In this document: piece by piece, positions 1 through 64,000 of the stretch | How the letters are laid out: each line of letters starts with the position of its first letter | Position numbering within the stretch: the first letter of the stretch is position 1 | Assembly: GCA_902591485.1 (NCBI GenBank) | Contig: CACJAV010000001.1 | Location: forward strand, 142,945-206,944 | Direction of reading: 5' to 3' | From: an uncultured Alphaproteobacteria bacterium | GTDB taxonomy: Bacteria > Pseudomonadota > Alphaproteobacteria > HIMB59 > GCA-002718135 | DNA: 64,000 nt | Translations under genes and position numbers: made by a program | Notes under the pieces: model-generated | The model's database searches: none | Told to the model about the DNA's origin: nothing | The model's input: the letters and a program-made list of their open reading frames with translations, nothing else

Positions 1-185
1 AATATGTGATAAAAATTTTCAAAAGTAGGTGTGAAAAACCATTTAGGAGGTGTTGCTAATGTATCACTTCTAGATCTAAAAGCTGTTAAAATAATAAAAA
101 GAACTGGAAAAAAATATATGAAAGCTACAATACTAGCTAATCCTGTCCAAAGCCAACCAGCTTGTCCTATTGCTTTTTTCTTCAT
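1..185 (-). CDS. Carbohydrate ABC transporter permease (MalG-like), 5' part only; runs off the window edge
   Basis: Translated by hand from ATG at 185: MKKKAIGQAGWLWTGLASIVAFIYFFPVLFIILTAFRSRSDTLATPPKWFFTPTFENF, a typical CUT1 second-permease N-terminus. ATGA overlap with the upstream permease stop. Confidence 0.85.
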   Translation of the reverse strand, partial: MKKKAIGQAGWLWTGLASIVAFIYFFPVLFIILTAFRSRSDTLATPPKWFFTPTFENFYHI

Positions 186-1090
186 ATATCTTCACTTTCT
201 CTTTGCTTAATTACATACAAATATAAACTTGTTAATACGATTACTGCAAAAAGTAAGATATAACCCATTGCAGCAGAATTACTGGTTCTAAAAAATTGGA
301 ACGCAGTTCGATAAACTAGAACACCAATAGTTTCAGTAGCTGTTCCAGGTCCTCCATTAGTTAGAATAAATACTAAATCAAAAATTTTAACTGTTTCAAT
401 TGTTCTAAATAAAACTGCAAGTAATAATAAGCTCCTAACATATGGAAACGTAATAGTGGTAAACTTTCTCCACCAACTCATCCTATCAATTTCTGCAGCC
501 TCATATAAGTGTTTAGGAACACTAACTAAACCTGCTAAAACTAGTAACATAACAAAAGGAGTCCATTGCCAAGCATCAGCAACAATCACACCAATGAGTG
601 CTCCAGCAGGAGTTGAAAGTAAAACATACATTTCACCAGTAATAAATGATTGTACAAATTGACTTAAAAGACCAAATTCTGGTTCATAAAATAATTTAAA
701 ATAAATTGCCACAGCAACATTACTTAGCATCATAGGTGCTAATACAAACATAAGAAGAATTTTTCTTAGCGGAAATTGTGAAGCAAATAAAAGTGCCAAG
801 AGAAATCCTAAAATCATTTGAAGGCCTACACTTCCAGCTACAATTATCGCTGTAGTTTGAAGAGACTCCCAAATATTATCTTTAGTTAAAACTTTTTCGT
901 AACTATAAAACCAACTAAACTTAGGAAGCTTTAAAGTATTTGCTCTGTATTTAAAAAAACTTAGGCCAAAAGACCACATTAGTGGAATAATATTTACAAG
1001 TAACAAAACTATAATTGCTGGTGCAATTAGTAAAGGGCCTCTGCGACTAGGATCCAAAAACCAAGAGAGAAAACCTTTATTATTATTCAT
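182..1090 (-). CDS. Carbohydrate ABC transporter permease (MalF/UgpA-like)
   Basis: Multiple TM segments, EAA loop LYEAAEIDRMS, WQWTPF and LTNGGPGTATE motifs. Confidence 0.93.
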   Translation of the reverse strand: MNNNKGFLSWFLDPSRRGPLLIAPAIIVLLLVNIIPLMWSFGLSFFKYRANTLKLPKFSWFYSYEKVLTKDNIWESLQTTAIIVAGSVGLQMILGFLLALLFASQFPLRKILLMFVLAPMMLSNVAVAIYFKLFYEPEFGLLSQFVQSFITGEMYVLLSTPAGALIGVIVADAWQWTPFVMLLVLAGLVSVPKHLYEAAEIDRMSWWRKFTTITFPYVRSLLLLAVLFRTIETVKIFDLVFILTNGGPGTATETIGVLVYRTAFQFFRTSNSAAMGYILLFAVIVLTSLYLYVIKQRESEDI

Positions 1091-1119
1091 AATTATTATT
1101 TCTTATAGAGTAATTTGAA

Positions 1120-1149
1120 AAAAAAGCCCAATTTTCATTGGGCTTTTTT
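1120..1149 (-). terminator. Stem-loop with A/T flanks between binding-protein and permease genes (terminator or mRNA-stabilising hairpin)
   Basis: AAAAAAGCCCAAT-TTTC-ATTGGGCTTTTTT inverted repeat just downstream of the SBP stop codon. Confidence 0.8.
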
Positions 1150-1160
1150 AATGTTAATTA

Positions 1161-2588
1161 TTATTGAATTCTATCAACTTCTTCCAACAATTCTTGTTGG
1201 AATTCAGCGATATTATCAAGAGTAGTTTGAGCATCTTGTTGACCAGTAATTGCTTTGTCAAACTCTTCTTGTTGTTGAGTTAATAATTCAAAGAATTCTG
1301 GAATATGCCAAACATCTTTTTGCCAGTCCATACTTGCAACATAAGCTGCATTCCATGGAGCTAAAGCATTGTATCCGTCAGAGTAAATAATACTCTTCAT
1401 ACAACTTTGACCACCTGCTTTAACAGCTGCAATTTGGGTATCAAAAGATAACCACCATTTAATAATTTTAAATGCTGCATCTATTTCCTCATCAGTCATC
1501 CAAGTTGTTAATACAAATGGTTGGCCTCCAAGATTGGCCCAACGAGATATTGTGCCATCATCCTGCATTGTGCCTGGTTGACGAGCATAGCCAGTTATAT
1601 CGTGAACTTTAGATAAATTTGGATCAACAACTGGTGCACCTAAACCAACCCAGTTAATCATTGAAGCAATTTTACCTTCTAGATATAAAGCTTGCATTTC
1701 AAAAATACCCATACCCCCTGTCTTATGAGAAGGATGCATAGTTGCAAGTAAGTCCAGGTATTTAGTTAGTGCTGCAACGTTAATATCTGAATTAACAACA
1801 CCAATAGCTTGTGCGTCAGGCTGTTGATCTTCTCTCCATATATCTCCTCCGTATTGCCAGAAGAAACCGTTTATTTGCATAGAAGAGAAGTCGTAAGCTT
1901 TACCAGCTTGATATGTTACACCAAACATGTCATCTTCAAGTGGTTTACCAGCTAACATTTCACCTTTTTTACGAGTTAAGAACTCATTGATATCAAAAAT
2001 ATCATCCCAAACTACAATCTCCCAGTCTGCATAAGTACAAGGAAGTTTTTTTCCATACTTAGCTCTGAAAGCTGCATTTTCATCAGGGTTACAGAAAATA
2101 TCAGTTCTGTAGAAGTTTACATAGTTATCAGGGAATTGAGGAAAGCCATAATAGTTTTCACTCTTATATGGATAAGTTGTGTAACCTTCTTTGTAACCTT
2201 GATGCATATCATCAAAAATAGCTTGAAGTTCAGGATCTGCATCAATGTATTTATTTAATTTTTGAAAGTAGCCACCTTCAATAAATGCACCTAGCCATTG
2301 ACTGTCTGATACAATCATTGAATATTTTTGCTCACCTGAAGTAAGTGAAGCTGCTACGTTTGTATAGAAGTTATCCCATGGAATAAAATCTAGTGTTAAC
2401 TTTATCTCAGTATCACCTGTCTGAGGAAAGTTAGAGTTAAAATACTCTTGCATGAAACGAGTTGGAGGCCAATCAGGCGCTGCCATAATTATTTCAACTG
2501 TTTTCGCATTAACAGTTTTCGAAACACCTACAGAAAAAACAATAGATGCTAAGAAAGCAAGAAGGAATTTTTTCGTTAAATTTAACAT
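1161..2588 (-). CDS. Sugar ABC transporter substrate-binding protein (CUT1 family)
   Basis: N-terminal signal peptide, 475 aa, DSQWLG and C-terminal AITGQQDAQTTLD pattern; AGGAG-like SD; upstream of two permeases. Confidence 0.9.
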   Translation of the reverse strand: MLNLTKKFLLAFLASIVFSVGVSKTVNAKTVEIIMAAPDWPPTRFMQEYFNSNFPQTGDTEIKLTLDFIPWDNFYTNVAASLTSGEQKYSMIVSDSQWLGAFIEGGYFQKLNKYIDADPELQAIFDDMHQGYKEGYTTYPYKSENYYGFPQFPDNYVNFYRTDIFCNPDENAAFRAKYGKKLPCTYADWEIVVWDDIFDINEFLTRKKGEMLAGKPLEDDMFGVTYQAGKAYDFSSMQINGFFWQYGGDIWREDQQPDAQAIGVVNSDINVAALTKYLDLLATMHPSHKTGGMGIFEMQALYLEGKIASMINWVGLGAPVVDPNLSKVHDITGYARQPGTMQDDGTISRWANLGGQPFVLTTWMTDEEIDAAFKIIKWWLSFDTQIAAVKAGGQSCMKSIIYSDGYNALAPWNAAYVASMDWQKDVWHIPEFFELLTQQQEEFDKAITGQQDAQTTLDNIAEFQQELLEEVDRIQ

Positions 2589-2807
2589 TTTACCTCCCGA
2601 TATTATATTCTTAAATATACTAAATCAGAATTTTATATTAAAAATATAAAGAATCTTTATATATATAAAAAAAAATGCTCTTATTTTTCAACAATATTTT
2701 TAAGTTTTTTTTAATGTTTTGATAAATAAAAATAAGAATTTTACTAAATTTCATATATGAAGAACATATTTACTAATAAATTATTGTTTATTATTAATTT
2801 CTAACCA

Positions 2808-3194
2808 ATGCTTGAAAATACAATAAAGAAATATTTAAAGAGAAAAATTAAACATTTTGATGACTCTCAAGATGAGCGAAATGAGACGATAAATTACTTT
2901 AGACGTTCTAGAATTCACTGGCTTTTTTTACTAAATATTCTTAAAGCACATTATGAAAAAGATATTATCACTAAAAGTGATTTGATACACAAAATACAAG
3001 TCTCACATATAACTATATTAAAATATATTAGAGAAACTATTAATCGGAAAATTATTTTAGAGGTAAGATCAAAAAAAGATAAGAGAAAAGTAGGTTTAAT
3101 TCCTTCAAAAGAATTAATTGATTCTTTTGAAAATTTTTTTTATGATGAAACAAGATCTTTAAAAGATCTTTTTGATGAAAGAATGGAAGATTAA
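2808..3194 (+). CDS. Winged-helix (MarR-like) transcriptional regulator
   Basis: HTH-like ITKSDLIHKIQVSHITILKYI plus MarR-type wing SKKDKRKVGL; divergent from the SBP gene. Confidence 0.6.
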   Translation: MLENTIKKYLKRKIKHFDDSQDERNETINYFRRSRIHWLFLLNILKAHYEKDIITKSDLIHKIQVSHITILKYIRETINRKIILEVRSKKDKRKVGLIPSKELIDSFENFFYDETRSLKDLFDERMED

Positions 3195-4271
3195 TTAATT
3201 AAAAGCACTAACACCTGTCTCATTAGAAAATAAATATGAATTATCAATATTAAAATTGACCTTAATATTTTGACCTGTTTCATATTTAATAGCATCTTCT
3301 TCTGGTAATATCATTTTTAACTTTGTGTCTTTAATAGTTAAATCTAAAATAGTTACATCTCCAAGCGGCTCTTTTAAAAAGATTTTAGCTTCATAATTAT
3401 CTGCGTTACTAGAAATATGAATGTCATTAGGTCTAATTCCAAACATAAGATCTGTTGAAATAAAGTCAGAATTTATTTTTTTATTTTTATTAGTTGATAC
3501 ATTTCCAAATGGTAATTCAATCTGATTATTAACAATTTTTGCATTAATTAAATTCATTTCAGGTGAACCAATCATTTTTCCAACATATAAATTTTTAGGA
3601 TTTAGATATAATTCATCTGGAGTACCTTTTTGTATTAATTTACCGTCTTTAATAATAGTAATATTATCTCCCATCGTTAATGCTTCCAGTTGATCGGGTG
3701 TTGCATAAACCATTGTCATATTCAAATCTCTTTGAAGTCTTTTTAGTTCAGCTCTTGTATCGTGACGAAGTTTTGCATCAAGATTAGCAAGAGGTTCATC
3801 TAAAAGCAATAATTTTGGTTGTTGTATCAAAGCTCTACCAATGGCTAATCTTTGTTGCTCACCACCAGATAAAGTATCTGGTTTTCGGTTTAGCGCATGA
3901 CTAATTCTTAACATTTCTGCTGTTTCAGAAATTCTCTTAGCTATTTCATTTTTATCAATTTTTTTCTTTATTAAAGGGTAAGCGAGGTTATCATGCGTTG
4001 TTAGATGAGGATAGAGAGCGAATGTTTGAAAAACCATTGCCATTTCCCTTCCTTGAATTGGTGCGTCTGTAAAATTATTTTGATTAAACCAAACTTCACC
4101 GTTTTCTGTTTTTTCTAAACCCGCAATGCATCGAAGAGTTGTAGTTTTGCCTGCAGCAGAAGATCCAAATAAAACAGCAAATTCATTTTTTTCTACAGAA
4201 AAATTTAATTGATCAACTGCAACTAAATCATCATATTTTTTTGTAATATTTTTTAATTCTAAATATGCCAT
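3195..4271 (-). CDS. Sugar ABC transporter ATP-binding protein (MalK-like, degenerate H-loop)
   Basis: Walker A GSSAAGKTT, LSGGEQQR signature, Walker B LLLDEP, C-terminal TOBE-like region; YATPDQ instead of YVTHDQ. Confidence 0.93.
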   Translation of the reverse strand: MAYLELKNITKKYDDLVAVDQLNFSVEKNEFAVLFGSSAAGKTTTLRCIAGLEKTENGEVWFNQNNFTDAPIQGREMAMVFQTFALYPHLTTHDNLAYPLIKKKIDKNEIAKRISETAEMLRISHALNRKPDTLSGGEQQRLAIGRALIQQPKLLLLDEPLANLDAKLRHDTRAELKRLQRDLNMTMVYATPDQLEALTMGDNITIIKDGKLIQKGTPDELYLNPKNLYVGKMIGSPEMNLINAKIVNNQIELPFGNVSTNKNKKINSDFISTDLMFGIRPNDIHISSNADNYEAKIFLKEPLGDVTILDLTIKDTKLKMILPEEDAIKYETGQNIKVNFNIDNSYLFSNETGVSAFN

Positions 4272-4273
4272 AA

Positions 4274-5023
4274 TTAATAAGTAGCTCGACCACCACTTAT
4301 ATCAAAGACACCACCAGTAGTAAAAGAGTTTTCTTCAGAAACCATCCATGAAACTAAGGAAGCTAATTCATCTACCTTTAAGAATCTATTTCTTGGAATT
4401 TTTGATAACATATAATTGATATGTTCTTCACTAATCTGATCAAATATCTTTGTTTTTGCTGCGGCTGGAGTAACACAATTAACAGCAATATTGTAGTCAG
4501 CTAATTCTTTACCAAGGGATTTTGTTAAAGCAATAACAGCAGCTTTTGCAGCACTATAAGCAGAAGCATTTGGGTTACCATCTTTACCAGCAATACTGGC
4601 AATATTTACAATACGTCCATAATTATTTTTTATCATATAAGGTGTTACTGACTTACAACAATTAAATGTGCCATTTAGATCAATATCTATTACCTTATTC
4701 CAATCATCTGAAGGGTACTCCCATGTTTTAAAAGAGGGCCCTGCTATACCTGCATTGTTAACAAAAATATCTATATTTTTATATTTTTCTATTATTGTTT
4801 TAATAGTTTCTTCAACTATCTCAGCTTTTGTAATATCAATTTCAAAAATATCAGCATAAGTAAATTCACCTTTACTTTTAGCTTCAGCAGTTGCTACTGG
4901 ATCTTTATCGATATTAATTACTTTGGCCCCTGAGTCTGTTAGTCTTTTTGCTATCGCATAACCAAAACCTTGTGAGGCACCAGTAACAACTGCTATTTTA
5001 TTTTTTAAATCGATGTTGTTCAT
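4274..5023 (-). CDS. SDR oxidoreductase resembling LRA5-type 2-keto-3-deoxy sugar-acid dehydrogenases
   Basis: TGASQGFG, NNAG, YSAAK; GKDGNPNASAYS...KSLGKELA and terminal SGGRATY resemble the LRA5 subfamily as I recall it. Confidence 0.8.
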   Translation of the reverse strand: MNNIDLKNKIAVVTGASQGFGYAIAKRLTDSGAKVINIDKDPVATAEAKSKGEFTYADIFEIDITKAEIVEETIKTIIEKYKNIDIFVNNAGIAGPSFKTWEYPSDDWNKVIDIDLNGTFNCCKSVTPYMIKNNYGRIVNIASIAGKDGNPNASAYSAAKAAVIALTKSLGKELADYNIAVNCVTPAAAKTKIFDQISEEHINYMLSKIPRNRFLKVDELASLVSWMVSEENSFTTGGVFDISGGRATY

Positions 5024-5040
5024 TTAATTAATTTTTGCAA

Positions 5041-5949
5041 TTAACCATATTTAGATACAAGACCATCAAGAGCGGATTTGCATTTCTCAGTAGCATCCCA
5101 CGCTTCTGGCCAAAAACAAAGATCGACTGTCCACCAATCGTGACCAATATTTTCCTTAGCAAGTACAGGAACTATTTGATCAAAATCCAATATGCCGTCA
5201 CCAAAAGGAGGGTGTGCACTTGTTTCATCATTTCCATCGGCATCCTTATGGCACGTGTTGTCAGAGTCAATTAGGTGAATATGATTTATTCTTCCACTAA
5301 ATTTACTTATTAATTCAAGTTGATCTTTTACAACTTCTTTTTCACCTTGTTGACGTGCACCAACAACGCCTAACATTTGCCCATGACATGTATCATACAT
5401 AAGTCCAAAGTTTTCATGTTGTAATTTATCTAAAACTTTAAGCACGTATGATGGCTTGTTAAAAGCAAAGCCAGGTTCGAACTCCCATGTTACATATATA
5501 CCTTTATCAGCGGCATAGTTAATACAAGTATCCCAAGTATTCGTTAATCTTGAAAACAGAGTATCATCGTCTACTTCATTATGAATAGTTGGAGGTTGAA
5601 CACAGTCAACCCTCACACCTTTGATGCCTAAATCTCCAGCAAAATCCACATTAGCCTTAAACTCTGAAATATACTTTGATTGATCATCAGTATTTAAAAG
5701 TTCTTCACTCCATAAATCTTGTGCAAAACCTGAAAAGGATAAACCCCAATTATCCATTTTTTCTTTGAGCGCATCACGTTGCTCTTTTTCTGGATGATTG
5801 TGAGGATTAGGGTAGCCATTAAAGCCGCCTAATTCCATTCCTTGAAAATTCAATTTTGCTAATGTAGATCCTACAGTATCAAAAGGAATTGGATTTTCTC
5901 CATAAGGGCCAACATTATAAGCCCAAGTCCCGATAGATGTTTTTTTCAT
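5041..5949 (-). CDS. Sugar phosphate isomerase/epimerase (xylose-isomerase-like TIM barrel)
   Basis: Metal-ligand pattern WEFEPG, YDTCH, HIHLID, and PFGDGILDF. Confidence 0.85.
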   Translation of the reverse strand: MKKTSIGTWAYNVGPYGENPIPFDTVGSTLAKLNFQGMELGGFNGYPNPHNHPEKEQRDALKEKMDNWGLSFSGFAQDLWSEELLNTDDQSKYISEFKANVDFAGDLGIKGVRVDCVQPPTIHNEVDDDTLFSRLTNTWDTCINYAADKGIYVTWEFEPGFAFNKPSYVLKVLDKLQHENFGLMYDTCHGQMLGVVGARQQGEKEVVKDQLELISKFSGRINHIHLIDSDNTCHKDADGNDETSAHPPFGDGILDFDQIVPVLAKENIGHDWWTVDLCFWPEAWDATEKCKSALDGLVSKYG

Positions 5950-5957
5950 TTCTCCCC

Positions 5958-7013
5958 CTATTCTATTCCTAAAATTTTTTTATTTGCTTCTTTATTGTCA
6001 CCACTTTTATCAATGAAATCATCAAAAGCTCCTTGAGATACAGTGATAATATGATTTTGAATAAACGGCGCACCTTCTCGTGCACCCTGTACTGAATCTT
6101 TAATTGCACATTCCCATTCGAGAACAGCCCAACCAGAAAAACCGTAATACGTAAGTTTAGAAAAAATACCTGAGAAATCTACTTGCCCATCTCCAAGAGA
6201 ACGGAAACGACCTGCCCTATCTCTCCAATCAAGATAACCTCCATAAACACCATTTCTGCCTGATGAGTTAAATTCAGCATCCTTTACATGAAACATTTTT
6301 ATACGATCGTGATACAAATCAATGTAATGTAAATAATCTAGTTGCTGGAGTACAAAATGACTTGGGTCATACAACAAATTACACCTTGGATGCTCATTAA
6401 CAGCACTCAAAAACATTTCCCAAGAAGCTCCATCATGAATGTCTTCACTTGCATGTGCTTCATAGCATAAGTCAACTCCATTATCTTCATAGACATCTAA
6501 TATTGGAGTCCATCTTTTTGATAACTCTTTAAAACCGTCCTCAACAAGTCCAGGTAATCTTGGTGGCCAGCTATAAATGTATGGCCAAAGTAAAGCGCCA
6601 GGAAAACTTACTGAAACATCAATACCTAAATTTCTCGATGCTTTGGCTGCCATTTTAACTTGATCAACAGCCCACTCTTGTCGTGATTTTGGATTGTTAT
6701 GAACTTCACTTGGTGCAAACTGATCAAATCCAATATCATATGCTGGATGAACTGCAACTAACTGACCTTGTAAGTGGGTTGATAATTCACTAATTTCAAT
6801 ATTATTATTTTTACAAACACCTTTTATTTCGTCACAATAATCTTTGCTCTCTGACGCTTTTTTAAGATCTATCATTCTTGAATCCCAAGTAGGGATCTGC
6901 ACACCTTTGTATCCTAAATCTGCAGCCCATTTTGTTATATTTTCAAGAGTATTAAAGGGCTCTTTATCCCCGGCAAATTGTGCTAAAAAAATAGCAGGAC
7001 CTTTGATTGTCAT
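5958..7013 (-). CDS. Sugar phosphate isomerase/epimerase (AP-endonuclease-2 TIM barrel)
   Basis: YEAH, YDPSH, FHVKDAE, FRSLGDGQVDF, VLEWEC motifs. Confidence 0.88.
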   Translation of the reverse strand: MTIKGPAIFLAQFAGDKEPFNTLENITKWAADLGYKGVQIPTWDSRMIDLKKASESKDYCDEIKGVCKNNNIEISELSTHLQGQLVAVHPAYDIGFDQFAPSEVHNNPKSRQEWAVDQVKMAAKASRNLGIDVSVSFPGALLWPYIYSWPPRLPGLVEDGFKELSKRWTPILDVYEDNGVDLCYEAHASEDIHDGASWEMFLSAVNEHPRCNLLYDPSHFVLQQLDYLHYIDLYHDRIKMFHVKDAEFNSSGRNGVYGGYLDWRDRAGRFRSLGDGQVDFSGIFSKLTYYGFSGWAVLEWECAIKDSVQGAREGAPFIQNHIITVSQGAFDDFIDKSGDNKEANKKILGIE

Positions 7014-7124
7014 TGACTCCTCCGAATAATTATTAGTAAAATCATACTGAGGTAAATTATAAAAGAAAGCAATTATATAAATAATGTTTATTCATTTTTG
7101 TATCCATTTTAATAAATTTTATCA

Positions 7125-8090
7125 ATGCAATTAAATAGAGAAGAATTACTAAAAGCATATGAGGGAATGTGCTTAATAAGAGAATTTGATGATGCTGTTC
7201 ATTATGAATTTGCAGCAGACGCAATGCCTGGATTTGTTCATCTTTATGTAGGTGAAGAAGCATCTGCTATGGGTATTTGTATGAACTTAAATGAAAAAGA
7301 CACTATAGCAAGTACACACAGAGGTCATGGTCATTGTATCGCAAAAGGATGTGATGTCAATGATATGATGAAAGAACTATATGGAAAAAAAGATGGCATT
7401 TGTGGTGGTAAAGGTGGATCAATGCATATTGCAGATTTATCAAAAGGAATGTTAGGAGCAAATGGAATAGTTGGTGGAGGTCCTCCAATTGTATTAGGTG
7501 CAGCTTTAACTTATAAAACAAAAAAAACAAATAATGTGTCTGTTGGTTTTTTTGGTGATGGCGCTTCTAATCAAGGATCAATTTCAGAGTCTATGAATAT
7601 GGCTAGTGTACTAAAGTTACCTGCAATTTTTGTATGTGAAGATAATGGCTACGCTGAATCAACTGCAAGAGAGTATGCAGTTGGTGGAAAAATTTTAGAT
7701 AGAGGAAAAGCCTTTGGCTTAGACTCTCATGAAGTTGATGGAGATAATTTTTTTGAAGTATATGAAGCGGCAAAACATGTGATCGATAATGCAAGAAACG
7801 GCAAAGGTCCTGCTTTGCTTCATATTAAAACTAGTAAAGTCTATGGTCACTTTGAGGGTGATGCTATCTCTTACAGAACTAAAGAAGAAAATGAGAGAAT
7901 CAAAAATGACGAAGATCCATTAAAAATTTTTAAAAAGAAAGTAATTGAGGCAGGTCTACTAGAATTAACTCAATTAGAAAATATTGAAAATGAATCTAAA
8001 GCAAAAATTAAAAAAGCTATACAAGAGTCAAAAGAGGCTGAGTTTCCAAATGCAAATGATTTATTAACGGATGTTTATATAAAATACTAA
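7125..8090 (+). CDS. acoA: TPP-dependent acetoin dehydrogenase-type E1 alpha subunit
   Basis: PGFVHLYVGEEA, STHRGHGH, GGSMH, TPP motif GDGASNQG...N, GHFEGD. Confidence 0.85.
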   Translation: MQLNREELLKAYEGMCLIREFDDAVHYEFAADAMPGFVHLYVGEEASAMGICMNLNEKDTIASTHRGHGHCIAKGCDVNDMMKELYGKKDGICGGKGGSMHIADLSKGMLGANGIVGGGPPIVLGAALTYKTKKTNNVSVGFFGDGASNQGSISESMNMASVLKLPAIFVCEDNGYAESTAREYAVGGKILDRGKAFGLDSHEVDGDNFFEVYEAAKHVIDNARNGKGPALLHIKTSKVYGHFEGDAISYRTKEENERIKNDEDPLKIFKKKVIEAGLLELTQLENIENESKAKIKKAIQESKEAEFPNANDLLTDVYIKY

Positions 8091-8105
8091 AAGATAGGAA
8101 AATCT

Positions 8106-9107
8106 ATGCCCATAAAAACATACAGAGAAGCTATTAATGAAGCGCTACTTCAAGAAATGAAAAAAGATGAAAATGTTGTTGTTATAGGAGAAGATGTTGC
8201 TGGAGGTGCTGGTACTAATGGAGAGCAAGATGCATGGGGTGGTGTGCTTGGTGTTACAAAAGGTTTACTTAAACATTTTGGTAGAGAAAGAATTATAGAT
8301 ACACCTATTACCGAAACTGCAATTATGGGAATGGCATCTGGTGCAGCTTTGACAGGACTTAGACCTGTTGCAGAATTGATGTTTGTTGATTTTATGGGAG
8401 TGTGTTTTGATCAAATCTTAAATCAGACAGCCAAATTTAGATATATGTTTGGTGGTAAAGCAGTTACTCCACTTACAATAAGAACAATGTATGGAGGTGG
8501 ATTAAGAGCTGCTAGTCAGCATAGTCAGTGCTTGTATCCAATGTTTACACATGTACCTGGCATTAAAGTTGTACTACCTTCAAATCCTTACGATGCAAAA
8601 GGTTTATTAATTCAATCAATTAGAGATAATGATCCTGTTATTTTTATGGAGCATAAAAATCTTTATGATACTTCTGGTGATGTGCCTGATGAGTCATATT
8701 CAATTCCTTTCGGTGAAGCTAACTTTACTAGAGAAGGTAAAGATTTAACCTTTATTGCTATGGGTCAAACTGTTGAAATATGCAATAATGTTGCTGACAC
8801 ACTTAAAAAAGAAGGTAAAACTTGTACTGTTCTTGATTTAAGAACTTTATCACCACTAGATGAAGATTCAATTTTAGAGGCAGCTGAAGAAACTGGAAAA
8901 ATAGTTATCGTAGATGAATCCTATCCAAGATGTAATGTTGCTACGGATATATCAGCATTGATTTGTCAAAAATCATTTGATTCACTTAAAGCTGGAATTA
9001 AAATGGTTACACCACCACACACACCTGTGCCCTTTTCACCTCCATTAGAAGATTTATATCTTCCTAGTGAGGAAAAAGTGCTTAATGTCGCTAAAGAAAT
9101 TCTCTAA
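8106..9107 (+). CDS. acoB: Acetoin dehydrogenase-type E1 beta subunit
   Basis: GEDVAGG...DAWGGVLGVTKGL, DTPITE, ELMFVDF, HSQ motifs. Confidence 0.87.
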   Translation: MPIKTYREAINEALLQEMKKDENVVVIGEDVAGGAGTNGEQDAWGGVLGVTKGLLKHFGRERIIDTPITETAIMGMASGAALTGLRPVAELMFVDFMGVCFDQILNQTAKFRYMFGGKAVTPLTIRTMYGGGLRAASQHSQCLYPMFTHVPGIKVVLPSNPYDAKGLLIQSIRDNDPVIFMEHKNLYDTSGDVPDESYSIPFGEANFTREGKDLTFIAMGQTVEICNNVADTLKKEGKTCTVLDLRTLSPLDEDSILEAAEETGKIVIVDESYPRCNVATDISALICQKSFDSLKAGIKMVTPPHTPVPFSPPLEDLYLPSEEKVLNVAKEIL

Positions 9108-9113
9108 ATTATT

Positions 9114-10235
9114 GTGAGCACTAACTTAGTAGCTATAACTATGCCTAAATGGGGCCTTTCGATGAAAGAAGGTTCAATTTTAAAATGGATTAAATCAAAT
9201 GGAGACAATATTTCAAAAGGAGATATGATTTTAGAAATTGAAACAGAAAAAGTTGTAAACGAAATGGAGTCACCTGAAGATGGTAAAATTTTAAAAATAT
9301 GTGCAAATGAGGGTGATACAGTACCTGTAGGATCAATAATTGCAGTTTGTGGCAAACAAGATGCATCTAATGAAGAAATTGATGCATTTATTGAGGAGTT
9401 TAATTCTAATTTTAAATCTGAAATTAATTTAGAAGAAGGTGAAGAAGATCTAAATGAGAAAATCAAAGTTTCAGATTTAGAAATAAATTTTATCAAAAAT
9501 ATAAATTCCAATAATGAAAATATTTTGTTCATTCATGGCTTCGGGGGAGATTTGAATAATTGGATGTTTAATCAGAACGAACTCTCAGAAAAATTTAATA
9601 CTTATGCAATTGATCTACCTGGGCATGGAATGTCAGAGAAAAATATACATAGCTCGACTTTAGATGATTTAGCAAATTTAATATCATCTTTTTGTATTGC
9701 TACTGATATTAATTCAGTAAATTTAGTAGGCCATTCTTTTGGGGCAGGCATTTCAATAAAAACTGCTTCTTTATACCCTGATCTAATAAATTCTTTAACA
9801 TTGATTAGCCCTATTGGTTTAGGAAAAGAAATTGACTCGGCTTATTTAGAAAATTTTATTAATGCTGAATCAAGAAGAGATTTAAAAAAAGAAATTGAAA
9901 AACTTTATTTTAACTCAGATATTATAACTCGTGATATGTTAAATGAAGTTTTAAAATCTTTAAGAATAGATAATGTTCAGTCCACTCTTTCAAAAATACA
10001 AAATGAAATTATCATTAATGGTGAACAAAAAAATAACTTAATAGATGAAATTAATTCTGCAAAAGTTCCTGTTTGTGTAGTTTGGGGCAAAGAAGATCAA
10101 ATTATTCCATCAAATCACCATGAAGTTTTAAACGATAGAATAAAAATAATCATAGAAAAAGATTGTGGGCACATGGCGCATATAGAAAAACCCTCAGTGG
10201 TTAATGATGCAATAAACTCTACAATTGTAGGTTAA
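9114..10235 (+). CDS. acoC: AcoC-type E2: lipoyl domain fused to an alpha/beta-hydrolase domain
   Basis: MPKWGLSMKEG and lipoyl-lysine ETEK, then HGFGGD, nucleophile GHSFG, GHMAHIE; GTG start. Confidence 0.82.
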   Translation: MSTNLVAITMPKWGLSMKEGSILKWIKSNGDNISKGDMILEIETEKVVNEMESPEDGKILKICANEGDTVPVGSIIAVCGKQDASNEEIDAFIEEFNSNFKSEINLEEGEEDLNEKIKVSDLEINFIKNINSNNENILFIHGFGGDLNNWMFNQNELSEKFNTYAIDLPGHGMSEKNIHSSTLDDLANLISSFCIATDINSVNLVGHSFGAGISIKTASLYPDLINSLTLISPIGLGKEIDSAYLENFINAESRRDLKKEIEKLYFNSDIITRDMLNEVLKSLRIDNVQSTLSKIQNEIIINGEQKNNLIDEINSAKVPVCVVWGKEDQIIPSNHHEVLNDRIKIIIEKDCGHMAHIEKPSVVNDAINSTIVG

Positions 10236-10328
10236 TTTAATTTTATATAAATTAAATTTATTAATTACCATTCTTTTATATAAATATTCTTTATAGATTT
10301 ATTCTCATAGTATTTTATATTTAGAATT

Positions 10329-11177
10329 ATGAAAATTGGTTTTAATATGTTGTTATGGACAACAAATCTTGTTGAAGATCAGTTTGATTTATTAACAAAG
10401 ATTAAGGATGTTGGTTACGATGGTGTTGAAATACCAATATTTGGTGGGGAAGAAAAAGTTTCTCATTTTGCTAATATTGGAAAAGCCCTAAAAGATAATG
10501 GATTAGACTGTACTAGTGTAACTGTCATTCCTGATGAAGATAGAAGTCCAATTAGCAACAATGAAAAGCAACGTGCAAATGCGTTAGAATATATGAAATG
10601 GGCAATCGATTGCAGTGCTGCATTGGGAAGTGAAATTTTAGCAGGTCCTTACTATCATCCACTAGGAGTTTTTTCGGGTGAGCCACCTTCACAAGAAGAA
10701 AAAGAAAATGGTGCAAAAGTTCATCAAGATGCTGCTGACTATGCTAAACAAGTATCTCTAAAACTATCAATTGAACCATTAAATAGATTTGAGTGTTATT
10801 TTTTGAATACCGGTAAAGATGCTTCAGATTATGTGGATTTAGTTAACCGTGATAATTTTGGTTATTTGTATGATACATTTCATGCGAATATTGAAGAAAA
10901 AGATCCGGTTGGTGTCATCAGTAAAACAATAAAAAACATAAACCATATTCATATATCTGAAAATGATCGTGGAACCCCAGGTAAAGGAAACATCCCTTGG
11001 ATAGAAACTTTTGATGCTATAAAAAACTCAGACTATGATGGTTGGTTAACCATAGAGGCTTTTGGTAGAGCATTGCCAGATTTGGCAGCTGCTACTCGAG
11101 TATGGAGAGATTTTTTTCCTTCAAAAGAAGAAGTTTACGAAGAAGGTTACAAATTTATCAAAAATAATCTTAATTAG
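10329..11177 (+). CDS. D-tagatose/D-psicose 3-epimerase family protein
   Basis: EPLNRFE, DTFHANIEE, HISENDRGTPG, TIEAF metal and catalytic residues. Confidence 0.85.
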   Translation: MKIGFNMLLWTTNLVEDQFDLLTKIKDVGYDGVEIPIFGGEEKVSHFANIGKALKDNGLDCTSVTVIPDEDRSPISNNEKQRANALEYMKWAIDCSAALGSEILAGPYYHPLGVFSGEPPSQEEKENGAKVHQDAADYAKQVSLKLSIEPLNRFECYFLNTGKDASDYVDLVNRDNFGYLYDTFHANIEEKDPVGVISKTIKNINHIHISENDRGTPGKGNIPWIETFDAIKNSDYDGWLTIEAFGRALPDLAAATRVWRDFFPSKEEVYEEGYKFIKNNLN

Positions 11178-12030
11178 ATTTAGTCTGATTTCTAATTACA
11201 AATACTCCTGAGAACGCAATTACTAATGCACCAACAATTGTAGGTATATCAGGTATGTCACTATAAAATATATAACCAAAAATAATTGCCCAAAAAATTA
11301 ATGTAAAATGAAATGGCTGTATTTTACTAGCTGGCGCTCTTGCTAGACCAATTATTAGAGAATAATGAGCGAGCGTCATCATTACTCCAATTAGAGGCAA
11401 AATAAAAAAAGAAAAATAAGTTAATGGATGCCAATAATACAACGCTAAAGCCGTTATAATAACTAGACCAAATATAGATGTAAAGAATAGAGATGTTTCA
11501 TCTGAGTCATATTCAGAAGCCTTCTTTGTTATCACCTGATACAATGCAAAGAAAAATCCAGCACCTAAAGGCAGAAGTGATTTAATATCAAAAATATCAA
11601 AACCTGGCCTTAAAATAATCAATACTCCAATAAAACCAAAAATAATAACAGCCCATAACGCTCTTTCAATTTTTTCTCTTAAAATAAACATCGACAAAAT
11701 CACAACAAATACTGGAGCTAAAGAGGCAACACTATGAGCTGTTGCAAGAGATAAATATTTAAAAGAAGAAACAAAAAAAACAGTTTCAATTACAGAAACA
11801 ATAGATCTACCTAATTGAATTTTTATATTTTTCGTTTTGTAAAAAAATTTATTTTGTTTTCTTCTTGACTCTATGAAGGAAACAATAAGCAAAAAAAGAT
11901 ATCTAAAAAAAATTATTTGAAAAATAGTATGATTAATTGTTGCATATTTTTGTATGACATCAGATGAAGCAAAAATAAAGAAAGCTAAAGCTCCAAAGAA
12001 AATTCCAATATTTTCTCTTGATTTAATCAA
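11170..12030 (-). CDS. DMT/EamA family transporter
   Basis: About 10 TM helices, LREKI...GFIGVLIILRPG pattern. Confidence 0.88.
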   Translation of the reverse strand: MIKSRENIGIFFGALAFFIFASSDVIQKYATINHTIFQIIFFRYLFLLIVSFIESRRKQNKFFYKTKNIKIQLGRSIVSVIETVFFVSSFKYLSLATAHSVASLAPVFVVILSMFILREKIERALWAVIIFGFIGVLIILRPGFDIFDIKSLLPLGAGFFFALYQVITKKASEYDSDETSLFFTSIFGLVIITALALYYWHPLTYFSFFILPLIGVMMTLAHYSLIIGLARAPASKIQPFHFTLIFWAIIFGYIFYSDIPDIPTIVGALVIAFSGVFVIRNQTKSN

Positions 12031-12035
12031 TATAT

Positions 12036-12680
12036 TTAGAGATTTTGAATTGCCTCATGAAATGTTCTAAAAATTAGAGCACTAGAAGCTGCTCCAGGAT
12101 CAATATGCCCCCTACTTCTTTCACCAAGTTTACTTGATCTGCCTTTTTTTGATAACATTTCTTTAGTTGAAAGCATTGATTCATTTGCAGCATGTGAACC
12201 TTTTTCTAAAATTTCGATAATATCCTCTGTGTTGTTTGAAGTTTCTTTTATTTTTTCTGCAGTTGGTAACCACACATCAAGCATAGTTTTATCACCAAGA
12301 TTAGCTTTACCTCTATCCTGAATTCCATTTGCTGCTGCCTCAAAAAAATCAGAAATATGAGAGCTATTAATAACAAATAAATCTTTTAATTTTGCTCCTC
12401 CCCTCATCAGAGCTGTAGCATACAGTGGACCTGCTGAAGCTCCAACAGCACTTAAAAAACTTGAAGCTATTTGCATACAAATTTTATCAAATGTTAAATT
12501 ATCATCAAGGGTTGTTATTTTTTCTTTTACAGCATTCCAGCCAATGCTCATAGTAACACCGTGATCCCCATCTCCTGTGGCCCTGTCTAACTCTGATAAA
12601 TAATCTTTTTCTTTTTCAACATTGTCACATATTGATAAAATAATTTGGATAAATTCATTGGTGTTTAATTCTTTTTTCAT
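12036..12680 (-). CDS. dhaL: Dihydroxyacetone kinase L subunit (DAK2); probably part of an erythrulose kinase
   Basis: LDRATGDGDHG, GASAGPLY, GDKTMLD, GRSSKLGERS, DPGA motifs. Confidence 0.88.
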   Translation of the reverse strand: MKKELNTNEFIQIILSICDNVEKEKDYLSELDRATGDGDHGVTMSIGWNAVKEKITTLDDNLTFDKICMQIASSFLSAVGASAGPLYATALMRGGAKLKDLFVINSSHISDFFEAAANGIQDRGKANLGDKTMLDVWLPTAEKIKETSNNTEDIIEILEKGSHAANESMLSTKEMLSKKGRSSKLGERSRGHIDPGAASSALIFRTFHEAIQNL

Positions 12681-12684
12681 TTTT

Positions 12685-13433
12685 TTAAGCTAATTTACAT
12701 ATATCTATAAAATTATTAGCATTAATTGCAGATCTTCCAATAAATATTCCATCTAGATCACTAATTTTTAATAATTTTTTTGCATTAAGCTTGTTTACAC
12801 TACCTCCATAAATAATAATTATCTGATTCTGAGAAAAATTTAATTTTTTTACAAAATATTCACGTATTATTTTTATAGTTTCTGATACATATATAGCGCT
12901 TGCAGCATTATTTTTTCCAATAGCCCAAACAGGCTCATAGGCTAAAATTATTTTTTTATTTTGTTTTAAATTAATATTTTTAAACATTGTATTAATTTTT
13001 TTAATTAATTCTTTTTTTCTAAATACAATATTTGATATTTTTTTTTCTTCACCAAAGCATACTAATGGTATTAAATTATTTTTAATTGCCTGAATTATTT
13101 TTTTATTTACTAGAATGTCAGTCTCATTAAAATATTTGTATCTTTCTGCATGTCCAATTTCAACTATTTTGCAACCGCAAGACTTAACCATAGCAGCAGA
13201 GATTTCACCTGTATATGGACCATAATCTTCATGGTGAATATTTTGAGATCCAAGTATAATTGGTAATTCTTTTAAATATTTTTGAAATGTTGTTAAGGAT
13301 GTGTAGGGTGGAATTATAAAAAAATTAAAATTTTTTTTTTAAGATATTTTTTGTTCCTTATTAGCGTATCTATGTATCGATGAGTTTGAATAATATTATT
13401 ATTCATTTTCCAACTTGTACCAATCCACTTCAT
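12685..13433 (-). pseudogene. TIM-family L-erythrulose-1-phosphate isomerase (EryH/LerI-like), frameshifted in an A10 run as given
   Basis: ATG at 13433 gives MKWIGTSWKMN; the frame breaks at T10 (13331-13340). Adding one A restores ...NFNFFIIPPYT...GEIS...GHAER...AYEPVWAIG...YGGSV...FIGRSA (249 aa). May be a sequencing error. Confidence 0.8.
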
Positions 13434-13442
13434 AATTTTATC

Positions 13443-14441
13443 CTAAACTCTAAACATAGAGCATAATGTTTCACGCTCTAATAATGGTTGCAATTCTTCA
13501 TCTAATTTCATCAATGTAATGGAAGCTCCATTCATTTCCAAAGAGGTTACATATTCGCCAACAAAAGAAGAATGAATTTCAATTTGATTTTTATTCAATA
13601 TTTCGTAAGTTTTTCGGTACATAATATAAAGCTCCATAAGAGGTGTAGAGCCTAAACCATTTACCAAAACACTTACTTTTTTTGATCCATCCATTTCATT
13701 AAGTATTTTATCCATTAGTTCGGTAGTGATTTCATCAGCTGATTGTAATGGACCCTTTCTAACACCTGCTTCACCATGAATTCCTAGACCTATTTCCATT
13801 TCATTATCTTCTAATACAAAGCTAGGTTCTAATGTATGAGGGAGAGAGCATGGACCAAGTGCAACACCCATAGAGATAGTCATATCATTTGCTTTTTCTG
13901 CTAAACGACATACATCATCTAATTCCATCCCCATATCAGCAGCAGCACCTGCAATTTTAAATACATAAAAATCTCCCGCTACGCCTCTTCTTTCAGATTT
14001 TTTATCAAGTGGTGCTGAAGCTATATCATCAGTAACTAAAACAGTTTTAACAGGTATGTCTTCCATCTGACACATTTCAGCAGCCATATCAAAATTCATT
14101 ATATCTCCAGCATAGTTGCCATACATATATACTACGCCTTTTCCACCATTAATGGCTTTAGTTGCATCAACAATAGGATCTGGTGAAGGTGATGCAAAAA
14201 CATTTCCGATAGCTGCACCATCTGCTAAACCTTTTCCAACATATCCTAAAAATGCAGGTTCATGCCCAGAGCCTCCTCCAATCAATACACCAACTTTATC
14301 TTTAATGGGTGCATCTTTCCTAACAACTGCTCTTTTATTATTGTTTGCAAACTTTAACAAATCGCTGTGAGCAAGAACTATACCCTCAACCATTTCATCA
14401 ACAACTTGATATGGATCATTAATAATTTTTTTAAAAGCCAT
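13443..14441 (-). CDS. dhaK: Dihydroxyacetone kinase K subunit (DAK1); probably part of an erythrulose kinase
   Basis: GGGSGHEP, GNVFASP, NYAGDIMNF, RRGVAG, GIHGEAG, TSLEMNG; start placed at MAFKK (ORF track begins 14468). Confidence 0.9.
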   Translation of the reverse strand: MAFKKIINDPYQVVDEMVEGIVLAHSDLLKFANNNKRAVVRKDAPIKDKVGVLIGGGSGHEPAFLGYVGKGLADGAAIGNVFASPSPDPIVDATKAINGGKGVVYMYGNYAGDIMNFDMAAEMCQMEDIPVKTVLVTDDIASAPLDKKSERRGVAGDFYVFKIAGAAADMGMELDDVCRLAEKANDMTISMGVALGPCSLPHTLEPSFVLEDNEMEIGLGIHGEAGVRKGPLQSADEITTELMDKILNEMDGSKKVSVLVNGLGSTPLMELYIMYRKTYEILNKNQIEIHSSFVGEYVTSLEMNGASITLMKLDEELQPLLERETLCSMFRV

Positions 14442-14498
14442 TTCGTTATTAAACATTTTTTTATTCAAAATATCAATAATAATGTATAATAAATTTTA

Positions 14499-14948
14499 AT
14501 GGAAAAACATAAAGTAATTTTAGGAGCTGATCATTTAGGTCTACCATTAAAAAATTCAATTAAAGAACATTTAGTTAATAATAATTACGAAGTCGAAGAT
14601 ATTGGAGTCAATGAGAACAACCCTATAGATTATCCTGATATAGGGGAAAAATTAGCTAAAGAAATTGCTAGTTCAAGATATCAGAGAGGAATTCTTTTTT
14701 GTGGAACCGGTGCTGGAATGGCTATCGTTGCTAATAAAGTTAAGGGAGTAAGAGCAGTGTGTATTAATGACCCGTATACAGCTGAGAGAGCAATTGCTTC
14801 TAATAATGCGCAAGTAATTACCATGGGAACTCTCATCACTGGTCCAGAAGTTGCTAAAAAACTAGTTGATATTTGGCTTTCAAATGAATTTCAAGGTGGT
14901 GGATCAGCTAAAAAAGTTGAAAAGATAAATAATCTTGATCAATTATAA
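14499..14948 (+). CDS. RpiB/LacAB family sugar-phosphate isomerase (possibly DerI/EryI-like)
   Basis: GADHLG, DYPD, CGTGAG, ANKVKGVRA; C-terminal SNNAQ and FQGGGS deviate from canonical HNNAN and FEGGRH. Confidence 0.88.
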   Translation: MEKHKVILGADHLGLPLKNSIKEHLVNNNYEVEDIGVNENNPIDYPDIGEKLAKEIASSRYQRGILFCGTGAGMAIVANKVKGVRAVCINDPYTAERAIASNNAQVITMGTLITGPEVAKKLVDIWLSNEFQGGGSAKKVEKINNLDQL

Positions 14949-15041
14949 ATTTCCCAAAAAAAATATATAAAAAAAGTTTATTGGTTTTTAATTTCTATCA
15001 AATAATCCTATACTTCAAGTTAATTTAAACTTGGAGGAAAA

Positions 15042-16184
15042 TTGAGTAAATTAAAATTAGGTATGGTAGGTGGCGGACAAGGTGCTTTCATTGGCTCTGT
15101 CCACCGTATTGCATCAAGAATTGATGATCATTATGAGTTAGTTGCTGGATCTTTAGCTAGCAATCCTGAAGTTGCACATGCATCTGCTAAAGAATTGGGA
15201 ATTGCAGAAGATAGATCTTATTCGACATTTTTAGAAATGGCTGAAAAAGAATCTAATTTAGAAAATGGAATAGATGTTGTTGCTATTGTTACACCTAATC
15301 ATCTTCATTATCCAATCGCTGAAGCTTTTCTTAAGAAAGGCATACATGTTATTTGTGATAAACCACTTACACATAATTTAGAAGATGCTGAAAAATTTTT
15401 TGAGTGTGTAAAAAATTCGAAAGCTTTATTCGCATTAACACATAATTACACAGGCTACCCAATGGTGAGACAAGCAAGAGAAATGTGTCGCAATGGATCA
15501 ATTGGAAAATTAAGAGTGATACAAGTTGAATATGCGCAAGATTGGCTGACATTACCAATTGAAAATGAAGGTCAAAAACAAGCATCATGGAGAACTGACC
15601 CATCAAAAGCTGGAATGGGTGGATCTATTGGAGATATTGGGAGTCATGCATTTAATTTAGCAGACTTTATTACTGGTGCAAAACTAACAGAATTATGTGC
15701 AGACATTAGCAACTTTGTTGAAGGCAGAAAAAATGATGATAATGCTCATGTGCTGTTGAGATATGAAAATGGCGTTAAAGGCATGTTATGGTCATCTCAG
15801 GTAGCTCCAGGAAATGAAAATGCTCTAAAAATTAGAATTTATGGAGATAAAGGTGGTTTGGAGTGGGAACAAGAAAATCCAAATTATTTAAGGGTTGATA
15901 TATTTGGCGAAGCAAAAAAAATAATTCGACGAGCAGGAAATGAAACTACAGATGTTGCTGGACGAGTAACAAGAATACCACCAGGACATCCAGAAGGTTA
16001 TTTAGAAGGTTTTGCAAATATATATTCCGATTTTGCTAAACAAATACACGCTATCAAAAATAATCAAAAAATAGAAGATGAGTTACTCTTAGTTCCATCA
16101 ATTGAAGATGGACTAAAAGGTGTAAAATTTATTTCTGCAGTTGTTGAATCTGGTTTGGGTGGAAGTAAGTGGTTAAAATTCTAA
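15042..16184 (+). CDS. Gfo/Idh/MocA family oxidoreductase
   Basis: GMVGGGQGAFIG, TPNHLH, CDKP, GDIGSH, PPGHPEGY; TTG start with GGAGG SD. Confidence 0.92.
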   Translation: MSKLKLGMVGGGQGAFIGSVHRIASRIDDHYELVAGSLASNPEVAHASAKELGIAEDRSYSTFLEMAEKESNLENGIDVVAIVTPNHLHYPIAEAFLKKGIHVICDKPLTHNLEDAEKFFECVKNSKALFALTHNYTGYPMVRQAREMCRNGSIGKLRVIQVEYAQDWLTLPIENEGQKQASWRTDPSKAGMGGSIGDIGSHAFNLADFITGAKLTELCADISNFVEGRKNDDNAHVLLRYENGVKGMLWSSQVAPGNENALKIRIYGDKGGLEWEQENPNYLRVDIFGEAKKIIRRAGNETTDVAGRVTRIPPGHPEGYLEGFANIYSDFAKQIHAIKNNQKIEDELLLVPSIEDGLKGVKFISAVVESGLGGSKWLKF

Positions 16185-16198
16185 TATAGGAGGTTTAA

Positions 16199-17347
16199 AT
16201 GAAAAAGAAATTAAGAGTGGGTATGATTGGTTATGGCTTTATGGGAAAAGCTCATACAAATGCTTTTCGTCAAGCTGCCAAATTTTTTCCAGATCTTCCA
16301 TATGAGCCTGAATTAAAAATGTTTTGTGCAAGAAATGAAGAACGTGCAAAAAGTTTTGCCTCTAATTGGGGATATGAAAAAGTTGTTACTGATTGGAAAG
16401 AAGTCGTTGAGAGTAAAGAAATAGATGTGATAGACATATGTGCACCTAATAATATGCACCGTGATATTGCGATTGCTGCGGCGGAAAATGGTAAGTGGGT
16501 ATTAACAGAGAAACCTCTTTCACTTAATGTTTCAGAGGGAGAAGAGATGGTTGCAGCTGTTGAAAAAGCAGGTGTTCCTAATATGGTTTGGTACAACTAC
16601 AGACGAATACCTTCTGTAACACTGGCAAAAAATATCATCGATAGAGGATCTTTAGGCAGAATATTTCATTATCGAGCTAATTTTCTTCAAGATTGGACAA
16701 TTTCATCTGATTTACCACAAGGTGGAGAGGGTTTATGGAGACTAGATGTTGATGTAGCAGGAAGTGGCGTAACTGGAGATTTGTTAGCACATTGTATTGA
16801 TACTGCTATGTGGCTAAATGGTGCGATTACTGAAGTAAGTGCAATGACTGAAACATTTATAAAAGAGAGAACACATAGTCTTACTGGAAAAGTTCAAAAG
16901 GTTGGGATTGATGACGCATGTGCATTTCTTGCTAAATTTGAAAATGGATCATTAGCAATATTTGAGTCAACACGATATGCTCGTGGTCATAAGGCTTTAT
17001 ATACATTTGAAATTAATGGAGAAAATTCTTCAATTGCATGGGACTTACATGATCTGCATCGTTTAAAATATTTTGATCATAGTGATGAGTCAATTGTACG
17101 TGGTTGGAGAGATATACATGTTACAGATGGTGATCAACCCTATATGGATAAATGGTGGGTGCCTGGACTTAATATAGGATTTGAACATTCTTTTACACAC
17201 GGAGTTGCTGATTTCTTAGCTTCCGTTGACAGTGAAAATAAAGCTCAACCAGATTTTAGAAATGCATTACAAACACAAAAAGTTTGTGAAGCAGTAATTA
17301 ATTCTGGAAATACTAAGCAATGGCATAAAACAAATGTTGAACTCTAA
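16199..17347 (+). CDS. Gfo/Idh/MocA oxidoreductase, levoglucosan-dehydrogenase-like subfamily
   Basis: [40 protein letters not shown]; SD AGGAGG. Subfamily resemblance is from memory. Confidence 0.88.
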
Positions 17348-17358
17348 GCTAATTCAAA

Positions 17359-18195
17359 ATGTCTTTTAAATATTCTTACAATACAATTGTCTATTCAGGT
17401 GAAGATTATCTTACTCAAGTAAAAAGATTAAATAAATTTGGGTATGATGGCATTGAACTTGTTGGAGAACCCAGTTGGTACAACTTCAATGAAGTAAATA
17501 AATTGAATGAAGAATATAACATTAAAGTAAATTCCATATGTTCAATATTTACGAGTGAAAGAGATTTAATCAATCCTGAAAAATCAATGCGAATAAAAGC
17601 AATAGATTATTGCAAACAAATAGCAGACATGGGGGCAGAAATTCAATCAACCACAATGATCGTAGCCCCCTCTCCTGTTGGTAAAATTGAATCAATAAAA
17701 TCTGAAGAGGAAGAAATGAAATATGCAATTGAGTCCATCCAGCAAGTTGGCGAGTATGCCCAAAAAGCTGGCATTAGTATATCCATAGAACCTTGGAATA
17801 GATATGAAACATATTTTATAAATAGATTAGAACAAGCTGAAAAAATTTTGGATGCATTGGACTTAACAAATGCAGGTATTCATGGTGATACATTTCATAT
17901 GTCTATTGAGGAAGTTAATATTGCAAACGCATATAGAAAAATTGGATCTAAATTAAACCATTGTCATATCGCTGACTCTAATCGAGCAGCACCAGGTACT
18001 GGTCACACTGATTTCAGACCAATTCTTCAAGCATTAAAAGATATTAATTTTAGTAATTACATAACTATGGAACTGATTCCTCCAGTGTCTGATCCTTTTG
18101 CTTGCGTTAGAGGTGGTAGAGCTGAAGAGTTCAAAGATAATTACACTGAACAATCAATTAATCATTTAAAAAGTATCGAGAAAGATCTAGAATAA
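17359..18195 (+). CDS. Sugar phosphate isomerase/epimerase (ketose 3-epimerase-like TIM barrel)
   Basis: EPWNRYE, DTFHMSIEE, HIADSNRAAPGTGH. Confidence 0.87.
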   Translation: MSFKYSYNTIVYSGEDYLTQVKRLNKFGYDGIELVGEPSWYNFNEVNKLNEEYNIKVNSICSIFTSERDLINPEKSMRIKAIDYCKQIADMGAEIQSTTMIVAPSPVGKIESIKSEEEEMKYAIESIQQVGEYAQKAGISISIEPWNRYETYFINRLEQAEKILDALDLTNAGIHGDTFHMSIEEVNIANAYRKIGSKLNHCHIADSNRAAPGTGHTDFRPILQALKDINFSNYITMELIPPVSDPFACVRGGRAEEFKDNYTEQSINHLKSIEKDLE

Positions 18196-18200
18196 TTATT

Positions 18201-19148
18201 ATGCCAAAGAAATATGATACCACAGTTTTAGGATTAGTTGTTTTAGATATATTGGGAAGACCTGTTTCAAAAATTCCTGATGGAGGTAATCTTGCTTACA
18301 TTGATGAATTAAGATTAACTGTTGCTGGAACAGCTGGAGGAACTGTAATAGACTGTGCTAAGCTAGGCGTATCGACTTTGGGAGTTGGTGCAGTTGGAGA
18401 CGATGAAAAAGCAGATTTTGTAATATCAACTCTAGAAAAATTTGGTGTTGATACCATTGGTTTTGAAAGACTAAAAGGAATACCTACATCATCAACAATT
18501 TTAAATATAAGACCTAATGGAGAAAGGCCAGCTTTACACTTAAGAGGTGCTTGTGATTATTTTCTTCCACCAGAAAAAGGAAAGGTGGATATATATGATT
18601 GTAAAGTTTTTCACCTTGGCGGTACTGGTTTACTTAAAAAACTTGATGGTCCAGTATCAGTAAATATATTAAAAGAAGCCAAGAGCAGAGGTTGCATTAC
18701 TACATGGGATTTAATCGGAGCAACTGAAGAGACAGCAAGTATTGTTGACCCTCTTCTCCCCTACATTGATTATTTTATGCCTAGTATTGAAGAGGCAAGT
18801 ATAATGTGTGGCCTAGAAAAACCTGAGGATGTTGCACAATATTATTTAGATGGAGGAGTCAAAAACTGCGTACTAACTATGGGTGGCGAAGGTTCTTTAT
18901 TCATGAATAAGGATAATAAAATAATTACTCCAGCTTTTGATATTAAGGTAGTTGATACAACAGGGTGTGGAGATGCGTTTGACGCAGGTATGATTGTTGC
19001 ATTAATTAAAGAAATGGATATCGAAACTTCTCTAAAATTTGCTACAATTACATCAGGTCTCGTTGCAACCGGATTAGGTTCTGATGCAGGTATTGTAAAT
19101 TTTGAAGACTGCATAGAAAAAATGAACACCTTTAAAATTAAACAATAA
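18201..19148 (+). CDS. PfkB/ribokinase family carbohydrate kinase
   Basis: AGTAGG, GAVGDD, DTTGCGDAFDAG signature. Confidence 0.92.
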   Translation: MPKKYDTTVLGLVVLDILGRPVSKIPDGGNLAYIDELRLTVAGTAGGTVIDCAKLGVSTLGVGAVGDDEKADFVISTLEKFGVDTIGFERLKGIPTSSTILNIRPNGERPALHLRGACDYFLPPEKGKVDIYDCKVFHLGGTGLLKKLDGPVSVNILKEAKSRGCITTWDLIGATEETASIVDPLLPYIDYFMPSIEEASIMCGLEKPEDVAQYYLDGGVKNCVLTMGGEGSLFMNKDNKIITPAFDIKVVDTTGCGDAFDAGMIVALIKEMDIETSLKFATITSGLVATGLGSDAGIVNFEDCIEKMNTFKIKQ

Positions 19149-19207
19149 TTTTTATTACTGGTGAAAAATAATTATTATTTTTTAAAAAATAATATAACTA
19201 ATAAAAT

Positions 19208-21262
19208 ATGAAAAATAACTGGAATCAAAATGAAGCAAATAATTTTATTAAATCATATAAGCAAAAAAATATATCGAAAGATTTAGCTTTAAGAGTTTAT
19301 ACTACGCAACTGTTAGGTAAAAATAATAAATTAGTTCTTCATGGTGGCGGAAATACATCACTGAAAACAACTGCAAAAAATATTTTTGGAGAAAAAATTG
19401 ACGTTATGCATGTCAAAGGTAGTGGTTGGGATATGGGATCAATTGACTCTCCTGGTCTACCAGCAGTTGAATTAGATCCATTACTAAAAACAAAAAAATT
19501 ATCTAAATTAAATGATTTTGATATGGTCAACCTTCAAAGAAGATGTCTGCTAGACTCAAAATCACCAAATCCTTCAGTAGAAACGTTACTTCATGCTTTT
19601 CTACCTTTTAAATTCATAGATCACACTCATGCAAATGCTATTTTAAGTTTAATTGATCAACCAAATGATGTTGAAATTTGTAAAAAAATATTTGGTAAAA
19701 AAATGGGTATTGTTCCATATGTAATTCCTGGATTTGATTTAGCAAAATTAGCTTACAAAGTTTTTAAAGAAAATGAAAAAGTAGAAGGATTAATTTTATT
19801 AAATCATGGCATATTTACTTTTGGTAATACAGCTAAAGAAAGTTATGATCGAATGATTAAATATGTAACAATAGCTGAAAAAGAGTTGAGTAAATACAAA
19901 AATAATATCTTAAATAAAAAAAATAATTCAAAGAAAAACAACAAATTAAAAAGTCATATTATTTTACCATTAATAAGAAAAAACCTATCAGTTAAAAATG
20001 AAAATGGAGATTACACAAAATGGATTTTCGATATACGAGTTAATAAAAATATACTTAATTATTTAGATCATAAAAATTTAAAAAATTTTACAAGCAGAGG
20101 CACAGTAACACCTGATCATGTGATTAGAACAAAATCAAAACCTCTTATTCTAAATATTGGGAATTTAAATCAAGTTAAAATTGATTATTTGCTTCATAAA
20201 GAAATAGAAAAATATAAAAAAAACTACAAAAAATATTATTTAAAAAATAAAAAATTTGAAAAAAATGCAATTGAGCTTGATGGAAATCCAAGGTTAATTT
20301 TTATTCCAAATTTTGGAATTGTCGCAATTGGTCGATCAAAAAAGGAAGCTAAAATTGCTGGAGACTTAGCTGAAGCTCAAGTAGATATCATTTCGAAGGC
20401 AGAGTCATTTGGAAGATTTTCCTCTATATCTGAAAAAGAAATTTTTAAAGTTGAATATTGGCCATTAGAGCAAGCTAAATTGAAAACTTTAAAAAGGGCA
20501 AAATTAACTAGCAATGTAGTTGTTATAAGTGGTGGTTGTGGTGCTATTGGCTTAGCAATAGCAAAAGAATTTTTAATGAATGGAGCTGAAGTAGTTCTTC
20601 TAGAAAATAACTCAATTAATATAAAAAATACACCAACGGACATTGCAAATAATTGCACTATTATAAAATGTGACGTTACAAATAGTAATAATGTCAATAA
20701 AGCAATTGTAAAAATTGTTGATATTTATGGTGGTATCGACATTATGGTTTCTAATGCTGGAGCAGCATGGCAAGGGGAAATTGGTAAAGTTAATACAAAG
20801 ATACTGAAAGAGAGTTTTGATCTCAACTTTTTTGCTCATCAATACTTATCTCAAGCTTGCATTGATATTATGTTAAAACAACAAACTGGAGGTGTGCTTT
20901 TATTTAATATTACAAAGCAAGCAATTAATCCTGGCAATAACTTTGGGCCTTACGGCATACCAAAAGCATCGACTTTATTTTTAATGAGGCAATATACATT
21001 AGAATATGGAAAATTTGGAATAAGATCAAATGGTGTAAATCCAGATAGAATTAGATCTGGTTTAGTCAGTGACAAGATGATAGCATCCAGATCAAAGGCT
21101 AGAAATGTTTCTGAAAAAGAATACATGTCAGGAAATTTACTAAAGGAAGAAGTTTTAGCTGAAGATGTAGGGAAAGCTTTCCTATCTCTTGCTTTAGCTA
21201 AAAAAACAACAGGTGATGTTATGACGGTAGATGGAGGAAATATTCAAGCTGTTTTAAGATAA
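19208..21262 (+). CDS. Bifunctional class II aldolase / short-chain dehydrogenase (RhaD-SDR, YuxG-like)
   Basis: LVLHGGGNTS, PSVETLLH, DHTH, LLNHG, TPDHVIRTK, then SDR SGGCGAIG, SNAG, YGIPK. Confidence 0.9.
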   Translation: MKNNWNQNEANNFIKSYKQKNISKDLALRVYTTQLLGKNNKLVLHGGGNTSLKTTAKNIFGEKIDVMHVKGSGWDMGSIDSPGLPAVELDPLLKTKKLSKLNDFDMVNLQRRCLLDSKSPNPSVETLLHAFLPFKFIDHTHANAILSLIDQPNDVEICKKIFGKKMGIVPYVIPGFDLAKLAYKVFKENEKVEGLILLNHGIFTFGNTAKESYDRMIKYVTIAEKELSKYKNNILNKKNNSKKNNKLKSHIILPLIRKNLSVKNENGDYTKWIFDIRVNKNILNYLDHKNLKNFTSRGTVTPDHVIRTKSKPLILNIGNLNQVKIDYLLHKEIEKYKKNYKKYYLKNKKFEKNAIELDGNPRLIFIPNFGIVAIGRSKKEAKIAGDLAEAQVDIISKAESFGRFSSISEKEIFKVEYWPLEQAKLKTLKRAKLTSNVVVISGGCGAIGLAIAKEFLMNGAEVVLLENNSINIKNTPTDIANNCTIIKCDVTNSNNVNKAIVKIVDIYGGIDIMVSNAGAAWQGEIGKVNTKILKESFDLNFFAHQYLSQACIDIMLKQQTGGVLLFNITKQAINPGNNFGPYGIPKASTLFLMRQYTLEYGKFGIRSNGVNPDRIRSGLVSDKMIASRSKARNVSEKEYMSGNLLKEEVLAEDVGKAFLSLALAKKTTGDVMTVDGGNIQAVLR

Positions 21263-21270
21263 AATATATT

Positions 21271-22041
21271 ATGCCAATTATATCAAAATTATATTTTAGT
21301 CCTGTAAAATCACTTTCATTTCAACCAGTCAATAAATGTCAAATAATAAAAGATATAGGTATTAAGTATGATAGAGAGATTGCATTTACAAGAAATGCAG
21401 ATTTAAAATTTGCGAAAGAATTAGAAAATAACTCTTACGTTAGAAATCATAAAGATTTTTTATCTTTGAAAAATACTATATCTCTTAATAAATATTCTTT
21501 TAACAGAGAAGAAAATAAATTAACTTTGTATTTAAAAGATGAAAAAATTATTGAAATCAATTTAGATAATAAAGGTGAAAACATTTTATTATGTAAAAAA
21601 TTAGCAGAGATTGAGAAAAAGATTTGTTCACCTACATATTTGCTACAGAACAGAGAATTTCCGTTTTTTGACACAACTCACTCCAAAGAAACACATAATA
21701 CAATTTCATTAATTAATTTGAATAGCATAAGAGACTTATCTAAAAAATTAAATGAAGAAATTGAGTATGAAAGATTTAGGGGCAATATTTATATTGAAAA
21801 TATTGATGCATGGAAAGAAAGAGAATGGATTGGAAAAACAGTTACAATTAATGATGTAAAATTTACCGTTGATTCGCATATACCAAGATGTAGTGCTACT
21901 AATTTAAAACCAAACACAGATATTAATACAATCAATTTACCTTTGGAAATAAAAAAAATTTACAATCATTCTGATATGGGTGTGTATTTAAAGCCTAAGG
22001 ATAATGGGTTAATACAAAAAAATGATACAATTTATGTTTAA
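21271..22041 (+). CDS. MOSC domain protein
   Basis: PVKSL, DREIAF, RFRGNIYI, conserved Cys in PRCSATN, GVY. Confidence 0.85.
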   Translation: MPIISKLYFSPVKSLSFQPVNKCQIIKDIGIKYDREIAFTRNADLKFAKELENNSYVRNHKDFLSLKNTISLNKYSFNREENKLTLYLKDEKIIEINLDNKGENILLCKKLAEIEKKICSPTYLLQNREFPFFDTTHSKETHNTISLINLNSIRDLSKKLNEEIEYERFRGNIYIENIDAWKEREWIGKTVTINDVKFTVDSHIPRCSATNLKPNTDINTINLPLEIKKIYNHSDMGVYLKPKDNGLIQKNDTIYV

Positions 22042-22471
22042 AGTTTTTTTTAATTACAAAAGATTTAGTATTTTTTTATTTTTATTTTTTATCTCTTTTG
22101 CTAAACATACATTATCCAACGAAATTAAACCTTTAGAAGAAATTCTTGATGATAATAATACTAATAAAAATTCAATAAATATAATGAGTAGATGTGCCGC
22201 TATATATGGTGCACTATATTTTATTAATCCTTCAGATACAAATAGTAAAGAATACGAAAATAGATATAAAATATTTTTACAATCTGCAGTTTTAGAAGAT
22301 ATAAAAATAAACAACACAGATGAAGAAGAGTCTTATAAAAAGCAAATTGAAGAATTTAAAACTTCAATCAAATTCTTTATACAAATATATATTCAAAATT
22401 ACAAAAAACATAATTCTTATTTAAAAAATCATTGGCTTGAAAATGATTTCATTATTTGTGAAAAGTTTTAA
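22022..22471 (+). CDS. Hypothetical exported protein
   Basis: Signal-peptide-like N-terminus, two Cys; fills the gap between co-oriented genes; start uncertain. Confidence 0.55.
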   Translation: MIQFMFKVFFNYKRFSIFLFLFFISFAKHTLSNEIKPLEEILDDNNTNKNSINIMSRCAAIYGALYFINPSDTNSKEYENRYKIFLQSAVLEDIKINNTDEEESYKKQIEEFKTSIKFFIQIYIQNYKKHNSYLKNHWLENDFIICEKF

Positions 22472-22480
22472 AAATATTTA

Positions 22481-22966
22481 ATGAATGATTTATTGTTAAA
22501 AAAAACTGTAAAAAAAGTTTCAGACTTTCTTAATAAATTTGATAAAAATATTAAATTAATCGCACTTACAGAAACTGCTAGAACTGCAAATGATGCAGCC
22601 ACATCTCTTAACACAGATGTAGGCTCAATTGTCAAAAGTCTATTATTTAAAGATGCAAAAAATGATTTTCACCTTTGTTTAGTATCTGGAGATAAATTTG
22701 TTTCTATAGAAAAAATATCAAATCTTTTTAATTCAAAAACTACTAAAGCTAATGCAGATGAATGTAAAAAATTTACTGGATTTAGCATTGGTGGCATATC
22801 TCCAGTAGCCCATGAAAATAAACCAAAATCAATCTTGATAGATACTAATTTGAGAAAATTTAATAAAATTTATGCAGCTGCAGGTCATCCACATGTAGTT
22901 TTTGGTGTAACATTTAAAGATTTATGCGACATGACTAAAGGAATTGAAAGTCATATAACGAATTAA
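22481..22966 (+). CDS. YbaK/EbsC family aminoacyl-tRNA deacylase
   Basis: ARTANDAA, IVKSLLF, TGFSIGGISP, AAAG motifs. Confidence 0.9.
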   Translation: MNDLLLKKTVKKVSDFLNKFDKNIKLIALTETARTANDAATSLNTDVGSIVKSLLFKDAKNDFHLCLVSGDKFVSIEKISNLFNSKTTKANADECKKFTGFSIGGISPVAHENKPKSILIDTNLRKFNKIYAAAGHPHVVFGVTFKDLCDMTKGIESHITN

Positions 22967-23000
22967 TTATAATAAAATTAAGTTAAAAGAAAAAAGCAGC

Positions 23001-23894
23001 TTAATTTTTTATTCCCATAAAATACAATAAAGATGTTAAATCTGTATTATTTATTTGGTTTTCAAAATTGGCTTTAACAATATCTTGAGCTTTAAATGCT
23101 ATTGGCAATCCAACTGATAGTAGCATGTTCATATCATTAGCTGCATCACCCATTCCTATAATTTGATCACTATTAATTTTTAATTCTTTAGATATTTTTT
23201 TTACAATCTTTTGCTTGTAATTAGCATTTACTATCGGTCCCACTGTTTTACCATTAAAAAGATCTCCAATAACACCAAATGTATTTGAATATTCTTGATC
23301 AATTTTGAGATAACTTCTAACATAACTAGTAATTGGTTTGAAACCTCCAGAGACCAATATTGTATGTATTTTATTATTTTTTAATTCTTGAAACAATTTT
23401 TTTGCGCCTTTCATAAAAGAAACAATTCGTTTTGCCTCCTCTAAAGATGATAAACGTAATCCTTTTAAAAGATGTACTCTGTTCTCAAGGGAGGTAGAAA
23501 AATCTAATCTACCTTTTAAACCAAGGTCAGTAATTTTTTTTACTTGTTCCCCCTTACCCAAAAATTTTGCAATATCATTTAATGTTTCATTTTCAATAAT
23601 AGTACCGTCCATATCTGTAATTAATACTTTCTTTTTTCTTAATGATGAATTTTGAATACAGAAATCAACTTTAATTTTGTTAACTCTTTTTTTTAAATTT
23701 TTTAATTTAAAATAACTTAAATTATCATTAAAATAATAATCACAAGCTTTATTTTTTTTTAAAACTGATTGTTTTTCAATTTTTATATCTAGAGATAAAA
23801 AAAAATTTCTTATGATTGTTGTTAGTCTTTGATAATTAGTTATTTCGGCATCTTTTAATACAAATGTTAAAACGAAATTTTTATCATACTTCAT
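23001..23894 (-). CDS. serB: Phosphoserine phosphatase
   Basis: HAD motifs DMDGT, VSGGF, K, GDAANDMNM; ATGA overlap with the serA fusion. Confidence 0.9.
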   Translation of the reverse strand: MKYDKNFVLTFVLKDAEITNYQRLTTIIRNFFLSLDIKIEKQSVLKKNKACDYYFNDNLSYFKLKNLKKRVNKIKVDFCIQNSSLRKKKVLITDMDGTIIENETLNDIAKFLGKGEQVKKITDLGLKGRLDFSTSLENRVHLLKGLRLSSLEEAKRIVSFMKGAKKLFQELKNNKIHTILVSGGFKPITSYVRSYLKIDQEYSNTFGVIGDLFNGKTVGPIVNANYKQKIVKKISKELKINSDQIIGMGDAANDMNMLLSVGLPIAFKAQDIVKANFENQINNTDLTSLLYFMGIKN

Positions 23895-25645
23895 ATTACA
23901 ATCGACTTTACTTGATTTACATATTTAATTTTTCTAAGTGAATTTAATAATATTTCATCACATAATTGATCAGTTTGTATTAGAGCTATTGCTTCGCCGT
24001 TTTGAGATACCCTACCTAGATTAAAAGTTGCTATGTTGATTTTATTTTTAGTTAGAATTTGTGTAATATTGTTAATCACTCCCACCTTATCTTTATTAGT
24101 TATATAAATATTAAAATTTCCTAACTCAGCGTCTATCTTAATTCCTTTTATTTCAACTATTCTTGCATTCCCTCCAAAAATTGAACCTGCTACAGATCGA
24201 GATCTTCTATCAGTGGTCACAGTTAACCTTATAAGTGTGTTGTATTCTGATGGATGATCATTTTTTAAAGTTGAAATTTTAATATTTCGTGATTTGGCGA
24301 TTTCAATTGCATTGATAGTATTTACATTATCAACAAATGAAGCTAAAAGATTGTGAACTACGCTTCTAGTTATTAAATCTTGATTTATCATAGAAGCTGT
24401 TCCCTCAAACTCAATTGTAATTGCCTTTATTGCATTTTCAGTTAATTGACCTGCAAAAGATCCAATTTTTAGAGATAAATCTAAATAAGGACCTAAAATT
24501 TTTCTTTCATTACCAGTAATTGAGGACATGTTGACAGAGTTAATCACTGTGTCATTTTTTAAATAATCAGATATCTGATTTGATATTTGAATTGATGCTG
24601 CATTTTGTGCCTCTATAGTAGATGCACCTAGATGAGGAGTAAGAATAATATTATCAAGGGAATGTAATGAAGAATTTGTAAGAGGTTCATTCTCAAAAAC
24701 ATCAAGAGCAGCGCCAGTAATTAATTTTCTTTTTAAAGCACTATATAAATCTTTTTCATTAATGAGCCCTCCTCTTGCAGCATTAACTAAATATGATGTT
24801 TTTTTCATTTTTTTAATTTTCTTTAGGTCAATGATGTTTTTTGTATTTTTCATCAGAGGAAGATGCAAAGAAACAAAATCAGAATTTTTTAAAACTTCAT
24901 CTAAAGAAGATTTCTCAGCATCAAGAGATTCAATTCTTTCAGCACTGAGAAATGGATCATACACCATGACGTTCATTTCTAATGATTTTGCAATTCTTGC
25001 AACTTCAGAACCTATGTTACCACAACCAACTAAACCTATTGTTTTGGATTTTAATTCTATTCCTTTAAAAAGTTCTTTTTCCCATTTTTTTTGAATTGTA
25101 GAATGATGAGCAAAAGGAATTTTTCTAGCAAGAGAAAATACCAGACTAATTGCATGCTCAGCAGTAGTTCTTGAAGTACTTTGAGGAGAATTCATTACTA
25201 CAACCCCCCTATTAGTTGCTGTTGTTACATTTACATTATCAACACCAACACCAGCTCTAGCAATAACTTTTAAACGATTAGATTTTTCAATGATTTTTTT
25301 TGTAACTTTCGTTGATGATCTTACTACAATGCCATCATAATTAGAAATAATAGATAAAATCTGATCTTCTGTAAGATTATATTTTTTATCAATTAATATA
25401 TTATTATCTTTAAAAATTTTAAAAGAAGCATCAGAAATTTTATCAGCTATTAAAACTTTAAAACTAGTCTTACTTTTGATGGATCCAATAGATTGAGCTG
25501 ATAAGTTTGGTTTATAACTATGTTTTTTGGCTAATCTTAAAATCGTGTCTTTAGTTTTTTTACTAATGTCTGGGTAATCATTTAGAGCTCTTGATATAGT
25601 CGATGGATTTATACCAATTCTTTTTGAAAATTCTTTTAGATTCAT
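23891..25645 (-). CDS. serA: D-3-phosphoglycerate dehydrogenase with an N-terminal LacI-family HTH domain
   Basis: aa 1-58 LKEFSKRIGINPSTISRALND...YKPNLSAQSI is a LacI HTH plus hinge; then KVLIADK, RAGVGVDNV, GCGNIG, NAARGG, DVFENEP, TPHLGAST and ASB/ACT-like C-terminus. Confidence 0.92.
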   Translation of the reverse strand: MNLKEFSKRIGINPSTISRALNDYPDISKKTKDTILRLAKKHSYKPNLSAQSIGSIKSKTSFKVLIADKISDASFKIFKDNNILIDKKYNLTEDQILSIISNYDGIVVRSSTKVTKKIIEKSNRLKVIARAGVGVDNVNVTTATNRGVVVMNSPQSTSRTTAEHAISLVFSLARKIPFAHHSTIQKKWEKELFKGIELKSKTIGLVGCGNIGSEVARIAKSLEMNVMVYDPFLSAERIESLDAEKSSLDEVLKNSDFVSLHLPLMKNTKNIIDLKKIKKMKKTSYLVNAARGGLINEKDLYSALKRKLITGAALDVFENEPLTNSSLHSLDNIILTPHLGASTIEAQNAASIQISNQISDYLKNDTVINSVNMSSITGNERKILGPYLDLSLKIGSFAGQLTENAIKAITIEFEGTASMINQDLITRSVVHNLLASFVDNVNTINAIEIAKSRNIKISTLKNDHPSEYNTLIRLTVTTDRRSRSVAGSIFGGNARIVEIKGIKIDAELGNFNIYITNKDKVGVINNITQILTKNKINIATFNLGRVSQNGEAIALIQTDQLCDEILLNSLRKIKYVNQVKSIVI

Positions 25646-25663
25646 ACGAAATCGATTTCGTAT
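25644..25663. promoter_or_regulatory. Candidate LacI-family operator overlapping the serA-fusion start codon
   Basis: Perfect 20-bp palindrome ATACGAAATCGATTTCGTAT with central CG; minus-strand TATAAT at 25680-25675 just upstream. Confidence 0.75.
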
Positions 25664-25711
25664 ATAATGATTAAATTATAAAAACAAGTAATTTTTATAG
25701 ATTGATTATAA

Positions 25712-26626
25712 TTAATGACCTCTGTTTATAACGTCTCTGATGCGACTTTTATTGCTAACAAAAGGCCTAATACCTACTTTATATTCTCTGTAAATAATAA
25801 AGAGTCCAGAGAGAGATATTATTAAAGATCCAATTATTTCATATAAGTCAGGTATATCTCTAAAAAATACATACCCAAAAATAAATCCAGCAATTAATTG
25901 AAAATATTGCAGAGGTGCAAATACGCTAGATTCAAGTATTTTTGATGCAGCACTAATGCATAAACCGCCAGTGCCAGCAATTATACCACATAAAATAAAT
26001 ACATAAATATCAGACCCTTTTAAGGGGACATAGTTATTATAAACTAAGAAAGAACTTAATACTAAACCTGATACAGAACCATAAAAAGCAAAAGCTATGG
26101 ATGATTGATTATTTGCGTACATTCTAATTAATAAAACATTTACAGCTAAAATTATAGCACCAATAAACAATAGAAATAAACTGAATGTAAAATGTATTGT
26201 TCCTGGTCGAGACACAATTAAAACACCTATAAACCCAATTAAGACAGCTAAAATTCTTCTAGGTCCCACTTTTTCTTTTAGAATAAAATAAGAAAAGATT
26301 GTCAAAATTAAAGGAGCACTAAATAAAATAGGATAAATTTCACTGAATGCATGTTCTTTAAATGAATTGATAATAATCGCTGCACAGATTAATCCTAAAA
26401 ATCCCCTTAAAAGTTGAATATGTAATTTGTTATTTATTAAAACTTTCCATCCGCTAATAAAATGAAGAGCAAAAGAAATTGGAATTAAACTAAATAAAGT
26501 AATATAAAAATTAATTTCAAGAACTGGATAATTTTGCACTAAATTTTTTTTGATTATAGAATCAAGTAATACAAAAATTGTATACCCAGCAAAACCAAGA
26601 AAAATACCTGCAAAGTTTGAATTCAT
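25712..26626 (-). CDS. DMT/EamA family transporter
   Basis: About 10 TMs, LKEKVG...GFIGVLIVSRPG. Confidence 0.88.
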   Translation of the reverse strand: MNSNFAGIFLGFAGYTIFVLLDSIIKKNLVQNYPVLEINFYITLFSLIPISFALHFISGWKVLINNKLHIQLLRGFLGLICAAIIINSFKEHAFSEIYPILFSAPLILTIFSYFILKEKVGPRRILAVLIGFIGVLIVSRPGTIHFTFSLFLLFIGAIILAVNVLLIRMYANNQSSIAFAFYGSVSGLVLSSFLVYNNYVPLKGSDIYVFILCGIIAGTGGLCISAASKILESSVFAPLQYFQLIAGFIFGYVFFRDIPDLYEIIGSLIISLSGLFIIYREYKVGIRPFVSNKSRIRDVINRGH

Positions 26627-26641
26627 TTTTTGAATATAATA

Positions 26642-27700
26642 CTAATTAGTAGATAATTTAAAAAGAATTACTTCATTAAATGTACCTAATCGCATTTTTG
26701 GTCCCCATGGCCCTGATCCAGACGAAACATACAATAATGAGTTTCTAAATTTATGAAGATTGTATTTAAACTTAAACTGTATTCTAACAAAATAATTAAA
26801 AGGGAAGATTTGTCCATTATGAGTGTGTCCAGATAACATTAGATCAATTTTTTCACGAATATCTAACCAAATTGCAGGCTTGTGTATTAGTAATAAATTA
26901 TATTTATTTTGTTTTAAATGATTGTTTGTAATTTCAATTTGTTGATTTTTTGAAATATTATCATCGATACAAATTAAATTAATATCATTTAAATTAATTG
27001 AGTTATTAGAAATATAATTAATATTATAATTATTAATTTGAGATAAAAATTCTTTAGAGTTTTTTATATAATATTCATGGTTTCCAGTTACAAAATATAT
27101 TGGACATTGAAATTCTTTAAAATGTTTTAAAGAATTTATATTTATTGATGATGAATCAACTAAATCACCACCAATTAATATAAAATCAAATTTATATTTA
27201 TTTATTTCTTTGATTATTTTTTGTAAGTGTTTTACACTATTTGATCCTAAATGAAGGTCACTAATAAATATAAAAGATTTATTTTCTTTTATTTTATTTG
27301 AAGAAATATTTATCTCTTTTGAAAAAACTTTATTTCCATAATAAAAAGATATTAATGAAATTAACAAAATAATAAATAGAGCAGTAATACCTAAATTGTA
27401 AGCATTCAAAAAACTAAATTTACTCAAAAAATATGCAATTGTTACAACCCAAAAACTAATAAATCCAATACCCATGCCTTCATAAATAAAAATACGAAGT
27501 GGTTTTAAAGATGCATAAGAGCGAAAATAGAAGATAATTAAAATAGAAATTATAATGGTATAATAAAATGAAACCCTTCTATTTACTATTTCATTAAAAA
27601 TTAATTCATTTAAAATTTCGAAAGGATAAACATAAATAAAATAAGTAACACAGAAAACAACAACATAAAAAAGACTATTTTGAAGAATTTTATTCATCAA
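26642..27700 (-). CDS. Membrane-anchored metallophosphoesterase (YkuE-like)
   Basis: N-terminal TMs; SDLH, GGDLVD, GNHE, H, SGHTHNGQ. Confidence 0.88.
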   Translation of the reverse strand: MMNKILQNSLFYVVVFCVTYFIYVYPFEILNELIFNEIVNRRVSFYYTIIISILIIFYFRSYASLKPLRIFIYEGMGIGFISFWVVTIAYFLSKFSFLNAYNLGITALFIILLISLISFYYGNKVFSKEINISSNKIKENKSFIFISDLHLGSNSVKHLQKIIKEINKYKFDFILIGGDLVDSSSININSLKHFKEFQCPIYFVTGNHEYYIKNSKEFLSQINNYNINYISNNSINLNDINLICIDDNISKNQQIEITNNHLKQNKYNLLLIHKPAIWLDIREKIDLMLSGHTHNGQIFPFNYFVRIQFKFKYNLHKFRNSLLYVSSGSGPWGPKMRLGTFNEVILFKLSTN

Positions 27701-27707
27701 TAAAAAA

Positions 27708-27878
27708 TTAAGCGAGCAATTTAAATATATAATAAAAAGATAATAAAACTAAAATTATAGCTACCCATATACTAAGATTTGTAAAAAAAGTTTTTAAATT
27801 TTGATTTGTTTTTATAAAAGCAGGTAAAACTAATAACAAAACACCTATCATGTATATTATTGGTATTAATTTACTCAT
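27708..27878 (-). CDS. Small two-TM membrane protein (56 aa, absent from ORF track)
   Basis: Hand translation MSKLIPIIYMIGVLLLVLPAFIKTNQNLKTFFTNLSIWVAIILVLLSFYYIFKLLA*; fills the gap between co-oriented genes. Confidence 0.7.
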   Translation of the reverse strand: MSKLIPIIYMIGVLLLVLPAFIKTNQNLKTFFTNLSIWVAIILVLLSFYYIFKLLA

Positions 27879-27884
27879 AAAATA

Positions 27885-28748
27885 TTAATATTCTTTTTCT
27901 ATTAACTCACTAACAAGATGATCTCCATAACCTTTATCTTTAGCGGAATGATAAAAATTCATTGCAATTCTAGATAATTGCTCGGCATTACTTGAATCTT
28001 TAAGAAGATCATTAATGTACGTTAAATCTTTTAGAGTGTTATTTACGGAAAAAACATAGCCTTTATAATCTCCCTCAAGTGCTTTATCAGCAATTCTACC
28101 TAAAGCACCTGAATTGCCAGAGCCTAATTTAGCTACATCACACAAAAGATTAATGTCGATATCAAGTTGTTTGGCTGATCTAAAAAATTCAATCACAGTT
28201 GTTGTAGTTAATAAAGATAAAAAGTTAGATAATAATTTTGCTTGAGCTGCTTTTTCAACAGAGCCAAAATTAAAAATATTTTTACAAAAACTTAAAAGAT
28301 ATTTTTTTGACTCTTCAAAATTATTAGCCTCACCTCCCCATATACCTCCAAGTATACCTTCCTCACTTTGAACAGGCCCTCCCATAACAGGATTAACTGT
28401 GTATTTTATATTATTATTATTAAAAATAGATTTCATTTTAGAAGTGCCAGATTTATTATGTGTAGTAAGATCTATAATTAGTAATTCACTTTTAATTAAT
28501 GGAGCTATTACCTCTGCAATACTTAATGCGATAGGTGTATTGGTAACACACATCATTAGACAATTAAGATTATGATTTATTAAATCATTATATGAGTTTA
28601 CCTCAATAGCACCTTCATTAACCAGTTTATCTATTGGTTCTCTATTTTGGTGAGCGATTACATATACATCATTTTGTTTTAATAAATTTTTAGCCATACC
28701 ATACCCCATATAGCCGGCACCGATAAAACCAATTCTAGATTTACTCAT
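27885..28748 (-). CDS. NAD(P)-dependent oxidoreductase, 3-hydroxyisobutyrate/6PGD family
   Basis: GFIGAGYMGYGMA, PVMGGP, catalytic KLLSN, KDL. Confidence 0.85.
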   Translation of the reverse strand: MSKSRIGFIGAGYMGYGMAKNLLKQNDVYVIAHQNREPIDKLVNEGAIEVNSYNDLINHNLNCLMMCVTNTPIALSIAEVIAPLIKSELLIIDLTTHNKSGTSKMKSIFNNNNIKYTVNPVMGGPVQSEEGILGGIWGGEANNFEESKKYLLSFCKNIFNFGSVEKAAQAKLLSNFLSLLTTTTVIEFFRSAKQLDIDINLLCDVAKLGSGNSGALGRIADKALEGDYKGYVFSVNNTLKDLTYINDLLKDSSNAEQLSRIAMNFYHSAKDKGYGDHLVSELIEKEY

Positions 28749-28791
28749 AAAAACTATCTAATATAAATATTATAAATTTGAAACAAACAAT

Positions 28792-29949
28792 TTATCTATT
28801 ATTTTTTTTTAAAAATAAAAAAATTAATAAAATTATTAATAATGGCAAACATATTATGTTAAGTGTTTTCCAACTTGTTGCAAATAGTAATATACCTGCT
28901 GATAAAGCACCTATTGATTGAGAAGAGAAAACAATAAAATCATTTAATCCTTGAGCTAAAAATTTATCTTCCTTGTTATATGAAATAACCAGAAGACTTG
29001 TACCGCTAACAAACAAAAAATTCCATCCCACACCTAATAAAATTAATCCAACCATAAAACCGTAATATGTTTCATAATTAAAATGAATAAATGTGGTAAT
29101 GAAAAGAATTATTATACCTGTAAAAATTATGTTTTTATGACCAAATTTTTTTATTAAATCACCTGTTACCAATGAAGGTAGAAACATTCCGATAACATGC
29201 ATTTGTAAAACTATTCCTGTAGAAAAAATACTAAAACCATGCATCATATTCATATGAATTGGGGTTGCTGTCATTAAAGTGCTCATAGTCGCATATCCTA
29301 CACCTGCACTTAATATAGATAATTGAATATCTTTATTTGATAATAGATCTATAATTGATTTTTGTGATTTAATGTAAACTTCTTCTGTTCTCTTTTCATT
29401 TTGATAAAAAACAAAAAAGAAAAATGGAATTATGGTAAGTAAAGACATAGCGATGTAAGAGCCAACATATGTGCTATTAAAAATATCTTTTGATAAAGAA
29501 ACAATATTAGCACCAAGTAAGGAAGCGACAATCCCTAAAAGTAAAATTAAAGAGATTGCTTTTGGTATATTAGAGGTTTGAACAGACTCTGAAGCAGCAA
29601 AGCGATATTGTTGTGCAAAAGAAACCGATAATCCTATTGTTAAATTACCTAAACAAAAAACAGCAAAATTATCTATAAAAATTGCATAAGCACATACCAA
29701 GGAAAAAAAACTATTTATTATTGATGCAAGAGAAAAGCCAAATCTTCTTCCTTTCACTTTCATAATTTTTGATGCAATTAATGAACCAATCGCTGTTCCG
29801 ACAATCATTAAAGCAGTTGGTAATGTAGCTAAATAATTAATATTCGTCATTGAGGCGCCAATTATTCCACTAAGTAAAACACTTACAACAGGAGAAGTGA
29901 AAGAAAAGACTTGCCCAATAGATAGAATTATCAAATTTCGATTAATCAC
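28792..29949 (-). CDS. MFS transporter
   Basis: About 12 TMs, GRRFGF, YRFAASE, GWNFLF. Confidence 0.88.
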   Translation of the reverse strand: MINRNLIILSIGQVFSFTSPVVSVLLSGIIGASMTNINYLATLPTALMIVGTAIGSLIASKIMKVKGRRFGFSLASIINSFFSLVCAYAIFIDNFAVFCLGNLTIGLSVSFAQQYRFAASESVQTSNIPKAISLILLLGIVASLLGANIVSLSKDIFNSTYVGSYIAMSLLTIIPFFFFVFYQNEKRTEEVYIKSQKSIIDLLSNKDIQLSILSAGVGYATMSTLMTATPIHMNMMHGFSIFSTGIVLQMHVIGMFLPSLVTGDLIKKFGHKNIIFTGIIILFITTFIHFNYETYYGFMVGLILLGVGWNFLFVSGTSLLVISYNKEDKFLAQGLNDFIVFSSQSIGALSAGILLFATSWKTLNIICLPLLIILLIFLFLKKNNR

Positions 29950-29987
29950 TATAACTGTCTATATTCAATGAACTAATTGACAACTAG

Positions 29988-30452
29988 TTAATTTACATAA
30001 GTGAGAGGAAGTGTATGGTTTTTTTTAATTATTTGAAGAGAGATGTGAGATGACATGTAAGTACACTCAATTTCTTTAATAAGAACTTGTTGGAATTTAT
30101 CATATTCATCAATTGAGGGAGATAAAATTGTAATTTGATAATCACTATTATTACCTGTTAATCTATGAACTTCTAGAATTTCATCGTATTTCTTAACTAC
30201 GTTTTGAAAATTTGTTAACCATTTTTCTGTATGATTTTGAATGGAAATAGATAAAAAAACAGTAATTGGAAGATTAATTTTTTTATTATCTAAAACTGCT
30301 GTTCTGGATAAAATGACTTTATCTTCTTCTAGTTTTTTTATTCTATTCCAGCAAGGCGTATTGGACAGCCCAACTTTCTTTGAAAGTTCTGAAAGAGGAA
30401 TTGATGAATTTTTTTGTAACTCCTCTAATATTTTTTTATCTATTGCATCCAT
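29988..30452 (-). CDS. Lrp/AsnC family regulator (DecR-like)
   Basis: MDAIDKKIL, GLSNTPCWNRIKKLEE HTH; divergent from metY. Confidence 0.9.
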   Translation of the reverse strand: MDAIDKKILEELQKNSSIPLSELSKKVGLSNTPCWNRIKKLEEDKVILSRTAVLDNKKINLPITVFLSISIQNHTEKWLTNFQNVVKKYDEILEVHRLTGNNSDYQITILSPSIDEYDKFQQVLIKEIECTYMSSHISLQIIKKNHTLPLTYVN

Positions 30453-30568
30453 TCCTTTTAGTTAACTTAATATAGAATATTTTTCTAAAATATTCAATAA
30501 AAAGAAAATTATTAGAAAATTATTAATTTTTATATATATTTTTTAGAATTATTTTCTATAAATGCTCC

Positions 30569-30620
30569 AACGGTATTTGATTTTCAGATTGTACACCGTT
30601 TTAACAAATTTGTACTAAAG
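30569..30620 (+). ncRNA. SAM-V (SAM-II/V class) riboswitch
   Basis: P1 AACGGT/ACCGTT, loop ATTTGA, TTGTAC pairing with GTACTAAA (pseudoknot) ending at the RBS of metY; matches the known metY SAM-V pattern. Confidence 0.85.
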
Positions 30621-30633
30621 AGAAGGGATTAGT

Positions 30634-31959
30634 ATGACTACAAAATCACAACACGCTGATACAATAGCTTTGCATGGCGGAAATTATAGAAAAGATGAAA
30701 CTACTAATTCAGTAGCCGTTCCAATTTATCAAACTACTAGCTATCAATTTAATAATCAAGAACATGCAAGTAATTTATTCTCGTTAAAAGAACTAGGAAA
30801 TATTTATACTAGGATCATGAACCCAACAACAGCTGTTTTAGAAGAGAGAATTTCACAACTCGAGGGAGGTCTTGCTGCATTAGCAGTATCATCTGGTCAA
30901 GCAGCTTCTGCTATTGCAATTCAAAATTTATGTCAAGCTGGAGACAACATAGTTTCCTCAACAGATTTATATGGAGGAACATGGAATCAATTTGCAAATA
31001 CCTTTAAACAGTTAGGAATTGAGGTTAGGTTTGCTGATCCAAAAGATCCAGACTCATTCATTAAATTAACTGATAATAAAACAAGAGGGTTTTATGCAGA
31101 AACACTTCCTAATCCTAAATTAAATGTTTTTCCAATTGAAGAAGTTGCCTCATTAGGAAAGAAAATTGGCATACCACTTATAGTTGATAATACAGCAGCT
31201 CCAATAACATGCAAACCACTTAAGCACGGTGCTGCAATTGTTGTGCATTCATTAACGAAATGGATAGGAGGACATGGAAACTCTATAGGCGGAGTGATTG
31301 TTGATGGAGGAAATTTTGATTGGACTCAGTTTCCTGAACGTCATCCATTATACAATCAACCAGAACCTAGTTATTGGGGATGGGTTTTAGGTAAGGTTGT
31401 TCCAGAGGTATTAGGAGCAAATATCACTTATGCTGTTAGAGCAAGATTTGTATTACTGAGAGATTTAGGCGCTGCACTCTCTCCTACTAATGCATTTAAT
31501 TTCATTCAAGGTTTAGAAACATTGCCTTTACGTTTTCAAAAGCATCAAGACAATGCAGAAAAAGTTGCAGATTACTTAACAACTAAAAAAAATGTAAATC
31601 GCGTTATTCATCCAAAATATCAACTTGGAATTCATAAAGAAAGAGCTGACAAATATCTTGAGGATGGTGCCGGTCCGCTAGTTGGTTTTGAGCTTGAGGG
31701 TGGTATTGAAGCTGGAAAAGCATTTATAGATAATTTGGAACTTATCTATCATGTTGCCAATATTGGTGATGCTAGGACACTTGCCATACATCCTGCCTCA
31801 ACAACTCATTCTCAATTGAATAGTGAGGATCAGTTAAGAGCTGGTGTAACTCCAGGATATATCAGATTATCCGTAGGGATAGAGCATATTGATGACATTA
31901 TACATGATATTGATCAAGCAATTAATAAAGCTCAAGAAAAGGTTAAGAACGTGGCATAA
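30634..31959 (+). CDS. metY: O-acetylhomoserine sulfhydrylase / aminocarboxypropyltransferase
   Basis: PIYQTTSY, GNIYTRIMNPT, SGQAA, PLP Lys in HSLTKWIGGHG, NIGDART, HPASTTH. Confidence 0.92.
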   Translation: MTTKSQHADTIALHGGNYRKDETTNSVAVPIYQTTSYQFNNQEHASNLFSLKELGNIYTRIMNPTTAVLEERISQLEGGLAALAVSSGQAASAIAIQNLCQAGDNIVSSTDLYGGTWNQFANTFKQLGIEVRFADPKDPDSFIKLTDNKTRGFYAETLPNPKLNVFPIEEVASLGKKIGIPLIVDNTAAPITCKPLKHGAAIVVHSLTKWIGGHGNSIGGVIVDGGNFDWTQFPERHPLYNQPEPSYWGWVLGKVVPEVLGANITYAVRARFVLLRDLGAALSPTNAFNFIQGLETLPLRFQKHQDNAEKVADYLTTKKNVNRVIHPKYQLGIHKERADKYLEDGAGPLVGFELEGGIEAGKAFIDNLELIYHVANIGDARTLAIHPASTTHSQLNSEDQLRAGVTPGYIRLSVGIEHIDDIIHDIDQAINKAQEKVKNVA

Positions 31960-31990
31960 ACTCCTTGTAAAGTGTAATATCTCGTTCTTG

Positions 31991-32024
31991 AAATAAAGGG
32001 TAGATTTCTACCCTTTATTTTTTT
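31991..32024 (+). terminator. Rho-independent terminator after metY
   Basis: AAATAAAGGGTAGA-TT-TCTACCCTTTATTT followed by a T-run. Confidence 0.85.
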
Positions 32025-32034
32025 ATAAACATCT

Positions 32035-32931
32035 ATGCCTTCTAGTCACGACTACATTAAAGATAAAAGAAATCAAAAAATAAAAATTTTTATAAATAAT
32101 AAATTTTACCAAAGAGAAAAAGCAAATGTATCTGTATTTGATTCTGGTTTTTTATTGGGAGATGGAGTTTGGTCTGGAATTAGATTCCATAATAATAAAT
32201 TTTTATTCTTAAATGATCACTTAAATAGATTATTTGATGATGCAAAAAAAATTAATTTAAAAATTCATTTAAACAAAAAACAACTTACAAAAATATTATT
32301 TGATACAATAAAAATTAATAAAATGAAAACTGATGTCCATATCAGGCTTGTTGTTTCAAGAGGTATTAAAAGCACACCATATCAAGACCCTGCTTTCACC
32401 ATTTCTAAACCAACTATTGTAGTAATACCTGAATACAAGCAACCTCAAGAAACAATATACAAAAAAGGTCTTATTTTAAAAACTGTTAAAACTATTAGAG
32501 GTCCTCATAATGTGCAAGATCCACGGATTAATTCTCTTAGCAAATTAAATTGCATAATTGCTTGCATTGAAGCTAAAAAGAAAAAAGCTGATGAAGCTTT
32601 AATGTTTGATATCAATGGAAATATAGCAACAAACAACAGTACTCACTTCTTCTTTGTTAAGAATAATTGTGTTTACACTTCTACTGGTCAATACTGTGTT
32701 AAAGGTATCACACGGCAAAAAGTCATTGATTTATGTAAAAAAAATAAAATAAAAGTTTATGAAAAAAATTTTAAACTAAAAGATGTATTAAATGCAGATG
32801 AAGCTTTTGTTACGGGAACATTTGCTAATATCATTCCAGTTAAAAGAATAAATAACAAAATATATAATTTAAATAATAACTTAACTACAAAAAATATAAG
32901 AGAACTTTATTTAAAATTAATGGATAAATAA
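32035..32931 (+). CDS. PLP-dependent aminotransferase class IV (BCAT/D-amino-acid aminotransferase-like)
   Basis: SVFDSGFLLGDGVW, HLNRL, SLSKLNCI, GITR, DEAFVTGT. Confidence 0.9.
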   Translation: MPSSHDYIKDKRNQKIKIFINNKFYQREKANVSVFDSGFLLGDGVWSGIRFHNNKFLFLNDHLNRLFDDAKKINLKIHLNKKQLTKILFDTIKINKMKTDVHIRLVVSRGIKSTPYQDPAFTISKPTIVVIPEYKQPQETIYKKGLILKTVKTIRGPHNVQDPRINSLSKLNCIIACIEAKKKKADEALMFDINGNIATNNSTHFFFVKNNCVYTSTGQYCVKGITRQKVIDLCKKNKIKVYEKNFKLKDVLNADEAFVTGTFANIIPVKRINNKIYNLNNNLTTKNIRELYLKLMDK

Positions 32932-33638
32932 TGATCATTTTCATGTGGTCAGGACCTAGAAATCTAAGCACTGCCTTGATGCGATCATTTGAAAATCGAA
33001 ATGATACAATTGTACATGATGAACCATTTTATGCATATTATTTATTTAAAACTCAATTAAATCATCCTATGAAAAATGAAATAATTAAGAATTATCCATT
33101 TACACAAAATGAAATAATAAAAAAAATTACAAAAAATCCAAAAAATAAAATTTATTATCAAAAACACATGACGCATCATATTATTAAAAATACAAAACTT
33201 ACTTGGATTAAAAAAGGTTATAATTGTTTTTTAATTAGACATCCATCTAAAGTTATAAATTCATATATTCAAAAGAATACGTTACGAAATATAAATGATA
33301 TAGGATTTAAAAAACAATTTGAAATTTTTAAAAAAATTAAAAAAAATAACTCAAAATTTACAGTAATTAATGCTGATGATATTCTTATCAATCCAATAAT
33401 TTCTATGAAAAAATTATGTAAAAAATTAAATATAAATTTTTCAAAAAAAATGATTAATTGGCCAAAAGGAAAAAGGGATACTGATGGTATTTGGTCTAAA
33501 GTTTGGTACAAAAATGTAATACAATCTTCTACTTTTAATAAGTTTAAAAGTGAAAAAATAAATGTTCCAAAAAGGTATTCAAAAATTTACGATGAGTCGC
33601 TAAAATATTATGAAGCTATGAACAAATATTCATTGTAA
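32931..33638 (+). CDS. Sulfotransferase-like P-loop-fold protein
   Basis: MWSGPRNLSTALMRSF, DEPFY, QKHM, LIRHP, W...WY; TAATG coupling to the aminotransferase. Confidence 0.8.
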   Translation: MIIFMWSGPRNLSTALMRSFENRNDTIVHDEPFYAYYLFKTQLNHPMKNEIIKNYPFTQNEIIKKITKNPKNKIYYQKHMTHHIIKNTKLTWIKKGYNCFLIRHPSKVINSYIQKNTLRNINDIGFKKQFEIFKKIKKNNSKFTVINADDILINPIISMKKLCKKLNINFSKKMINWPKGKRDTDGIWSKVWYKNVIQSSTFNKFKSEKINVPKRYSKIYDESLKYYEAMNKYSL

Positions 33639-34435
33639 TGAAACATTTAAATTGTCAAGAAGCTGCTAAGTTATTATTTGAACACAGACTAAATAAATTA
33701 ACTGTAAGTGAATTACCTAAACAATTAATTCCGACTAGCTATGAAGATGCTTATTTAATTCAAGAAGAATTAAAGCTTCTTTATCTTTCATTAAAAGATA
33801 ATATTACCATTGGAAAAAAAGTTGGTTGTACAAGTACAGAAGGTCAAAAACAACTTAGTATAGATGAACCATTTTACGGTAATCTTTATTCTAGATTTTA
33901 TGATGTTGATATAGATGAGTTATCATCAAAAAAATTCAATAAACCATTTATTGAACCTGAAATCGCACTAAGAATAAAAAAAGATATAGATATTTCAAAA
34001 GCACCTTTCTCATTAAGAGATATTGATACTTTATTTGATGGTTTTGTATGTGCATTAGAAATTGTAGATTTTAGATTTAATAAAAGTTTAAAAGAAATTG
34101 GTGCTTTGAATTTAATTGCAACAAATGGCGCCTCTGAATATTGGATCAGAAATTCTGAAATTTTTGATTTAAATTCAATCAACTTTGATAATCATCCAGT
34201 TAATATTTTTTTTGATAATAATCTTGTTGGAGAAGGTAACACAAATTCTGTTATGGAAAACCCTCTCAATTCTGCATTATGGCTAATAAATAAGATTTCC
34301 AAAAAAGGAGAAACCCTCTTAAAAGGACAGTTCGTAACAACTGGCACTTGCACAAAAGCTCATGAGCTTATTCCAAATTCAAAAATTTCAGCAGATTTTG
34401 GACAATATGGTAAAGTTGAATTTTTCTATAAATAA
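33638..34435 (+). CDS. 2-keto-4-pentenoate hydratase-like protein (FAH superfamily)
   Basis: DAYLIQ, GKKVGCTS, EPFYG, IEPEIA, LEIVDFR, NPL, TTGT. Confidence 0.85.
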   Translation: MKHLNCQEAAKLLFEHRLNKLTVSELPKQLIPTSYEDAYLIQEELKLLYLSLKDNITIGKKVGCTSTEGQKQLSIDEPFYGNLYSRFYDVDIDELSSKKFNKPFIEPEIALRIKKDIDISKAPFSLRDIDTLFDGFVCALEIVDFRFNKSLKEIGALNLIATNGASEYWIRNSEIFDLNSINFDNHPVNIFFDNNLVGEGNTNSVMENPLNSALWLINKISKKGETLLKGQFVTTGTCTKAHELIPNSKISADFGQYGKVEFFYK

Positions 34436-34449
34436 CCTAGCTTAACTAT

Positions 34450-34812
34450 ATGAAAATAAATGGTTATTTTAATGAATCTTGCAAAATATGTAGGACGGAA
34501 ATAAATCATTATAAAAAAATTAATAAAACTATTCATTGGGTAGACGTTATTAGCGATAAAAACGCGTTAATTGAAACTAATCTATCAAAAAAAGATCTAA
34601 TAAGAAGACTTCATATTATTAAAAATAATAGAGTTTTCAAAGGTTTAGATGCATTTTTAATTGTATGGGGTGAAATTCCTAGATACAAAATATTGGCTAA
34701 ATTTGCTTCAATTCCAGGCATATATCACTTAGGTTGGTTGATTTATGAGTTTATTGCCTTAATTTTATTCTATAAGAATAAACACCTATTGCAAAATGAA
34801 CAACAACTTTGA
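34450..34812 (+). CDS. DUF393/DCC family thiol-disulfide oxidoreductase-like protein
   Basis: N-terminal FNESCKIC, RRLH, GLDAF..VW. Confidence 0.78.
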   Translation: MKINGYFNESCKICRTEINHYKKINKTIHWVDVISDKNALIETNLSKKDLIRRLHIIKNNRVFKGLDAFLIVWGEIPRYKILAKFASIPGIYHLGWLIYEFIALILFYKNKHLLQNEQQL

Positions 34813-35170
34813 AATATTAGAAAAAATAGTTCTCTCCATACTTTTAGTATGTACACTAATAGCAATTGGTCAAGAAATACTCGTGATGGTAGAAAATAAA
34901 AGAGTATCACTTGCAGATATTCTTCTTTTATTTATTTATGTTGAAGTTCTGGGAATGATAAAAGAATACTGGCTAGCTAAAGTTATTAGAATGAGCTACC
35001 CTCTTTTCATTGCTATGACAGCTTTAGCAAGACTTATCATACTTCAACGAAAAGATATTGAGCCAGTAACTTTAATTTACGAGTCTTTATCAATCTTAAT
35101 AATAGCAATTTCAATTGTAGTTCTTCGTGTAAGACATTTAGATTATTTTAAAAGAGACAAAAAAGACTAA
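34796..35170 (+). CDS. PsiE family membrane protein
   Basis: LADILLLFIYVEV, IAMTALARLIIL. Confidence 0.85.
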   Translation: MNNNFEILEKIVLSILLVCTLIAIGQEILVMVENKRVSLADILLLFIYVEVLGMIKEYWLAKVIRMSYPLFIAMTALARLIILQRKDIEPVTLIYESLSILIIAISIVVLRVRHLDYFKRDKKD

Positions 35171-35178
35171 TAATTTTA

Positions 35179-36381
35179 ATGTTTCTATCTAACTTGAAGG
35201 AAGCGCAAGCTTTCCTATCAAAATATTTACCTAACACTGGTACTTACTATAGTTCTAAAAGAAATTACTCTTATGATTTTGAAAATAAAATACATTCTAC
35301 TTCATTGCTCTCTCCTTACATTCGCTATCGTTTATTATCTGAAGAAGATATAATAAAAAAAGTGTTAGCAATTCATCCATTTGTAAAAGTTGAAAAGTTT
35401 ATTCAAGAAATTTTTTGGAGAACATATTGGAAGGGTTGGTTAGAACATCGAGAGGAAGTTTATGATGACTACTTATCAGAAAAAAAATTTTTATTGCAAG
35501 AATATGTTTTTAACCCAGAATATAAAAAAGTAATAAATGCAGAAACTGAAATTGATTTTTTTAATAATTGGGTGACTGATTTAACAAATAATGGATATCT
35601 TCATAATCATGTGAGAATGTGGTTTGCAAGTTTATGGATTTTTACATTTAATTTACCTTGGCAACTGGGTGCTAATTTTTTTATGGAAAACCTTCTTGAT
35701 GGTGATCCAGCATCTAATACTCTTTCATGGAGATGGGTTGCAGGAATACAGACAAAAGGCAAACATTATTTGGCTAGAAAAGATAATATCGCAAAATTTT
35801 CTAATATTAAAATCAATAATAAAATATTTATCAATGAAAAAGCAACAAGCAAAGTAGAAGAAAAAAATTACGAAATAAATAAAATTAATTTAGCAAATCA
35901 AAATCATTTAATTTCTGAAGCAATTTTAATACCATCAGATGAGCTAAATTTTATACAAGACAACAACTATAAATTTAAATACATATTTTCAGGAGTCCCT
36001 ATAGATGAATATAATGATCATAATTTTTCAACAAATGTCATAAGACATTTAAAAAAAATTATTACATCTAATTTTCAGGATAATAAATTTTACAAAAATA
36101 TTTCTTATGAAATTCACTTTGATGATTATCATAAAAATTTTAATGAATGGATTAAAAGATATGAGATAAAGAATGTATGCATTCCATATGTAACAAAAGG
36201 AAACTGGAGAACAATAACAAAAAAAATAATAAATGATAATCCATCTATTAATTTTATATATTTAAACAGAAATTATGATAAAGAAGCATGGAAATACTCA
36301 AAAAAAGGTTTTTTTAACTTCAAAAAACATATTCCTGAGCTAATTACTAAAATTAATAATGAGAGAAATTTTAAAAATTAA
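35179..36381 (+). CDS. Photolyase family protein with N-terminal FAD-binding domain (inverted domain order)
   Basis: TSLLSPYIR, KFIQEIFWRTYW, GYLHNHVRMWFAS, LLDGDPASNTLSWRWVAG all in the N-terminal half; 400 aa. Confidence 0.85.
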   Translation: MFLSNLKEAQAFLSKYLPNTGTYYSSKRNYSYDFENKIHSTSLLSPYIRYRLLSEEDIIKKVLAIHPFVKVEKFIQEIFWRTYWKGWLEHREEVYDDYLSEKKFLLQEYVFNPEYKKVINAETEIDFFNNWVTDLTNNGYLHNHVRMWFASLWIFTFNLPWQLGANFFMENLLDGDPASNTLSWRWVAGIQTKGKHYLARKDNIAKFSNIKINNKIFINEKATSKVEEKNYEINKINLANQNHLISEAILIPSDELNFIQDNNYKFKYIFSGVPIDEYNDHNFSTNVIRHLKKIITSNFQDNKFYKNISYEIHFDDYHKNFNEWIKRYEIKNVCIPYVTKGNWRTITKKIINDNPSINFIYLNRNYDKEAWKYSKKGFFNFKKHIPELITKINNERNFKN

Positions 36382-37303
36382 TAATATCACTAAAATTTAT
36401 AAAAACCAATTCAAAGCATTGGATGAGCTAAATCTAAACATTAATGAGGGTGAAATATTTGCATTATTAGGACCTAATGGAGCTGGTAAATCCACCCTAA
36501 TTAATACAGTGTGTGGTATTCTTAATTTTGATAAAGGTGATATTAAAGTCAATGAATTTGACATCATCAAAGATTACCGTAAAGCAAGATCTCTAATAGG
36601 TATAGTACCTCAAGAATTAAATTTAGAGGCTTTTGAAACTGTTTGGGATAACGTCAATTATTCTAGAGGCCTATATGGTAAATCACCTAACCACAAATAC
36701 ATTGAAAAATTGTTAAAAGAATTATCTCTTTGGGATAAAAAAGATAGTAAACTACGAGAATTATCTGGAGGGATGAAAAGACGTGTTTTAATAGCAAAAG
36801 CTCTTTCTCATGAGCCAAAGGTGCTATTTTTAGATGAACCAACTGCTTCAGTAGATGTAGAATTACGCAAAGACATGTGGAAAGTGATACAAAAACTCAA
36901 AGAAAAAAATGTTACTATCATTTTAACAACACATTACATAGAAGAAGCTGAAGAAATTGCTGATAGAGTTGGGATTATCAACAATGGTAAAATCATTTTA
37001 GTAGATGAAAAGGAAAATTTGATTAAAAAACTTGGTCAAAAAATTCTTAAGATTGAACTATCAGAGCCTATAAAATTAATCCCAAAGGAGTTAAAAAATT
37101 TTAAATTACAGCTTAATAGCGATAAAAATATTTTAATTTATACTTATGATACAAAAGGTAAAAATACTGGTATTACTTCTTTATTGTCAGATATAAAAAG
37201 TTTGGGATTACAATTAAAGGATATCAGTACCGAACAAAGCTCATTGGAGTCAATATTTTTAAATTTAGTAAAGGAGTCAGAAAATGAATTGGCAAGGGCT
37301 TAA
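36359..37303 (+). CDS. ABC-2 type ATP-binding protein (YadG-like)
   Basis: GPNGAGKST, LSGGMKRR, LDEPT, TTHY. Confidence 0.92.
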   Translation: MREILKINNITKIYKNQFKALDELNLNINEGEIFALLGPNGAGKSTLINTVCGILNFDKGDIKVNEFDIIKDYRKARSLIGIVPQELNLEAFETVWDNVNYSRGLYGKSPNHKYIEKLLKELSLWDKKDSKLRELSGGMKRRVLIAKALSHEPKVLFLDEPTASVDVELRKDMWKVIQKLKEKNVTIILTTHYIEEAEEIADRVGIINNGKIILVDEKENLIKKLGQKILKIELSEPIKLIPKELKNFKLQLNSDKNILIYTYDTKGKNTGITSLLSDIKSLGLQLKDISTEQSSLESIFLNLVKESENELARA

Positions 37304-38045
37304 AGCAATTTACTTTCATGAAATGGACAGAATGAGAAGAACTCTTTTTCAAAGTTTAGTTTCACCATTTATATCTACTTCGTTATATTTTGTAGTATTT
37401 GGTTCAGCAATTGGCTCCAGAATTACAGAGATTGAGGGAATTAGTTATGGGTCTTTTATCGTACCAGGAATGATTATGCTTACAATTTTAACTCAATCCA
37501 TTTCAAATGCCTCCTTTGGTATTTTTTTTCCAAAATTTACAAATACTGTTTATGAAATTCTAGCAGCCCCTCTTTCTAGTTTTGAAATTATCTTAGGTTT
37601 TGTAGGAGCTGCTGCTACAAAATCTTTAATCATTGGCACTGTAATTATTTGCACTGCAGGCTTCTTTGTTGATCTTCAAATAGAGCACCCATTTATAATG
37701 ATGTTTTTTTTAGTACTTACCTCAGTTACATTTGCCTTATTTGGATTTATAATTGGTATGTGGGCAGACAATTTTGAAAAACTGCAACTAATACCTATTC
37801 TTATTATCACTCCTTTGGTTTTTCTTGGAGGAAGCTTCTACAGCATCAATATGCTCCCAGAGTTTTGGCAAAAAGTCTCTCTTTTAAATCCTGTGTTGTA
37901 TTTAGTCAGTGGTTTTAGATGGAGTTTTTATGAAATTGCTGATGTGAGTATCTATACAAGTCTAATAACAATTCTATTTTTTTTATTTTCCTGTGTTCTA
38001 ATAATAAGTTATACTTTTGCTAAAGGTTATAAAATCAAAAATTAA
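37284..38045 (+). CDS. ABC-2 type permease (YadH-like)
   Basis: LYFVVFG, FIVPG, PLVFLGGSFYSI, NPVLY. Confidence 0.9.
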   Translation: MNWQGLKAIYFHEMDRMRRTLFQSLVSPFISTSLYFVVFGSAIGSRITEIEGISYGSFIVPGMIMLTILTQSISNASFGIFFPKFTNTVYEILAAPLSSFEIILGFVGAAATKSLIIGTVIICTAGFFVDLQIEHPFIMMFFLVLTSVTFALFGFIIGMWADNFEKLQLIPILIITPLVFLGGSFYSINMLPEFWQKVSLLNPVLYLVSGFRWSFYEIADVSIYTSLITILFFLFSCVLIISYTFAKGYKIKN

Positions 38046-38850
38046 AATTAAATCAGTGATTAATAAATCAATTATTAATAGATATAATAAACAGGGTGTT
38101 ATAGTTTTAAGAAATATCATAAGTAAAAAATGGATCTCTATTCTTAAGCAAGGTTTAAAAAAAAATTTTGATAAACCAAGTAAGTACAAATGTGTTTATG
38201 AAATAATTAATAAAAAAGAACTTTTCTATGATGATTATTGTAATTGGAAACGAATAACTGAGTACAAAAATTTTATTTTTAATTCAAATATTGCATTTAT
38301 TGCCAAATTATTAATGCAATCAAATAAAGTCAATTTATTTCACGAACATGTTCTAGTTAAAGAAATAGGTTCTAAGAAAAGAACACCGTGGCATCAAGAT
38401 CAATCTTATTACTGTGTAAATGGTAAGGATAATTGTAGTTTTTGGATTCCGCTAGATGAGGTTAGTAAGTCTTCATCTCCTGAATTTGTTTTAGGTTCAA
38501 ATAAATGGAATAAGCAATATTTACCTACTAAATTTTTTGGTCATAGTTATGAACAAAAAGATGGTGAATTTGAGCATATACCCAATATAGAAAATAATAG
38601 AAAAAAGTTTAAAATTAAAAGTTGGAAAGTAAATCCAGGTGATGCTGTAGTTTTTAATTTTTCTACAGTACACGGTGCCCCAGAAAATAAATCAAAAAAT
38701 AGACGTAGAGCTTTTTCAATACGGTTTACTGGTGATGACGCTACCTACATTAAAAGAAAAGGTGAAATGTCTCCACCATTTCCGAATATTAAACTTAAAA
38801 ACGGAGATCCCTTAGACTCCAACACTTTTCCAGTCCTAATTTCTTCTTAA
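38017..38850 (+). CDS. Phytanoyl-CoA dioxygenase (PhyH) family Fe(II)/2OG oxygenase; start may be GTG at 38056
   Basis: TPWHQD, FWIPLD, PGDAVVF...HGAPEN, RRRAFS. Confidence 0.87.
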   Translation: MLKVIKSKIKIKSVINKSIINRYNKQGVIVLRNIISKKWISILKQGLKKNFDKPSKYKCVYEIINKKELFYDDYCNWKRITEYKNFIFNSNIAFIAKLLMQSNKVNLFHEHVLVKEIGSKKRTPWHQDQSYYCVNGKDNCSFWIPLDEVSKSSSPEFVLGSNKWNKQYLPTKFFGHSYEQKDGEFEHIPNIENNRKKFKIKSWKVNPGDAVVFNFSTVHGAPENKSKNRRRAFSIRFTGDDATYIKRKGEMSPPFPNIKLKNGDPLDSNTFPVLISS

Positions 38851-39672
38851 ATAATAAATATAAGGTAGTGCAGTAGCATACATTATTAAACTATACGTTG
38901 CAGCGGGAATTAAATATGCGCCACCATCAAAAAAAACATTTGCTACAACAATTGCCAGTGTACCATTTTGTAACCCACATTCAAAAGTAATAGCTCTTTG
39001 TTGTGAAATATTAGAAATAAGTGACTTGCTAAGATAATAAGCAATTAACATCATCAATATATTTAATATCAATGTAATTAAACCAGCTTGAGCAAAGTAT
39101 GAAACAACATTTTCTCTTTCAGCAAGAACTGCTCCTAAAAGAACTAAAAAAAATAAAACAGTAGATATTTTTTTAGCAATATTTTCAAAAGAACTAAGAA
39201 TATTTTTTAATAACATACCGATTAGAACAGGAACGGTTACTATTAAAAACATTTTTAAAGCAATATCCATAAGAGATATCCCTTCACTTGCAAGATTTGT
39301 GCCAAGTAATGATAGTGAAATACCTAAAATTAATGGAATTGTAATAACACTTAATATGCTTATAACTGCAGTTAGAGATATAGAAAGAGCTACATCACCT
39401 CTAGCAAAGGAAGTTAAAATATTTGAAGTTGCTCCGCCAGGTGCTGCAGCAAGAATCATAACGCCAATAGCTATTTCAGGAGATAGTGGCCAAATGAAAA
39501 CAAGTATTAATGCAATTAGAGGTAAAATTATTAATTGTGAAATAAAACCAACAAAAAATTCTTTTGGTTTTACAAATATTCTTGAAAAATCAGAAATGGA
39601 TAAACCTAATCCTAGAGAAAACATAATAAATGCTAGAGCAATAGGCAAAACTACATCAGTAACAATATTCAT
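38836..39672 (-). CDS. Bile acid:sodium symporter (BASS) family transporter
   Basis: IMFSLGL, APGGATSN, GDVALS, ECGLQNG. Confidence 0.9.
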   Translation of the reverse strand: MNIVTDVVLPIALAFIMFSLGLGLSISDFSRIFVKPKEFFVGFISQLIILPLIALILVFIWPLSPEIAIGVMILAAAPGGATSNILTSFARGDVALSISLTAVISILSVITIPLILGISLSLLGTNLASEGISLMDIALKMFLIVTVPVLIGMLLKNILSSFENIAKKISTVLFFLVLLGAVLAERENVVSYFAQAGLITLILNILMMLIAYYLSKSLISNISQQRAITFECGLQNGTLAIVVANVFFDGGAYLIPAATYSLIMYATALPYIYYLRRN

Positions 39673-39750
39673 AATTTAAAATATCATTTGATTCTTATAA
39701 TAAACATAAAATTTTAGAACAATTATTAAATTAAATGTTATAAAATCTAA

Positions 39751-40479
39751 ATGTTTCTTAATTTAGATAAAATTAATAAGAATAAAATAGCAGCTTGGGC
39801 TGTACATGGTTTCACAGGATCAGGTGCTGTGTTAGGGTTTTTAGCCATAATTGCAATATTAAATAGTGATGCTGTAGGAGCATTTTTGTGGTTAGGATTG
39901 GCATTATTAATTGATGGCTTAGATGGAACTTTAGCAAGGAAGGTCAATGTTTCAGAACAGACACCAAATATAGATGGAACAATATTAGACAGTGTTATTG
40001 ATTATTTAAATTATGTCATCATTCCAAGTTTGATGATCTACTGGTTTGGAATGGTTCCCGACATACTAGAAATTATTTTACCTGCAGCAATTTTTTTAGT
40101 TTCATTGTTTACTTTTGCAAACCTTCAAATGAAAACTGACGATTATTATTTTAGAGGTTTCCCTGCAGTATGGAACATAGTTGTTTTGTATTTTTTTATT
40201 CTTGGCACACATGAGTATGTAAATGTTGTAGTCATAATTATTTGTTTAATTTTGACATTTGTGCCTATAAAATTTGTGCATCCTCTAAGAGTAAAAGAGC
40301 TTAGAAACTTAACAATTTTTTTTACAATTATTTGGTCTGCTACAACCCTTAAGCTTGTTACAACACCCTCTTCTAAAATTTTTATGATTGATAGTACTAT
40401 TATTTTTACTCTTTGGGCTTTAACTTCTATTTATTTTGCAGTAATTTGCTGGGGTCGATCCATTAAAAATAATAAGTAA
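39751..40479 (+). CDS. pcs: Phosphatidylcholine synthase
   Basis: AWAVHGFTGSG, CDP-alcohol motif DGLDGTLAR...DG..LD..IDY, YFRGFPAVWN. Confidence 0.85.
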   Translation: MFLNLDKINKNKIAAWAVHGFTGSGAVLGFLAIIAILNSDAVGAFLWLGLALLIDGLDGTLARKVNVSEQTPNIDGTILDSVIDYLNYVIIPSLMIYWFGMVPDILEIILPAAIFLVSLFTFANLQMKTDDYYFRGFPAVWNIVVLYFFILGTHEYVNVVVIIICLILTFVPIKFVHPLRVKELRNLTIFFTIIWSATTLKLVTTPSSKIFMIDSTIIFTLWALTSIYFAVICWGRSIKNNK

Positions 40480-40481
40480 TA

Positions 40482-40871
40482 TTAACTAATTGTTTTTAGA
40501 AAAGAATATAGATCTTCATTTAACTTTATTATTTTACCTGAAGAATTAATTGGAATAACAATTACTTCAGCATCAACTAATAGTTCATTATTCCTTATTA
40601 TTTTTTGATTAAAATTTAACTTAACCCTACTTAATAGATTTAATGAAGTTTGCACTTCTATTATATCCTCAAAAAAAGCTGGTTTTAAATAATTTATGTT
40701 AAGACTCTTAACTACAAATATAATGTTAAATTTTTTGAACAATTCTTGATGGTTGTATTTTGATTGATAAATTAGATTTGATCTACCTCTCTCGAGATAT
40801 TTCAAATAATTTGCATGATAAACCCGTCCGGATGCATCTGTATCTTCATAATATACTCTAATTTTATTCAT
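40482..40871 (-). CDS. YbgC/FadM family acyl-CoA thioesterase
   Basis: RVYYEDTDASGRVYHANYLKYLERGR. Confidence 0.9.
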   Translation of the reverse strand: MNKIRVYYEDTDASGRVYHANYLKYLERGRSNLIYQSKYNHQELFKKFNIIFVVKSLNINYLKPAFFEDIIEVQTSLNLLSRVKLNFNQKIIRNNELLVDAEVIVIPINSSGKIIKLNEDLYSFLKTIS

Positions 40872-40969
40872 TAATGGACAATATCAATGTTCATAAAAAT
40901 TAATTTATAGGTTGCAGAATGCATACTAATTGAAAATTTATAAATAATCATTAATTAGCAAGTATAAAT

Positions 40970-41545
40970 ATGAATACTTACTTAGAATCAATAATTAAAA
41001 GGGATCCTGCTGCAAGAGATAAATTAAGTATTATTTTAACATATCCAGGAGTGAAAGCTGTTTTTTTTCATCATTTGGCTCATAATATATGGAATTATAA
41101 ATTTTATCTTATTGCAAGGATGTTATCCCAATTTAGTCGTTTTTTGACAGGAATTGAAATTCATCCAGCTGCTAAAATTGGTAAAAATTTATTTATTGAT
41201 CATGGTATGGGCGTAGTAATTGGAGAAAGCTCAGAAATAGGAAATGATGTTACACTCTACCACGGTGTTACTTTAGGGGGTATATCACCTTCAGAAAATT
41301 CTGATGACCAAAGAAACAGTAAAAGACACCCAACTTTATTGGATAATGTAATTGTTGGTTCTAGTGCACAAATATTAGGCCCTATTACTGTTGGTGAATG
41401 CGCAAGAATTGGTGCTAACACCGTTGTATTAAAAGATGTTCCTGCGAATGCAACAATGGTTGGTAACCCTGCAAAAAATATAAGTACAAATACAGATACT
41501 AGCTTTAAACCATATGGTGTACGAGACATAAATGATAACAAATAA
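40970..41545 (+). CDS. cysE: Serine O-acetyltransferase
   Basis: [35 protein letters not shown]. Confidence 0.95.
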
Positions 41546-42530
41546 TATTGTTGATTTAATTGGCAATACACCTCTTATAAAACTCAAATATCCATCTGAA
41601 ATAACAAACTGTGAAATTTATGGTAAAGCAGAATTTCTCAATCCTGGTGGATCGATTAAAGACAGGACTGCTCTTGGACTTATACTAGATGCTGAAAAAA
41701 ACAATCTAATTGAACCTAGTGGAATTTGTGTTGAAGGCACTTTTGGAAATACAGGTATAGGTTTAACTTTAGTAAATAATGCAAGAGGATATAAAACTGT
41801 TATAGTCATGCCAAACATAACTGCACCATCAAAAAGAGATATACTACAAAACATGGGTGCAGAACTTCATCTCGTAGACCCAAAACCTTTTTCAGATCCA
41901 GGAAATTACCAGAGAGTATCTAAGAGGTTAGCGAAGGAAATAGAAAAGGATAGAGGTATAAAAACATTTTGGGCAGGACAATTTGAAAATACAGCAAATT
42001 ATATGTTTCATGAAAAAACTACAGCTGCTGAGATCTACAAGCAAACTAGTGGAAAAATAAATGGGTTTACCTGTGCCATCGGTACAGGTGGAACTTTGAC
42101 TGGTGTTGGTATAGGTTTAAAATCTAAAGATAAAAATATAAAAATTGCTTGTACTGACTCACAAGGATCTTCGATGTATAACTATTTCACCCAAGGTAAA
42201 TTAGAAAAAAAAGGTGATCCTTCTTTTACAGAAGGCATAGGACAAGCAAGAGTTACAAAAAATTTAGAAAGTTGTTCTGTAGATATGTCATATTTTGTAG
42301 ATGATAACGAATGCTTGGAGATCCTCTATAAATTAATCAAAACTGAAGGTTTGTTTCTCGGGACAAGTTCAGGTGTAAATGTTATGGGTGCTATTAAAAT
42401 GGCAAAGGAACTTGGTCCAGGTAATACTATTGTTACTATTCTTTGTGATGACGCTAACAAATATTATGACAAAATGTTTAACAAGAAATTTTTAAATGAT
42501 AATAATTTACCTTTGCCTGACTGGTTATAA
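41532..42530 (+). CDS. Cysteine synthase / cystathionine beta-synthase family PLP enzyme
   Basis: [32 protein letters not shown]. Confidence 0.9.
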
Positions 42531-42532
42531 AT

Positions 42533-43693
42533 ATGAACAAAAAAAATAAATTATTCAATACAAAAGTAATTCATAGTGGACACAAAGAAGATAAAGATAC
42601 AGGAGCTGTCATGCCTCCAATACATTTATCATCGACGTTTAAACAAAAAAGTCCTGGTGATTTTAAGTATGAATATGCCAGAACTAATAATCCTACCAGA
42701 GAAATATTAGAAAAATTATTAGCCGAAATAGAAGAAGGAAAATATGCATTTGCTTTTTCATCAGGAATGGCAGCAATAAATTGCTTAACAGATGCAATGG
42801 AAAAAGAATTTCATATAATCTGTTCTGATGATGTTTATGGTGGCACTAGAAGAATTTTTGATAAGGTGAAAAATGTAAATCAGAATATTGAAATCACTTA
42901 CACCGATTTTAATAAAGAAGATAATTGGCCAGGTCTCATAAAAAAAAATACGAAAATGATTTGGCTGGAAACACCATCTAATCCTTTACTTAAAATTGTT
43001 GATATCAGTAAAATTAAATCTGAAATTTCAAATGAAAATATCAAAATAGTATGTGATAATACCTTTGCATCACCATATAATCAGCAACCATTAAAATTAG
43101 GTGCTGATGTTGTAGTGCATTCTTCTACTAAATATCTTGGAGGTCACTCAGATTTAATAAGTGGAGCGGTAATTGTTAAAGACGATACTCAATTATCAGA
43201 AAAAATTAAATATCTTCAGAATGCAATAGGATCAGTTCCTTCGCCCTTCGATTGCTATATGTTAATACGAAGCATCAAAACACTTGCTGTCAGAATGGAG
43301 CGACATAATTCGAATGCGATGACTATAAGTGAGTTTTTAAATAATCATAAAAAAATAAGAAAAGTAAGATATCCTGGTTTAAAATCAGATGATAATCACA
43401 ACATTGCTAGTAAGCAAATGAAAGGGTATGGAGGGATAATATCAGTAGAATTAGACACTAACTTAAAAGGAACACTTAAGTTCTTAGAAAACATAGATGT
43501 TTTTACATTAGCAGAAAGTTTAGGTGGTGTTGAAAGCTTGATAGAGCATCCAGCTATTATGACTCATGCTTCAATTGAAAAAAATATTAGAGAAGACTTA
43601 GGGATTAGCGACTCTCTTGTCAGGTTATCAATAGGTATTGAAGATCCAGAAGATTTAAAAGTTGCCCTAGATAAGGCATTAGGTTTAATCTAA
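42533..43693 (+). CDS. Cystathionine gamma-lyase/synthase
   Basis: YEYARTNNPTR, SSGMAA, ETPSNP, DNTF, HSSTKYLGGHSD, LAESLGGVESL. Confidence 0.9.
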   Translation: MNKKNKLFNTKVIHSGHKEDKDTGAVMPPIHLSSTFKQKSPGDFKYEYARTNNPTREILEKLLAEIEEGKYAFAFSSGMAAINCLTDAMEKEFHIICSDDVYGGTRRIFDKVKNVNQNIEITYTDFNKEDNWPGLIKKNTKMIWLETPSNPLLKIVDISKIKSEISNENIKIVCDNTFASPYNQQPLKLGADVVVHSSTKYLGGHSDLISGAVIVKDDTQLSEKIKYLQNAIGSVPSPFDCYMLIRSIKTLAVRMERHNSNAMTISEFLNNHKKIRKVRYPGLKSDDNHNIASKQMKGYGGIISVELDTNLKGTLKFLENIDVFTLAESLGGVESLIEHPAIMTHASIEKNIREDLGISDSLVRLSIGIEDPEDLKVALDKALGLI

Positions 43694-44071
43694 ACCAATA
43701 GTTCTTTTTAAATTTGGTGCAAAGTAATTAGGACCTTTCATTACTTTGCCATGTTCATTATAAATTGGCTTTCCATCTTCGCCTAATTTACTCATATTGG
43801 ATCTTTGAACCTCATCAAAACAAGTATCTAAATCAATACCAAATGAATGACCAGCACCATAAGTAACATATAGAATGTCAGTTAAGGCATCTGCTACCTC
43901 AACAATATCTTTGTTATTTATTGCTTCTTTAAGCTCGTTTAATTCTTCTTGAATTAAGTCAATTCTTAACTGGACTATTTTAGAAGCAGGAAACTCTGGG
44001 TTATCTTTAACCTCCTGCCCATAGGTATTCATAAAAGTTTTAACTTTAGTAAAATTAGACATATCACTCAT
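43685..44071 (-). CDS. MazG-like nucleoside triphosphate pyrophosphohydrolase
   Basis: LIQEELNEL...EVADALTDILYV, SNMSK, GKVMKGPNY. Confidence 0.85.
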   Translation of the reverse strand: MSDMSNFTKVKTFMNTYGQEVKDNPEFPASKIVQLRIDLIQEELNELKEAINNKDIVEVADALTDILYVTYGAGHSFGIDLDTCFDEVQRSNMSKLGEDGKPIYNEHGKVMKGPNYFAPNLKRTIGLD

Positions 44072-44082
44072 TTCGTTAATAT

Positions 44083-45111
44083 TTATTTATAAAAAATATC
44101 GTTAAATGTAACAAAAATAAATAAAAAAGATATAATTGTTAAACCTGTAGTAATATAAATTCTTGTGATTAACTCTGGAACAGAGTTGGAAAAGATTTTG
44201 CTTATAACAAAATAAACAATATGACCTCCATCTAAAAGAGGGATTGGTAACAGGTTAAAGACTCCTACGAATAGGGATATGACAATAAAAAGAAAAATTA
44301 CTCCTCTAATATTATCTAACATCATTTGATCAGCCATTTTAACAATTCCAACCGGACCAGCTAATTGCTCACCCAATGTATTGTCTTTATAAGATTGCTT
44401 TAAGAAATTAATTGAAGCTGAATAATAAGTTGGAATAAACTGGGACGAATTCTGAAGAGATTTGGATATATTAAATTTATAAATTATAGGATCGTTATTG
44501 CTTGAAATTCCCATTACATATCTGTTTAGTTCATCATTAAATTGTAATTTAAATTTTTTTTCAATCAGTTGAGAATTTCTCTGAACAATAAGGGAGATTT
44601 CTTCACTGTTTCCTAAAGCAACTGGTATGTCACTAAATTCAAAAATTTCATTATCATTGACAGAAATAATAATATCATTGACTCTTACATCATGCAATTT
44701 AGCAGGAGAATTATCTAAAACATTTCCAACAATAGGAGCAAATGTAGCAATACCAAAAAAAAAGAAAATACAAAACAAAGCTATCCAAGCTGAAAAAATA
44801 TTAAAAATACTACCAGCAAGAAGAATTAATATCTTTTGATATAATTTTAAAGATTGAAAAGAACCTGGTTCTTGATTTGAATTTTTTTGAAATACAGAGT
44901 CTAATCCTTTAATTTTAACATATCCTCCAAGAGGTATAGGAGAAATTTTCCATACTGTTTTATTTTTGTCAGTAAATTTAAATATTGGCTTACCAAAACC
45001 TATGGAAAAATCTGTTACTTCTGCTTTAAAAATTCTTGCAAAAAGATAGTGTCCAAACTCATGAATAAACACGATACAAATGAAAACTAAAAGCAGATTT
45101 AAATATATCAT
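44083..45111 (-). CDS. rseP: M50 intramembrane zinc metalloprotease (RseP-like)
   Basis: HEFGH, FSIGFG, PLGGYV, PDZ-like region, FNLLPIPLLDGGH. Confidence 0.87.
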   Translation of the reverse strand: MIYLNLLLVFICIVFIHEFGHYLFARIFKAEVTDFSIGFGKPIFKFTDKNKTVWKISPIPLGGYVKIKGLDSVFQKNSNQEPGSFQSLKLYQKILILLAGSIFNIFSAWIALFCIFFFFGIATFAPIVGNVLDNSPAKLHDVRVNDIIISVNDNEIFEFSDIPVALGNSEEISLIVQRNSQLIEKKFKLQFNDELNRYVMGISSNNDPIIYKFNISKSLQNSSQFIPTYYSASINFLKQSYKDNTLGEQLAGPVGIVKMADQMMLDNIRGVIFLFIVISLFVGVFNLLPIPLLDGGHIVYFVISKIFSNSVPELITRIYITTGLTIISFLFIFVTFNDIFYK

Positions 45112-45115
45112 TTAG

Positions 45116-47968
45116 TTAGGCATTTGATACGTCTTCATAATCTTCAATAGGCGGACATACACAAAAAAGATTTCTGTCACCATAAACATTATCAATTCTT
45201 GCAACTGGTGGCCAATATTTATTGTTATAAAGATATGAGTGAGGAAATACTGCTTCTGATCTTGAATATTTATGCTCCCACGCATCAGATGATACTTCTT
45301 CTATTGTATGAGGTGAGTTTTTAATTGGATTGTCTTCAGAGTCATAGGTTCCATTACGAACTTTCTCAATTTCCTTGTGAATAGATATCATTGCAGTACA
45401 AAATCTATCTATTTCTTCTTTCGACTCACTTTCTGTTGGCTCAATCATTAAAGTACCAGGTACAGGAAAAGACATCGTTGGTGCATGGAAGCCATAATCA
45501 ATCAGTCTTTTGGCAATATCTTCTTCTGATATATTCAACTCTTCTTTGATAGGCCTAATATCTATTATACATTCATGAGCAACCATTCCGTTTTTGCCAG
45601 AATACAAAAGTGGAAAATATTCTTTTAATTTTTCCTTAATATAATTAGCATTTAGGATTGCTACCTGTGTTGCAAGTTTTAATCCTTCATCACCCATCAT
45701 TGAAATATATGAATATGAAATTGGCAAAATTGATGGACTACCCCAAGGAGCTGCAGAAACTGCATCTAAACTAGTTAGTCCTAGTTCATTTTGTACAATA
45801 GGATGTCCAGGTAAAAAATTTTCTAAATGTGATTTAACACCAATTGGTCCCATACCGGGACCTCCACCACCATGGGGAATACAAAATGTTTTATGCAGAT
45901 TCATATGCGAAACATCAGGTCCAAATTTTCCCGGTTTGGCAATTCCTACCATGGCGTTTAAGTTAGCACCATCCATATAAACCTGGCCTCCTGCATTATG
46001 AATTTTTTCACAGATAATTGAGATTGATTCCTCAAAAACTCCATGCGTAGATGGATAGGTAATCATTAAAGCTGATAATTTATTGCCAGCTTCTTTAATT
46101 TTGTCATCTAAATGATTTAAATCAACATTACCTAAATTATCACATTTTACTATTGAAACTTCCATACCACACATTTGTGCGCTGGCTGGATTTGTCCCAT
46201 GAGCACTATTAGGTATCAAACATATGTTTCTATCACCTTGTTTATTAGCTTCATGATATTTTTTAATAGCAAGTAAACCCGAAAACTCTCCCTGTGCTCC
46301 AGCATTAGGCTGTAATGATATAGCATCAAAGCCAGTTATATCCTTTAACATCGAAATTAACTCTCTCAACATTTGATTATAACCTTCTCTTTGATGTTTT
46401 TCTAAAAAAGGATGAGCATTTGCAAATCCTGGAAGAGTTATAGGTAGCATTTCTGAAGCAGCATTTAACTTCATAGTGCATGACCCAAGAGGAATCATAG
46501 ATCTGTTAAGTGCAATATCTTTATTTTCTAATTTTTTTAAATATCTCATCATTTCTGTTTCTGAATGATAAATATTAAATATAGGGTGTGTTAAGATCTT
46601 ATCATCTCTTAGCAAATCATTTTCTTTAAAAATTTCATCAAGATTTTCTTCAATATTCTTAGTGTCTAACGTTTTGTTTTCAGTATTGAAAAAAGTTATA
46701 AGATTATCAATGTCTTCCAGAGTTGTTGTTTCATCAATTGTCAAAGAGAGGGTTTTGTCATCAATCAATCTAAAATTAATACCCTCCTCAACTGATTTGT
46801 TAAACCAGTCTTTAGCTTTATTATCGTGAATAACTAAAGTGTCAAAATAGCGACGAGAAAGAATTTTAAAACCTAGTTTTTCCAATGATTTTTTAAGATA
46901 TCGAGCATTGTAATTAATAGTTTTAGCAATATTTATTAATCTCTCAGGACCATGATAAATAGCATAAGCTGCAGCAATAATTGCCAATAAAGCTTGTGCA
47001 GTACAAATATTGCTGGTTGCTTTTTCTCTTCGAATATGTTGCTCCCGAGTTTGAAGAGCCATTCTGTAAGATCTTTTATTATTTCTATCAACGGAAACAC
47101 CAATTAATCGACCTGGCATTAATCTTTTAAATTCATCTTTTGTTGCAAAAAATGCTGCATGAGGTCCGCCAAATCCCATAGGGACACCAAATCGTTGTGA
47201 ACTGCCTATAACTATATCAGCATCATAAAAACCTGGTGATTTCATTATAATCATGCTCATGATGTCAGCAGCAACTATACTAATAATATTCTTAGATTTA
47301 TTATCGGAAATCAATTTATCTAGGTTTTCTATCTCACCGTAAGTATCTGGATTTTGTATTAAGCAACCAAAAGTATCTTCATCAGGTTGACCGATGATAA
47401 TTTTTATACCAAGAGGATTAGCTCTCGTTTTTAGAACAGATAGAGTTTGAGGATGGCAGCTATTTTGAATACAAAAAGTATGTTGCTTACTTTTTTTAAT
47501 TTTATAGGCCATCATCATAGCTTCAGCTGCAGCAGTACTTTCATCTAATAAAGATGCATTTGCAATGTCCATACCAGTTAAATCAATAATCATTTGCTGA
47601 AAATTCATCAGCATTTCCAAGCGACCTTGGGACACTTCAGGCTGATATGGCGTGTATGCAGTATACCATCCAGGATTTTCCAAAATATTTCTTAAAATTA
47701 CACTAGGGGTAATAGTATTATGGTAACCAAGACCAATATATGTTTTTTTAAATTTATTTTTTAAAGATAATAATTGCATATTTACTTTATTGAAATCTTC
47801 AGACATTCCAGGTTTTAATTTTAACTTATCCGTAAATAGAATATGTTCAGGAACAGTTTTTTTAATTAATTCATCTAGACTTTTACAGTTAACAATTTTT
47901 AGCATTGCTGCAATATCTTCATTTCGTGGTCCAATATGTCTGCTTGCAAATGAATTTATATTGATCAT
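45116..47968 (-). CDS. gcvP: Glycine dehydrogenase (glycine cleavage P protein)
   Basis: [47 protein letters not shown]. Confidence 0.97.
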
Positions 47969-47969
47969 A

Positions 47970-48341
47970 TTATTTATCCAAAAATTCTTTGTACTGATCC
48001 AATGTCATCAAATTATTTACTTGGGAGATATCTGAAACTTTTAGTTTGAATATCCACCCTTCGTTTTCAGCGTCTTGATTGACAATCGATGCATCATTTG
48101 AGAGATTTTCATTTACTTCTAATACTTCACCATCAAGTGGTGAATAAATATCTGATGCAGCTTTAACAGACTCAATAACACAAAGTTCTTCTTTTGCTTT
48201 TACTTCTTTACCAATTGATGGCAAATCAACGAAAACAATATCACCCAAACTCTCTTGAGCATGATCAGTGATACCTACTATTGCTGTATCACCCTCTAAT
48301 TTAACCCATTCATGCTCTTCGGTATATTTTTTTTCAGACAT
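47970..48341 (-). CDS. gcvH: Glycine cleavage H protein
   Basis: YTEEHEWV, lipoyl ESVKAASD; start at MSEKK with AGGAG SD (ORF track starts upstream). Confidence 0.95.
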   Translation of the reverse strand: MSEKKYTEEHEWVKLEGDTAIVGITDHAQESLGDIVFVDLPSIGKEVKAKEELCVIESVKAASDIYSPLDGEVLEVNENLSNDASIVNQDAENEGWIFKLKVSDISQVNNLMTLDQYKEFLDK

Positions 48342-48342
48342 A

Positions 48343-49455
48343 TTAATCTCCTTTTTTATAATTTTTTTTAACAAATGGAATTTTCTCAATTTGAATTTCT
48401 TCTAATTTATCACGAATATTCACATATAATTTTTCTGACATATCCGACGTTTTATTTATATAACCTATGGCAATTGATTTTTTTAAAATTGGAGAATAAC
48501 AGCCACTAGTAATTTTGCCAATTTCTTTATTATTTTTATTATGTAAAGTCATCTGAGCACGCAACATACTCTTGTTTATAGGACTTAATCCAATTTTTTT
48601 AATTGATTGAGATGTGTCAATTTCTTTGGATAATATATGAGAACAGTTTAAATTTTTATCATTCAATCTTTTTTTATCTAAAGCCCAAGATAAACCTGCT
48701 TGTATTGGATTGATTTCTTCACTTAATTCATTGCCATATAAACTTAGCCCCGCCTCCATTCTAAGTGAGTCTCTACATCCTAAACCACATAAAATTGTAT
48801 TTTCATTTTTAATAATTTTTTGAACAAAATTTTCAGCTATATTATTTAATATAGATATTTCAAAACCATCTTCACCTGTATAACCAGATCTAGAGATAAA
48901 AACTTTAGTATTTTTATATTCTAATATTTCAACATCTAAAAATTTCATTGAAGAGGATAAGTTTAGTATTGAGGTAATCACTGAAAATGAATCTGGACCT
49001 TGTAAGGCAACCAAACATCTATCTTGAATGATTTTATAATTAAAAAGTATCTTTTCAAATATTTCATTAAGAACTTTTTTTCTTGAAGCATTATAAACAA
49101 TATAAATATATTCCTCATCTTCAATTTTAATCTTTGATACCATAATATCATCAATAACTCCTCCATGTGAGTTCAAAATAAATGAATAGTGACACTTATT
49201 GAATTGTAATAACTTAATATCTAGTGGAATATAAAACTCTAAAGCAAGAATATTTTCGCTAGTAAGAGAAATTAAGATTTGCCCCATGTGTGAAACATCA
49301 AAGAGACCTGCATGAGTTCTGACATGAATATGTTCATTAATAATTCCATATTTGTAGTTTATTGGCATATTATAGCCTGCAAAAGGAACAAACTTAGCGT
49401 TATTATTTTTATGAAAATTATTTAAATAAATATTTTGTAGAGCTTCTTCAGTCAA
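48343..49455 (-). CDS. gcvT: Glycine cleavage T protein (aminomethyltransferase)
   Basis: FDVSHMG, RSGYTGEDGFE, GCRDSLRMEAG; TTG start with AGGAG SD. Confidence 0.95.
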   Translation of the reverse strand: MTEEALQNIYLNNFHKNNNAKFVPFAGYNMPINYKYGIINEHIHVRTHAGLFDVSHMGQILISLTSENILALEFYIPLDIKLLQFNKCHYSFILNSHGGVIDDIMVSKIKIEDEEYIYIVYNASRKKVLNEIFEKILFNYKIIQDRCLVALQGPDSFSVITSILNLSSSMKFLDVEILEYKNTKVFISRSGYTGEDGFEISILNNIAENFVQKIIKNENTILCGLGCRDSLRMEAGLSLYGNELSEEINPIQAGLSWALDKKRLNDKNLNCSHILSKEIDTSQSIKKIGLSPINKSMLRAQMTLHNKNNKEIGKITSGCYSPILKKSIAIGYINKTSDMSEKLYVNIRDKLEEIQIEKIPFVKKNYKKGD

Positions 49456-49475
49456 AAATTCTCCTGTCTAAGCCC

Positions 49476-49616
49476 TCTGTATTTTTACCTGAGAGTTTTT
49501 ACTCCTTCGGTAGAGAATAATCTCTTTTCCAGATTTTTATTTTAACGGTCCTTTTTGCCTGAGAGTTTCCGGGTCGTTGCTCCTTCGGCTCTGTATATTA
49601 ACAGCATCTCCCGTTA
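49476..49616 (-). ncRNA. Tandem glycine riboswitch
   Basis: Two aptamers, each with GGA(G/A)A...CCGAAGGAG...AACTCTCAGG(C/T)AAAAA, directly upstream of gcvT. Confidence 0.95.
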
Positions 49617-49650
49617 TAAGTTATTTATACTTATTTCTTATAATATTCAA

Positions 49651-50232
49651 TTAATTTAGAGGGATGCTATTCGAAATTTTAGAAGATTGATAGAGCTCTG
49701 ATAAATTTTCGTAAAGATCTCTAATTTTTCTTACTTTTTCTGTAAGCTTTTGTTTATCTGGATCCTGTAATTCATTAATAGATTCCAGAATTGAGTGACT
49801 TTTCCAGTAATAATTATCCTTAATATACTCTCCATTATTAATATTAAAAACTTCTTTTAAAATTTTTAAATCATGGGGAATATTAAAACTCGACTCAGTA
49901 TCTGAATAAGGAAAAAAATAATAAAAATTATCAAATCCACACCATGTAATTGCTGATAAACACATTGAGCAAGGCTCATGCGAGCTTATGAATAAATAAT
50001 CTTTTGGATTTAAATTTTTGGATTTAAAAAAATTAATAATTGTTGAAATTTCTCCATGAAACAAAGGATTTTCTGTTTCATTATTTGTGCCAGATATAGT
50101 AAAACTTAAATCATCTTTTTTTATTATAAAAGCTCCAAAAATTTTATTACCTTTAGAAACAGATTTTTTAGTATCAGGGATAAGTTCTTTTAAAAACAAA
50201 TCAAGGATGACCTCATATTTTAAAATAGACAC
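49651..50232 (-). CDS. Zinc-dependent nucleoside/nucleobase deaminase
   Basis: GNKIFGA, HGEI, HEPCSMC; GTG start. Confidence 0.87.
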   Translation of the reverse strand: MSILKYEVILDLFLKELIPDTKKSVSKGNKIFGAFIIKKDDLSFTISGTNNETENPLFHGEISTIINFFKSKNLNPKDYLFISSHEPCSMCLSAITWCGFDNFYYFFPYSDTESSFNIPHDLKILKEVFNINNGEYIKDNYYWKSHSILESINELQDPDKQKLTEKVRKIRDLYENLSELYQSSKISNSIPLN

Positions 50233-50266
50233 AAAGACGCTTTATATTAAAAAATTTGATTTGGAC

Positions 50267-50299
50267 AAAAAAAAAGACCCAGCAAGCTAGGTCTTTTTT
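50267..50299 (-). terminator. Rho-independent terminator
   Basis: Minus strand GACCTAGC-TT-GCTGGGTC followed by T9. Confidence 0.85.
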
Positions 50300-50383
50300 A
50301 TGTATCGTGCATTTCCTCCCGATACAAACTAAATAAAGTTTCCCTTATTTAATTTGCTTACTACCTTTGCGTGTAATAAGTAA
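50267..50383 (-). ncRNA. Candidate structured small RNA or leader (three hairpins plus terminator), family unknown
   Basis: Adjacent hairpins at 50354-50383, 50330-50351 (GAAA tetraloop), 50301-50326 (GGAGG loop) and the terminator; G-U pairs mostly favour the minus strand. Confidence 0.5.
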
Positions 50384-50475
50384 TTATAACTTACTTTGTA
50401 AAAAAATAATTATCAAACAAAAAAAACATTAATTTAATTTTATTGTGAATATGTATGTTGATAAGTTGTTTAAAA

Positions 50476-51426
50476 TTATCTTATTGGTTTATCTAAATTC
50501 ACTTTTATACTTAATTGATACTCTCGATACAAAGTAAAAAAACTTGCAATTAATATTAAAGATAAACCCACAACACTAGTAATGTTTAAATAATCATTCC
50601 AAATTAAGTAACCAAAAAGAATGGACCAAATAATTAAACTATATTCATATGGTGCAATAGTTGCTGGAGAGCCAATACGATATGCTCCAAATAAAGAAAA
50701 GAAACCAATAACACCTGTAAATCCTATGATTATGAGTATTGAAAGAAAGTACAAACTAGGTATTTCCCAAGTCATGAGAACAAATTTATATTCTGAAACT
50801 TGATAAGAGTTAAAAGTTATATTTTGTATTACAAAATATATAATAATTGAAAATAATATAGCTGATAAATAGGTGTGAATTATTTGAGTGAATAATGAAT
50901 CCTTATCAGATGTTTTTTTTTGTATGACAACAGTAAGCGCATAAAAAAAAGCACATAATATTGGAAATAAACTGTAAATATTAAAATTATTAAAATCTGG
51001 ATTTAAAACTAAATATACCCCAAAAAAACCAATAAAAATTGCACCCCACCTAAAGATACCTACTTTTTCTCCAATAATAAACTTAGAAAAAATTGTTACA
51101 AAGAAAGGACTAACAAAAAAAAGAGTTACAGCTTCAGGTAATGAAATTTTTGATAAAGAAAAATAATATAGGCTAAAACCTAAAAAAAAGCCAGAGACTC
51201 TTAAAATAGTAATGAATGGATAATGAGTTTTGAATACAATTTTAATTTGTTTAAATTTACAATAAATAAAAATAGCGAAAAGCCCCACTATAGATCGTGC
51301 TAAATAAATTACATAAATATTAATTGAGTCAGATATAATTTTGATTAGGGCATCTTGTATAGAAAATACAAACATACCTAATATTATTAAGAGAATTGCT
51401 TTTATATTATTATCTAGTGTCATCAT
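50476..51426 (-). CDS. DMT/EamA family transporter
   Basis: About 10 TMs, GEKVGIFRW, APYEYS. Confidence 0.88.
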   Translation of the reverse strand: MMTLDNNIKAILLIILGMFVFSIQDALIKIISDSINIYVIYLARSIVGLFAIFIYCKFKQIKIVFKTHYPFITILRVSGFFLGFSLYYFSLSKISLPEAVTLFFVSPFFVTIFSKFIIGEKVGIFRWGAIFIGFFGVYLVLNPDFNNFNIYSLFPILCAFFYALTVVIQKKTSDKDSLFTQIIHTYLSAILFSIIIYFVIQNITFNSYQVSEYKFVLMTWEIPSLYFLSILIIIGFTGVIGFFSLFGAYRIGSPATIAPYEYSLIIWSILFGYLIWNDYLNITSVVGLSLILIASFFTLYREYQLSIKVNLDKPIR

Positions 51427-51455
51427 ATTTTAATGAGTGTTATAAAGTTTTGTTA

Positions 51456-52541
51456 ATGAAACAAAAGAAATTATTTAATGTAATTGGAGTAATGACTGGA
51501 ACATCAATGGATGGCATTGACATATCTTATGTTTCAACTGATGGAATTAAAAAAATCAGAATTTACAATGAAAAAAGCTATCAATATTCAATAAAAGAAA
51601 TTCAAAATATAAAAAAATTTTTATTAATAAAAAAATATCCAAAGGATATCATAAGAAATCAAGATACAAAAATAACAAAATTAATAGTAAAATATTTAAG
51701 TAAATTTTTAAAAGAGTTTAAAGTAAAAAAATTTGATTACATTAGTTTAAGTGGGCAAACTATTTTTCACAATCCTGATAAAAAAATTTCTATTCAATTA
51801 GGTAATGCTAAGTTTGTATCTAAAACTTTTAAAACTAGTGTAATAAGCAATTTTAGAGAAAATGATATCAAGAATGGTGGTCAAGGTGCTCCAATTGGTG
51901 CGTTTTATCATAAACTACTATTAGACAAGATTAATAAAAAAGCTGTATTAATAAATTTAGGTGGAGTTGCAAATTTTGCACTTACTCATCAAAGAAAATT
52001 TATTTCATCTGATATTGGCCCAGCAAATGCATTATCAGATGACTTAATGATGTTTTTCTTTAAAAAAAATTATGACAAAAACGGTATATTAGCATCTAAA
52101 GGTAAAATAAATTTAAATATTTTAAATTTATTTAAAAAAGATAAATTCTTTAAACAAAAAATTCCTAAATCACTTGATAGAAATAATTTTCACTATCTAA
52201 TTAAAAAACTGAAAAGAATAAAATCTCATAATGCCTTATGTACATCAATTTATTTTACAATATTTTCAATAATGAATTTATTAGAAAAAGATATTTGCTC
52301 TGGAATAAATGAAATAATATTTACAGGCGGAGGAAGGAAAAATAAGTTTTTAATTTCACAATTCAAATATCTCAATCATAAGTATAAAATCTCAATTATA
52401 GATAATTACGGGTTTGATGGAGATTTACTTGAAGCACAAATGTTTGCTTATATAGGTATTAGATCACTAAAAAAATTAAATTTAAGCACTCCATATACAA
52501 CGGGAGTTAAAAATAATCTTACTGGTGGTAATGTTTATTGA
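51456..52541 (+). CDS. anmK: Anhydro-N-acetylmuramic acid kinase
   Basis: GVMTGTSMDGID, GQT, GGQGAP, NLGGVAN, DIGPAN, GGGRKN; start moved to ATG 51456. Confidence 0.9.
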   Translation: MKQKKLFNVIGVMTGTSMDGIDISYVSTDGIKKIRIYNEKSYQYSIKEIQNIKKFLLIKKYPKDIIRNQDTKITKLIVKYLSKFLKEFKVKKFDYISLSGQTIFHNPDKKISIQLGNAKFVSKTFKTSVISNFRENDIKNGGQGAPIGAFYHKLLLDKINKKAVLINLGGVANFALTHQRKFISSDIGPANALSDDLMMFFFKKNYDKNGILASKGKINLNILNLFKKDKFFKQKIPKSLDRNNFHYLIKKLKRIKSHNALCTSIYFTIFSIMNLLEKDICSGINEIIFTGGGRKNKFLISQFKYLNHKYKISIIDNYGFDGDLLEAQMFAYIGIRSLKKLNLSTPYTTGVKNNLTGGNVY

Positions 52542-53515
52542 TTTTTTTTAACTATCTGATTCCAAGATTGATAATCAATATTTGATCCACATAATAAAAT
52601 CAATGTATTTTGATTTCTTAATTTTAAAGGACTCATTTTTTTTAAAGCCGCAAAACCTGCTACACAGGCAGGCTCAAGAAATAATTTTAAATTTTTAAAA
52701 GCAAACAACATTGAATCAATCATATCTTGATCATGAATATTAATCATTTGATCAATTACTTTTCTTGCAACATCAAAAGAATATGGCATATGAAGAGGTG
52801 CACACAAACTATCAGCAATGCTATCTATCTCTACTTTACTAAGTGGAGAGTTATCTTTTAAACTATTCGTCATTCCTTTTGCACCATTTGGCTCAACACC
52901 TACAATATTTACATTAGGAAATATTTGTTTTAATGCAGAACCTATTCCACTTATTAAACCTCCTCCACCAACTGAAATTATCACATTATTAATTGTAGTA
53001 TTTAAATTTTTAATTTGATTAGCTATTTCTAAACCTAATGTTGCTGATCCTTGCAAAGTATACAGACCATCAAATGGATGTATAAATTTATAACCTTCTT
53101 TTTCAGCTTTTATAACTTTATCAAATGCATTGGTAGCATTAGTAAATAAAATATTAGCACCATATTTTTTACATATGTTTACTCTGTAAGGATTTGCAGA
53201 CTCATAAAGAAAAATTTTATTTTTTAGATTAAAAATATTTGATATATATGCAGCTGCTATTGCATGATTACCTGCACTAACAGCAGTAATACCATCTTGT
53301 AGATCTTTTTTTTTACTAGATATAATATTATTGACTGCTCCTCTTGCTTTAAATGATCCACTTTTTTGAAAGCATTCAAATTTAAAATATAAATTAGTGT
53401 TAAATTGCTGATCAATTAAATTATTGGCTTTGATTAACGGTGTAACATTAATAAAAGATTTAATATTTTTATAAACTTGCTCTATAGAATTAATTGAGAG
53501 TTCTTGGGGTATCAA
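52535..53515 (-). CDS. PLP-dependent threonine/serine dehydratase family protein (no regulatory domain)
   Basis: FQKSGSFKARGA, SAGNHA, HPFD, VGGGGL, CGSN. Confidence 0.88.
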   Translation of the reverse strand: MIPQELSINSIEQVYKNIKSFINVTPLIKANNLIDQQFNTNLYFKFECFQKSGSFKARGAVNNIISSKKKDLQDGITAVSAGNHAIAAAYISNIFNLKNKIFLYESANPYRVNICKKYGANILFTNATNAFDKVIKAEKEGYKFIHPFDGLYTLQGSATLGLEIANQIKNLNTTINNVIISVGGGGLISGIGSALKQIFPNVNIVGVEPNGAKGMTNSLKDNSPLSKVEIDSIADSLCAPLHMPYSFDVARKVIDQMINIHDQDMIDSMLFAFKNLKLFLEPACVAGFAALKKMSPLKLRNQNTLILLCGSNIDYQSWNQIVKKNQ

Positions 53516-53640
53516 GATTTTGCTCTAATTTCTTTTATTTTATCAAATGCACTTCCAGCCATTACACCTAATATTGCTCCAATAGGACCACCTAATGCAA
53601 AACCTGCAGCACCTCCCAATAATCTTCCCCAAATACTCAT
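53512..53640 (-). CDS. 42-aa glycine-zipper peptide resembling the DjlA N-terminal membrane anchor (absent from ORF track)
   Basis: MSIWGRLLGGAAGFALGGPIGAILGVMAGSAFDKIKEIRAKS*; ATGA overlap upstream and TTGA overlap downstream. Confidence 0.7.
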   Translation of the reverse strand: MSIWGRLLGGAAGFALGGPIGAILGVMAGSAFDKIKEIRAKS

Positions 53641-53882
53641 TGCAGCATCTCTACAATTTCTTTTAACTCTTCTAATTCTGAAGATGAAATTAATTGATCT
53701 TTGTTAATATCAATCAATTGAAATATAATATTGATTGATTGATTAATCTCTTCAATAGACACAAAGCCATCATTGTTTAAATCAATAATCTTAAAATAAG
53801 TTATTTCTTGCTGATTTAATTCAGCAGATTTTACAGAGGATAGAAATAGAAAAAAAATTACAATTATTCTTAACCAAACCAT
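53637..53882 (-). CDS. Small exported EF-hand protein
   Basis: Signal peptide, then DLNNDGFVSIEE and DINKDQLISSSE calcium-loop motifs. Confidence 0.78.
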   Translation of the reverse strand: MVWLRIIVIFFLFLSSVKSAELNQQEITYFKIIDLNNDGFVSIEEINQSINIIFQLIDINKDQLISSSELEELKEIVEMLQ

Positions 53883-54091
53883 CTATACATTCCTATAATA
53901 CCAGCACTTGCATAGAAAACTTGTAATAATAGTATACCTTTGTATCCTAATTTATAAGCCCAGATACCAATCAAAAGAGCTGATATTAGTAATAAGCTAA
54001 AGCCTAGAAACTCTAGGCCAATGTTTAATGCAACGAATAAAGAATACAAAATGGCCGTTAATACTCCAGCCCATTCTAAAATCTTAATCAA
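53870..54091 (-). CDS. Small three-TM membrane protein
   Basis: 73 aa, hydrophobic; tightly packed between cspA and the EF-hand gene. Confidence 0.65.
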   Translation of the reverse strand: MIKILEWAGVLTAILYSLFVALNIGLEFLGFSLLLISALLIGIWAYKLGYKGILLLQVFYASAGIIGMYRWFG

Positions 54092-54094
54092 ATA

Positions 54095-54301
54095 TTATGA
54101 TACTTTTTTTACGTTAATAGCGTTTTCTTTTCCTCTGTTCTCACCAATTTCAAATGAAACAGCTTCTCCTTCTTGTAGCTGATCAATTCCAGCTTCTTCT
54201 AAAGCAGAAATATGCAAAAAAACATCTTTGCCGCCAGCATCGTTTTCAATAAATCCGTAACCTTTAGTTGGATTAAACCATTTAATTTTACCTGTAGCCA
54301 T
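54095..54301 (-). CDS. cspA: Cold-shock protein
   Basis: GKIKWFNPTKGYGFI, DVFLHISAL; AGGAG SD. Confidence 0.95.
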   Translation of the reverse strand: MATGKIKWFNPTKGYGFIENDAGGKDVFLHISALEEAGIDQLQEGEAVSFEIGENRGKENAINVKKVS

Positions 54302-54445
54302 GTAGTCTCCTTTTGTTTTATTGTATGGGAATGTAAGATTTGTATTTTAATTAGTAAATATAACTATAAATCTCGTCGGTAATTAATTAAGAAAGTAACT
54401 AACAATAATTCTAATAATTGCAAGCTATATTATAAAGTTAAAGAA

Positions 54446-55276
54446 ATGCTAAGCTATAAACATGGATATCATGCAGGAAATGAAGCCGATGTACTAAAAC
54501 ATATCTGCCTAATTCAAGCATATAAAAGCATAAAAAGGCATCATAAATCAATTACTTACATAGATACGCATTCAGGTAGTGGAATTTATAAATTTGATAG
54601 CGATTATATGTCTAAAAATAAAGAGTACATTAGAGGTATTACTAAATTAGAAAATTATAAATTCGAGAACCAATCTATAAATTATTACTTAAAGGTTTTA
54701 AGAAATATAAATAACTCTAAAAAATTATTATTTTATCCTGGATCACCGTTAATTATGAATCATCTTACTGATAATCTGGATAAATTATTATTTTATGAAC
54801 TTCATAATAATGAATTTAATTTGTTGAGAAAAAATCTATCAAAAAACATTAATGCAAAAATATGCAATGAGGATGGATTTGTATTTCTTGATAAAATAAA
54901 TGCAAACAGAAAAACTCTAGCATTAATTGACCCATCTTATGAAATAAAAGATGATTTTAATAAAGTTTTAAATACACTAGCAATATTAAATGCAAAATTT
55001 GAAAATTTGACAGCAATAATTTGGTACCCAGTTTTGAATATTGAAAAAAATGACCTATTTATTGAAAATGTAAGAAAAATTGGCTCAAATAGAATAACTA
55101 GAATTGAGTTACCCTTAAAACAATATGATGAGGAAGTTGGCATGAAAGGATCAGGTATTATATTATTTGATGGATCACCCTATCTAATAAATTTAATGAG
55201 AGATTGTGTAAGAGAGCTGTATCTTCTTTTAAAAGATGGATATTGCAACATAAGACCAAAAATTCAAAAATTATAA
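54446..55276 (+). CDS. rlmJ: 23S rRNA m6A2030 methyltransferase
   Basis: YKHGYHAGNEADVLKH, DTHSGSG, YPGSP, IDPSYE, WYP. Confidence 0.9.
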   Translation: MLSYKHGYHAGNEADVLKHICLIQAYKSIKRHHKSITYIDTHSGSGIYKFDSDYMSKNKEYIRGITKLENYKFENQSINYYLKVLRNINNSKKLLFYPGSPLIMNHLTDNLDKLLFYELHNNEFNLLRKNLSKNINAKICNEDGFVFLDKINANRKTLALIDPSYEIKDDFNKVLNTLAILNAKFENLTAIIWYPVLNIEKNDLFIENVRKIGSNRITRIELPLKQYDEEVGMKGSGIILFDGSPYLINLMRDCVRELYLLLKDGYCNIRPKIQKL

Positions 55277-56640
55277 TGTCTAATAATAGTATAAATTTAA
55301 AAGAAGATAGTATTTATTCATTATTTATAAAAATTGCTATCCCCTCCTCTATAGGAACAATATTTCAAAATTTATATTCAGTTGTAGACTCAATCTTTGC
55401 TGGTAAAATGATTTCTGATCAAGCTCTGGCAGCAATAGGACAAATATTTCCAATTTATTTTATAATAATAGCTTTAGGTGTAGGTTTAAGTATTGGAACA
55501 ACTGCTCTTATAGCTAATAGTATAGGTGAAAATAATTTAAATAATTCTGGTAATATTTTCACTCAATCTTTTTTACTTTCAATTTTAGTAGCATTATTAG
55601 TTACTTTTATTGGTATATATTTTAGTCCTTCATTAATTATGTTTATGAACAAGGATTTAATCACATTGGATTTATCCTTACGATATTTAAATATTATTTT
55701 CTTTGGCTCAATTTTCATCTTTATTCTGATGTCAATTAACTCATCTTTGAGTGCACAAGGAGACACAAAGAGTTACAGGAATGTTTTAATTTTTAGTTTT
55801 TTTTTAAATATAGCTCTTAATCCAATATTAATTTCGGGAAAATTTTTTAATTATCAAATATTTTCACCTTTAGGAATTGATGGTATTGCCTATGCTACTA
55901 TAATCTCTCAATTTGTTGGTATTTTTTATCTTTTTATAAAGCTATCTAAAACTTTAATTTATAAATATGTAAAAATTACAATTATTCCAAATATTAAGAT
56001 TATTAAGAATATATTATCACAAGGAATTCCAGCTTCTATTGGTATGATGATGATTGCAGTTGGATCTTATATTTTAATTTATTTTGTAAGTATTTTTGGA
56101 GTAGATGCAATTGCGGGCTATACTGCCGCAGGAAGGTATGAACAATTATTTTTTTTACCTTTACTTGGATTAAGTACTGCTACTGTATCAATAGTTGGGC
56201 AAAATTTTGGAGCAAAACAATTTTTACGTGTTTTGGAAACATATAAAAAAGCTGTTGGGGTCGCATTAGTAATATTATCAATTCTAGGCATAATAATTTT
56301 TATTACATCAGAAATAGCTATGAGCTTGTTTACCGAAAATGAGGAAGTTAAAAAATTTGGTTCAAATTATCTTAAAATCTCAGCTTTGATGTTTCCTGCA
56401 TTTCCATTTTTTTTCATTGGAAATGCAACTTTTCAAGGATTAAAAAAAGCTATAATTGTTATGTATATGGCAATCATGAGATTTGTTTTTATTCCTTTAG
56501 TTATGATATCAATAATTTTTTATCAATTTGGTGAAAGTTATATGCTAATGTTTTATTCAATTGCTTTCATGCATTGGGCAATAGGCTTATCATACTACTA
56601 TTTCTGTTCAAAAAAATTCAGAAGTATTCTAAATTTATAA
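55276..56640 (+). CDS. MATE family efflux transporter
   Basis: IAIP...QNLYSVVDSIF, GDTK, NIALNPIL, VGQNFGA; start moved to ATG 55276, coupled to the rlmJ stop. Confidence 0.9.
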   Translation: MSNNSINLKEDSIYSLFIKIAIPSSIGTIFQNLYSVVDSIFAGKMISDQALAAIGQIFPIYFIIIALGVGLSIGTTALIANSIGENNLNNSGNIFTQSFLLSILVALLVTFIGIYFSPSLIMFMNKDLITLDLSLRYLNIIFFGSIFIFILMSINSSLSAQGDTKSYRNVLIFSFFLNIALNPILISGKFFNYQIFSPLGIDGIAYATIISQFVGIFYLFIKLSKTLIYKYVKITIIPNIKIIKNILSQGIPASIGMMMIAVGSYILIYFVSIFGVDAIAGYTAAGRYEQLFFLPLLGLSTATVSIVGQNFGAKQFLRVLETYKKAVGVALVILSILGIIIFITSEIAMSLFTENEEVKKFGSNYLKISALMFPAFPFFFIGNATFQGLKKAIIVMYMAIMRFVFIPLVMISIIFYQFGESYMLMFYSIAFMHWAIGLSYYYFCSKKFRSILNL

Positions 56641-56641
56641 T

Positions 56642-57268
56642 TTATTCGATACCTGATAAATTAGGAACAAAAAGAACATCATCAAAAGTTTCTGACTCTA
56701 ATTTATTTTCTATTTTTTTATACTTAACAATTATCTGTTTATTTTTCTCAACCATTGGAGCAACAATAATTCCACCTTCAACAATTTGTGACTCTATTTC
56801 CTTAGATATCAATGGAGTTGCAGCTGTTATTATAATCCTATCAAATGGAATTTGCTCTTTCCAACCATGATTACCATCTGCATATTTAGTTACTATATTT
56901 GAGATTTTTAATTCTTTAAAAACTTTTTCAGCTTTAACGAGTAAATTTTTAATTCTTTCTATGGTATAAACTCTTCTTACTAATTTTGATAAAACTGCAC
57001 TTTGATAACCACTGCCAGTTCCAATTTCTAAAATTTTATGTTTTGGCTGAACTTCCAATAGTTGAGTCATTTTTGCAACAACAAATGGCTGACTAATTGT
57101 TTGATTATCGCCAATTGGTAAAGCAATATTATCATATGCTTGGTTGCGAAAATTATAGGGTATAAATTTATCCCTTGGTATTTTTTCTATAGCCGATAGA
57201 ATATTTGAGTCAGCAATACCTGACTCTCTTAATTCCAAAATTAGCCTAATTTTCTTAACATCTAGCAC
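56642..57268 (-). CDS. pcm: Protein-L-isoaspartate O-methyltransferase
   Basis: QTISQP, LEIGTGSGY, PFDRIIITAA, FVP. Confidence 0.94.
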   Translation of the reverse strand: MLDVKKIRLILELRESGIADSNILSAIEKIPRDKFIPYNFRNQAYDNIALPIGDNQTISQPFVVAKMTQLLEVQPKHKILEIGTGSGYQSAVLSKLVRRVYTIERIKNLLVKAEKVFKELKISNIVTKYADGNHGWKEQIPFDRIIITAATPLISKEIESQIVEGGIIVAPMVEKNKQIIVKYKKIENKLESETFDDVLFVPNLSGIE

Positions 57269-58530
57269 TAAAATAAAGTATCTGAATTATCAAAATATTT
57301 TTTAAGAACATCAGGAATTTTAACATTACCATCTGCGGTTTGATAATTTTCTAAGATAGCTATTAAAGTTCTCCCAACAGCCAATCCTGACCCATTTAAT
57401 GTATGAATATAAATATTTTTATCATCTTTTTTGTATCTAGTATTCATTCTTCTTGCTTGGAAATCTCCACAATTTGAGCAACTAGAGATTTCTCGGTATT
57501 TATTTTCTCCTGGAAGCCAAACCTCAATATCATATGTTTTATTGGCATTAAAACCCATATCACCAGTGCATAAAGTCATAACCCTATAATGAAGATTCAA
57601 ATCTTTAAGTATTCCTTCTGCACAGTTAAGCATTCTTTCTAGTTCATCTTTTGAATGTTCAGGTTCCACTAGTGAGACAAGTTCGACTTTAGTAAATTGA
57701 TGCTGTCTTAGCATTCCTCTTGTATCTTTTCCAGCCGCACCTGCTTCTGATCTAAAACAAGGAGTGTAAGAAGTGACTCTCATTGGAAGTTGGCTTATAT
57801 TTAATATTTCATTACTATGAAGAGCTGTAAGAGGTATTTCTGCAGTAGGTATGAGCCAATGATCATCACCTGCAGTGAATAAATCATCTGCAAATTTTGG
57901 TAACTGCCCGGTTCCATATAATGTATCTGCTTTTACTAAATATGGTACGTGCATTTCGACATACCCGTTTATTGAAGTATGTTTATCTATCATAAAATTT
58001 GCAATTGCTCTTTCTAGTTTAGAGAGATTACCTTTCAAAATTACAAATCTAGATCCTGATAGTTTTGTTGCAGTCTCAAAATTCATAAAGCTAGCATTTT
58101 CACCAATTTCAAAATGTTGTTTTGGGTCAAAATCAAAAGAAGGTTTTCCCCCCCAATCCCTATAGAATACATTTTCTTCCTCATTAGTTCCTATCGGAGT
58201 GCTAGAGTCTGGCATGTTAGGAAGTCTACTTAAAATTGCGTTCAACTCATCATTTTTTAGAGTTTCTAATTCTTTTAAGGCATTGATCTTATTTTTTAAA
58301 TCATCTACTTGAGCCATTTCATTGGTAGCTTCTTTTTTTTCACTTTTCAATTTACCTATAGTTTTTGACAATTGATTTCTATCTGCTAATAAATTTTGTA
58401 ACGCTGTTTGAGCCTCTCTTTTTTCCTTATCTATATCTATAATTTTTTGTGAAATAGAGTTTTCACCTCTTGATTTCATAAAGTTATCAAATTCTACAGG
58501 ATTGTCCCTTATATAATTAATATTATGCAT
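57268..58530 (-). CDS. serS: Serine--tRNA ligase
   Basis: GTGQLPKF, LIPTAE, FRSEAG, RQHQFTKVE, EISSCS, TLNGSGLAVGR. Confidence 0.97.
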   Translation of the reverse strand: MHNINYIRDNPVEFDNFMKSRGENSISQKIIDIDKEKREAQTALQNLLADRNQLSKTIGKLKSEKKEATNEMAQVDDLKNKINALKELETLKNDELNAILSRLPNMPDSSTPIGTNEEENVFYRDWGGKPSFDFDPKQHFEIGENASFMNFETATKLSGSRFVILKGNLSKLERAIANFMIDKHTSINGYVEMHVPYLVKADTLYGTGQLPKFADDLFTAGDDHWLIPTAEIPLTALHSNEILNISQLPMRVTSYTPCFRSEAGAAGKDTRGMLRQHQFTKVELVSLVEPEHSKDELERMLNCAEGILKDLNLHYRVMTLCTGDMGFNANKTYDIEVWLPGENKYREISSCSNCGDFQARRMNTRYKKDDKNIYIHTLNGSGLAVGRTLIAILENYQTADGNVKIPDVLKKYFDNSDTLF

Positions 58531-59288
58531 TAATCGTCTTGTTTATTTTTCTGAATGATTTTAGCTATATAAATAGAAACTTCATAGAGTAATATTATTG
58601 GTAAAGCGAGACTAATTTGACTAAAGGGATCTGGTGGTGTTAAAAATGCAGCTGATAAAAAAGCAATTACAATTGCATACTTCCTAAACTTTTTAAGAGA
58701 TTCATGATTAACAATTCCAACTTTTGCCATCAGACCCAAAACAACTGGTAATTGAAATGCTAATCCAAACGCAAAAATAAATCTCATCATTAAGGATAAA
58801 TACTCACCCATTTTTGCTTCCAATCGAATAGGCACACCTGCACTACTCATATTTTGATAAGAAAGAAAAAAATTCCAAGCAAGAGGGGCAATTAAATAAT
58901 AAACCATAGCCCCACCAGCAAAAAATAAAATTGGGGTCGCTATTAAAAAAGGTAAAAAAGCATTTTTTTCATGTCTATATAGTCCTGGTGCAATAAATTT
59001 CCAAATTTGAATAGCTATTAATGGGAAGGCAAAAAATAAAGCAAAAAAGAAAGCAATTTTAAGTTCTGTGAAAAAAGCTTCTTGTAAGGCCGTATAAATA
59101 AATCCTTGCCCTTTATCAATTTGTAATAAGTTGACTAGAGGTTTGGCTAGAAAATAAAATAAATCACTTGCAAAATAAAAACATATTACAAAAATAATAA
59201 TTATGTAAATAAAACTCCATAAAAGCCTTTTACGCAATTCTGTTAAATGATCAATTAATGACATTTCTTTAAATTCTGGATTATTCAT
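58530..59288 (-). CDS. tatC: Twin-arginine translocase TatC
   Basis: HLTELRKRL, FIAPGLY, TPPDPFSQ. Confidence 0.96.
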   Translation of the reverse strand: MNNPEFKEMSLIDHLTELRKRLLWSFIYIIIIFVICFYFASDLFYFLAKPLVNLLQIDKGQGFIYTALQEAFFTELKIAFFFALFFAFPLIAIQIWKFIAPGLYRHEKNAFLPFLIATPILFFAGGAMVYYLIAPLAWNFFLSYQNMSSAGVPIRLEAKMGEYLSLMMRFIFAFGLAFQLPVVLGLMAKVGIVNHESLKKFRKYAIVIAFLSAAFLTPPDPFSQISLALPIILLYEVSIYIAKIIQKNKQDD

Positions 59289-59296
59289 AATATTTA

Positions 59297-59716
59297 CTAA
59301 ATTAAATCAGCCTCATCTTGAATCTTACTTTTTTTTTTATCATGAACATCTTTTTCTGCTAAAGAAGCTGTTTCTTTTTTTGAATTAATTTCATTTTCTA
59401 AATTTTGTAAGCCCTTAACTTCATTTTCAATGATAGTAGTTGTGTCTTTAAAAGATTTTATTTCAGACTTAAACTTTCCTTTCAAATCAATATCATCTTT
59501 AATTTTATTAACTTCATTTAAAGAAGACTTAACATCTTTAAAATCTTCATGATCAGCAATTTCATTTAAAGAGTATTTAAATTCTCTAGATAATTTTTTT
59601 AATGATTTAGTAAAAGTGGATAATTGTTTAATTAGTTTAGGAAGATCTTTGGGTCCAACAACTACTATTATAACAACAGTAACTAGAAGAATTTCACCCC
59701 AGCCAAAAGTAAGCAT
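59297..59716 (-). CDS. tatB: Twin-arginine translocase TatB
   Basis: FGWGEILL...VVGPKDLP; between tatA and tatC. Confidence 0.92.
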   Translation of the reverse strand: MLTFGWGEILLVTVVIIVVVGPKDLPKLIKQLSTFTKSLKKLSREFKYSLNEIADHEDFKDVKSSLNEVNKIKDDIDLKGKFKSEIKSFKDTTTIIENEVKGLQNLENEINSKKETASLAEKDVHDKKKSKIQDEADLI

Positions 59717-59718
59717 AA

Positions 59719-59904
59719 TTACTTTTCACTATCAGAATTATTCTCTATGTTTTTATCTTCTTTTTTATCATCATCGCTCATACCTTTTTTAAAAGATTTA
59801 ATTCCTTTAGCCATATCGCCCATGAGCTGAGGTATTTTACCTCGACCAAATAATAATAACACAATAACTAATACTATCAAAAGTTGCCAAATGCTTGGTG
59901 TCAT
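59719..59904 (-). CDS. tatA: Twin-arginine translocase TatA
   Basis: [22 protein letters not shown]...GIKSFKKG. Confidence 0.95.
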
Positions 59905-60000
59905 AAATTATCTCCTTTTATGAATGCTCATAACGTATAATTTAAAAAAGTAAAACTCAATAAATGAAATAAACTTATAGAAAACTAAATATTTTGGTAA

Positions 60001-60639
60001 TTATGAGCTGCTTTCTTCTGGAATAAAATCCTCAAGGGTTTCTTCATCATCAGCTTCTTGGGCTTCTATTTCCTCATTTTTACCTGCAATATCAGTAATT
60101 GTAGCTATGGCTGACCTTTTCTCTAAAAATCCACTTGCTTTAAGCTCGTCTTTACTAGGTAAATCAGATATGTTTTCAATTCCAAAATGCTCCATAAAGA
60201 TTTCTGTAGTAACCCATAGAGCTGGCTTACCTGGTATATTTTTTCTTCCAGATGGTTTGATCCATCCTATTTCCATGAGATGATCAATTGAACCTCTGCC
60301 CATTTGAACTCCACGAATATTTTCAATTTCAGATCTAGTTATAGGTTGTTGGTAAGCAATTATAGAGAGGGTTTCAATTGCGGCTCTAGATAACTTTCTT
60401 TTTTGTGTTTTAAAAATAGTAAGCTCATCTTTAATTGACTCAGCGGTTCTGAAAGACCATTTATTTCCTGTTTTAATTAAATTGATACCTCTATTTTGAT
60501 AAAACTCTCTTAGGCTTTCTATTTCTTTTTTAAACTCTTTTTTGTTAATCATTTTATCTTTTAAATCTTCCTCTAAAACAGGAGACCCAGATGCAAACAA
60601 TATTGCTTCTAATATTTTACTATCTCTATTTAAACTCAT
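60001..60639 (-). CDS. scpB: SMC-Scp complex subunit ScpB
   Basis: LEAILFA, LSRAAIETLSIIAYQQPITRSEIENIRGV. Confidence 0.95.
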   Translation of the reverse strand: MSLNRDSKILEAILFASGSPVLEEDLKDKMINKKEFKKEIESLREFYQNRGINLIKTGNKWSFRTAESIKDELTIFKTQKRKLSRAAIETLSIIAYQQPITRSEIENIRGVQMGRGSIDHLMEIGWIKPSGRKNIPGKPALWVTTEIFMEHFGIENISDLPSKDELKASGFLEKRSAIATITDIAGKNEEIEAQEADDEETLEDFIPEESSS

Positions 60640-61406
60640 GATTGTTTCAATTTTACAAAAATATTACCAAATGATTCATTTTGCTTAACTTCAATAAAAC
60701 CATTTTTTGCTAATTCTAGAGAAGCTACAAAATTAGAAGATAAAATAGATTTATTTATAATTTTTTTAGCGTTAAATTTTGGAATTAATTTTAATAAATT
60801 TGTCCACTCTGTTACATTTCCAAAAATATTTTTTAATCTTTGTATTGCATTATCAACAGAATAAAGTTCAGAATAAGCAATTGTTAAATGGTTAATATTA
60901 TCACCCTTTTGAATAATACTAGAATAAGCACGAATTAAATCAAATAAATTTGAAGAATATGTAATATTATATTTTAATTTGACTCCTTCGGCTGAACCAC
61001 CATAAAAAACATCTCGACCTACAAGAGCTTTTGAGTATAATTTTTTTGAAACTGATTGAAATGCTTCTAATCGCTGAAGTTGATATTTAAGAGCTTCTTC
61101 TAATTCTTCAGGCGTATGATCTTCCGATTTCTCTTCTTTAGGGAGAAGAAGTCTTGATTTTAAATAAGTGAGCCATGCAGCCATAACAAGGTAATCAGCA
61201 GCAATTTCTAAATGTATATCTTGATATTGGTTAATAAAATTAATGTATTGCTCAGCTAATTCCAATATAGAAATTTCCGATAAATCGACTTTTTGCTTAC
61301 GAGCCAAATCTAATAATAAATCAATAGGCCCCTCATATGAGTTAAGGGATATATTAAATTGTTTAGAAGAACTTATTTCATCTAATTTCCCTTTAAAATT
61401 AAGCAT
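60636..61406 (-). CDS. scpA: SMC-Scp complex subunit ScpA
   Basis: YEGPIDLLL, AADYLVMAAWL..LKSRLLLP, FVASLEL. Confidence 0.95.
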   Translation of the reverse strand: MLNFKGKLDEISSSKQFNISLNSYEGPIDLLLDLARKQKVDLSEISILELAEQYINFINQYQDIHLEIAADYLVMAAWLTYLKSRLLLPKEEKSEDHTPEELEEALKYQLQRLEAFQSVSKKLYSKALVGRDVFYGGSAEGVKLKYNITYSSNLFDLIRAYSSIIQKGDNINHLTIAYSELYSVDNAIQRLKNIFGNVTEWTNLLKLIPKFNAKKIINKSILSSNFVASLELAKNGFIEVKQNESFGNIFVKLKQS

Positions 61407-61442
61407 AATTTTTTATAGTTATTTAATATGATTCTGGCTAAT

Positions 61443-61964
61443 TTAAAATTTGGTAGTATCAACTATTAGACAATTTTCAATTTTTGAAAGATAATTTGCA
61501 CAATATTTTTGGGCATCTTGTCTTGTTGCAAAATTTTTATAAATTAAAAAATAATCGATACCTATTTCTGTACTTAATGCCAAAATGTAAAAATCTTCTA
61601 TTTGAAATATAGTTTCATTAGAGTTAATAATTTTTTTTAGATGATTATTTACATTACCATATTCTGCATCAGAATAAATTTGTATGCTGTATAGTAAATC
61701 ATTTGGGAAATTAATATTTTCATTGACTGTTTCTAAAGATTTTATATTTAAACTTTTTTTATCTAGATTTTCAACTTTCTGACCTCCTCGATCCTCTGGC
61801 ACAATGTAAAAAAGGTTTTTATTTTCAGGTATAATTACAAATTCATATCTATTATCTAAAAAGAAATTATAAATGGCCATGATAATCAACAAGAGTAATA
61901 AAGTAATAATAATAGATTTTCTTTTAGATTTTCTTCTTTTAAAAATTTTTCTTACAATCATCAC
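61443..61964 (-). CDS. Bitopic membrane protein with a degenerate SPOR-like C-terminus
   Basis: Basic N-terminus, one TM, PEDRGG, C-terminal FATRQDAQKYC...CLIV; sits in the usual SPOR-gene position after argS. Confidence 0.6.
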   Translation of the reverse strand: MMIVRKIFKRRKSKRKSIIITLLLLLIIMAIYNFFLDNRYEFVIIPENKNLFYIVPEDRGGQKVENLDKKSLNIKSLETVNENINFPNDLLYSIQIYSDAEYGNVNNHLKKIINSNETIFQIEDFYILALSTEIGIDYFLIYKNFATRQDAQKYCANYLSKIENCLIVDTTKF

Positions 61965-63700
61965 ATAGTTTCGTGAAAATCAATTCCAATAATTTTAAAA
62001 ACATTTTCAAATACTATTCTCATTGAATGCAACCATAATAATTTTGACTGAGTCTTAATTATATCTTGACTATCTATAAACCTAAGAGATTCATTCTCTT
62101 TTCCTTTATTCCAAAAAGAATGAAATAAAGTTGAAACATCTTCAACAAAATTCGTTAATCTGTGTGGCTCTCTGAAGTTTGAAGCTTGTTGTAAAATATA
62201 AGGGTAAGATAGTAATTTTAAAATTATTTCATTTTCGTCTTTAGTTAAATTTATATTTACTTTTTTATATTTATCAAATGTATCTAAATTTATTCCTATA
62301 TCATTGGCCTTTTTTATAACTGATGATGCTCTTGCATAAGCATATTGACAATAAAATACAGGATTATCTTTATTTTTTTCTATAACTTTATTTAAGTCAA
62401 AATCCATTGATGTTTCACTTTTTGTTGAAATCATAAAATATCTAAGAGGATCTTTGCCTACTTGATCAAAAACTTCTCTTAAAGTTATAAAATTTCCCTC
62501 TCTTTTTGACATTTTTAAGACTTCATTATTTTTTATTAATCTAACAATTTGACAAGTTAAAATCTCAAGATAATTATCTGAGGCTGAAATAGTTTTTAAA
62601 ACTGATTTCATTCTCGGAATATAACCAATATGGTCAGCACCCCAAATATTAATCAGTTTATCAAAATTTCTTTTGTATTTATCTAGATGATAAGCTGCAT
62701 CATTTGCAAAATAAGTCCACTCACCATTTGATTTTTGAAGTGCTCTATCTTGATGATCAAAGATGTCAGATGATTTAAATAACAATTGCTCTCTCGGCTC
62801 CCAATCATCAGAGTCTTCACCTTTTGGTTTTTCTAATTTTCCTTTATAAAGCAGCTTCTTTTCATTCAATATTTCAAATAATTCATTTATTATTTGATTT
62901 GATACTATATCTTTCTCAAAAGTAAATTTATCGAAATAAATATTTAAAAGTTGAAGATCATTATTAATAAACTCTATTAAATAACTTACAGCAAAATTTT
63001 TAAAATATTCCTCTCTTTCATTGGTATCTGCATTACTCCATTTATCTCCATCAATTTTTTTAATTTTTTCAGCAATTTCAATTAAGTAACTACCAGGGTA
63101 CTCGTCATTGTTAAGCTCTATTGATTCACCAAATAATTCTAAATATCTTTTGTATAAAGAATTACCCAGTATATCGATTTGTGAACCAGCATTATTTACA
63201 TAATATTCTCTGGTTACTTCAAATCCAGATTCTGTAAGCAAAGAAGATATAACATCTCCTAATACAGCTCCTCGCATGTGGGCAACAGTAATAGGTCCTG
63301 TAGGATTTGCAGAAACAAACTCAACATTAACTTTTTGACCATTACCTAAATTAGATTTTCCAAATGCATTTTTTACTTCTAGTAAATTTTTAATTTGCTC
63401 TAAAAGAAAATTTTTTTTTATATTTATATTTATAAATCCATTTTTGGAAATTTCACAATTCTCAACAAAAAATAAATTAGTAATTTTTTTTTGTAAATCA
63501 TTTTTTAGATCAAATTTTTTATCTAAAATTTTCTTGATGGCAACTAAATAAAAATTAGAAGAAATATCACCCTGTCTTGATTTTGATGAAAAATCAATAC
63601 TTATAGATTTTTTATTAAATTCATTGAAAATATTTTCTTTTATACCATCATTCAAATATTGATGAAAAAAATCAAAAAGTAAATCTATATGATTATTCAT
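61961..63700 (-). CDS. argS: Arginine--tRNA ligase
   Basis: VEFVSANPTGP, WGADHIGY, KMSKR, NPVFYCQYAYAR; start placed at MNNH. Confidence 0.96.
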   Translation of the reverse strand: MNNHIDLLFDFFHQYLNDGIKENIFNEFNKKSISIDFSSKSRQGDISSNFYLVAIKKILDKKFDLKNDLQKKITNLFFVENCEISKNGFININIKKNFLLEQIKNLLEVKNAFGKSNLGNGQKVNVEFVSANPTGPITVAHMRGAVLGDVISSLLTESGFEVTREYYVNNAGSQIDILGNSLYKRYLELFGESIELNNDEYPGSYLIEIAEKIKKIDGDKWSNADTNEREEYFKNFAVSYLIEFINNDLQLLNIYFDKFTFEKDIVSNQIINELFEILNEKKLLYKGKLEKPKGEDSDDWEPREQLLFKSSDIFDHQDRALQKSNGEWTYFANDAAYHLDKYKRNFDKLINIWGADHIGYIPRMKSVLKTISASDNYLEILTCQIVRLIKNNEVLKMSKREGNFITLREVFDQVGKDPLRYFMISTKSETSMDFDLNKVIEKNKDNPVFYCQYAYARASSVIKKANDIGINLDTFDKYKKVNINLTKDENEIILKLLSYPYILQQASNFREPHRLTNFVEDVSTLFHSFWNKGKENESLRFIDSQDIIKTQSKLLWLHSMRIVFENVFKIIGIDFHETM

Positions 63701-64000
63701 ATATTTCCTTAAATAGTCTTGATGCATATCTGTCGGTCATCCCAGAAATATAATCACAAATTATTCTTTCAATAGGTTCGTCAATCTTTCTCCAATCAAG
63801 AGGAAGTTTATTTGGAGAAGTATAAAAATATTTGAATAATTTTGAAATAATTTTTTCTACATTATCTCTTTTAAGAAGTAAATTCTTATGATTGTAAACA
63901 TTATCAAAGAGAAAAGATTTTATTTTTTTTGAATTTGATTCCATTTCTGAAGAGAAAGAAACTAAAAAATTATGATTATTTTTAAAATCTTCAATATTTT
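63693..64000 (-). CDS. dgt: dGTP triphosphohydrolase, 3' end only
   Basis: C-terminal ICDYISGMTDRYA; conserved position upstream of argS. Confidence 0.85.
   Translation of the reverse strand, partial: NIEDFKNNHNFLVSFSSEMESNSKKIKSFLFDNVYNHKNLLLKRDNVEKIISKLFKYFYTSPNKLPLDWRKIDEPIERIICDYISGMTDRYASRLFKEIYE

What the first reader, a model, noticed from the sequence alone, without database searches (positions are those of the whole stretch)
23891..25645. LacI-HTH::SerA fusion: a candidate enzyme-repressor controlling serine synthesis
Seen: one uninterrupted 584-aa ORF. Its first ~58 aa are a LacI/GalR headpiece (STISRALN recognition helix, YKPNLSAQSI hinge), joined directly to a complete SerA with intact NAD-binding and catalytic motifs (GCGNIG, ARGG, FENEP, PHLGAST) and an ASB/ACT-like C-terminus. 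The LacI sugar-binding core is absent. There is no in-frame ATG/GTG/TTG at the junction, so SerA is probably made only as the fusion. serB is coupled by an ATGA overlap. Known: LacI headpieces need an oligomerising, ligand-sensing partner; SerA oligomerises and senses serine via ACT; PutA, BirA and NadR are enzyme-repressor precedents. Inference: SerA may have replaced the LacI core, so serine, NADH or 3-phosphoglycerate could control DNA binding. I do not know of a described SerA with this architecture.
Basis: partly seen in the sequence, partly recalled or inferred. Interest (0 to 1): 0.88.

Follow-up and report, generated by a model that had tools for sequence, protein, structure and literature searches.

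The report
LacI headpiece fused to SerA enzyme
A marine bacterium makes its serine-pathway enzyme SerA only as a fusion to a LacI-type DNA-binding head, next to an unchanging LacI-style operator at its own start codon, so the enzyme probably represses its own two-gene serine cassette.

Summary
ORF 23891-25645 (-) encodes 584 aa: a LacI HTH headpiece and hinge (residues 1-60) joined to a full type I D-3-phosphoglycerate dehydrogenase (63-583). No LacI sugar-binding core and no internal start are present.

It is not an artefact. One search lists 57 proteins of exactly 584 aa (93-63% identity). Ten loci carry the fusion, and an independent DNA contig spans the junction. The fused proteins form one 100/100 clade. 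The headpiece is under purifying selection like the enzyme.

New here: a 16-bp CG-centred palindrome, ACGAAATCGATTTCGT, abuts the ATG. It is 100% identical in 8 non-redundant loci whose flanks are 37-45% identical. It is single-copy in three genomes. In one genome the fusion is the only LacI-type HTH.

serB always follows. The operator, fusion gene and serB form a 2.7-kb indel cassette, found in 3 of 187 genomes of the order.

Best reading: a self-repressing enzyme-repressor. Control by serine is inferred, not shown. Seven literature searches found no description.

The parts
25646..25661 (.). Candidate operator: the 16-bp perfect palindrome ACGAAATCGATTTCGT with a central CG. In this window it extends to 20 bp (25644-25663) and overlaps the AT of the ATG.
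   Evidence: One search found the palindrome. Searches show it identical in 10 of 10 loci (8 non-redundant), with flanks only 37-45% identical. It is single-copy in G000, G045 and G187. Its form matches the LacI-family operator definition in PMC4052901 (passages).
25664..25711 (-). Spacer between the EamA stop and the operator, holding the presumed promoter. A TTG(T/A)C-like motif lies about 26-31 nt upstream of the operator core, followed by a TATATA-like stretch directly 5' of it. This is inferred, not shown.
   Evidence: Read directly from the aligned upstream regions. The consensus promoter scan gave no call here and was uninformative: 19 sites against 20.1 expected.
25466..25645 (-). Codons 1-60: the LacI/GalR headpiece (three helices at 3-10, 14-21 and 29-41), the hinge segment YKPNLSAQSI (44-53) and a short flexible linker (54-60).
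   Evidence: PF00356 matches 3-47. PDB LacI-family alignments reach residue 57-60. The AF2 model gives the helices and pLDDT below 50 at 54-59. Twenty-eight headpiece columns are invariant in 12 fusion proteins. omega is 0.03-0.31.
24530..25456 (-). PGDH substrate-binding and NAD-binding domains (residues 64-372), with GCGNIG, ARGG, FENEP and PHLGAST.
   Evidence: PF00389 and PF02826 and TIGR01327. Invariant columns include G207/G209/G212, D230, R291, E320 and H338. The closest solved structures are 1YGY, 3DC2 and 3DDN.
24146..24496 (-). ASB (intervening) domain, residues 384-500.
   Evidence: PF19304 PGDH_inter, 116.1 bits.
23930..24109 (-). C-terminal ACT domain, residues 513-572, the presumed L-serine site.
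   Evidence: PF01842 scores 24 bits, below its cut-off of 27. The region is covered by TIGR01327. D519 and N537 align with the Asp and Asn of the M. tuberculosis PGDH ACT site (alignment; the site residues are recalled).
23891..25645 (-). The whole fusion gene (584 codons plus stop).
23001..23894 (-). serB (phosphoserine phosphatase), translationally coupled by an ATGA overlap.
   Evidence: TIGR00338, 188 bits against a cut-off of 144. It lies downstream of the fusion in all 8 loci that have downstream DNA. It was found in only 2 of 41 related genomes, G000 and G006, both of which carry the long PGDH.
22967..25711 (-). The 2745-bp accessory cassette (promoter and operator, fusion gene, serB) between EamA and YbaK.
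   Evidence: G001 (L204) and G011 (L205) have the same HIBADH-MPE-EamA-YbaK-orf149-MOSC order, with about 55 nt between EamA and YbaK and no serA-serB.

Best explanation
The gene encodes a single polypeptide that is both an enzyme and its own repressor. The body is a catalytically competent type I (ASB plus ACT) D-3-phosphoglycerate dehydrogenase. It oligomerises through its NAD-binding domains, as other PGDHs do. In place of the LacI sugar-binding core, this oligomer presents two LacI-type headpieces. These recognise the 16-bp CG-centred palindrome that abuts the start codon and lies just downstream of the presumed -10 region. That would block transcription of the serA-serB cassette.

Shown here:
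- the architecture;
- its age, single origin and purifying selection;
- strict co-invariance of the recognition helix and the palindrome;
- single-copy placement of the palindrome at the fusion gene's own start;
- co-inheritance of operator, fusion gene and serB as one cassette.

Inferred:
- DNA binding and repression as such;
- that the allosteric state of the enzyme tunes operator occupancy. The most likely form is L-serine at the ACT interface acting as a PurR-like co-repressor, so that one ligand would shut off both catalysis and synthesis of the pathway enzymes.

The confidence given (0.7) is for the self-repressing enzyme-repressor. I put the serine co-repressor step at about 0.35-0.4.
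For: 1. Architecture: PF00356 at 3-47, TIGR01327 at 63-583, no PBP core. No internal start before M151.

2. Not an artefact:
- One search lists 57 proteins of exactly 584 aa at 93-63% identity; 53 of the 57 have PF00356 precomputed.
- Ten loci carry the fusion.
- An independent DNA contig spans the junction and the operator.
- DNA runs X1-X14, from 8 studies, hold at least 83% of the sampled words; one of them may be the source sample.

3. Single origin: on a tree of the dehydrogenase part only, 16 fused rows separate from 25 unfused rows at a 100/100 branch. In an exhaustive scan of 1.84 billion representatives, only one full-length cluster representative spans the junction.

4. The headpiece is functional, not decaying:
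- The recognition-helix residues S15, T16, S18, R19, A20, L21 and N22 are invariant, as are Y44, A50, I53 and G54 of the hinge, in 12 proteins.
- Headpiece against catalytic-core omega: 0.167 vs 0.162 (window-L103), 0.086 vs 0.085 (window-L104) and 0.101 vs 0.057 (L105-L106). The overall range is 0.03-0.31, with pS mostly 0.4-0.8.
- There are no indels: all 57 proteins are 584 aa.

5. Operator:
- The core is identical in 10 of 10 loci. In 8 non-redundant loci the pairwise identity is 1.00, against 0.37-0.45 in the 60 nt upstream.
- It is an even palindrome with a central CG. So are 1251 and 1173 respectively of 1303 LacI-TF motifs, and more than three quarters of local LacI-TFs are autoregulated (PMC4052901, passages).
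- It is single-copy in G000 (up to 3 mismatches) and in G045 and G187 (up to 2 mismatches).

6. In G187 the fusion is the only PF00356 match in the assembly.

7. Oligomerisation: two copies of residues 1-400 scored ipSAE 0.80, against 0.01 for the best of 3 controls.
- The mark was reached by 20 of 30 proteins solved as pairs of one chain and by 1 of 23 solved as single chains.
- The runs agree in at least 98% of contacts, and the partner's pLDDT is at least 83.
- The interface is 159-199, 218-222 and 320-347.
- PGDH dimers are solved, so this pass shows likeness, possibly from memory.

8. The AF2 model shows a three-helix headpiece (pLDDT about 80-90), a disordered hinge/linker at 54-59 and beta-1 at 63-66. 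The headpiece-hinge-beta-1 order I recall from LacI-family structures is thus kept.

9. Cassette logic: serB follows in 8 of 8 loci with downstream DNA. The cassette is a clean indel.
Against: - No experiment exists. DNA binding, repression, catalysis and ligand control are all inferred.
- The palindrome is not improbable by chance in this AT-rich window.
- The Pfam LacI score is only just above its cut-off (29.9 vs 27). The hinge position that aligns with the LacI 'leucine lever' is Ile53 (LacI numbering recalled).
- The site abuts the ATG. [quoted passage not shown]
- The predicted dimer interface involves no headpiece residue. Whether two N-termini of a PGDH oligomer can bring two headpieces onto one 16-bp site through a linker of about 8-10 residues could not be tested here.
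- G000 and G045 each encode two ordinary LacI-family regulators that could in principle bind the site.
- The ACT Pfam score is below its cut-off (24 vs 27).
- Only 2 of the 3 recalled serine-contact residues of the M. tuberculosis enzyme are kept.
- The RNA evidence is contigs from one study's RNA libraries, which may hold DNA.
Confidence: 0.7

Rival explanations
1. Ligand-blind homeostat. The fusion binds its operator and represses the cassette in proportion to its own concentration only. The enzyme body supplies oligomerisation but passes no allosteric signal to the headpieces.
For: All the operator and headpiece evidence above fits this equally well. The linker at 54-59 is predicted to be disordered. 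No headpiece residue is in the confident dimer interface, so no coupling path is visible.
Against: Every one of the 57 listed fusion proteins is 584 aa, so the linker length has not changed. That is more constraint than a passive tether needs. Ligand-responsive binding is what I recall of characterised LacI-family regulators; PMC4052901 contrasts PurR, which binds DNA with its ligand, with the majority, which bind without it (passages). Neither point is decisive.
Confidence: 0.2
2. Sensor-only pseudoenzyme. The PGDH body has become a ligand-sensing regulatory domain. Real PGDH flux comes from the 312-aa PGDH-like protein that overlaps serC.
For: G000 has a second PGDH-like gene at C1:604-1542, overlapping the serC_2 stop by 8 nt. 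Its best family is TIGR01327 at 316 bits, catalytic half only. All 40 relatives have this paralogue.
Against: The fusion scores above the equivalog cut-off for PGDH (581.6 vs 454). The nucleotide-binding glycines, D230, R291, E320 and H338 are invariant across fused and unfused proteins. The omega of the catalytic core is 0.05-0.24. The gene is translationally coupled to serB, and the two travel together.
Confidence: 0.08
3. The palindrome is not the target of the fused headpiece. It is either an mRNA hairpin masking the start codon or the site of another LacI-family regulator. The headpiece would then do something else, such as non-specific nucleoid tethering.
For: The RNA can form a 9-bp hairpin that includes the AU of the AUG. 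G000 and G045 each have two other LacI-type regulators.
Against: The hairpin is weak and no better than shuffles (-6.5 kcal/mol, z 0.22, 103 of 200 shuffles at least as good). There are no compensatory changes at all, only strict sequence invariance. In L023 the core sits 4 nt further from the ATG, so the start codon is not in the stem. No Rfam family reaches its gathering score. In G187 no other PF00356 protein was found. The other LacI proteins sit beside sugar-transporter genes and have different recognition helices.
Confidence: 0.07
4. Assembly chimera, or a recent deletion joining a lacI 5' end to serA, with a decaying headpiece.
For: None found.
Against: The fusion occurs in 10 loci from several sources and in two orders. 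An independent DNA contig crosses the junction. The clade is monophyletic with up to 37% divergence. The headpiece is under purifying selection.
Confidence: 0.01

Closest known systems
LacI/GalR-family repressors, especially the co-repressor type PurR
   Same: The headpiece is a PF00356 three-helix HTH followed by a Y-x-P-N...A hinge segment. The candidate operator is an even palindrome with a central CG at the regulator's own gene (family features from PMC4052901 passages). A biosynthetic end product acting as co-repressor would parallel PurR (PurR mechanism recalled; PMC4052901 states that PurR binds DNA with its ligand).
   Different: The periplasmic-binding-protein-like effector core that defines the family is absent, and an unrelated allosteric enzyme takes its place. 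The lever position is Ile, not Leu. The site abuts the ATG.
Type I D-3-phosphoglycerate dehydrogenase (M. tuberculosis SerA1; PDB 1YGY, 3DC2, 3DDN)
   Same: The full four-domain layout is present (substrate-binding, NAD-binding, ASB, ACT), with 278 bits and about 31% identity. The catalytic residues and GxGxxG motif are kept.
   Different: A 60-residue N-terminal DNA-binding extension is present. None of the 63 listed hits below 55% identity carries PF00356, and no solved PGDH chain listed is described with a DNA-binding domain.
Trigger enzymes and enzyme-repressors: PutA, BirA, NadR (recalled); archaeal RbkR (PMC5397151, listing and start of abstract only)
   Same: One polypeptide joins a metabolic enzyme to a DNA-binding domain and is proposed to control genes of its own pathway.
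   Different: The DNA-binding fold (LacI headpiece) and the enzyme (PGDH) are both different. No serine-pathway example and no LacI-headpiece example was found.
Chimeric regulators made by domain shuffling: AraR (GntR HTH plus LacI-type core; PMC1950556, abstract), MocR/GabR (GntR HTH plus aminotransferase fold; PMC5320631, abstract), and synthetic LacI-DBD chimeras (PMC3505978 and PMC6079105, abstracts)
   Same: They show that DNA-binding heads and effector modules can be recombined, and that an enzyme fold can act as the sensor (MocR).
   Different: AraR keeps the LacI core and swaps the head, which is the reverse of this case. The MocR body is generally not a pathway enzyme (recalled). The LacI-DBD chimeras are man-made and use binding-protein cores.
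Human PHGDH acting in transcription (PMC12204802, one passage read)
   Same: A phosphoglycerate dehydrogenase is reported to associate with chromatin and affect gene expression.
   Different: That case uses an internal helix-helix-turn-helix subdomain of the NAD-binding domain in a eukaryote, independent of catalysis. There is no added LacI headpiece and no operator. It is an analogy only.

Membership tests
LacI/GalR transcription factor family | N-terminal HTH of Pfam PF00356 | tested here: met
   29.9 bits (cut-off 27) at residues 3-47. 33.6 bits in the six-frame genome search. PDB LacI-family hits down to E 5.7e-6.
LacI/GalR transcription factor family | Hinge segment after the HTH (Y-x-P-N...A...L) that would insert at the central CG | tested here: inconclusive
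   YKPNLSAQSI aligns with YRPNLLARNL of 3DBI and with the LacI headpiece (query 4-55 to chain 7-58). Y44, A50, I53 and G54 are invariant. The lever position is Ile, and insertion into DNA is untestable here. LacI residue numbering is recalled.
LacI/GalR transcription factor family | C-terminal periplasmic-binding-protein-like effector domain (PF00532, PF13377 or PF13407), per PMC4052901 | tested here: not met
   No such family was hit at E <= 0.01. Residues 63-583 are PGDH.
LacI/GalR transcription factor family | Even palindromic operator (16-22 nt) with a central CG, commonly at the regulator's own gene | tested here: met
   A 16-bp core (20 bp in the window) with a central CG, invariant in 10 of 10 loci and single-copy. 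The criterion comes from PMC4052901. Actual binding was not tested.
Type I D-3-phosphoglycerate dehydrogenase (SerA) | Match to the equivalog model TIGR01327 above its cut-off, with four domains | tested here: met
   581.6 bits against 454, residues 63-583 matching model positions 1-524 of 525. Pfam domains. The best folds are 3DDN, 3DC2 and 1YGY.
Type I D-3-phosphoglycerate dehydrogenase (SerA) | NAD-binding GxGxxG and the Arg/Glu/His catalytic residues | tested here: met
   G207, G209, G212, R291, E320 and H338 are invariant in 31 aligned fused and unfused proteins. The assignment of catalytic roles is recalled.
Type I D-3-phosphoglycerate dehydrogenase (SerA) | Serine-binding ACT site | tested here: inconclusive
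   D519 and N537 align with the Asp and Asn of the M. tuberculosis site, and the third residue (Tyr) is Asn517 (alignment; site residues recalled). The ACT Pfam score of 24 is below its cut-off of 27.
Type I D-3-phosphoglycerate dehydrogenase (SerA) | Enzymatic activity and serine inhibition | not testable with these tools
   This needs an assay of purified protein.
Trigger enzyme / enzyme-repressor (functional class) | Catalytic domain and DNA-binding domain in one polypeptide | tested here: met
   (no internal start).
Trigger enzyme / enzyme-repressor (functional class) | Controls genes of its own pathway in response to pathway metabolites | not testable with these tools
   Only the conserved operator at its own promoter supports this. 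No binding or ligand data exist.

The most novel reading that the evidence does not exclude
An unrelated allosteric enzyme has functionally replaced the LacI effector core. L-serine binding at the ACT interface of the PGDH oligomer would at once inhibit catalysis and close two LacI headpieces on a 16-bp operator. One ligand and one protein would then give both feedback inhibition and end-product repression. The operator, fusion gene and serB would form a portable, self-regulating serine-prototrophy cassette that has moved between streamlined marine lineages belonging to different orders.
Probability: 0.35. Interest if true: 0.85.

Novelty: new variant of a known kind. Interest (0 to 1): 0.74.

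Why it matters
- LacI-family regulators are described as having a rigid two-domain structure (PMC4052901). This is a natural, conserved exception, in which the headpiece works from a completely different allosteric scaffold. That makes it a natural test of how much of LacI allostery lies in the head and hinge and how much in the core.
- It would be, as far as my seven searches show, the first serine-pathway enzyme-repressor and the first enzyme carrying a LacI headpiece.
- It shows how a streamlined genome can save a whole regulator gene by grafting 60 codons onto the regulated enzyme.
- The cassette is an accessory module that adds SerA and a canonical SerB. It occurs in relatives of SAR11, a group in which glycine/serine auxotrophy is known (PMC10030771 passages). 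It therefore bears on which populations depend on external serine or glycine.
- Practically, the protein and its 16-bp site are a ready-made candidate single-component biosensor for serine or 3-phosphoglycerate.

Tried and rejected
- **Chance test of the palindrome.** Not significant within the window, so I dropped any argument from chance.
- **Consensus promoter and terminator scan.** 19 promoter-like sites against 20.1 expected, none directly upstream of the operator on the minus strand, and 0 terminators. Uninformative in this AT-rich DNA. The promoter placement rests on reading the aligned sequences only.
- **RNA-hairpin reading and known RNA families.** All 3 Rfam matches were below their gathering scores and irrelevant. 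Rejected as the main explanation.
- **Further operator copies or a regulon.** None found. G000 is 83% complete, so a second site in unassembled DNA is not excluded.
- **Independent HTH-dehydrogenase fusions.** Of 10 borderline hits, none qualified: one was a LacI regulator with a PBP core, one a LacI HTH fragment, and eight were dehydrogenases or fragments with unannotated N-terminal extensions. Only these 10 of the 150 listed were scanned.
- **serC with the serC_1 model.** It found only PhnW. serC_2 was then found split over two contig ends.
- **Cassette boundaries.** No flanking repeats or other insertion marks seen.
- **Parts of the stretch without RNA-library contig cover.** These cannot be interpreted. 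The joints in X2 and X4 have sides of only 20-24 letters and were disregarded as metagenome noise.
- **Alignment A2.** It mixed a 100-aa fragment with full-length proteins. It was not used and was replaced by A3.
- **Oligomer geometry.** Whether two headpieces can reach one operator could not be computed. No coordinates are available to scripts, and the complex tool is limited to 1000 residues and takes no DNA.
- **Supplementary files of papers.** Supplementary gene tables of the SAR11 papers might list these genes, and I could not check.


Full report
**Observation**

The window holds one uninterrupted 584-codon ORF at 23891..25645 on the minus strand.
- Pfam places a LacI-family HTH (PF00356, 29.9 bits, cut-off 27) at residues 3-47.
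- The rest is the domain set of a long D-3-phosphoglycerate dehydrogenase: 2-Hacid_dh at 64-372, 2-Hacid_dh_C at 167-340, the ASB 'PGDH_inter' domain at 384-500 and ACT at 513-572. No periplasmic-binding-protein-like domain is present.
- The NCBIfam equivalog model for PGDH, TIGR01327, matches residues 63-583 end to end at 581.6 bits (cut-off 454).
- The only in-frame ATG/GTG/TTG codons before residue 200 are M1 and M151, so a complete SerA can only be made as the fusion.
- serB (TIGR00338, 188 bits) starts at 23894 and overlaps the serA stop in ATGA.
- Unfused relatives begin 'M-x-KVLIADK', exactly where the 60-residue extension ends.

**Real, old and of single origin**

A search of 5.8 billion proteins listed 57 proteins of exactly 584 aa at 93-63% identity. 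Of these, 53 carry a precomputed PF00356 hit. The next hits are 524-530-aa unfused SerAs at about 50% identity.

Ten loci with the fusion were recovered:
- the window;
- G045 (L021) and G006 (cut by a contig end at residue 53);
- one named genome record (L023, a Pelagibacteraceae MAG, 64% identity);
- seven metagenome contigs, L103-L109.

An independent metagenome contig of 952 nt (run X4) covers 24783-25734 with 6 differences, which takes in the junction, the headpiece, the ATG and the palindrome. A 299-nt contig from an RNA library (X15) covers 25318-25616. All of these are contigs, and an RNA library can contain DNA. DNA runs X1-X14, from 8 studies, hold at least 83% of the sampled words; one may be the source sample.

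On a maximum-likelihood tree of the dehydrogenase part alone, the 16 fused rows are one side of a 100/100 branch against 25 unfused rows. I chose those 41 rows for diversity; the remaining listed proteins were left out. In an exhaustive HMMER scan of 1.84 billion cluster representatives with residues 1-130, a single full-length representative (P0007) spans the junction, together with four short fragments. Ten borderline hits were scanned and none is another HTH-dehydrogenase fusion.

**The headpiece is maintained by selection**

In 12 fusion proteins spanning the clade, 28 of the first 60 columns are invariant. They include S15, T16, S18, R19, A20, L21 and N22 of the recognition helix, and Y44, A50, I53 and G54 of the hinge.

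Nei-Gojobori estimates on 10 loci give a headpiece omega of 0.03-0.31, where dS could be estimated. That is of the same order as the catalytic core (0.05-0.24):

| Pair | Headpiece omega | Catalytic core omega |
|---|---|---|
| window-L103 | 0.167 | 0.162 |
| window-L104 | 0.086 | 0.085 |
| L105-L106 | 0.101 | 0.057 |

Most pairs are near synonymous saturation and the headpiece has only 60 codons, so these values are rough.

The headpiece aligns with solved LacI-family proteins through the hinge (3DBI, E 5.7e-6; LacI headpiece 2BJC/1L1M, query 4-55 to chain 7-58). An AlphaFold2 model (mean pLDDT 80, pTM 0.55) gives three helices at 3-10, 14-21 and 29-41, a low-confidence stretch at 54-59, and the first PGDH strand at 63-66. 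So the headpiece-hinge-beta-1 order that I recall from LacI-family structures is kept, but beta-1 now belongs to the PGDH substrate-binding domain.

**The new observation: an invariant operator-like site**

A perfect palindrome lies at 25644-25663, ATACGAAATCGATTTCGTAT, and its last two bases are the AT of the ATG.
- In all 10 loci the 16-bp core ACGAAATCGATTTCGT is identical.
- In 8 non-redundant loci (L103 dropped as nearly identical to the window, L108 as nearly identical to L021), pairwise identity is 1.00 for the core and 0.37-0.45 for the 60 nt upstream.
- In nine loci the core abuts the ATG. In the most distant one (L023) it lies 4 nt further upstream.
- It occurs once in G000 (up to 3 mismatches on the 18-mer), once in G045 and once in G187, the genome of L023 (up to 2 mismatches on the 16-mer). 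G006 shows none, because its contig ends inside the gene.

Ravcheev et al. 2014 (PMC4052901, passages read) report:
- 1251 of 1303 LacI-TF motifs are even palindromes of 16-22 nt;
- 1173 have a central CG;
- more than three quarters of local LacI-TFs are autoregulated.

The site here has exactly that form. In G187 the fusion is the only PF00356 match in the assembly; that genome's completeness is not reported. G000 and G045 each have two ordinary LacI regulators. Those of G000 sit beside sugar-binding-protein genes and have different recognition helices.

Against over-reading:
- Such a palindrome is not improbable by chance in this 29% GC window.
- Its position next to the ATG is atypical. [quoted passage not shown]

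**Rivals for the site**

As RNA it folds into a 9-bp hairpin of -6.5 kcal/mol, no better than shuffles (z 0.22, 103 of 200 at least as good). There are no compensatory changes, only invariance. No Rfam family reaches its threshold. This favours sequence-specific recognition of DNA by a protein.

**The enzyme part and oligomerisation**

The closest solved structures are the M. tuberculosis type I PGDH entries 3DDN, 3DC2 (serine-bound) and 1YGY, at 278 bits by sequence and Foldseek E 1e-46 to 1e-44. The nucleotide-binding glycines, D230, R291, E320 and H338 are invariant across 31 fused and unfused proteins. D519 and N537 align with the Asp and Asn of the M. tuberculosis ACT serine site, and the third residue, Tyr, is Asn517 (alignment; site residues recalled).

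Two copies of residues 1-400 gave ipSAE 0.80, against 0.01 for the best of 3 controls.
- The mark was reached by 20 of 30 proteins solved as pairs of one chain and by 1 of 23 solved as single chains.
- The runs agree in at least 98% of contacts, and the partner's pLDDT is at least 83.
- The interface is the NAD-domain one (159-199, 218-222, 320-347).
- PGDH dimers are solved, so this shows likeness rather than new evidence.
- No headpiece residue is in the confident interface.

**Cassette and physiology**

serB follows the fusion in all 8 loci that have downstream DNA. In the window's order, the long PGDH occurs in 3 of 187 genomes, all in one genus: G000 plus 2 of 104 others. Canonical serB was found in 2 of 41 genomes, G000 and G006, both of which carry the long PGDH. 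G187 was not among the 187 genomes of that order, so the cassette occurs in at least two orders.

G001 and G011 keep the same HIBADH-MPE-EamA-YbaK-orf149-MOSC order, with about 55 nt where the window has 2745 bp (22967-25711). The operator, fusion gene and serB are therefore a discrete indel cassette.

The genome also has:
- glyA;
- a serC_2-type gene split over two contig ends;
- overlapping the serC stop, a 312-aa PGDH-like gene (TIGR01327, 316 bits, catalytic half only) that all 40 relatives share.

The cassette therefore adds a regulated long SerA and a canonical SerB to a resident SerC. Whether cassette-less relatives are serine auxotrophs cannot be said, because serB is often replaced by other families (10.1101/2024.10.14.618325, passages). 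[quoted passage not shown] The passages I read do not mention a fusion (PMC10030771).

**Mechanism proposed**

- Shown: the architecture, selection on the headpiece, co-invariance of the recognition helix and the site, single-copy placement at the fusion gene's own start, and co-inheritance of the cassette.
- Inferred: PGDH oligomers present two headpieces to the palindrome, which lies directly 3' of a TATATA-like stretch and about 26-31 nt from a TTG(T/A)C-like motif, and so block transcription of serA-serB.
- Further inferred, with lower confidence: L-serine at the ACT interface changes the relative position of the subunits, and with it operator occupancy, acting as a PurR-like co-repressor.

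**Comparison and novelty**

It works like a LacI-family autorepressor and like a trigger enzyme (PutA, BirA and NadR, recalled). It fails the defining LacI-family feature of a PBP-like core. It passes all testable features of a type I PGDH.

Seven full-text searches of open-access PMC and bioRxiv found no description of a LacI-headpiece::SerA protein.

I rate it a new variant of a known kind, the enzyme-repressor, with an unprecedented pairing of parts.

**Verdict**

| Item | Assessment |
|---|---|
| Observation | confirmed |
| Self-repressing enzyme-repressor | about 0.7 |
| Serine control of DNA binding | about 0.35-0.4 |
| Artefact | about 0.01 |
| Interest | 0.74 |

Noticed in passing
G000:C31:7776-8099 and G000:C1:3-611 (loci L196, L195); G000:C1:604-1542: serC (serC_2 type, TIGR01365) is split across two contig ends. 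Its stop is overlapped by 8 nt by a 312-aa PGDH-like 2-hydroxyacid dehydrogenase lacking ASB and ACT domains. All 40 relatives searched have this paralogue. It could be a short PGDH or serve another SerC-linked pathway.
   Followed up: partly
window 25712-26626 (-): An EamA/DMT-family transporter gene lies directly upstream of the cassette in 8 of 10 loci. L109 has two EamA paralogues in tandem upstream. EamA is also present in cassette-less relatives, so it is a neighbour and not part of the cassette. Whether it moves serine-related compounds is unknown.
   Followed up: partly
window 19173-19194: A 22-bp perfect palindrome made only of A and T, TATTATTTTTTAAAAAATAATA, ends 14 nt before the ATG (19208) of a 684-aa ORF (19208..21262). 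That ORF was not scanned against any family library.
   Followed up: no
window 24565-24580: A 16-bp perfect palindrome, AATCAGATATCTGATT, lies inside the serA coding region. It may well be chance.
   Followed up: no
G000:C11:24768-25592 (L186 1417-2529): A 2-aminoethylphosphonate--pyruvate transaminase gene (PhnW, 520 bits) suggests phosphonate use by this organism.
   Followed up: no
L104 (metagenome contig) 532-1650: In this locus the fusion gene, with its operator, follows the metallophosphoesterase gene directly, with no EamA between them. In L023 the upstream genes are unrelated. So the cassette sits in at least three different contexts.
   Followed up: partly
L202 (G024:C81) 2413-3776: Downstream of an 86%-identical EamA, this relative has about 1.3 kb that matches none of the window's neighbouring proteins (no YbaK, no SerA/SerB). 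It is a third state of this insertion point.
   Followed up: no
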